A stretch of 64,000 nucleotides of DNA from Eledone cirrhosa (taxonomy: Eukaryota). Below, in pieces: positions 1-64,000 of the stretch; positions within the stretch are counted from its first letter, which is position 1, and every line of letters begins with the position of its first letter. The notes below the pieces were generated by a model. That model did no database searches, was not told the origin of the DNA, and saw only the letters and a program-made list of their open reading frames with translations. Position numbers and translations under genes: made by a program. The stretch is taken from positions 149,482,001 to 149,546,000 of the forward strand of contig OZ024742.1 of assembly GCA_964016885.1 (NCBI GenBank). The letters run 5' to 3'.

Positions 1-13120: not shown

Positions 13121-14339
13121 CCATCTGTTTTTCACTTAATCTTTATCACTCTCTCTCCTTCTCTATAAGAAATCGACAGAGACGTCATAAATCACTACGG
13201 CGCCCCCATGACTCCACCAGGAGTTAGGGTTCATACATACACACAACTATTCACACTATGAGGGCCCTTACACTCTTACTCTGATCCAAGAACTCTTCAC
13301 GAAAGGTTCTAAACTTTCCTGATACGAAGAAGAGTACATGGCAGAAATTGAGAGGTTAAACAATCAGGGCTGTTGATTGCTTTCATCAACGTGGGTGGCA
13401 ATTCCCCCCCCCCCCCTACATTTGATGGTTTGCTTTTTTAAAGCTAGATCTTGCCTTTAATTATTGTGTAACCTATTATAATCTTTTCATTTGTCTGTGT
13501 AATTATTTATTATGTAACGTCTTTCACCCCTCCCTGCGTTTTTATATAACTTGTTTGTCCTACTCTATACGTCTTTGTAAGCTGATTTTTAACGTTCCAT
13601 ATTTTTGTAATGTATGAATGGAATTATATTAAGTTGCCTCAGTGGAAACTTCTGTTCTTAATATCATTGGTTTTATTTGTGTTGTTATTTACGCAGGCTA
13701 TTGGGTTTCATTTGTTCTCTGGTAAAGGTGAAACAAATGCTCCTCTCCACCTTACCGAAAACCAAACTAAGAGAGATAAAACAACAATTATCTGGGCCAG
13801 CATTTTTCAAGATGCCACTAGATATGTAATTCAAAGAAATTGGCACAAGCTCCGCTGTATTGTGTGGTAATTGTACTAATCTATCTGATACACGTGTTCA
13901 AACGTTTTGTTACCAAATCGCCATTGTAAATGAAGTATATTTTCTTTCTTCAACTGCTATTGGTTCTACTATTGTTGTTGTTGGTGGTAGTGATGATGAT
14001 GGTGATGATGGGTTTGATGATAATGATGATAGTGATGATAGTGAGTAGTAGTAGTAGTAGTAGTAGTAAAGGAAGAAGAAGGGGGAGGATGAAGATGATC
14101 ATGGCGTGAAAGTTAAAGATGCTCATAGGGTGATATTGAGAAGAAAGATGGTGGTAGCGGTGATGGTAGTGGTGGTGTAACTGGTAATAAGGTAACTATG
14201 CTGGCGATGACGATAATGGAGGTAATGGTAGTAACTTTGCCTTTAGCAGTTATGTGCCTAAAATTGTTGATATAGGCCCCTTTGTTCGGGAACTTTCTCA
14301 ATAGCGACACAGCCACTCGGCTCACAGAACTGAGAATTC

Positions 14340-14760
14340 TCCCATTCTGGCATGTTTGCGTAAAGCTCGTAGCACCATTTTCCTCTTCATTCTCACCTTC
14401 GACGACAAGCGCCAACCTCTTTGCTAAAATATTGGAAAAATCTTAAACTCTGTTTTTAGTAGAGTTATGGGCCTGAAGTTATCCAAAACGTCCCCTTTGT
14501 TCTCGTCTTTTTTCATCGGCGTTACTACGCTCCGACCCACAGAACAAGGAATACTCCCGTTCTGTTGCCAGTTGCAGTAGACGGCTTCGAGGAGATCGGA
14601 GACCAAGCCTGGCATTTCTACGTAAAACTCGTAGGGCAGACCATCTAAACCGGGTGACTTGCGCCAATTGGAGCTTACCAGGACATCCCGTATCTCGGTT
14701 GCTGTTATCGGCCTTTTGCAGCGCATTTCTTGATGTTGTTCGTTGTTGCTGTGTCTGTGG
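14340..14760 (-). pseudogene. Tx1/L1-like reverse transcriptase fragment (decayed sequence may extend to ~15420)
   Basis: KSPGLDGLPYEFY and DNFRPITLL motifs in ORF 14424-14726. Confidence 0.85.
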
Positions 14761-15732
14761 AGGCCCTGGTTTGGGCTGCAAAGGTGCCCTGAAGCTCACT
14801 GCAATTTTTAGTTTAGGGCAGAAGGCTCATGAATGAGTTGATTCATCACGGACGTAACAGTGTAGCCCCCCCCCTGCCGTCAGTGACCACTTGAATTTCC
14901 GACCCGTCTGGAAGGCGAACATGGATTGCAATTTTCCGGATGTCTTTTGGTTTGATTTGGAGCAGAATCTCCAAACCCAATCCAGCCCAGTTGTCTCTCC
15001 AGAGAGTTTTTACGTTGAGGAGGGTATCGTTACCTTCCACTACAACGCTTCATAGGAGCTACCAGATGTTCAGTCCTGGGAATGCAGTCCTTCAACGTTC
15101 TACCCATGTAACATGGGTACATAATTATTTGGTCCGTTTTGTAGAGGACCACATAATGTTTTATAGCAAGGGCCTCTGTTTTGAATAGCACTGAGATGGT
15201 GCCAAATTGTAGGCCCTTGCTATGTATTTTATATCTTGCATGCTGCATTTCAACGCGGCCTCCACTTGAGATTGCGGGGCCAGTTCAGCTTTTTTCGATT
15301 TTACTCTAATGCATCTATATTTCAATGTCCTTTTCTCTGTAGCGGCCATCACCTCAACTGAAACTGTTATGTTGACCTGGGCTTTCTCTCTGCTTATCAG
15401 TTTGGCTATCTAGACCAAACGTTCTTCCTTGTCTGAAATGTCAAAATGCAACAATTCCTGCGATTTTGCACCTGTGGCTGCAAATGTGCAGCTGATGTTG
15501 CTCAAGCTGTTGTTGCTGTTATTGTTGTTACTGCGAGCAGCTCACACACAATTTGTAAATACATTTTATATGCTTGAACAGTTAAAAGATGTTCAACATA
15601 CATCTTCGGTGTTCTCCAAAATCCAGCGATGGAGTTTTGTTTCATTGTAGCCAGCTCCTTCTTTATAGAAAGAATGTAAAATTATACATGTATGCATGTA
15701 CACACACACACACACACGCACACGCACACACA

Positions 15733-15775
<43 letters not shown>

Positions 15776-18700
15776 CACACACACATACATACATAATTAG
15801 AAACATTAGTAATTTGTTTGAAAAATAATGAAAGATAAACAACAAGAAATTTTAAGAATGTCGACCCATACATTCCCATACAGTGTATTTGTATTGTCAG
15901 ACACCTCACGTTTGCAAACTTGTTTTCAATGTTAACATCGTTTTGTTTGCTTTTCAACACAAATGGTCCATTAATGTCATAGAACTAAATTCCAATCAAA
16001 TCATCGCTCAAATATTCATTACTTGTACACTGTACACGAACAAAGCTTCTTCTTATATGTCTGCATCTACGTGTTTGGGATTTTATATTGATGTTTATGA
16101 GCTGTGTGTACGTCATGCATAAACACATACATATATTTATATACACACACATACACACATACATACATACATACGCACATACATACACACATACATACAT
16201 ACATACAAACATACAAACATACATACACACATACATACACACATACATACATATTTACATGCATATATACATACATACTTACACACATACACACACAAAC
16301 ACAAACACACACACCAATATATATATATATACATACATAAATGCATGCATATATATACATACACGCATTCATATATACAAATATACATAAATTCACACAT
16401 ACATACTAACACAAACATATGCCTATATATCTATATATATATATATACATACATAAATGCATGCATATATACATACACGCATACATATATACAAATATAC
16501 ATACATTCACACATACATAAAATCACACGTACGTGCGCACACATACACATTTCAATGTTACTGTCTAGGGACTAAAGAAAACATGACTGTGGTCAAAGTT
16601 GAAAGACTGAAAAGAAACTAATCTGATTCTGGTCATTGCTTGAGTTATTAAACATCTTTGATCTTCGTCAAAGGGAAAATGTGTATTTGTGCGCGTAAGT
16701 CTGTTCACCTTTTGCTGTTAAGAAATTAAATGAAATTCTTTATTCACCCGTATCTAAAATCTTCAGTAGATGATTATTTTCTACCATACGTATAACTTAC
16801 GGCATCTCTCGAATTTGCAAGTAATATTGTTATTATTGTCAGTGCCTCCAAGAGAAATTTCGCAAGGCGGTACAAGACTTCTTTGGGGCCCGAAGCAGGC
16901 AAAGATTTTTCTCAAAATTGATGCCGCATGGTTGCTGTGGGACCTTCTTAGCTCTTGGGCCACGAAACAATGTACCGGCTGGACCCCTCTGTCATAGGCC
17001 CTGATTATTGTGGTTCAAAAGACGACCTGAAATGGCTACCGTCCCACCAATCACATTTCTCCCAAAATGCCAAAGTGGAATGAGAAATGATGTTTTTATT
17101 TATTGGGCTTTCATTTATGTTTCTTTCAGTAAGAAAATCATGTTTCAGCATCTGAATTATCCAAACCTGTCAACTTTAGGATGGGTGAAAGATGTCTTCT
17201 CTTGTGAAAATGGATATAACTTTCATTAGGTAAAATCTCCCCGCTCAGCCATATCTGCGGCCTCAAGGTAAATCTTACATGATATGGGATATGTCCTTCA
17301 ACGGACGGATAATTTCTTCGCCAAGCATATGACTTCAAATTCACAGGGGAAAAGAAATCCTGCAGTTTTTCAAGAGTATTAACGATATAAGTGAAGGAGT
17401 TCTATTTGAGAATGGAAACTGTATTTTGGACTACGAAAGAAACTATTCTTAAGGTGAATAGAAATAAAGTCACCGCAAGTGGGGTGGGTGATCAGAGAAA
17501 AAGTTGCAATTTTGATTATGAAAAAATGTAAACTTTCCACGTCCGACGGGAATATCTGCCACCCACTTTTGGATGGGTGAGACATGTCTTCTCTTCTGAA
17601 AATGGGTATAGCTTTCATTGTGTAAAATCTCCCATTTGGCTTCATTTCTACCCGTTTTGAGGCACCTTTTTCATGGTACTCCCTGTTTGTGCTTTTAGAG
17701 GTTAGCAGGTCTGATTATCTGTGCACATACAATAGCCTGAATTCTCTCAGGTAATCGGAAAACTAGTGTGTGGTATACATTTGACGAGTTCTTGTTTCTC
17801 AATCTATGGAAGCAATTGATATTCATTGAGTAAGTATATAAACAGTTACATTTGTATTCCTTGCTGCTGGATCTATTTAACGAATATCTAATTATTTAAA
17901 GCTCCAGGAATAGCAATAGCAATATTTGCATAGAATTTTGGTGTGAAGAATAACACTAACGGTATATGTTTAAGGTCACTAAAGATAAATCAGATGCTGG
18001 ATGCTTTCTACTTAATAAAGTTCGGATCTCATCGGCATTATGAATCTTCTTCTTCTTCTTCTTCTTGGGAGTTTCATGGGGGAAGAGTCCTCAAACACTC
18101 CTTCCAGCGGGTCCTGTCAGAAACAAATCGTCTCCAACTGATCCGGCTGGATCCCAAGCATGATCAGCCAAGCTTATGGATATTATTCAACAATCTTACT
18201 ATTTAATTCAGATCGTGTAAATATGTTCATAAATGTGTTTCCATCTACCTTTGCACGATTCTTTTAGTTAGAATGACTACATGTGGGTTCATTTGTTTTA
18301 TTAGAAGGTTCTTCAATGCTATTTTCATTCCATCAATTTGATTATACATATGATTTGACTCTTCAAAATACCAGATCATTATTATTTGGTTTTTATATCT
18401 ATGAAATCTTTGCATTTCATAGACTTTTCTACGCTGTACATCCTATATCAACAGATTATATGCAGTAGTAAATGTATTGGTTTCCATTAATATATCTAGA
18501 CTGCTCTACTATATATACTATATTTCTCTGGCTAGAATATTTAATTTCTTACTTAATTATAAGTGTAGATAGCTAGGAGACATTCATTTTTCTAGAATTT
18601 CTAGTGTGGCACCGTCTAGGTATTTTGATTAATATATGGTTTATTGTTTATTCAAATTAGCCCCGCATAAGCTACTCATCAGTAACGTTTATCTTTAATA

Positions 18701-19304
18701 TATTGTTTAGTATTCTTAGCTGGAAGATATTAGTCTTGATTTACAATTACGACCCCCCCCCCCCCTTTTATTTTAGCCATCTGGTAGAATTGCTTTAGTA
18801 GCTGACTGCTTAGTTTAATGCTGTAAGACACTGTCCATGTAAGGTTCCCACACAATACTAATTTTCGTTTCTCTTTTATTATTACTTGCATTTATCACTG
18901 AATTTACTGTGTTATGTTAGAACTGTGTAATATGCGTGTATGTTATTTTAGTGTGTTTATCTTTCGTGGTGTGTCTGTTGACACTAAATATTTTATAATC
19001 TTTATGTATGGATTAAAATTTGGTTTTATTTTTTGTAATGTGTTTTGTTTTTTTCTAGAACTATCGGTCTATATCGTAGATATGCTGTAAGCGACCCCCA
19101 GTTGCGAGGGAACACCTTTTCCTTGTCAGAGCGGCTGGGTGCTATGTGTCAATTAACTCATGGTATTTGTGAAGCGGTTTTTTGTTTGTTTTGTGCCGAT
19201 TCTGAAAATCTCACACAGATTCCAATTTATGATATTAAAGACACGAGTTATTCTAGTCAACCACAGTGTTCTTCTTCTTCTTCTTCTTCTTCTTCGTCCA
19301 CTTA

Positions 19305-19742
19305 TTCCTGAGAGGGCCGTGAGGGCAGAGTCCTCAAACACTCCTTCCAGTAGGTCCTGTCAGAAGTAACCGTCTCCAACTGATCCAGCTGCATCCCCAA
19401 GCGTGACCAGCTAAGCTTATGGATGTTATCCAACCATTTTGCTCGAGATCTACTCTTGGGTCGCTTTCCGGTTGGTTTTGCCCGTAAAATCTGTCCAGCA
19501 ATTCTTTCCTGAGACATTCTAACCACATGCCCGCAGTATCGGAGCTGTGATCTTTCAATTCGGAGAAGTAGCGGTTCTACCTGGAGAGACTCTCTGAGCT
19601 CCGAGCTACGCACTTTATCGAGTAACGTTTCTCCAAAGACCCTTCCTCTCATTACTGAATGCTGAAGCTGGCGCATTACTACACCGGCTTTTGCAATTCT
19701 TGTACTTACTTCAGCCTCCTGCCTTTCATCATTCGTGAACAC
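19305..19742 (-). pseudogene. RTE-clade LINE ORF 3' end with (GAA)n tail
   Basis: TLLDKVRSSELRESLQVEPLLLRIERSQLRYCGHVVRM...KRPKSRSRAKWLD; related fragments at 18085-18195 and 25285-25345. Confidence 0.85.
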
Positions 19743-20209
19743 AGTGTTGCCATATTAAATTATATAAAAGGAAGATGACCCAAGCCAGAGCATAAAATAG
19801 TAATGACTGCCTCACCAGATGATACATCGTTACATTCATAGCTCCGTTAAAAATCTGTGGTAGTTGTTTGGCTGCGACTATCAGTAAAGCACAGGAACAA
19901 AAACTCTATCATGAATGTATAGCAGGAGTAATCTGTCTCGATTTGTTAGAAATAAACTCATTTATTCTACTCCCATCACAAAACTGTATATTACTTCCCG
20001 TAAACATACTAAACTAGTTGGCTTCTACAATTACACTTCCTTCTGGAATTACAATGACGCTATTGCTATTCTCAAGAAATTCACAATGGATATAAATCAC
20101 ACCAACTGCACACAATTATCCCGGTTTCTTAGATTAAGAAATCTCCCAAAGACTTAGTGCCTTGTTTTATATATCTAAAGTAAAAACAAAGAATATTAAA
20201 ATGATCTAA

Positions 20210-20640
20210 TAATAACTGCTTCTACTTTAGGCACAACGCCGGTAATTTTTGTGGAGGGGAAAGTCGATTAAATCGACACCAGTGCATTACTGGTGCTTTA
20301 TTTTATCGACCCCGTAAGGATGAAAGGCAAAGCTAACCTAGGTGGGATTTGAACTCAGAACGTAAAGGGCCATAACTTAATGCTGCAAAGCATGGTATCT
20401 GACGCTCTGTCGATACTGGCAATCCACCGCCCTTAAATGATCTAATAATTGTTTCTACATTTGGCACAAGGCCAGTAAATTGAAGAGAAAGGAAAAGTCG
20501 ATTAAATCGACCCAGTACGTAACTGGTGTTTTATTTTATCGACCCCGTAAGGATGAAAGACAAAGCTAATCTCGGTGGGATTTGAAACCAGAACGTAAAG
20601 AGCTGTAACTCTGTGTTGTAAAGCATGTTGTCCGACGCTG
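20210..20640 (-). mobile_element. Two tandem SINE copies
   Basis: SINE consensus on the minus strand; aaatgatctaataat duplicated around the first copy. Confidence 0.85.
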
Positions 20641-20672
20641 CCAGACTTAATATTAACAACAATCGTTTAAAT

Positions 20673-21009
20673 CAGGGGTTCTCAACCTTTTTTTCGCTGT
20701 GGACCACCAAAATAAGTAATTTTTTCCTGTGGACCACCTAAACTTTTAAATCTTTTGTAATAGAACTGCTACTTATAAGCATCAGTAGATGTTTTTTTCA
20801 ATGAATTAGAAAATGCTATTATCATGTCGCAGTGCCTACAAATCTACTCAAATAAACAGCTGAAGTCGTACTTATGCGAAGAATAAGAACACCGCTTTAA
20901 GTCAAATGCATGGATCAAAAAAGAATTTGCTATTGAACATTTTCTGTGGACCACCTGAATTTTCCTGTGGACCACTAGTGGTCCACATGGACCAGGTTGA
21001 GAACCCCTG
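20673..21009. mobile_element. hAT (Charlie-like) MITE
   Basis: TIR caggggttctcaacct / aggttgagaacccctg; 8-bp TSD gtttaaat/gtttaaac. Confidence 0.9.
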
Positions 21010-21203
21010 GTTTAAACCATTTTAATGCTTAACACAGAAAAAAAATATTTGTAGGTCTTTGGTACCTGATATATAGATTTCTTCGTGTTGTTATAATTTT
21101 AATTTTAATTTTATTTAACTGGGTAATTGTGTTTTGTGTCGTGTGTTTTGATAGTTTAGGCTTGCTATATTTTGTTGTTGGTAGGGTTATGTAAAGAAAG
21201 ATC

Positions 21204-21258
<55 letters not shown>

Positions 21259-21264
<6 letters not shown>

Positions 21265-21520
21265 TGTAATAAACAACATAAGGCAATTATTCCATTTACC
21301 AGTGGTTTCTTAAAAGCAAAAAATTTTGCTTTCATTCATCAGAATGAAAAAATTCTGGATTTTTTCATTCTGATGATTGAAAGCAAAAATTTTTGCTTTT
21401 AAGAAACCAGTGGTAAATGGAATAATTACCTTATGTTGTTTATTACATAACTATTAAGCTCTGTTACCTACATAGAGCACTCTTTTTTCCTGGACTTTTC
21501 CGATGGAATTACTTCACATA
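21259..21520 (+). mobile_element. Fold-back element (palindrome 21259-21454 plus tail), hammerhead in both arms
   Basis: Inverted arms; TA flanks; relative at 46795-46975. Confidence 0.85.
21365..21420 (+). ncRNA. Type-I hammerhead ribozyme (mirror copy 21292-21347, minus strand)
   Basis: tcatt CTGATGA ttgaaagcaa..ttgcttttaa GAAA ccagtgg TA aatgg. Confidence 0.85.
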
Positions 21521-21522
21521 TA

Positions 21523-21593
<71 letters not shown>

Positions 21594-21662
21594 TATATAT
21601 ATAAATATATATATAGGACTATTTTTATCATATGCAACCACGCAGTATTCTTATTTCTTCTC

Positions 21663-21714
<52 letters not shown>

Positions 21715-21721
<7 letters not shown>

Positions 21722-22290
21722 ATACTTTGGGAGGGTCATGTTGCCAATAAGAAACACACGCACCAGTTGCTTTCACTTCAATTTAATTTAATATATATTT
21801 ATAAATTTACAAATTTATAAATTTCTGGTTGGTTGGTTGGTTCCACAACCAGATAGTTGTTTATATATATATAGTCATAGTTCTTTCGTCACACACTCTG
21901 TGACCTCTTCAGTGACTGGGGATTTCTTTCTTCGTTTCTGTGCCTTTCCTTTCTTCTATCCTACGCCATTTTGTGGCGTAGGATAGAAGAAAGGAAAGGC
22001 ACAGAAACGAAGAAAGAAATCCCCAGTCACTGAAGAGGTCACAGAGTGTGTGACGAAAGAACTATGACTATATATATATAAACAACTATCTGGTTGTGGA
22101 ACCAACCAACCAACCAGAAATTTATAAATTTGTAAATTTATAAATATATATTAAATTAAATTGAAGTGAAAGCAACTGGTGCGTGTGTTTCTTATTGGCA
22201 ACATGACCCTCCCAAAGTATAACAATATCGGTTTCAACACACGATTTCAGATAAAGAATCTTGCTAAACAAATTCAGAAACGAAATATAT
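21715..22290 (+). mobile_element. Fold-back element (palindrome 21715-22227 plus tail)
   Basis: ~250-nt arms centred at ~21971; terminus related to 42240-42700 and 35103-35262. Confidence 0.85.
22025..22069 (+). ncRNA. Type-I hammerhead ribozyme (mirror copy 21873-21917, minus strand)
   Basis: agtca CTGAAGA g gtcac..gtgac GAAA gaac TA tgact. Confidence 0.85.
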
Positions 22291-22771
22291 ATATATAACA
22301 AATTATAAAATAAGAAGCATAGACACAGATATATACGCTTTCCAGACACGTTCGTAGCAAGTGAGAAAATCTCAAAAGGCGGAGGGAGAAATTACCACGT
22401 GGTACACCGGTCAAGAAAGGGAACTGATTCCCTTTGGAGCAAGTGAAAAAATATCTCAAAAGGCGAAGGGAGAAATTAAAACATGATACAGAGGTTACAG
22501 GCGGGTGGTAAGGTGGACTGAAAGCGATTATTGTGTTTGCTAAGAAGCAGTTACTTTACTTTCGGGTTAACTCAACCATAACGGACTTTGAGACAATATC
22601 ATAATGAGATACACACATATACACATGTATATGTGTGTCTCTCATTATACACATGTATACATACATACGTATGTATATATATTTTCACAAGCATGTGAGT
22701 GTGTGTGGTGTCGACCTTAACCAGTTTTGCTCTATGATGAGAGACAAAATAATCGAAATAATATATATATA

Positions 22772-22807
<36 letters not shown>

Positions 22808-22950
22808 GTAGGTCCCGGGTTGAGTCGGGGATAACCACAGTAAGTAAGGTACTCAATACATGGCAGAGTAAAATTTTACAGGACTAGTACTGTGCTTCCT
22901 GAAGATTTCATCTGAATGAAACAGTACTAGTCCTGTAGAAGCTCCTTCTA
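22808..22950. mobile_element. Short fold-back element with hammerhead core; family shared with 31818-32006, 44960-45127 and 59303-59396
   Basis: CTGAAGA 22899-22905, GAAA 22918-22921, cagTA; inverted tacaggactagtactg arms. Confidence 0.7.
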
Positions 22951-22962
22951 TAAAATAAAATA

Positions 22963-23000
<38 letters not shown>

Positions 23001-23209
23001 TATATAAGTATGTATACGTACATACATATATGTATACAGACGTACAGTAGTGTGTATATATATACATACATGCACACATATATACATGTACATATGGGTT
23101 TACCGAACATTTATTATAATGCTCGGTTTGTTTGTAAACAAACAGCCCGAATTAAGACGTACAGTGTTTAGCAACCATCGTTGCCCTTTTGTTCAACACT
23201 GACAAAGGA

Positions 23210-23252
23210 ACGATGTACTAGTTTCAAGCTTATTAGCTATCGTCAGCATCGT
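23210..23252 (-). ncRNA. Minimal type-I hammerhead ribozyme, intact core
   Basis: acgatg CTGACGA tagct aata agctt GAAA ctag TA catcgt. Confidence 0.88.
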
Positions 23253-23279
23253 ATATATATATATATATATATTGTTAAT

Positions 23280-23722
23280 TAGCAGTATCGGTAGAGGGTT
23301 GGAAGCCATGCTTTCTAGCATAGTTACGTCCCTTTACGGTCTGAGTTCAAATCCCGTCGAGGTTAACTGTGCCTAATGGGGTCAATAAAATAAAGTACCA
23401 GTAATGTACTGGGTAATTGCTGGCCTTGTGCCAAATGTAGAAACAGTTATTATAGAAATGATTTCTATAGGACTAGAACTGTTTCATATATTAAAAATTG
23501 CGATTTACTCTTCTAATGTAAGTTAATTACGCTTTCTATTATTTTACTTATGCCATGTTTATGATATTAAATACGTTCTCTAATTAATATTATCTTTTTA
23601 CGATCTGAGTTCAAATCCCGCCGAGGTTGACTTTGCCTTTCACCCTTATGGGGTCGATAAAATAAAGTACCAGTAATGAACTGGGTATTTGCTGGCCTTG
23701 TGCCTAAAGTAGAAACAAATAT
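23280..23722 (+). mobile_element. Two SINE copies (23280-23452; 5'-truncated 23597-23722)
   Basis: SINE consensus match. Confidence 0.85.
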
Positions 23723-23989
23723 TATCTTTTATGAGTGCGCTTTGAAATGTTCTTTTCGCAACAATAATTCACTGAGATATTGTTGAGGAACAAGGTCAAT
23801 ATTATTGTATATTGATCTAAATTATATATATATATATAATATAACCGTTGATCGTCAAGATCCCAGACCCCATTCGCTTAACGAATGGGGTGGAGTTCAT
23901 CAAATCGGATCGAGGAAACAATGTTTCCATTGGTCTTTCCATTTACTAATACTATTTACCGGTCGCAAATCCAGCAACGTGAAATAGAA

Positions 23990-24080
23990 TGCGCAAGAAC
24001 ATAACGCCCGGTCCGGGAATCGAACTCACAACCACACGATTGGGAATCCAACTCTCTAACCTCTCAGCCATGCGTTTTCA
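23990..24080 (-). mobile_element. tRNA-like SINE head
   Basis: Minus strand: gcatggctgagaggttag...gagttcgattccc. Confidence 0.55.
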
Positions 24081-24094
24081 CTATGTGTGTGTGT

Positions 24095-24165
<71 letters not shown>

Positions 24166-24427
24166 CGTGTGTGTGTGTGTGTCTGTGTGTGTGATGTGTG
24201 TGTGTATGTGTTGTGTGTGTGTATGTGTTGTGTGTGTGATGTGATGTGTGTGTGTGGTCTGAATCATTAAAGCATTGAACGAAATGCTTTGCGGTAATTA
24301 TTCTGGGTACAAATCCCGCTACCATACAGCCTTGCGGTGTCAATAAAATAAATTACTAATCAAGGAATGGGGTTGTGTTCTTCTTAAAAAAAAGGTTTGG
24401 TTTTGTACCTATATAAGGGATTATTAG

Positions 24428-24957
24428 GGTCGTAGATTGGCAGAATCGTTAAAACCAAAATCACAAAATGATTTACGGTGTGTGTTTCGGCTCTTTACGT
24501 TCTGAGTACTAATCCTACCGAGGTCAACTTTGCCTTTCATTCTTCCAGGGGTCAATAAAATAAAGTACTAATCAAGTACGACCTTCGGTGAAGTACACAC
24601 TGTTGGAAGCATTCAAGTCATTTCTCCGCTTCGAGGATAACACCACCCCTTTCTCCCCAACCCCACCACCAATTTTGAAGTTGCTGAAAAATAAAATGTC
24701 ATAGGCGCTGCTCTTCTTAAAAAATAAATAAAATAAAATGTATCAAAAAGTAGTATTTCAAGCACCAAGAATTATAAATAATTGCTTCTACTTTTGGCAC
24801 AAGGTCAGCAATTATCCCAGTACTTTATTTTATCGACCCCGTAAGGATGAAAGGTAAAGTTACCCTCGACGGGATTTGAACTCAGACCATAAAGGGACGT
24901 AACTATGCTGGAAAGCATGGCGTTCCACCCTCTACCGATACTGCCAATCCACCACCT
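24428..24957. mobile_element. Two SINEs in opposite orientation (+ 24428-24580; - 24778-24957)
   Basis: SINE consensus matches. Confidence 0.8.
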
Positions 24958-24989
24958 TAAATAATGATTGTTGGTTTAGGACTTACGTC

Positions 24990-25247
24990 GTTTACAACGA
25001 CGAATGTTCTAGTTGATTAAATCAACGGAACTGCCTGCTAGCGTAATTAACGTGAACCTCCAACGTAGTTCTTGAGTTGATTTAACCATGCGTGAGAAGG
25101 ATGGCCTTTTGAATTACAGGTACAACTCATTTTTGCCAGCTGAGTGAACTAGAGCAACGGGAAGCAAAGTGCCTTGCTCAAGGACACAACGCGCGACCGG
25201 TTCGAAAATCGAATTCATAACTTTACGGTCGTGAGTCAAACACCCTT
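24990..25247 (-). mobile_element. CORE-like SINE
   Basis: aagtgccttgctcaaggacacaac (reverse CORE-like segment); 3' part related to 57270-57465. Confidence 0.65.
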
Positions 25248-27064
25248 AGTAGTAATATAGTAATGCGCCAGCTTCAGTATTCAGTAATCAGAGGAAGGGT
25301 CTTTGGAGAAACGTTACTCGATAAAGTACGTAGCTCGGAGCCCAGAGAAATACAATATTGAGCCACGTGTATTATAGGGTTAATAGTCAGTTTCCTTGCA
25401 GTCGGAGAGAACAGCATGGTGCTACCTAAGTTAGAAACATTTCTTCAGTTCTTTGAACTTTCGCTGGCATCTAATACTTTTTACCCCTTTATTGTTGTGT
25501 ATAAAAGTCACCTCTGTTTATTCCATATAACATAGAAAATAAAATACCACGTAAACATCTTATATATTTCTCTTTCTTCTACATCACATCCTCAATGAAT
25601 TACCAAAAAGATGACCCCCAGCCTCCGCCAGCCTTACATATATATAACACACACACACACACACACATACACACGTGTGTATGTGTGTGCATGTGTACAT
25701 CTGTGTGTGTGTGTTTATACACATAAGCATTACAAAAACAATCCAACATACAACTAAGCAAAGAATCTCGTGCTTACACATGTTCGATCAACGGTAACTT
25801 TTGCCCTTTAATAAGTAGACGGTTTTGAATTACCTCCTCAGAGCGTTGTTCTTTTAAGCGGGCACATACACAGGTAATATGTATAGACACATATGTATAC
25901 TTTTACATTGATTAAAATACATAAATTCACACAGATACAACCATGAATAAATATACAAACACACACACACATGATAACGTATTTAAAGAATCATTCAGGA
26001 TACGTTAACTCGGAATATCAGAAACATCTTTTAGGAACAATGTTACACACACACACACGCATATATACAGTGAGAGAGAGAGAGGGGGGGGGGGCGAGAG
26101 ATGATTAAATCCCACGAAGGTGGCGCCTCAAAATGACATGACTGAGTGTAATGGCTGAAACCAGTAAAAATATATTTGTATCGAATCTTTACTGAGGACG
26201 ATATTAACATATTTTAATAGCATAGAGGAGGAAGTTCAGCGTTCATGACTTTTTTAAGGACCTCCGAGATTGTGAAAAGAAGGAACTTATCCTAAGGTCG
26301 AAAACCTAACCGGAATATTTACTATAAAGTGTACTCTGCTACGCATACCTATATGTTTAATCTGTCAACGGATAAGTCTGCCTAACAAGAATTGGAATGG
26401 TGTCCTTGGTGGACTTATTACACACTTTTTGACGACCAAATTACACGCACAAGGCTTTGGTCAACGTGAAGCATTGCTAAAAGATACTAGTCAAAGGTGT
26501 CGTGCAGTGGAATCAAACCCGAAACCACATAATTCGGAAAGGCAATGGAAAATATATTCTTGACTACGAATATCACAAAATCCCATTAAAAAGCAAAACT
26601 TTCATATCTGTGAAAACATTAAGAGCTCTATTCACACTTGTTTTGGCAAAGCTAACAATTTAATGATAGTATCACAGATGTTACTTGAAGCTAATTTTTT
26701 GGTGATTAATGAGAGAGAGAGAAGGAGAATTATATTGTACAAATGTTTCACATACATCAAATACGTGATGTCTGTTTTAGTTAAAAAGTAATTTTTCTGA
26801 AAATGTGAATTCGTTGTTCGCTAATACAGCATGCCATTTGTTATATTTGGAGCAAATATCTGACATTTGTCAACTTGCTAAGTTTAGAAGTCAAATCATT
26901 CTCAAATCAGACTGTCTTAAAAGCGGAAAAGCATTCGATAATGTTCTCGATGCCCGCTACATGAAAATAAAAAAATAAAAAAATGATGAACTAGTTGTGA
27001 CTTTAATGTAGTTTATATTAAGCATGATTAATCAGAGCGTGCTCTAGCTAAACAGCAACAAGAA

Positions 27065-27285
27065 TAATTCTTTCTAGCATTAGCACAAGGCCAGCAATTT
27101 GGGATGAAAGGCAAAGTCGATTATATTGACCCCAGTACTTAACTCGTACTTTATTATATCAAACCCGGAATGATGAAAGGCAAAGTTGACCTCGATCGGA
27201 TTTGAACTAAGAACGCAATGAACCGTAACTAAATGCCGTAATGTATGTTGTCCGAGGCTCTAACGATTATGCAATTCACCGCCCT
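27065..27285 (-). mobile_element. SINE
   Basis: gatgaaaggcaaagttgacctcg..ggatttgaact. Confidence 0.8.
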
Positions 27286-27829
27286 AACAAACACAACAAA
27301 AATAGCAACAACAACAATAACAACACCATCTGCCATTCGTTATCTAAAAACTATAGATGCCAAGTTCAAACTGTTACACAAAATCTTTTATTTTTAACAA
27401 AAGAAAACTTGTAACAAAACAAGTGAATGCAATCTGAAAGGTTAAAATGGAAACGTCAAACAAAAGTAACATTTCACAGGCTGCTGGCAGGCGCCAAGAA
27501 TCTGATCGTTTCTCGAATATGGCAAGAAAACTTAAAGACGTGCACAAAGCTTTCATTTCAAGAAATTCCACTTTTAATTAGCAATCCTTACATGCTAATA
27601 TATATGCCATGAAGGTATAAAGAACATTGAAAAATCTCGTCTTGTCCATCTTCGTGATTTAAGATCTAACACCAAGATCCGATCAAACCTTTCATTCATG
27701 TCACCTGCACTAAATACAGCTTGATGTGTAAATCAGCTGCTGAACTGAAGTGCCATTAAGACATAACCATAAAAAATGAACTGAGAAGACTGTTGAAGTC
27801 TCATACGTCGATATACGATGGGAGAGTTC

Positions 27830-27902
<73 letters not shown>

Positions 27903-27920
27903 ATTTTTATGTATGGGAGG

Positions 27921-28700
27921 TACAAAGTGTGTCAGAAAATAAACAGGACTGGGGTCGTAAAAAAATATTTCAAATCTAAACTACAAATTACAAGTTTTCC
28001 GCTTCGAAATAACCCCCCTCCAGTCTAATGCACTTTCCCATCCTTCTTCGCCACGCGTTCATGCACTCCTGGAAGGACACTCTTGGGATTCTCCGCAGCT
28101 CCGTTGTCACGGTCTTCTTGATGGTTTCCACGTTCGGAAAACTGGTTGTACCTGAAGATCCATGACGCATCACCAGTGATCACTCTCCCCAGAGAGTCTG
28201 GTTCGGTTTCAAGATCACCCTCAAGGATGACATGACACACCTGCATGCCCCGCTCTTCTGGTCATCGTTCAGCAGCTTTGGCACCATCTTTGCGCAAATC
28301 TTACACATGCCCAAATCTTCGGTGATAATCTTTCAATTGCTGTCGCGGTTCATGCTCAGCTCACTTTCGACCAGCAGTCGAACTATCAGCCGACGATAGC
28401 CACGCACTACATGCCTCGGGCGCTCAACATTGCCCTCAGTCCTGCTCGTTGAAGGCCGTCCGCTCCTGGTGTCGTCTTCCACGCCCTCGCGTCCCTCGCT
28501 GAGACTTTTGTCCTGTTCGAAAACCCATGAGCGTGATATCGTCTTATCTCCGTACACTTGCTGCAATATTCCGAGTGCTTCTGGTGGAATGTTCCTGAGC
28601 CGGACAAGAAACTTCAGGTTGGTTCGTTGCCCTGTGCCTATCGCTCGACGGCCTAAAATTGAGGAGCTGTTAAAAAAAGCACGTGAAAAAACATACAACG
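27921..28700 (-). pseudogene. Mariner transposase pseudogene (internally deleted, frameshifted)
   Basis: QRTNLKFLVRL..LQQVYGDKTISRSWVFE..EDDTRSGRPSTSR; VITGDASWIFRY; FQECMNAWRRRMGKCIRLEGGYFE; TIR-like tacaaagtgtgtcagaaaataaacaggact at 27921. Confidence 0.9.
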
Positions 28701-29590
28701 GCTATAGAGAGCTGAAATCGCAGTTATATACTCCCTGGATATTGCGTCACTAAGCAGCTAAAGTATACAATAAATTCATGTATAGTACAGAGTAGCCAGG
28801 CTGTGTGGATGTGTATATGAATATTTACATCGAGAGCATAGACGTTTAAACTTGTCAAATTTAAGTATATCCCTGTAGATTGTAAAACATGTTGGACCTC
28901 CTTACTGACCCTAATTGTGGACTCTTTAACAGTCCAACTAATCCACCGACCCCGGACTGGCACTTCATTTATCAGTCCTGAAAGTATGAAAGACAAAGCT
29001 AAACTCAACGGCTATTTGAACTGAGAGCGCTGAGAGACGGATCAAATACAAAGGCATTTAATCCGATGCTCTAACGAAGTTGCCAATCCACCACCACGTT
29101 TAAATGCCTTCACAAAAAAAAACAAAAAAACAAACAAGCAAACAAAAACAAACAAACAAACCATCAAAACAAAACAAAACCATGATGGTCAAAGCTAATT
29201 CCATACCGAGCAAAGAAATAATTGTCCGCTGTTTCTTATCCGTAAAAAAAAAAAAGATGACATCTTATGTCTAATGAAAGATTATGTGAAACAACTATTC
29301 ATGCAGTTTCTAAACTCCCACTGCAAGATAAAGAATCTATATTTGCATTCGAGGTCACCGAATTTTATTTTAAGAAACATGAATAAATATTTGCTTTCAC
29401 TACATACATACATGCATACACACGCATACATACAAACATACAAACATACAAACATACAAACATACACACACACGCATACATGCATGCATACATATGCACA
29501 CATACATACCTACACACATGCATACACACAACATATATACTTACGTACATACATGCATACATACAAACAAACATGCATATATAGATACAT

Positions 29591-29692
<102 letters not shown>

Positions 29693-30452
29693 GATGGCTG
29701 CCACCTCGTTATCAAGTATGGCCATTGCACGATATACCATTATTAATAATTATTAATTAATTCTATTTTGCAATGCCTGTGCGTGAAGATATTTTTTAAA
29801 GTGAGGAAAGACTGTGCACTGACCCAATCCCACTCTCTGAGCGACAGTAACTATAACCCAAACAGAAGAAAAGATCAACATCATCGGTAACTACTGAGTC
29901 GCAGGTTTTATATCGGAGTTATCCCAGTTATCCCAGTTTCCTGAGTTGCCTTCTCCTAGAAGAATGCCCTGACAAAGGCTAGGAGTCCTTCACTCCCAGT
30001 GGTTTAACAGCACGATCGGGTAACCAGCCCGACTATTTCTATGTCCCCACGCATATACATACACATGCACCCATGTATATACACATATAAATATACATAC
30101 ATATGTACATGTGTATATACATATTTACACACTTTTGGATGGCCGTTGACTCTTATGAGTTCTTCCGCCCTTTGTCAGGTTTTGTTTTTTGTCCTGCAGG
30201 GTATCCAAAATCACCCTCCTCACCAAGTAAACTTGGTGGGGTTGCCGGTTTAGTCACCGACGACCCGACCATGCGACAGATGGTTGTACTGGGTTACATG
30301 TTACGAGTAGCACTCAAGGGTGAGCCGACATAATATATATACATATAGGCATGCATACACACATACATGCTTGCACAGATACAACAGATACAATCATATA
30401 TATCTCTTTTACCTGTTCCAGCCATCCGGTTGAGGCCATGCTGGGGCACCGC

Positions 30453-30517
<65 letters not shown>

Positions 30518-30534
30518 TGTAGATGCGGTGCTAC

Positions 30535-30960
30535 AGTCCTTCGAAAAGCAAGGCTTTGCGGCACAGTACATGAACCATTTTAAGAAGGTGAATTCGGGAT
30601 GCACTACAGACGTGGTCCTAATATCATCACCTGTGCATGCTGGGAATCTCCTTCGGAGGTCACATCCGAAACGAGTAGATCAGGAAAAGAACTGAAGTGA
30701 AGAACGTTATCGCCGAGTACCGTCTGAACAGACTCAGATGGGCCAGACATGTGGCACGGTGGTATTCGGTGGATCCGTGCAGTTGTCAGGTGGTACACGT
30801 GTAAGCGGAAATGACCACTCGAAAGGCCTCAACTCAGATGGATTGACTATACAAAGAGATTAATTGGACCGCCAAGGAGGGTGAGATCAAGAATGGAATG
30901 GATGAAATGATGTGGTCAGTGGATTAAAAGCGACATCCGACAGTCTGGCCGGTCAAGGTG
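30535..30960 (+). pseudogene. Decayed RTE-like LINE 3' fragment
   Basis: agactcagatgggccagacatgtggcacgg = RLRWARHVAR; aggcctcaactcagatgg = RPQLRW. Confidence 0.6.
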
Positions 30961-30975
30961 GTTATATATATATAT

Positions 30976-31372
30976 AATATATTAACAAATGGAAACTATA
31001 TTTATAAAACCATATTTATTTTATTATACATATTTCAAGGGCCACCAAGGCAAATTATGGTGCGCTTTCATCAGATTAGTTTTATAAATAAATATTGACA
31101 TACCCTGAAAAAAGACAACCTTAACGGTTGGAGCTTCCTCAATATTTATTTATACAACTAATCTGTATTGTATTTTATCTGATGAAAGCGCACCATAATT
31201 TGCCTTGGTGGCCCTTGAAATATGTATAATAAAATAAATATGGTTTTATAAATATAGTTTCCGTTTGTTAATATATTGTATATTTACTCCACTAACAGTT
31301 GAGTGCTTTATATCAGTTATAAAAACATTTTTTAAGCTTGTTGAATCCCAACAAATTAAATATAACCTCTGC
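30976..31372 (+). mobile_element. Fold-back element of family C (palindrome 30976-31277 plus tail)
   Basis: Inverted arms; TA flanks; left arm has a small deletion next to the ribozyme core. Confidence 0.85.
31173..31234 (+). ncRNA. Type-I hammerhead ribozyme
   Basis: ttttat CTGATGA aagcgcacc..ggtggccctt GAAA tatgta TA ataaaa. Confidence 0.85.
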
Positions 31373-31389
31373 ATATATATATATATATA

Positions 31390-31580
31390 TATAGGAAAAA
31401 GTATGACCCCGACGGCAAAGATAAAGCCGTTTCGACGGCTATTTCTGGACTCCAGAAATAGCCATCGAAACGGCTTGAGCTCTGCCGTAGGGGTCATACT
31501 TTTTCCTATTTCCCACTCTACTACCCTAAGTATTGAATACTCTGGTGCGTTATGGTCCATCTGGTTCCTTACCACAATTC

Positions 31581-31585
<5 letters not shown>
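31390..31585 (+). mobile_element. Fold-back element homologous to 6886-7080
   Basis: Palindrome 31390-31510 with several arm mismatches; same tail. Confidence 0.8.
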
Positions 31586-31619
<34 letters not shown>

Positions 31620-31785
31620 ACTTTTTTAGTTTCAGAAGATCCCGTTAAGGATGAAACCACCGATTCTTTGCTTAAACTTTAATCTGTTATTTTAATAAAT
31701 ATTTGCTCTACGGTTCTTATATATTTGATATATATTTATCCTTATCGAGCCCTCTTTGGATTTTAGTCTTCAAATTTATTATTAT

Positions 31786-31816
<31 letters not shown>

Positions 31817-31817
31817 C

Positions 31818-32000
31818 GTTATTCCGGGTTGAATCGGAGGTAACCACAGTAAGTAAGGTACTCAATACATAGCAGAGTATAACAGTTTTAATATAGATGA
31901 GATTCTACAGGACTAGAACTGTTTCATTCATTAGAAAACATCAGGAATGATTCCTGATGATTTCTAATGAATGAAACAGTTCTAGTCCTGTAGAATCTCA

Positions 32001-32006
<6 letters not shown>
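31818..32006. mobile_element. Fold-back element with hammerhead core (palindrome 31891-32006)
   Basis: CTGATGA 31954-31960, tttc..gaat, GAAA 31973-31976, cagtt. Confidence 0.75.
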
Positions 32007-32030
<24 letters not shown>

Positions 32031-32036
<6 letters not shown>

Positions 32037-34746
32037 AATATAGACATAGAATATTCGAAAATATTCTGTATGTTTATAATAAACATTTTGAAGACCTAAT
32101 CGCTATAGAATAGAATACGTCACGTATTACAATTAGATTCTCGATAAAAGCAAGGGAAGTAATCTACGCGTTTCATTCTTGTTAGAAATCATCAGGACTA
32201 CATATCCAGTGCTTTTATCGAGAATGACACAGCTAGAGACTTATAGAATACTTAGCTGTGTACAGGAACTGGTTTGAAAGAGCGGTTGCCGGTCCGGCAG
32301 AAATTAGAAATTGGAATAAATGCTCTGAAATAGCGATATATATGTGAATATAGACATAGAATATTCGAAAATATTCTGTATGTTTATAATAAACATTTTG
32401 AAGACCTAATCGCTATAGAATAGAATACGTCACGTATTACAATTAGATTCTCGATAAAAGCAAGGGAAGTAATCTACGCGTTTCATTCTTGTTAGAAATC
32501 ATCAGGACTACATATCCAGTGCTTTTATCGAGAATGACACAGCTAGAGACTTATAGAATACTTAGCTGTGTACAGGAACTGGTTTGAAAGAGCGGTTGCC
32601 GGTCCGGCAGAAATTAGAAATTGGAATAAATGCTCTGAAATAGCGATATATATGTGAATATAGACATAGAATATTCGAAAATATTCTGTATGTTTATAAT
32701 AAACATTTTGAAGACCTAATCGCTATAGAATAGAATACGTCACGTATTACAATTAGATTCTCGATAAAAGCAAGGGAAGTAATCTACGCGTTTCATTCTT
32801 GTTAGAAATCATCAGGACTACATATCCAGTGCTTTTATCGAGAATGACACAGCTAGAGACTTATAGAATACTTAGCTGTGTACAGGAACTGGTTTGAAAG
32901 AGCGGTTGCCGGTCCGGCAGAAATTAGAAATTGGAATAAATGCTCTGAAATAGCGATATATATGTGAATATAGACATAGAATATTCGAAAATATTCTGTA
33001 TGTTTATAATAAACATTTTGAAGACCTAATCGCTATAGAATAGAATACGTCACGTATTACAATTAGATTCTCGATAAAAGCAAGGGAAGTAATCTACGCG
33101 TTTCATTCTTGTTAGAAATCATCAGGACTACATATCCAGTGCTTTTATCGAGAATGACACAGCTAGAGACTTATAGAATACTTAGCTGTGTACAGGAACT
33201 GGTTTGAAAGAGCGGTTGCCGGTCCGGCAGAAATTAGAAATTGGAATAAATGCTCTGAAATAGCGATATATATGTGAATATAGACATAGAATATTCGAAA
33301 ATATTCTGTATGTTTATAATAAACATTTTGAAGACCTAATCGCTATAGAATAGAATACGTCACGTATTACAATTAGATTCTCGATAAAAGCAAGGGAAGT
33401 AATCTACGCGTTTCATTCTTGTTAGAAATCATCAGGACTACATATCCAGTGCTTTTATCGAGAATGACACAGCTAGAGACTTATAGAATACTTAGCTGTG
33501 TACAGGAACTGGTTTGAAAGAGCGGTTGCCGGTCCGGCAGAAATTAGAAATTGGAATAAATGCTCTGAAATAGCGATATATATGTGAATATAGACATAGA
33601 ATATTCGAAAATATTCTGTATGTTTATAATAAACATTTTGAAGACCTAATCGCTATAGAATAGAATACGTCACGTATTACAATTAGATTCTCGATAAAAG
33701 CAAGGGAAGTAATCTACGCGTTTCATTCTTGTTAGAAATCATCAGGACTACATATCCAGTGCTTTTATCGAGAATGACACAGCTAGAGACTTATAGAATA
33801 CTTAGCTGTGTACAGGAACTGGTTTGAAAGAGCGGTTGCCGGTCCGGCAGAAATTAGAAATTGGAATCAGCTAAGTATTCTATAAGTCTCTAGCTGTGTC
33901 ATTCTCGATAAAAGCACTGGATATGTAGTCCTGATGATTTCTAACAAGAATGAAACGCGTAGATTACTTCCCTTGCTTTTATCGAGAATCTAATTGTAAT
34001 ACGTGACGTATTCTATTCTATAGCGATTAGGTCTTCAAAATGTTTATTATAAACATACAGAATATTTTCGAATATTCTATGTCTATATTCACATATATAT
34101 CGCTATTTCAGAGCATTTATTCCAATTTCTAATTTCTGCCGGACCGGCAACCGCTCTTTCAAACCAGTTCCTGTACACAGCTAAGTATTCTATAAGTCTC
34201 TAGCTGTGTCATTCTCGATAAAAGCACTGGATATGTAGTCCTGATGATTTCTAACAAGAATGAAACGCGTAGATTACTTCCCTTGCTTTTATCGAGAATC
34301 TAATTGTAATACGTGACGTATTCTATTCTATAGCGATTAGGTCTTCAAAATGTTTATTATAAACATACAGAATATTTTCGAATATTCTATGTCTATATTC
34401 ACATATATATCGCTATTTCAGAGCATTTATTCCAATTTCTAATTTCTGCCGGACCGGCAACCGCTCTTTCAAACCAGTTCCTGTACACAGCTAAGTATTC
34501 TATAAGTCTCTAGCTGTGTCATTCTCGATAAAAGCACTGGATATGTAGTCCTGATGATTTCTAACAAGAATGAAACGCGTAGATTACTTCCCTTGCTTTT
34601 ATCGAGAATCTAATTGTAATACGTGACGTATTCTATTCTATAGCGATTAGGTCTTCAAAATGTTTATTATAAACATACAGAATATTTTCGAATATTCTAT
34701 GTCTATATTCACATATATATCGCTATTTCAGAGCATTTATTCCAAT
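32031..34746. repeat. 310-nt tandem array (~5.9 units, then ~2.8 inverted units), each unit with a hammerhead: non-LTR retrozyme-like
   Basis: tagacataga at 32041, 32351, 32661, 32971, 33281 and 33591; inversion junction 33867/33868; TA flanks. Confidence 0.92.
33925..33967 (+). ncRNA. Type-I hammerhead of the array unit (also + 34235 and 34545; - 32159, 32469, 32779, 33089, 33399 and 33709)
   Basis: gtagtc CTGATGA tttct aaca agaat GAAA cgcg TA gattac; stem I extended by attctcgataaaagca/tgcttttatcgagaat. Confidence 0.9.
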
Positions 34747-34810
34747 ATATATATATATATATATGAAAAACAAGGGGAAGAAGAATACTGCATGGTTGCA
34801 CATGGATTAC

Positions 34811-34936
<126 letters not shown>

Positions 34937-35035
34937 TAAATGGGTGAAGAATAACATGGGTCAGCTGTACAATAGAGTTTATTCAAAGTATCAACAATTG
35001 TTTCATTAGTCCGGTATCTCTAAAAATCGCCGTCC

Positions 35036-35093
<58 letters not shown>

Positions 35094-35439
35094 TTATATC
35101 TATATTATATCTGTATTTCTGACCGTTGGTCAGTCAATGGTAAGCATTGAAGACCGAATGAATTAACTGTGGAGATATAAAAGATACAGAGGCGAAACCA
35201 ACCAAACGGTGAGTGTGTTCTGGCAATATTATTACAACAATATGGCCCTTCCCAAGCATAACTATATATATATATATATATATATATACCCGGGAGAGAT
35301 GACCCCTTAGCCTTTGTCAAAGCAGAATTCTAGGAGAAGGAAAACTCTGATATAACACCTGCAACCCTGATGGTATCCAATGATGTTGACTTGTTCTTCT
35401 TTTTGGTAAATACCATCTTGGTTAAGAGAGTGGGACTGG

Positions 35440-35698
35440 TTTTGTGCAGTGCCTTTGCTCACTATAAAAGCTTCACGGCACAGGCATTGCTTTATATCTG
35501 GAGATCTCTCTGCACTTGTCGTCACATGGTATCATTGGCCCAGCACTATGTGTCAATAATTGTCACAAGTGTAGTGTTTGTACCAGAGTTTTCAAGTCGC
35601 TGGCTGGACTAAAAAGTCACACTCGTTCAGCGCATCGGTAGGGGTTCTCCTACATGGATATAAAGTAGTGGCCGTACTCGAAAACGAGTTGGCAGCCA

Positions 35699-35702
<4 letters not shown>
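35440..35702 (+). mobile_element. LINE 3' end encoding a C2H2-type zinc finger
   Basis: Same sequence as 45932-46148 (CSVCTRVFKSLAGLKSHTRSAHR). Confidence 0.7.
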
Positions 35703-35729
<27 letters not shown>

Positions 35730-35734
<5 letters not shown>

Positions 35735-36850
35735 CAGGAAAGAAGGTTTACATGGTTTGCTATACAAAAAAGTTTTTAATCACATAGCTTACATTTGTTT
35801 CACTGAACTGGTCTGTCTAGAGATCGCTATCCGCCTAATTTTGCGTCACTCGATCGCCAATACAGAATTATAACCAGTCAGATCTTCGGAGCATGCGAGA
35901 ATGAAGAAAATACACAGGCAAGAAAAGAAAAGAAAATATGGAGTAGTTATGGCATTCAATTAGAACAATAACAACAACAATTATTACAACAATGCTATCA
36001 ATAAACTATTTAAGGAGACCCTGACATTACTTAGGTGGGGGGTATATAATGTATCTAATGTTACGGCGTGAAAACCAGCTGTCATAAGGCAAAAAGTATC
36101 GTAGTGTGTATCAATTTTAAATTATAAAGATAAGCTAGTTTTTACAGTCTTTCTCTTCATCTTCAACAGTATATATATTAATTCGTTAACCTCTGTATTA
36201 ACTCTACAACTATTGAGCTTTGACAGTGGTCCCACTCATGTATACTGTTGAAGATGAAGAGAAAGACTGTAAAAACTAGCTTATCTTTATAATTTAAAAT
36301 TGATACACACTACGATACTTTTTGCCTCGACAACTGGTTTTCACGCCGTAACGTTAGATACATTATATACCCCCCACCTAAGTAATGTCTGGGTCTCCTT
36401 AAATAGTTTATTGATAGCATTGTTGTAATAATTGTTGTTGTTATTGTTCTAATTGAATGCCATAACTACTCCATATTTTCTTTTCTTTTCTTGCCTGTGT
36501 ATTTTCTTCATTCTCGCATGCTCCGAAGATCTGACTGGTTATAATTCTGTATTGGCGATCGAGTGACGCAAAATTAGGCGGATAGCGATCTCTAGACAGA
36601 CCAGTTCAGTGAAACAAATGTAAGCTATGTGATTAAAAACTTTTTTGTATAGCAAACCATGTAAACCTTCTTTCCTGATTTATTATTACTCCAAATGTTT
36701 ACAACATAAAAATTACAGCATACCCGCAGCATCACTATGAAAACGCCTTGTTGAGTCAAACCAAGCCAAGCGTTAATATCATCCACTACCTGGAATACCA
36801 TAACTGGACTTCACCTAAGTGGACTGCATTTAACTATTATTTGTTAATCC

Positions 36851-36852
<2 letters not shown>
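35730..36852 (+). mobile_element. Large fold-back element (palindrome 35730-36682, ~440-nt arms, plus tail)
   Basis: taaatcaggaaagaagg / ccttctttcctgattta; few arm mismatches; TA flanks. Confidence 0.85.
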
Positions 36853-36900
<48 letters not shown>

Positions 36901-37139
36901 TCATACATAATATATGTATACATCTATGTATATATTTATGTATGCGAAATGTAAACGAAAATAAAACATAGCAAACAATGCAGCACAATAATGAACTATA
37001 TTAGATTAACGCTTGATATAGTAGAGAAATAGTCTTAAGGTTTGGGACACTAGTCTTTCATAAGGAGATAAATTGAAAAATAAGACAAGAAATAGAAAGG
37101 TAGAGGGTGAGAAGGGGAAGGAAAGTGTGTCTAGTCAGC

Positions 37140-37173
<34 letters not shown>

Positions 37174-37332
37174 TATATATATACACTTTTCTAAAAAAAT
37201 ATATTTAACACAAAACGCCAGCATCAACAGTTTTCCAAGGGAAGGCAACATGAATGGACCTGTTATTTTTCTCTAAGAACATTTTTTCCAATTCCACCCC
37301 GCCGTCCCTTCAATCTATCTAATTTATCATTC

Positions 37333-37372
37333 TTTCTTCTGATGAAAGACTAGCGTCCGAAACGTTAATCCC
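37333..37372 (+). ncRNA. Minimal Penelope-type hammerhead within the decayed palindrome 36945-37450
   Basis: CTGATGA aagac tagc gtcc GAAA cg TT; poor stem I; fragment of the same family at 44170-44262 (minus). Confidence 0.55.
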
Positions 37373-37615
37373 TTGTTCCTGATATTTCAAGCGTCAACCT
37401 AATATATTCGTTCCATATAATGTACCGATTGTGTTGTTATTTCTGTTTACCTTTTACCTCCCCCTCCCATATATATATATATGTATATATATATATTATA
37501 TATATATATGTGTGTGAGTGGGGGGGGGGTATTTATATATAAAACTAAAAATAGATCACCAAGGTTTAACAATTAATACATTATTTGAATGTTGTTTTTA
37601 ACTTATATAATCTAA

Positions 37616-38305
<690 letters not shown>

Positions 38306-38500
38306 TTTTATATATGCATACATACACACATATATATTCACATATATGTAATTGGCGGTAGCCCCCAGAAAGCGTTGAAACAGAATAGAGGTGTATATTA
38401 ATATATATAAATATAGAGAGTTATAAGGGCCCACTTGTGTGTATATCTATGGATTATATACAAGTTTCTACATAACTTGGACATTATTTATCCCACGTTG

Positions 38501-38684
38501 GGCGGTGGATTGGCAGTATCGGTAGAGGGTCGGACGCCATGCTTTCCAGCATAGTTACGTCCCTTTATGATCTGAGTTCAAATCCCGCCGAGGTTGACTT
38601 TGCCTTTCATCCTTACGGGGTCGATAAAATAAAGTACCAGTAATGCACTGGATAATTGCTGGCCTTGTGCCTAAAGTAGAAACA
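38501..38684 (+). mobile_element. Full-length SINE with 18-bp TSD
   Basis: attatttatcccacgttg at 38483-38500 and 38685-38702. Confidence 0.92.
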
Positions 38685-38913
38685 ATTATTTATCCCACGT
38701 TGTAGAAATCTTATAACGAAACGATCGTATGGAAAGAAAAAGAGATTTATTTAATTATGTCTCATATAAAATAATACAACCAGCTATCCAGGGAATACTG
38801 TATAGTTAGCACCCCAAACACATAATTGGGATTATACTCAGGTATATCCTAATGTTTGTTGTGTGAGATGGAGTTGGTCAGAGTATCGCTTAAAGCTTTC
38901 TCTGTTAATGTAT

Positions 38914-40189
<1,276 letters not shown>

Positions 40190-40196
<7 letters not shown>

Positions 40197-40393
40197 TATA
40201 AGCTTTCACCGTATTATTGACTAAATAAATTTTAGCCTGATAGTGGGGTTTAGAACCCTCAGAGAAATGAAAAAAGATGAGTATTGACGTACATGTACGT
40301 CAATACTCATCTTTTTATTTAGTCTAAAATAAGTTGAAAGCTTATATTTCTAATTTCAAACTCGCTCACTGTTTCAAAACATACATACTCAAT
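40190..40393. mobile_element. Short asymmetric fold-back element in (TA)n
   Basis: tagaaatataagctttca / tgaaagcttatatttcta; central aaaaagatgagtattgacgtacatgtacgtcaatactcatctttt. Confidence 0.65.
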
Positions 40394-40408
40394 ATATATA
40401 TATATATA

Positions 40409-41108
40409 TATTGTTTTTGTTTATGCCACGAAACTACGTAGTCGAGGAATTTAGGAACAGTTTAGGTATGATACATTTTATTACTAATTATATCTAAATG
40501 TTTCTTCTCTCTTCATAATGTATTTTTAACTCTGATACTGGTTCAGTCTAGTTCAAACTGAATTGGTCTGTCCCAGTCATTCATTGAGCAACATCGGTGA
40601 AGTTGGCACCCTTAACTCACAGTTGGGTGCGGATGCACTCATGTATATATGTGTGTGTCCGCATGTATCTGTGTGTTTCTAAATATATTAATAACTCCCT
40701 CTGGTCGAGCAATCTTTGAGGTGTGGGGACAACTGGAAAGCTTCCATTACTCATACTTCTCGCCTTCTTCACTACCTCTTCTGCGGCCTCGATATGAATA
40801 CCCCCTCCGCCTCCGTGGTATTTTCTTCGTGGTTATAAGAGGCTTAGCTCTGTTTCTCGACCGTTATATCGCGTGACTATCTCCCCCTCCGCCTTTTGGG
40901 ATTCTTTCTCACGTCGTGTAGACGCGTTCTTGAGACTAGTAAAATGAGGTATCCTCTTGATAAGTCGGCAGACCTCGCAAGGACTCTATATCTTTGATAT
41001 ATTGTTTTTGTTTATGCCACGAAACTACGTAGTCGAGGAATTTAGGAACAGTTTAGGTATGATACATTTTATTACTAATTATATCTAAATGTTTCTTCTC
41101 TCTTCATA

Positions 41109-41113
<5 letters not shown>
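40409..41113 (+). mobile_element. Retrozyme-like unit: ~113-nt terminal direct repeats, 591-nt period, degenerate hammerhead at 40952-41039
   Basis: tcctc TTGATAA gtcggca...tgccac GAAA ctacgtag TC gagga; TA flanks. Confidence 0.7.
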
Positions 41114-41167
<54 letters not shown>

Positions 41168-41180
41168 ATATATTATATAT

Positions 41181-41265
<85 letters not shown>

Positions 41266-41400
41266 CGGGGGGTCAGAGGGGTCATGATTACTCCCAATAA
41301 TTATATCTTCCTCCACAAATTACCAAAACACATATCTATTTGTACATGCGCTACGATGTATGTACATGTTATGTAGTGAGAGATGGGAGAGATAGATATA

Positions 41401-41630
41401 GATATAGAGGGGGATGCTGGAAGAGAGTTCTGTGTAGTAGATATAGTGAGGGGGAGAATTTGGTGCTAATTGATATAGAGAGGGGGTTGAAAGAGAGTTC
41501 CGTGTAGTAGACATAGAGAGGGGGAGAGTTTGGTGCTAATGGATATATAGAGCGGGATTGGAAGAGAGTTCCATGTAGTAGAAATAGAGAGGGGGACAGT
41601 TTGGGTTTAATTGATATAGAGAGCGATATT
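41401..41630. repeat. ~70-nt purine-rich minisatellite, ~3 copies
   Basis: gaagagagttc(c/t)(g/a)tgtagtaga recurs at ~41420, 41490 and 41561. Confidence 0.75.
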
Positions 41631-42201
41631 TATAAAGTGAGAGAGTGTATTAGTCATAGATATAGAGAGGGGTAGAGTTTGGTTTTAGTAGATAAAAAAG
41701 AAGACGTGACAATAATGGGACTGGGCTTAGGAAATCTGTATTTATATAGTTGTTTACATTCGTATATATGGGATTCCTTGTAATGTTCTCCTTTTGTCAT
41801 ATACAATGTGTTTTTTTTAATGTAATATAAAATTATTATTAGATTCTCCAGCTGCTGTATCAATATGAATCACTTACAATAAAATTTCGCCGGAGATAGA
41901 TCAGCAAAATTTAATAAGCGGGTGGGGAGTGTGGGTGGAATAGAAACCGGGGGTGCGGTAGCTGACAAATTAATAAGCGGAGGATGGGTACGATTATTCA
42001 AGACCTGAGAGTACGTGAATTATTGACGGATGTAAGAATGAAAACTCAATACCGAAGTAGAGTTTAAATATTCAGTTATTATGGCTAAGCCTTGTTTCTC
42101 TGGAGTCCCACCTGCGTACACACCAGACAAGACTGGCGATTCTGTGAGTGCGCAGGTAAAACTTTAGAGTAATAAAGCTCACCAATAGCCATAATAAAAG
42201 A

Positions 42202-42239
<38 letters not shown>

Positions 42240-42247
<8 letters not shown>

Positions 42248-42697
42248 ATACTTGGGGAGGGTCATATTTGTGTAATATTGCCAGAATTAATAACAGAACA
42301 CACTCACTGTTTGGTTTTCGCTTTTCGCTTCTGTGTCTTTTATATCGGTAATCTAATTTATTCGGTCCTCAATGTTGCCATTGACTGACGAACGGTCAAA
42401 AATAATACAGATACAATATAGACACAAACACATATATATAGTTTATGATAAACTATATATATGTGTTTGTGTCTATATTGTATCTGTATTACTTTTGACC
42501 GTTGGTCAGTCAATGGCAACATTGAGGACCGAATAAATTAGATTACCGATATAAAAGATACAGAAGCGAAAAGCGAAAACCAAACAGTGAGTGTGTTCTG
42601 TTATTAATTCTGGCAATATTACACAAATATGACCCTCCCCAAGTATAACAATATTTGTTTCGACACACGATTTCATATCAAAAACCTCGCAAAACTA
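42240..42697 (+). mobile_element. Fold-back element (palindrome 42240-42654 plus tail), ribozyme part absent
   Basis: tattgttatacttggggagggtcat arms; tail tttcgacacacgatttca as at ~22232. Confidence 0.85.
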
Positions 42698-42714
42698 ATA
42701 TATATATATATATA

Positions 42715-43107
42715 CGAGGGCAATCCCAAAAGTAAGGTCTCCTTCCGATATTGCAACTTTTCCGTTAAAATCCTGTGGATGGTGCTTCGGGAAACCTCAG
42801 GAACTAAAATGCAGATAGCATCCAGAGTGATCCGCCGATCTTTACGCATGTTTTCCCCGGAAGGAGACCTTACTTTTGGGATTGTCCTCTATATAATAAC
42901 TGCGCGAAATTCGCATTTGGCGGTAGCGTTCAACGGGAGCTCCATTCTCAACAGCTGCCAAGCCAAGATTGAGCATCCCAGCGAAGCGCGCGCATGCTTG
43001 TTTGGGAGTGAAGGAATCACCAATCACAACAGTGTTGCCAACAGCCGTACGAACAATTTCTCTGCGTCCCCATCGCTTTGGAGACTTTACTTTTGCGATT
43101 ACCCTCG
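42715..43107. mobile_element. Mariner-type MITE with an extra internal TIR
   Basis: cgagggcaatcccaaaagtaaggtctcc; inverted copies end at 42890 and 43107; TA flanks. Confidence 0.85.
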
Positions 43108-43218
43108 TATATATATATAGGAGATGAATACCAGTTTCTTACCAAATGCGAAGAAGCTCGATATATTAGCCCCATATGAAAAGGCACAGAGCATAATTTT
43201 CTTTTAATTATATATACA

Positions 43219-43472
43219 CAGTGGCGGTGGAACTGGCAGGGAGGAGGAGGGGGGGGGCATGCACCCCTCCAACTTCAATAATTATATTTTTCTCCCCAAA
43301 CTACAAAAACACACACATCTATTTGGATATGCGCTACAATTTATGTACATGTTATGTTTATCGCATACCGAAGTTTTCTGACCATTTTAGAGTGCAAAGA
43401 GATAAACTAATCACTAAAACTAAATTGTCCAAATTTGGCACAACCAATTCTGAAATGCTTCCGCCGCCCCTG
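43219..43472. mobile_element. Non-autonomous DNA transposon (hAT-like ends)
   Basis: cagtggcggtggaa / ttccgccgcccctg. Confidence 0.65.
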
Positions 43473-43794
43473 ATATATATATATAAATACAGTAAAGAAA
43501 TGTGTAGCCTCAATAACGAAGAAAAATATTTTTTTCTATTTTTGAAAATGTCATACAGAACTGTTTCAAGATTTGTTAAACTTTTATCAGTGCCACTCAC
43601 TTAAACCGTACAAGCATGAAATAGACTATAGTCTATATAAGAAATTGTGTGAGGATCATTTGTTGGAGATGTTCATTTGCATGTAGCAAATAGAAAAAAA
43701 CAGCGGCTGGAAATGCCCATTTGCCTATAATGCGAGGTTGGCTGGTTATATTTAATTGGTGGTAGAACCAAAACAGCGTTTAAGCATATGTATC

Positions 43795-43999
43795 TATAAT
43801 AGAGGTGTATATGAAAACATATATAAACATATATAATACTTATATATACAATAAACAGATGGGTAGCCTCGCTGTCGAAGAAAAGTATTTTTTCGTTACC
43901 AAAATATATTTTTCTTCGGCAGCGAGGCTACTCATATGTTTATTGTATATATACGTACTATATATGTTTATATATCTTTTCATATACACATCTATTATA
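43795..43999. repeat. Imperfect palindrome
   Basis: gtagcctcgctgtcgaagaaaa / ttttcttcggcagcgaggctac; outer tataataga / tctattata. Confidence 0.75.
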
Positions 44000-44005
44000 C
44001 ACACG

Positions 44006-44054
<49 letters not shown>

Positions 44055-44083
44055 ACACACACACACACACACACGCGCGCGCC

Positions 44084-44171
<88 letters not shown>

Positions 44172-44291
44172 AAAGATAAACACAAACGGTACAGAATATG
44201 GAAGGAATATATTAGTTTAACGCTTGAAATAGCAGGAAGGGGAACGTTTCGGACGCTAGCGTACATATATATTTATAAATAAAATATATAA

Positions 44292-44383
<92 letters not shown>

Positions 44384-45931
44384 AACATAATTGTTCTGAA
44401 TGCTAGATAAGCTAGATAGAAAGAAGTAGGGGTGAAAAATAAATAGAAGAGAAATTAGAGTATCCTCAACCAAATATAGAAAAAGTGAAAGAAGGAAAGC
44501 AAGAGGTACAATCACTGTATAAGTACCTCCACCCAAATAACGGTAGCTGTTAGTACTCTGCTATATACGATGGAACAATGTGTACATTTGAGTCAGGGAT
44601 ATAAAACAGTAAGCAGTGTTAATAAAGACTTAATTGTCTAAAAGCTCTCTTTTATTTTCTCGTGTGATGCTTTATATAGACTTATTGCCGTCAATACTAC
44701 TTTGGCTTTGAAAAATTTACTTCTGTTTATTTTATATCGCAAACTGTGAACATTAGTAACCATAGCTACGTGGTACCAACTGTCCAATCATTATCTCAAT
44801 TCACTTCTAATTAGGAAAGTTACAAATGAGCGCCTAACCCCCATTACAGAGGGCTTCATCCGCGTAGGACTATTTTCTAGACGAATTATATAACCTACCT
44901 ATGCCAATATAAATCGGTGAATGATACACATATGAAATACGCTCCTCCACATATATATATAAGTAAGAATAGTATCCCGAATGGTTAAATAGGGTACTCA
45001 ATACGTTAGTAGAATGTAAGCATATTTATTTTATATAGAAATTACTTCTAATGGAGTGGAAGTGGCATTCGTATGAGATCACCAGGAACGAATGAAACAG
45101 TTCTAGTCATATAGAAGTCACTTCTATATATATAATCTATATTAAAATATGAGCGCTTTCTGTCCGTCCGTTCGTTCTTTTTCCCGTCCGCCATGCTCAC
45201 TTTATATATAAAGGGGGAACGCCAAGCGAGTGATATGTACATAGATAGAGAGAGAAAAGGGAACGCCGTGTGTTTCCGAGGTGACAGAAAGAGGCAGATA
45301 GATAGAAAGCTACGACGTCTCCCTCTTTTATAGAGAGAGGGGGATCGCCAGTGAAAGTGTGTGTGTGTGTGAGTGTGTGCGTATGTATGTGTGTGTGTAT
45401 GTAACAGAAAGAGGGAGAAGACGCCACCCTCATCTAGTATATATTTAATTATTAAGGCCAGTTACTACAACGGCGCCATACCTGGTACGAAAGTTTCGTT
45501 AGCCCTGAGGACCAACTTGTTAAAAAAAATATACATGACACTGCATAGTGCCAAAGGTCGCACCGTCTCCATTCAGAGTAAGTGCACTGCAATAGCTTAG
45601 GTTTCAAAGAGCCAGGCCTTTTCTACTGCTGAAATAGTTAAGATGAGTCAATGTAAATGTCTTCAAGTAGCATACGGTCATCAAATATGAGAGATCTCAG
45701 GAGAGCTTTCATCGCGGCAAGATACACAAATGTGCACAGAAGTATCTCACACAGTCAGTCACTAAAACCCAAGTAGAGAAGAGAAGCTATAGATAGTGTA
45801 GCAACCATGATAGAGATGCTGAAGCATGGCCATATGAATAGGAAAAAATGGTAAAAGTTAGTTTCTCTTTCTCTCTTTCTTAAATATATATTATGTATGT
45901 ATGTATGCATGTACTTTATTTTATCGACCCC

Positions 45932-46643
45932 ATTGCTTTATATCTGGAGATCTCTCTGCACTTGTCGTCACATGGTACCATGGACCCAGCACTATGTGTC
46001 AATAATTGTCGCAAGTGTAGTGTTTGTACCAGAGTTTTCAAATCGCTGGCTGGACTAAAAAGTCACACTCGTTCAGCGCATCGGTAGGGGTTCTCCTACA
46101 TGGATATAAAGTAGTGGCCGTACTCGAAAACGAGTTGGCAGCCACCATGTATGTATGTATGTGTCAGTAATTGTCACAAGTGTAGTGTTTGTACCAGAGT
46201 TTTCAAGTCGCTGGCTGGACTAAAATGTCACACTCGTTCAGCGCACCGGTAGGGGTTCTCCTACATGGATATAAAGTAGTGGCTGTACTCGAAAACGAGT
46301 TGGCAGCCACCATGTATGTATGTATGTGTCAGTAATTGTCACAAGTGTAGTGTTTGTACCAGAGTTTTCAAGTCGCTGGCTGGACTAAAATGTCACACTC
46401 GTTCAGCGCATCGGTAGGGGTTCTCCTACATGGATATAAAGTAGTGGCTGTACTCGAAAACGAGTTGGCAGCCACCATGTATGTATGTATGTGTCAGTAA
46501 TTGTCACAAGTGTAGTGTTTGTACCAGAGTTTTCAAGTCGCTGGCTGGACTAAAAAGTCACACTCGTTCAGCGCATCAGTAGGGGTTCTCCTACATGGAT
46601 ATAAAGTAGTGGCCGTACTCGAAAACGAGTTGGCAGCCACCAT
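45932..46643 (+). repeat. LINE 3' end amplified into four tandem 165-nt units
   Basis: gtgtca(a/g)taattgtc at 45996, 46161, 46326 and 46491; (ATGT)n tails. Confidence 0.9.
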
Positions 46644-46674
46644 ATATATATGTGTGTGTGTGTATGTGTGTATA

Positions 46675-46750
46675 CAGGGTGTCCCCAACATTGTATACAT
46701 TCTTTTATTAGAATGTTGTTGAAGTGTGTATACATCATTTGGGACATCCA

Positions 46751-46751
<1 letters not shown>
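46675..46751. mobile_element. Tiny Tc1-like MITE
   Basis: cagggtgtcccc / gggacatccag; TA flanks. Confidence 0.6.
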
Positions 46752-46797
<46 letters not shown>

Positions 46798-46889
46798 AAG
46801 TAATTCCGTGGAAAAGGTAAAGGAAAGAAGAGTGCTCTATATATAGCACAGAGCTATTTAATTATGTAATAAACAACACAATATAATTA

Positions 46890-46960
46890 TTCTATTACCC
46901 AAGGTTTCACGAAGTCAGACGATTCTAACAGAGGCGTCTGAAACCGTTCATCAGATAGAA
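46890..46960 (-). ncRNA. Type-I hammerhead ribozyme
   Basis: ttctat CTGATGA acggtttcagacg..cgtctgacttcgt GAAA ccttggg TA atagaa. Confidence 0.85.
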
Positions 46961-46990
46961 ATCTTTATTTGGATTTCCATTATTATTACA

Positions 46991-47172
46991 TTGGCAGTAT
47001 CGGTAGAGGGTCGGACGCCATGCTTTGATGCATAGAGTTACGGCCCTTGCCATTCTGAGTTCAAATCCCGCCGAGGTTAACTTTGCCTTTCATCCTTATG
47101 GGGTCGATAAAATAAAGTACCAGTAATACACTGGGTAATTTGCTGGCCTTGTGCCTAAAGTAGAAACAATTT
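46991..47172 (+). mobile_element. SINE with ttattacat TSD
   Basis: SINE consensus; flanking duplication. Confidence 0.88.
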
Positions 47173-47285
47173 ATTACATAATTAACCCCCCCCCCTCTCA
47201 AGCGTGAACCTAATACTAACACTTTGTATTGCACTATTCGTTATTGTTTATGTTTTCTGTTTTAACTTATATATATATATATATA

Positions 47286-47391
47286 GAAGGGCTTATGCCC
47301 GAAACGTCCCCCCCCCCGCTCCACCCTCAAGAGCGTGAAACTAATAAACCTTTGTTTGTACTGCCTCTCTGTTTTGTTCCCGTTCCATTTT

Positions 47392-47395
<4 letters not shown>
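47286..47395 (+). mobile_element. Penelope-like terminal fragment with 5'-truncated minimal hammerhead
   Basis: gaagggcttatgccc GAAA c GTC; downstream part also present at 47185-47268. Confidence 0.5.
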
Positions 47396-47429
<34 letters not shown>

Positions 47430-47553
47430 AAACTAATCTGTATTGTATTTTATGTGATGAAAGCGCACCATAATTTGCCTTGATGGCCCTTGAAATATGT
47501 ATAATAAAATAAATATGGTTTTATAAATATAGTTTCCATTTGTTAATATATTG
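47430..47553 (+). mobile_element. Family C single-arm copy; hammerhead core mutated to GTGATGA
   Basis: Near-identical to 31156-31279. Confidence 0.8.
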
Positions 47554-47573
47554 TATATATATATATATATATG

Positions 47574-47662
<89 letters not shown>

Positions 47663-48402
47663 TCTGACTCGCACGAAGTCGTTTCCCTCATTGTTTAACG
47701 AAAGAGTGCATTCTGGCCAGCTGGGTTCGAATTTTAATGATACAAACTTAGATATCGATTGAATGGGTGAGGAAACAGCCTAAGGTATGTCCTTTCTATT
47801 CGACTTGCTTCGTCTCCTAATTATATATTTACATAGCTATCGAAACGCCCAGAGCTCAGCCGTCGGAGTCCTGAATCTCTTCATATATATGTGTGTGTGT
47901 GTGTGTGAGGGTGTGGGTGCGTGCGCGCGAGCGCCCGTGTGCGTGCGCACGTGTGTGTGTGTGTGGGTGTGTTCACGTTTGTGCGTATGTGTGTATGAGT
48001 GAGTGTCTGGCTGTGTCTGTGAAATCGACCATGGGGGGAGGGGGGTATAAACAAATTGATAGATAACTAGACAGTCGGGGAAGAAAGCGAAGAAGAAAAG
48101 GAAAAATAAACGTATATAGAGGTGAATTTGTGTTGTAAGAGTGGGTATGTAAAAAAAAAAAAAGAAGGAAACAAAATATACAACCACTGTATAACTATCT
48201 CCACCCAAATAACGGTAGCTGTTGGTGCTCTGCTACATACGATGGAACAATGTGTACATTTGAGTCAGGGATATAAAACAGTAAGCAGTCTTAATAAAGA
48301 CTTAATTGTTTAAAAGCTCTCTTTTATTTTCTCGTGTGATGCTTTATAGACTTATTGCCGTCAATACTATTTTGGCTTTGAAAAATTGACTTCTGCTCTG
48401 GT

Positions 48403-48690
48403 AGTGCGTGGATTAGTGATTAGAGTGCAGTGTCCACGAATAAGAAGTCGTGAGTTCAATTCACGGACTCGGTGGTGCATTGTATCCTTAAGCAAAGCAC
48501 TTTATTTTCCATAGATCCAGTCCACACATCTTATGAAAAGTAGTTCTGCGGACGCAAATGACAAGTTCTATCGGATTTTGTCTTTTCTTTTGACAGCATT
48601 GGTGTCCTGGAGAGGGAAAATCTCTTGCATGCATGGGCGACTGCTTGTCTTCCAAAAAGCAACCTATCCAGGTTTGTACTTGTAAATCCA
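48403..48690 (+). mobile_element. Decayed CORE-like SINE
   Basis: gtgagttcaattc B box; tccttaagcaaagcactttattt; catgggcgactgc. Confidence 0.65.
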
Positions 48691-48969
48691 TAGTCTGTCA
48701 GTCATGGGTGTAGAACCAATCGCCAGTGATATCCGACGAGGTCCCTTTCTTCTTCATTCGATCTTATATCGCAATTTGTAAACATTAGCATCGCTTGCGA
48801 CAAGAGACAAACGGTGACAGTAACACTGTGTGTCTAATCCGATGCAAGTACTTCCTTTAGATAGAAACTCGTTTCCGGTTTTCTCGGTGATTTTTATATT
48901 CTATGCTGATATAAGTTGGCGTAAAACACACGTACCCATAATATTCACACATACACAGGCGTGCACCCA

Positions 48970-49059
<90 letters not shown>

Positions 49060-49289
49060 CATAATTAGAAAATATACTTTCTTCAATCGTATTTTTGTTT
49101 TACGTTGCCTGAATCTAGTGTTACATTGCAAAATCCAAAATCCAGAGGCTTCTCACTCCTGTTGGAGGAACCCCGTCATATAAGTAAAACACATTCGTAA
49201 ATACAACGAAATATGATTGGTCATTGAGATTTCATTCGTTGCCGAAAGATCGATAAAAAATATGCCACACTTTCATTTATTCAAGCGTT

Positions 49290-50212
49290 TGTCTTCAAGT
49301 ATCCAACCGTCATCCATTTGCCGAACATGACCGAGCCAGCGAAGACGGCGTTAGCTCAGAAGGACGAAGACAGTTGACCAGCCTGCACGCTCAAGCATTT
49401 CAGTTTTGGGGATACTGTTCTGCCAACGGATTCCAAGAATGCGTCTGAAGCAACAGAGACAGAAACTGTTTAGTCTCCACTCTTGGTACATTAGGGTAGA
49501 GTAGGGTGCTTAGAAAGCAAACTCTGTACACCTGCATCTTGGTGTTCTCAGTCACCATTTTGTTTGACCACACCCTCTTGTGAAGTTTGATATGACCCGG
49601 GCGGCTCTCGCAATTCATGAATTGATCTCTGGTTTAAGAGAAAGATTCGAGGCTATTGTATATCCCAGATACCGGAACGAGTCAGTCAGTGTTCCGCTAT
49701 AGCTCAATGTGCTGTACATGTCCTTGTGAAAGGATTCGACAATAGCCAGTTATTTGGAGGGACAACCTATCTTCCTCAGAAGTGTTAACAGTCCGCTGCT
49801 ACTAACCAGATGAAATGCCTTTGTCAAATCTATGAAGGCAAGGTAGAGTGGCTGGGTTTTTTCCTGCAGCGGTCTGACGGAAAATATCATGTCGATGGTA
49901 GATCTGCCCGATCTGAATTCATACTGCGACTCTGGGTATATGTGTGCAGCCAGAACTTGCAGCCGGGCCAGGATGACTCTTGTAAAAACGCTGCCCACAA
50001 TATTGAGTAGAGAGATGACTCGATAGCTGTTACAACCGTTACGGTCGCCCTTGTTCTTGTACAGGGTCACGATCTTGGCATCTCCCATGTCCTGTAGTAC
50101 AGAGCCCTTACTCCAACATATGCACAGTAAAATTCCTGAAGCAATGCTGCTTTCCCACATCTGATGAATTCAGGAGGTATCCCATCCTCTCCTGGGTCCT
50201 TTCCAACTGTCA
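49290..50212 (-). pseudogene. RTE-BovB-like reverse transcriptase fragment
   Basis: DAKIVTLYKNKGDR..SYRVISLLNIVG..PESQYEFRSGRSTIDMIFS..LAFIDLTKAF; KLHKRVWSNK..TKMQVYR. Confidence 0.9.
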
Positions 50213-50214
50213 GA

Positions 50215-50517
50215 CAAAAAACGCTTGAAAACGACTTAGAACAAATTTAAATCAAAATCAAAATTTCATCCCTATTGTGTTTTCCCAGTGTTTTCTTTTT
50301 AGTTTTGTGCGTTTTTTAAAAATATTATTTTATAATAACTGCACCTTTTCTGTTTTAGAACCCATAAAAAATGATTTCTGGGTGGTTTTGTGGGGCCGGA
50401 ACGGATTATTTATATTTTAATTGATTTTAATAGGGAAAATTGATTTGTAAAACGAGTAAGTCGTAAAACGAGCTCGGTCACGGAATGAATTAAACTCGTA
50501 CTGCAAGGTATCACTGT
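50215..50517. mobile_element. Pogo/Tigger-like DNA transposon end
   Basis: acggaatgaattaaactcgtactgcaaggtatcactg followed by TA. Confidence 0.6.
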
Positions 50518-50941
50518 ATAAAGGGTGACAAATAAAACAAAACAAAGTAATGTTTTATCCAATATATTTCAAGACAATCTTTCAGGGCTAAACCCTATTT
50601 TCAAATAACGGTTCAAAACAAAAACGAACGATCGATGTGTTCTTTCATTTTTGAAATGATCTTTCATTGTTGAAATGCAATCTTCTGAGGTCTGCGTCCT
50701 AGATGGCTGCCTAATTGACCCAAAGATAGCGCTGGCTTTATCTCTGGATAAGTCCGGCTGGAACGAGAGAATAAGACAAAAAATAAATCCAATTCACATG
50801 TAAATGACGTCGTAATACAATGTAATTGTGAACATCCTGTGTGAGCGAACACGATAGTGAGTGCTTATGTATGTATGTATGCATGTATGTATGTATGATG
50901 TATGTATGATGTATGTATATAACTATGTATGTATGTATGTA

Positions 50942-51070
<129 letters not shown>

Positions 51071-51580
51071 TATATGTGTACGTGTGTGTTTGTGTCAGTG
51101 TATGTGTCAGTGTATGTGCGTGCGTAAGTGTTTGTGTCAGGATACGTGTCTACGCGTTTATATGTCAACAGGTGTATCTATGTATTTACTTAAAGGAAAA
51201 GGCTGCTAAGAGAAGGAAGGTGGTTGTAAAAGAATGAGTTAGATTGAATGAAGGGGTTGGGGTCGAAAGGTGTTTGTATGTGTAAACAAAACAGAGAGAT
51301 ATTAATTTCATTAGTAATAAATATCATAGATTGATGTCTAAAACATACACACACATATACATTCATCTCACGCACACACTCACACACACACATAAACATA
51401 CACTCACACACATACACACACACATTCACACACACATACACACACACAATCACACTCACACTCACACACGCACACGTATGTTTGCTCAAATACAGACATA
51501 AAAAGAGAGAAGAAATATCTGTCCCTTTAGACTCACAAACAAAAATATAAATGTTAAGTGGATGACAATAACAATATTGC

Positions 51581-51613
<33 letters not shown>

Positions 51614-53787
51614 ACACTGTGTCGTGTACGTACAGAAATACTTACATACCTTAAATAAGACAACACCTCTGATATCGACCGAATTATTAATATATCATGA
51701 TCATGATCATGATCACCATCACTCGACTCAACCTCCCATTATGTCCACTATCCTTCATCAACAACTATTACAATTAATCAAGAGACCTAGGAGAAATAGC
51801 TGCTAAATCTCCATCAGACGACACCTTTGCTATCTTGAAAAAAAGACACGTTGAATTGTATAGTCTTATATAAGATGGAATCGTTCACGGCTGGAATGAT
51901 TTTGATCATGTGCGTGCACAGCGATTTTGTCTCTCTACGTGCATCTCGGATGGTCTGCTGTTTCATCCCGAATTGGTAATTCACCCACTCCAGTAATACT
52001 GCTAGGTTAAGGATTTATGTAAGTTAACCATAGGTCCCCGCACCGATAGACTTCCAGAACACATTAGCTAGTTAAGTATTGTAGACTTGCTGTTTTTTCC
52101 ACAGATCGCCGCTGCTTGACTCTTCCACTAGTTTCCTATAGAACGCTAACGTGTCAGGCGTCCGGTTTCAGTCTTTGTCAAAGAGAGCAGCTGTGTGAAA
52201 ACGTTTCTGACAAAAGGCGATCACACCTGTTGTCTGTTGAGGAGTTTTTTTTTGAGATCCCGCAACCGCAGCATTTCTGCACTTCATCAACTACAGCATA
52301 TCGCTGCCTTTGAGCAGATGTTGATAATAAATATTCCATCTGACCAATGAAGCACGTCTCATCTACAAGAAATGACAGAGCAGACGCTCCCATCTATTCA
52401 TATGAGAAGTGAGACAATGCACGACGGTCAGGTGGTAATATATCACGGAGGCCAACTCTGCCCGATCTTTAAGGGATAGTTTCCTCTCAGTACATTTGTA
52501 GGTGAAATTACCTAGCCTCTCGTGACCTCGCCCTAATTCTCACTTGGAATTCCATCAGAGTGCTGCGGCAGCCCGTCAGGGTAGGCACTAAAGCCGTCAT
52601 CTGACCCCTGTCTATTGCTCTCTCCAAATAAGTCAGTGAATTGCTGCTAGAAAATCACACACAACTGTTGGGAATCGAATAACATGTCCGACTCGCTCCG
52701 ATAAATGATTTTGTTGCCATCTCGCCCCTCTACTACCTGGAACTTCTGAAGGGCTTTCATTCTTTTTTTGTTTTAGAGCATACACCTTAACTCTGGCAAC
52801 GCAGCATTCATATTTCACGTTGAAGAAAAATAGTCGAGAGCCCATCTCACCACTAGCACGTCGGTTGCAATACCTTTCTTAATCATTTCTTATTCACTCA
52901 CTAGCTCTTATTCTAATCTATTTTTTCTCTATCGCTACTCCTTTTCTAAATCTAATCGATTCTACTCTAATCACCCTCTTCAGAGTACCCACCGTTGCTA
53001 ATTGACACCTAACTGTTCCGCTAATCCGTCCCTGTAAGCTACCTGCGCCAAACGCGATGTGTTCAGCTTCCAGTAACCGGGTACCTTTCTAGGCGTTTTA
53101 TTTAAGTCGACTGTGCAGATCACAAATTTGTGGTTTGTGTAGTTGGCTATCAGATATTATAGAGACCCTACACGGACTTAACAAATACTTTATCTAAATA
53201 TGATACAGGATGACCCGATGCAGTTATTCCATATGCGTACTACCTTTAAAAAAATCCAGTCGGTACTTGTTAGACGCTTGTAAAAGTCTGAACAAACATC
53301 CGAGCTTTAACTGCTCCTTTCGCCTATCAGCTAAACCGCCATTCCTGTTTCATAAAAGTATTAGAGAGAGGGACGTTCTCAACAATGCTTCTAGACGCCT
53401 AAATAACTCAGGCGGCCCTCCCTGGTCGAAGCATAGATGGCCATTAGTCCGAAAGCACCACCATCACTACTACTGACATCCAACACCATATATTATAGTG
53501 TCTGAATTTGGGAGGATCCTCCATACCTCAAGATCTAGGCTTTTTGTGAAAAAACACTACCCCTCTGCCATCAGTTACTGACCGATCACAGGTCGTATAC
53601 CCCTCGTAGTCGCCGGAGATGAATGTGTCTATACGCGTTCTGAAAATCTATGCTTTATAGTTAAGTGTTTCAATTATGTCCTTGCAACCTGGGGATGTTG
53701 AGCAAGTGACCTTGCTTCTAAGGTGACGCCAGGTCACATTCACTTAGACATCCTAATTTAAGTAAAGCTATGCTACATTATTCTTGA

Positions 53788-53965
53788 TTGGCAGTATCGG
53801 TAGAGGGTCGGATGCCATGCTTTGCAGCTAAGAGTTACGGCTCTTTATGGTCTGAGTTCAAATCCCGCCGAGGTTAACTTTGCCTTTCATCCTTACGGGG
53901 TCGGTAAAATAAAGTATCAGTAATACACTGGGATAATTGCTGGCCTTGTGCCAAAAGTAGAAACA
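53788..53965 (+). mobile_element. SINE with attattcttg TSD
   Basis: SINE consensus; flanking duplication. Confidence 0.88.
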
Positions 53966-54770
53966 ATTATTCTTGGAGAAGGACAGGTAATGTGGTCTTT
54001 TCAGATGAGAGCTATCTCTGAAAGTCTCATTCAAAGGTATTTTATTCGTCCGAACCTGGAACATTCCCGTGTCCCATGAGAGCGTTTCATACAGCCGTGG
54101 ACATCTTTTTCCTTTATCTAGGGAATCCAGAACCATATTATCGAACGTGTCTTTTCGTTAGAAGACTGTATGGTGTAATCTGAGAGAATGTTGGCTGCTG
54201 TTCTAGCAGTTCGAGCTACCACGTAGAGACTATTTCTTTGATTTGGCAGTTATCCGGTGATGTGGTGCCGACCATCTCAAAGCTACTCCTTATTTTGGGG
54301 GTGGGGATGTAACTCATCCACAATGAGATTGATAAGAGGGAGATTTTGAGTGGGTTGCAGTTGGATCTATTGTTCTATTCTTTTCTGCGTGCTTAAATTT
54401 TGTTGTTGCTGATATTGTTGATGTGGTTGCGGGTGAGGCCGTTGTGGTAGTTGTTACCATGGTGGTGGCCAGGGGCTAGTTAATGGGCTCTATCATCCCT
54501 GATCATAACAACGATCTCGTTATTTTCTCACAAGGGCAGCAGATGAAGGACACCAGAGGACGAACACATAAACAGTGTAGTGGAGGTGGGCGTTGTTGCT
54601 TTTAGGTCTCAGATCAGCCCTGAGAGTTCAGATAGAACTTTGATGATAGGGGTTCCAGTTGTGATCAACCTGTCGTTTTTTCCAGACGTCTACTGAGGTA
54701 GCTGTGACATGATTAAAACTAAAGATACCAGAGCAAGACCTTTGTATGTTTATTATACATAAATGTAAGG

Positions 54771-55110
54771 TTGTTGGTTTGGCAGTATCGGCAGAGCGTC
54801 CGACACTTTGCTTTGCAGCATAGAGTTACGACTCTTTACGTCCTGAGTTCAGATCTCGCCGAGGTTAACTTTGCCTTTCATCCTTACGGGGTCGATAAAA
54901 TAAAGCACCAGTAATACACTGGGTCGATTTAATCGACTTTCTGCTCTCCTTTAAATTGCTGGCCTTGTGCCTAAAATAGAAACAATTATACATAAGCGTA
55001 AGGGCAGTTAATTAGCTGAGTTGTTAAAACGTCGGATAAAAAGCATAGCGGCATTTGTACCTACTAATTACATTCTGAGTTCAAATCTTGCCAGTGTCAA
55101 ATTTGCTTTT
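54771..55110 (+). mobile_element. SINE followed by an older SINE fragment
   Basis: SINE consensus; attatacataa..gtaagg duplicated on both sides of the first copy. Confidence 0.82.
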
Positions 55111-55869
55111 TCTAGCAGGTCGGGGGTCCACGTAGGGTGTCCGCTTTGGCTAGTAGTGGGAGGGAGTTATAGAATGTAGAAGAACAATCATCATTACCAT
55201 CAACAACAATGCGGTGTTTTTGATGATAACCACTACCTGTTGGGGGGTGGATGATAAGACTAGAGACAGTGGCGGTGACAGCAGTGACAGCAGTAATGGG
55301 AGTAGAGGCGATGTAAGTGTGTCGGTGGAGGAACCACTAATGATGCTGATGATGGTGACAGTAATGATACAGTCGGCTGTAGCGGCGATGATGCTGTGAG
55401 TGTGTCAATAACCTAGCTCTTCACAATGGCAGTGGTGATGGAGGTTGTGTCAGTGTTTGCAGTCGATCCGTTCACAGTGGTGGTGGTGGTGGTGGTGGTG
55501 GTGGTGGAGTTAATGACGCTGGTGTAGAGATTACAATGCTGGGATTGCCCACCATTCAATATTTAGAAGCTCCCGAAAAATTATGTAATTTGAGGGCGGT
55601 AGCGAAGTAAATACGCTGTTTTCAGCAGAAGACCTTCAGGGCAGCAGGCTGAGCTGGTATACAGTATCAAGTAGCAGTTTTCATGGGTTATCAACTACCA
55701 AATAAGAACATAGTCGGCCACTTTACCTGAAATAGTTATTTATAGCTTGTTTACTCTTTCTTTCTTATTGACACTTGTGGTAGTTGTTATTGTGCATGTG
55801 TGTGTCTCTCTCTCTCTTTCTCCCCCCCCTCTCTCGCATTCACTCTGTCTTTCTCTGCGTTCGTGTATG

Positions 55870-55903
<34 letters not shown>

Positions 55904-56020
55904 TGTATGTATGTATGTATGTATGTATGTATGTATGTATGTATTTATCCATCTATTGATTTATCTAATATAGAAATCTCACCTCTCTTCCCCATCTTTG
56001 TATGCATACATAGATACACT

Positions 56021-56093
<73 letters not shown>

Positions 56094-56120
56094 TTGTGTG
56101 TAAATATGCATATATTTATT

Positions 56121-56156
<36 letters not shown>

Positions 56157-64000: not shown

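Follow-up and report, generated by a model that had tools for sequence, protein, structure and literature searches.

Metazoan non-LTR retrozymes are described as non-coding tandem arrays of approximately 300-nt units with low GC content that are present in thousands of copies, and Cervera and de la Pena (2020; PMC7229834) proposed that reverse transcriptase (RT) copies a circular RNA into tandem cDNA, with Penelope-like elements (PLEs) as candidate helpers. More recently, Li, Clavereau and Pollet (2026; bioRxiv 10.64898/2026.07.22.740005) interpreted animal retrozymes as non-autonomous PLE derivatives on the basis of co-occurrence and pLTR homology; the accessible part of that preprint describes no insertion ends, tails or inversions. 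PLE insertions themselves are recognized by a 5'-truncated inverted copy, a bias for (TA)n and, at one end, a tail of 30-40 bp (PMC8557442). In vitro, RT starts at two internal sites, the tail represents the sequence that separates them, and both strands of the target are extended (PMC11167929). In the same in vitro system, an anole PLE used uncleaved RNA as its dominant substrate and did not need hammerhead cleavage (PMC11167929). Non-autonomous multicopy head-to-tail elements, Chlamys/MRC1, were also noted by Craig et al. 2021 (PMC8557442). Both the birth of retrozyme arrays and the origin of tandem or inverted PLE insertions and their tail are described as open in the available text of these sources (PMC8557442, PMC7229834, bioRxiv 10.64898/2026.07.22.740005). 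The element class is known, rolling-circle copying and a PLE helper have already been proposed for it, and the present contribution is genomic evidence for such copying.

The window analyzed here, a 64,000-nt stretch of the Eledone cirrhosa genome, contains an array of 310-nt units in two arms of opposite orientation. The left arm (32026..33867, minus strand) comprises 5.94 identical units and the right arm (33868..34746, plus strand) 2.84 identical units, both with exact 310-nt periodicity, in agreement with the approximately 5.9 and 2.8 units of the earlier note. A single circular 310-mer contains both arms as perfect substrings (100% identity). The arms meet head-to-head (5' to 5') at 33867/33868, as the earlier note had proposed, in a blunt joint without microhomology, overlap or insert. 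Unit positions are counted here from the predicted cut, GUA|GAUUAC; on this scale the 5' truncation falls at position 158 in the left arm and at position 217 in the right arm, and the 3' ends of the two arms enter (TA)n tracts at 32003..32033 and 34745..34764, respectively. The entry of both 3' ends into (TA)n had been noted before, and we add that each of them has its own fixed stopping point, which is unit position 165 on the right (site A) and unit positions 131-139, within an internal TA run, on the left (site B). Consequently, the 26 nt between the two putative start sites (34721..34746, plus strand), referred to here as the tail, are present at the right terminus and missing from the left. 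The earlier extent of 32031..34746 holds for the array as a whole, except that we placed the left boundary at 32026, a position that is ambiguous because the unit itself finishes in 9 nt of TA repeat. With both ends in (TA)n, a target-site duplication is unreadable at this array.

This locus resembles the metazoan retrozymes (PMC7229834) in its non-coding tandem units, in its low GC content (106 of 310 nt per unit, 34%) and in the thousands of copies of its unit in the genome. LTRs are absent, no open reading frame of at least 110 aa overlaps the array, and the unit length falls within the 150-450 bp range of retrozyme units, each of which carries a type I hammerhead, as does the 310-nt unit by prediction. 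Whereas RNA circles and cleavage were demonstrated for the retrozymes of PMC7229834, for the 310-nt family both are predictions from genomic sequence. Conversely, the two-armed layout, the fixed A and B ends and a test of variants within arrays do not appear in the main text of that paper.

Sequence-pattern matching across the 3.0-Gb genome recovered 4,587 exact and 13,167 degenerate matches to a 30-mer of the ribozyme core (control, 0), dispersed across many loci and corresponding to about 4 Mb. Since two-armed insertions hold a mean of 9.9 units, the 13,167 units translate into roughly 1,300 insertions; exact A-type ends numbered 1,015 genome-wide. We classify the family, as judged from its sequence characters, as a young, non-coding, non-LTR hammerhead retrozyme. 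Because these roughly 1,300 insertions are nearly undiverged, they permit a direct genomic test of three features of an insertion, namely one A and one B start, a single template haplotype shared by the two arms, and seamless laps. We analyzed 142 insertions, consisting of the window locus, locus L111 and 140 insertions from a single contig.

Several other repeats were observed in the window and beyond. The 310-nt array sits in the right TA run of a different hammerhead-bearing mini-element (31817-32002), which is also arranged minus-then-plus with unequal ends in TA, has a stem II region like that of the 310-nt unit and recurs at L147, L151 and L156. Other near-perfect inverted repeats with TA flanks and a similar head-to-head appearance lie at 30967-31286, 35729-36683 and 37754-38126, and a 165-bp tandem repeat (four copies, 97%) occupies 45993-46659, with a single TA-ending unit near 35549-35700. 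Elsewhere in the genome, an older sibling retrozyme family (L113:2441-2865 and L222-L251; 1,416 candidates) has units of about 313 nt that are 78% like the 310-nt unit over positions 59-154, with its best copies 97-98% alike. This sibling family keeps the hammerhead and both end classes of the 310-nt family; its arms are shorter, its distal helix covaries, and many of its loci display the two-armed layout.

The predicted hammerhead and the fold of the unit

The earlier note's GUA-type hammerhead in each unit was recovered, in that the core pattern CUGAUGA...GAAA with GUA|GAUUAC occurs once per unit; the array accounts for 9 of the 13 matches to this pattern in the window, where shuffled sequence would be expected to give 0.17. 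Additional core matches lie at 21305-21407 (a minus/plus pair) and 37339-37363. In the first plus-strand copy the predicted type I hammerhead spans 33925..33967, with stem I formed by 33925-33930 and 33962-33967, the core beginning at 33931 and a stem III palindrome, ACGCGT (ACGCGU in the RNA), at 33955-33960, as the earlier note had described it. Cleavage is predicted after 33961, 34271 and 34581 on the plus arm and on the minus arm at 33715/33714 and then every 310 nt down to 32165/32164. Beyond an internal loop, the 6-bp stem I continues into a 16-bp distal helix (33901-33916 with 33974-33989, plus strand; unit positions 250-265 with 13-28), and this helix, also part of the earlier description, is borne out by the computed fold (z = -5.35; pair probabilities 0.81-1.0). 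Such a helix is predicted to hold both ends of a cleaved monomer together.

The remainder of the predicted ribozyme is less robust. Stem II is weak, with a pair probability of just 0.13-0.16 for the catalytic form, the minimum-energy fold mispairs the core, and an Rfam search with the unit returned no family at the gathering score, the best match being a sub-threshold HH9 (19.2 bits, E 0.49). The ACGCGU stem III self-pairs between two copies at a computed -9.5 kcal/mol. Minimal hammerheads of axolotl retrozymes were reported as able to act as dimers (PMC7229834), and 8 of 9 Xenopus retrozyme dimers tested showed no cleavage according to the preprint (bioRxiv 10.64898/2026.07.22.740005).

Nevertheless, variants that spread through the family spare the predicted ribozyme. 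Of 155 one-off substitutions, 30 disrupt the core or a ribozyme stem, whereas 0 of 38 propagated ones do so (p = 0.001), and pairing is kept in all eight of the propagated substitutions that fall in stems. In addition, the sibling family forms its distal helix from a different sequence (z = -4.91). Since propagated variants spare the ribozyme and the sibling helix is maintained despite its changed letters, the copies that spread appear to have passed through folded RNA, and the selection seen among propagated variants suggests that cleavage matters.

Insertion ends, junctions and a putative Penelope-like partner

Across the sampled insertions, site A maps mostly to unit position 165 and site B mostly to 130 or 139, such that B lies 26-35 nt upstream of A. 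Among 100 consecutive A-ended insertions, 92 carried an inverted B-ended arm and none a second A end; of the other eight, five were single-armed (one of them entering an N gap) and three had far ends outside the extracted stretch. The same A-plus-B pairing was found in 31 of 33 insertions picked regardless of their far end. Overall, 121 A-plus-B pairs were counted, of which 120 are verified, the B end of L096 being at the edge of the extracted sequence, and two arms of at least 60 nt were present in 124 of the 142 insertions, a sample partly selected for two ends. At L088 and L102 the A arm, at 11-19 nt, does not attain the length of the tail, which would be the outcome for an A-primed cDNA that stopped before site B. 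At L111 (927-1780) a B-ended arm is joined to a unique unrelated stretch in place of an A arm; the first 15 nt of this stretch resemble unit positions 140-154, and a switch to another RNA is a possible origin.

At least (TA)3 was present within 30 nt of all 149 3' ends scored in the first 81 insertions, a result that holds partly by construction since the sample was found with TA-ending patterns; among the loci found with internal patterns (L070, L217 and L219-L221), TA ends were less clean at L217, L219 and L220. The 5' ends of the arms, by comparison with these fixed 3' ends, are near-random: 10 of 230 fall no more than 10 nt from the cut site, where 14.8 would be expected, and the first half of the unit is slightly over-represented (p = 0.045). 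Of 115 junctions between arms, 17 have 0-nt overlap, 60 an overlap of 1-5 nt, 2 an overlap of at least 6 nt and 36 a short insert. The copy-number distribution at other loci, which the earlier note had singled out for examination, is one of roughly exponential arm lengths with medians of 4.0 and 3.1 units, and the lengths of the two arms of an insertion correlate weakly (rho 0.22).

This footprint closely parallels that of PLE insertions as described in the available portions of PMC8557442 and PMC11167929, including the inverted 5'-truncated copy, the tail, the (TA)n target and a hammerhead upstream of two RT start sites. There are also differences. Unlike PLEs, the 310-nt family has no open reading frame, and the two arms of an insertion each repeat one and the same 310-mer over several laps. 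The TA run that contains site B is complementary to the primer, in contrast to the non-homologous start sites of the anole element (PMC11167929), and the rule that A and B are each used once per insertion is not stated for PLEs in the accessible parts of those two papers.

Intact frames encoding RT plus a GIY-YIG endonuclease exist elsewhere in the genome, in copies that are 96-98% identical and have (TA)n ends. Loci L142-L160 represent several young families of this kind (96-98% protein identity within a family) that end in (TA)n; the L145 family carries a hammerhead in its 3' region and L155 contains a complete head-to-head inversion. No unit-like pLTR was detected by blastn in 50 GIY-YIG loci (150 scored, of 10,595 candidates), and no unit-like sequence was found in the 3' ends of 19 RT plus GIY-YIG open reading frames inspected, nor through 30 sibling loci; the best match to the unit among GIY-YIG loci proved to be a sibling retrozyme inserted beside a PLE. 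Thus, compared with the accessible text of bioRxiv 10.64898/2026.07.22.740005, pLTR homology was not found here in the sampled loci, whereas the insertion footprint was. We rejected the possibility that the array is an autonomous PLE, since an RT plus GIY-YIG open reading frame is absent from it and such frames are located elsewhere in the genome. The array works like a PLE-dependent non-autonomous element and is not itself a PLE.

The template of the two arms

Sequence variants within the arrays bear on what was copied. The one-off variant set omitted L093 and L078 (haplotype switches), L085 (periodic expansion) and L219 (an older copy), the register tests omitted L087, L096, L177 and L216 (cut by the edge of the extracted sequence), and five variant calls at L090 and L096 were removed as alignment artefacts near positions 1-4. 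In 74 of the 77 insertions with at least two units in both arms, the two arms share the majority haplotype, compared with a mean of 9.2 and a maximum of 20 in permutations, even though 49 haplotypes are distributed among the 142 insertions. Furthermore, 21 variants are each private to a single sampled locus and, on the arms that span their position, have reached every unit or every unit except one (e.g., L062, 24 of 24 units; L041, 22 of 22); passage through a monomer bottleneck would lead approximately 15% of daughter insertions to fix a new variant, and 21 of 142 were seen. One-off variants number 0.15 per unit, and of 183 such variants 173 are confined to a single unit. Only two loci (L049 and L199) have one-off variants mirrored in register on both arms, where copying of a multimer would be expected to give 47, a figure that assumes parents as varied as the sampled loci and that would be lower if a few very clean master arrays were the source. 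Finally, no indel was found at unit positions 306-2 in 1,292 crossings of the cut site. One-base insertions at unit position 3, adjoining the cut site, are fixed at nine loci and could have begun as joining errors. Because haplotypes are shared, private variants fixed, mirrored variants few and crossings seamless, one closed monomer copied for many laps is favored, and the case for repeated copying of one monomer is strong. Loci L093, L078, L094 and L085 are genuine exceptions to this pattern.

We consider that the array is a single retrozyme insertion into (TA)n, likely made by a PLE RT/GIY-YIG endonuclease that primed on both cut strands and copied one 310-nt circle for several laps from two fixed sites, a reading to which we assign a probability of roughly 0.7. 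Reverse transcription around a monomer circle giving both arms in one insertion, as the earlier note had suggested from this locus, is also the best fit to the population of 142 insertions. The pathway we infer would begin with transcription of an array, followed by hammerhead cleavage at GUA|G, probably by two cores paired through the palindromic stem III, after which stem I and the 16-bp helix would hold together the two ends of the monomer for its closure into a circle. A Penelope-like enzyme would then nick both strands of a (TA)n target and start cDNA synthesis at approximately position 165 (A) and positions 130-139 (B), a step of which the two end classes and the strict A/B pairing are the observed part. 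Each cDNA would run for a roughly exponential number of laps and stop at a near-random position, and the two cDNA ends would presumably be joined by end-joining, the forms seen being an overlap of 0-5 nt or a short insert. Multimeric or mixed templates would account for a minority of insertions, and the longest arrays would grow later at the DNA level.

The alternative that survives best, which we nonetheless regard as unlikely, invokes the same enzyme and the same two start sites but takes as template multimeric RNA, either linear or a large circle, that was transcribed from a homogeneous parent array and left uncleaved. The anole PLE mainly used uncleaved RNA in vitro (PMC11167929), seamless joints and the lack of a pile-up at the cut site are equally expected from uncleaved RNA, and differences in register on both arms at L049, L199 and L093 point in this direction; at L093 the haplotype switches at the same lap on both arms, a pattern that a monomer circle does not give. 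Against it stand the 2 mirrored variants where 47 were expected, the apparent ribozyme selection, which suggests that cleavage matters, and the 49 haplotypes at 142 loci together with the 21 fixed private variants in arrays of up to 24 units; these haplotypes and private variants need repeated monomer bottlenecks and regrowth that truncating copies of a multimer cannot provide.

An improbable variation on the preferred scheme dispenses with the covalent circle, so that the template is a cleaved linear monomer held in a ring through stem I and RT jumps from its 5' end to its 3' end at each lap. This arrangement would equally yield single-haplotype multimers, the 6-bp and 16-bp helices would bring both ends together, and the position-3 insertions adjoin the joint. 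However, RT jumps usually leave extra or missing bases, and neither indels (0 in 1,292 crossings) nor an excess of cDNA stops was seen at the joint. Jumps between molecules would also mix haplotypes, yet mixing was found at 2 of 142 loci (L078 and L093). At L078, 276A>G is missing from laps one to four of one arm but present in the final two laps of that arm and in every lap of the other; two template molecules, fill-in of the junction using the opposite arm or editing in the course of copying could be responsible. At L094, the arms differ at position 51.

Later expansion of PLE-type insertions of about one unit by DNA slippage or unequal exchange, in the manner of a minisatellite, is very improbable as the source of the arrays; local expansion by unequal crossover was suggested in the preprint of Li, Clavereau and Pollet (bioRxiv 10.64898/2026.07.22.740005). 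Periodically repeated variants at L085 (45 units), together with a few shared variants at L041, L040 and L070, are of the kind such expansion produces, and the L085 pattern is the result of later growth at the DNA level, which is seen only in the longest arrays. In general, though, one-off variants are singletons (173 of 183), 171 of 230 arms have at least two units with about 0.05% divergence, and the same private variant is found on both of the arms that would have had to expand. Helitron-like or satellite DNA amplification was likewise ruled out by the RNA-pairing selection and the star-like variants, growth at the DNA level being limited to the longest arrays.

We give almost no weight to an assembly or amplification chimera (a fold-back artefact), of which perfect identity and a large palindrome are typical, since the fixed A/B pairing recurs at more than 100 loci with differing junctions and haplotypes, short-read contigs of run X2 contain at least 15 minus-to-plus joints at other unit positions (depth 3-27), and one loose end among these contigs exactly matches the unique L111 junction. 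The joints of run X2 and the L111 match indicate that the two-armed layout exists outside the assembly. The junction at 33867/33868 was bridged by none of the best 24 of 272 short-read pieces (runs X2, X4 and X5), which is uninformative either way. Runs X1, X3 and X6, which have other organism codes, each yielded one 340-nt contig equivalent to a closed 310-nt loop (depth 10-15), for which carry-over of a high-copy repeat is as likely an origin as anything else; these loops were left out of the evidence.

The A>G excess and implications for retrozymes and PLEs

Propagated substitutions are enriched in A>G (12 of 38, compared with 14 of 160 one-off substitutions; p = 0.0007). A>G accounts for all six transitions that create wobble pairs in stems, against an expected share of 0.34 (p = 0.002), and 276A>G, which lies in stem I in a UAG context, recurs on five haplotype backgrounds. 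ADAR enzymes prefer UAG, and the A>G pattern would fit ADAR editing of the template RNA; part of it can also come from selection for pairing and from rare template switches. The A>G test was conceived after the first 81 insertions, and the later 61 replicated it only partly: 276A>G and 20A>G recurred on further backgrounds, but the new propagated changes were two A>G and three T>C, so that the strand asymmetry was not repeated at new sites. Within propagated variants, A>G and T>C stand at 12:6, which is not significant against base composition (p = 0.095). Collectively, the A>G excess hints at RNA editing. Extending the preferred reading, we tentatively raise the possibility, which we consider rather doubtful as a whole, that each insertion records a single circular RNA molecule on which the two halves of a PLE RT dimer worked at the same time from two fixed sites (a double rolling circle), and that it fixes the A-to-I edits of that circle.

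By titles and abstract openings, we found no retrozyme paper that reports the one-template and A/B test, in a search of mainly openly accessible literature. The array belongs to a known kind of element for which the mechanistic evidence is unusually clear, and the 310-nt unit is a candidate substrate for in vitro PLE assays. If the reading of a dimer combined with editing were true, it would explain the tail and inversion of PLEs in vivo, and it would mean that RNA editing feeds heritable variation into a ribozyme parasite.
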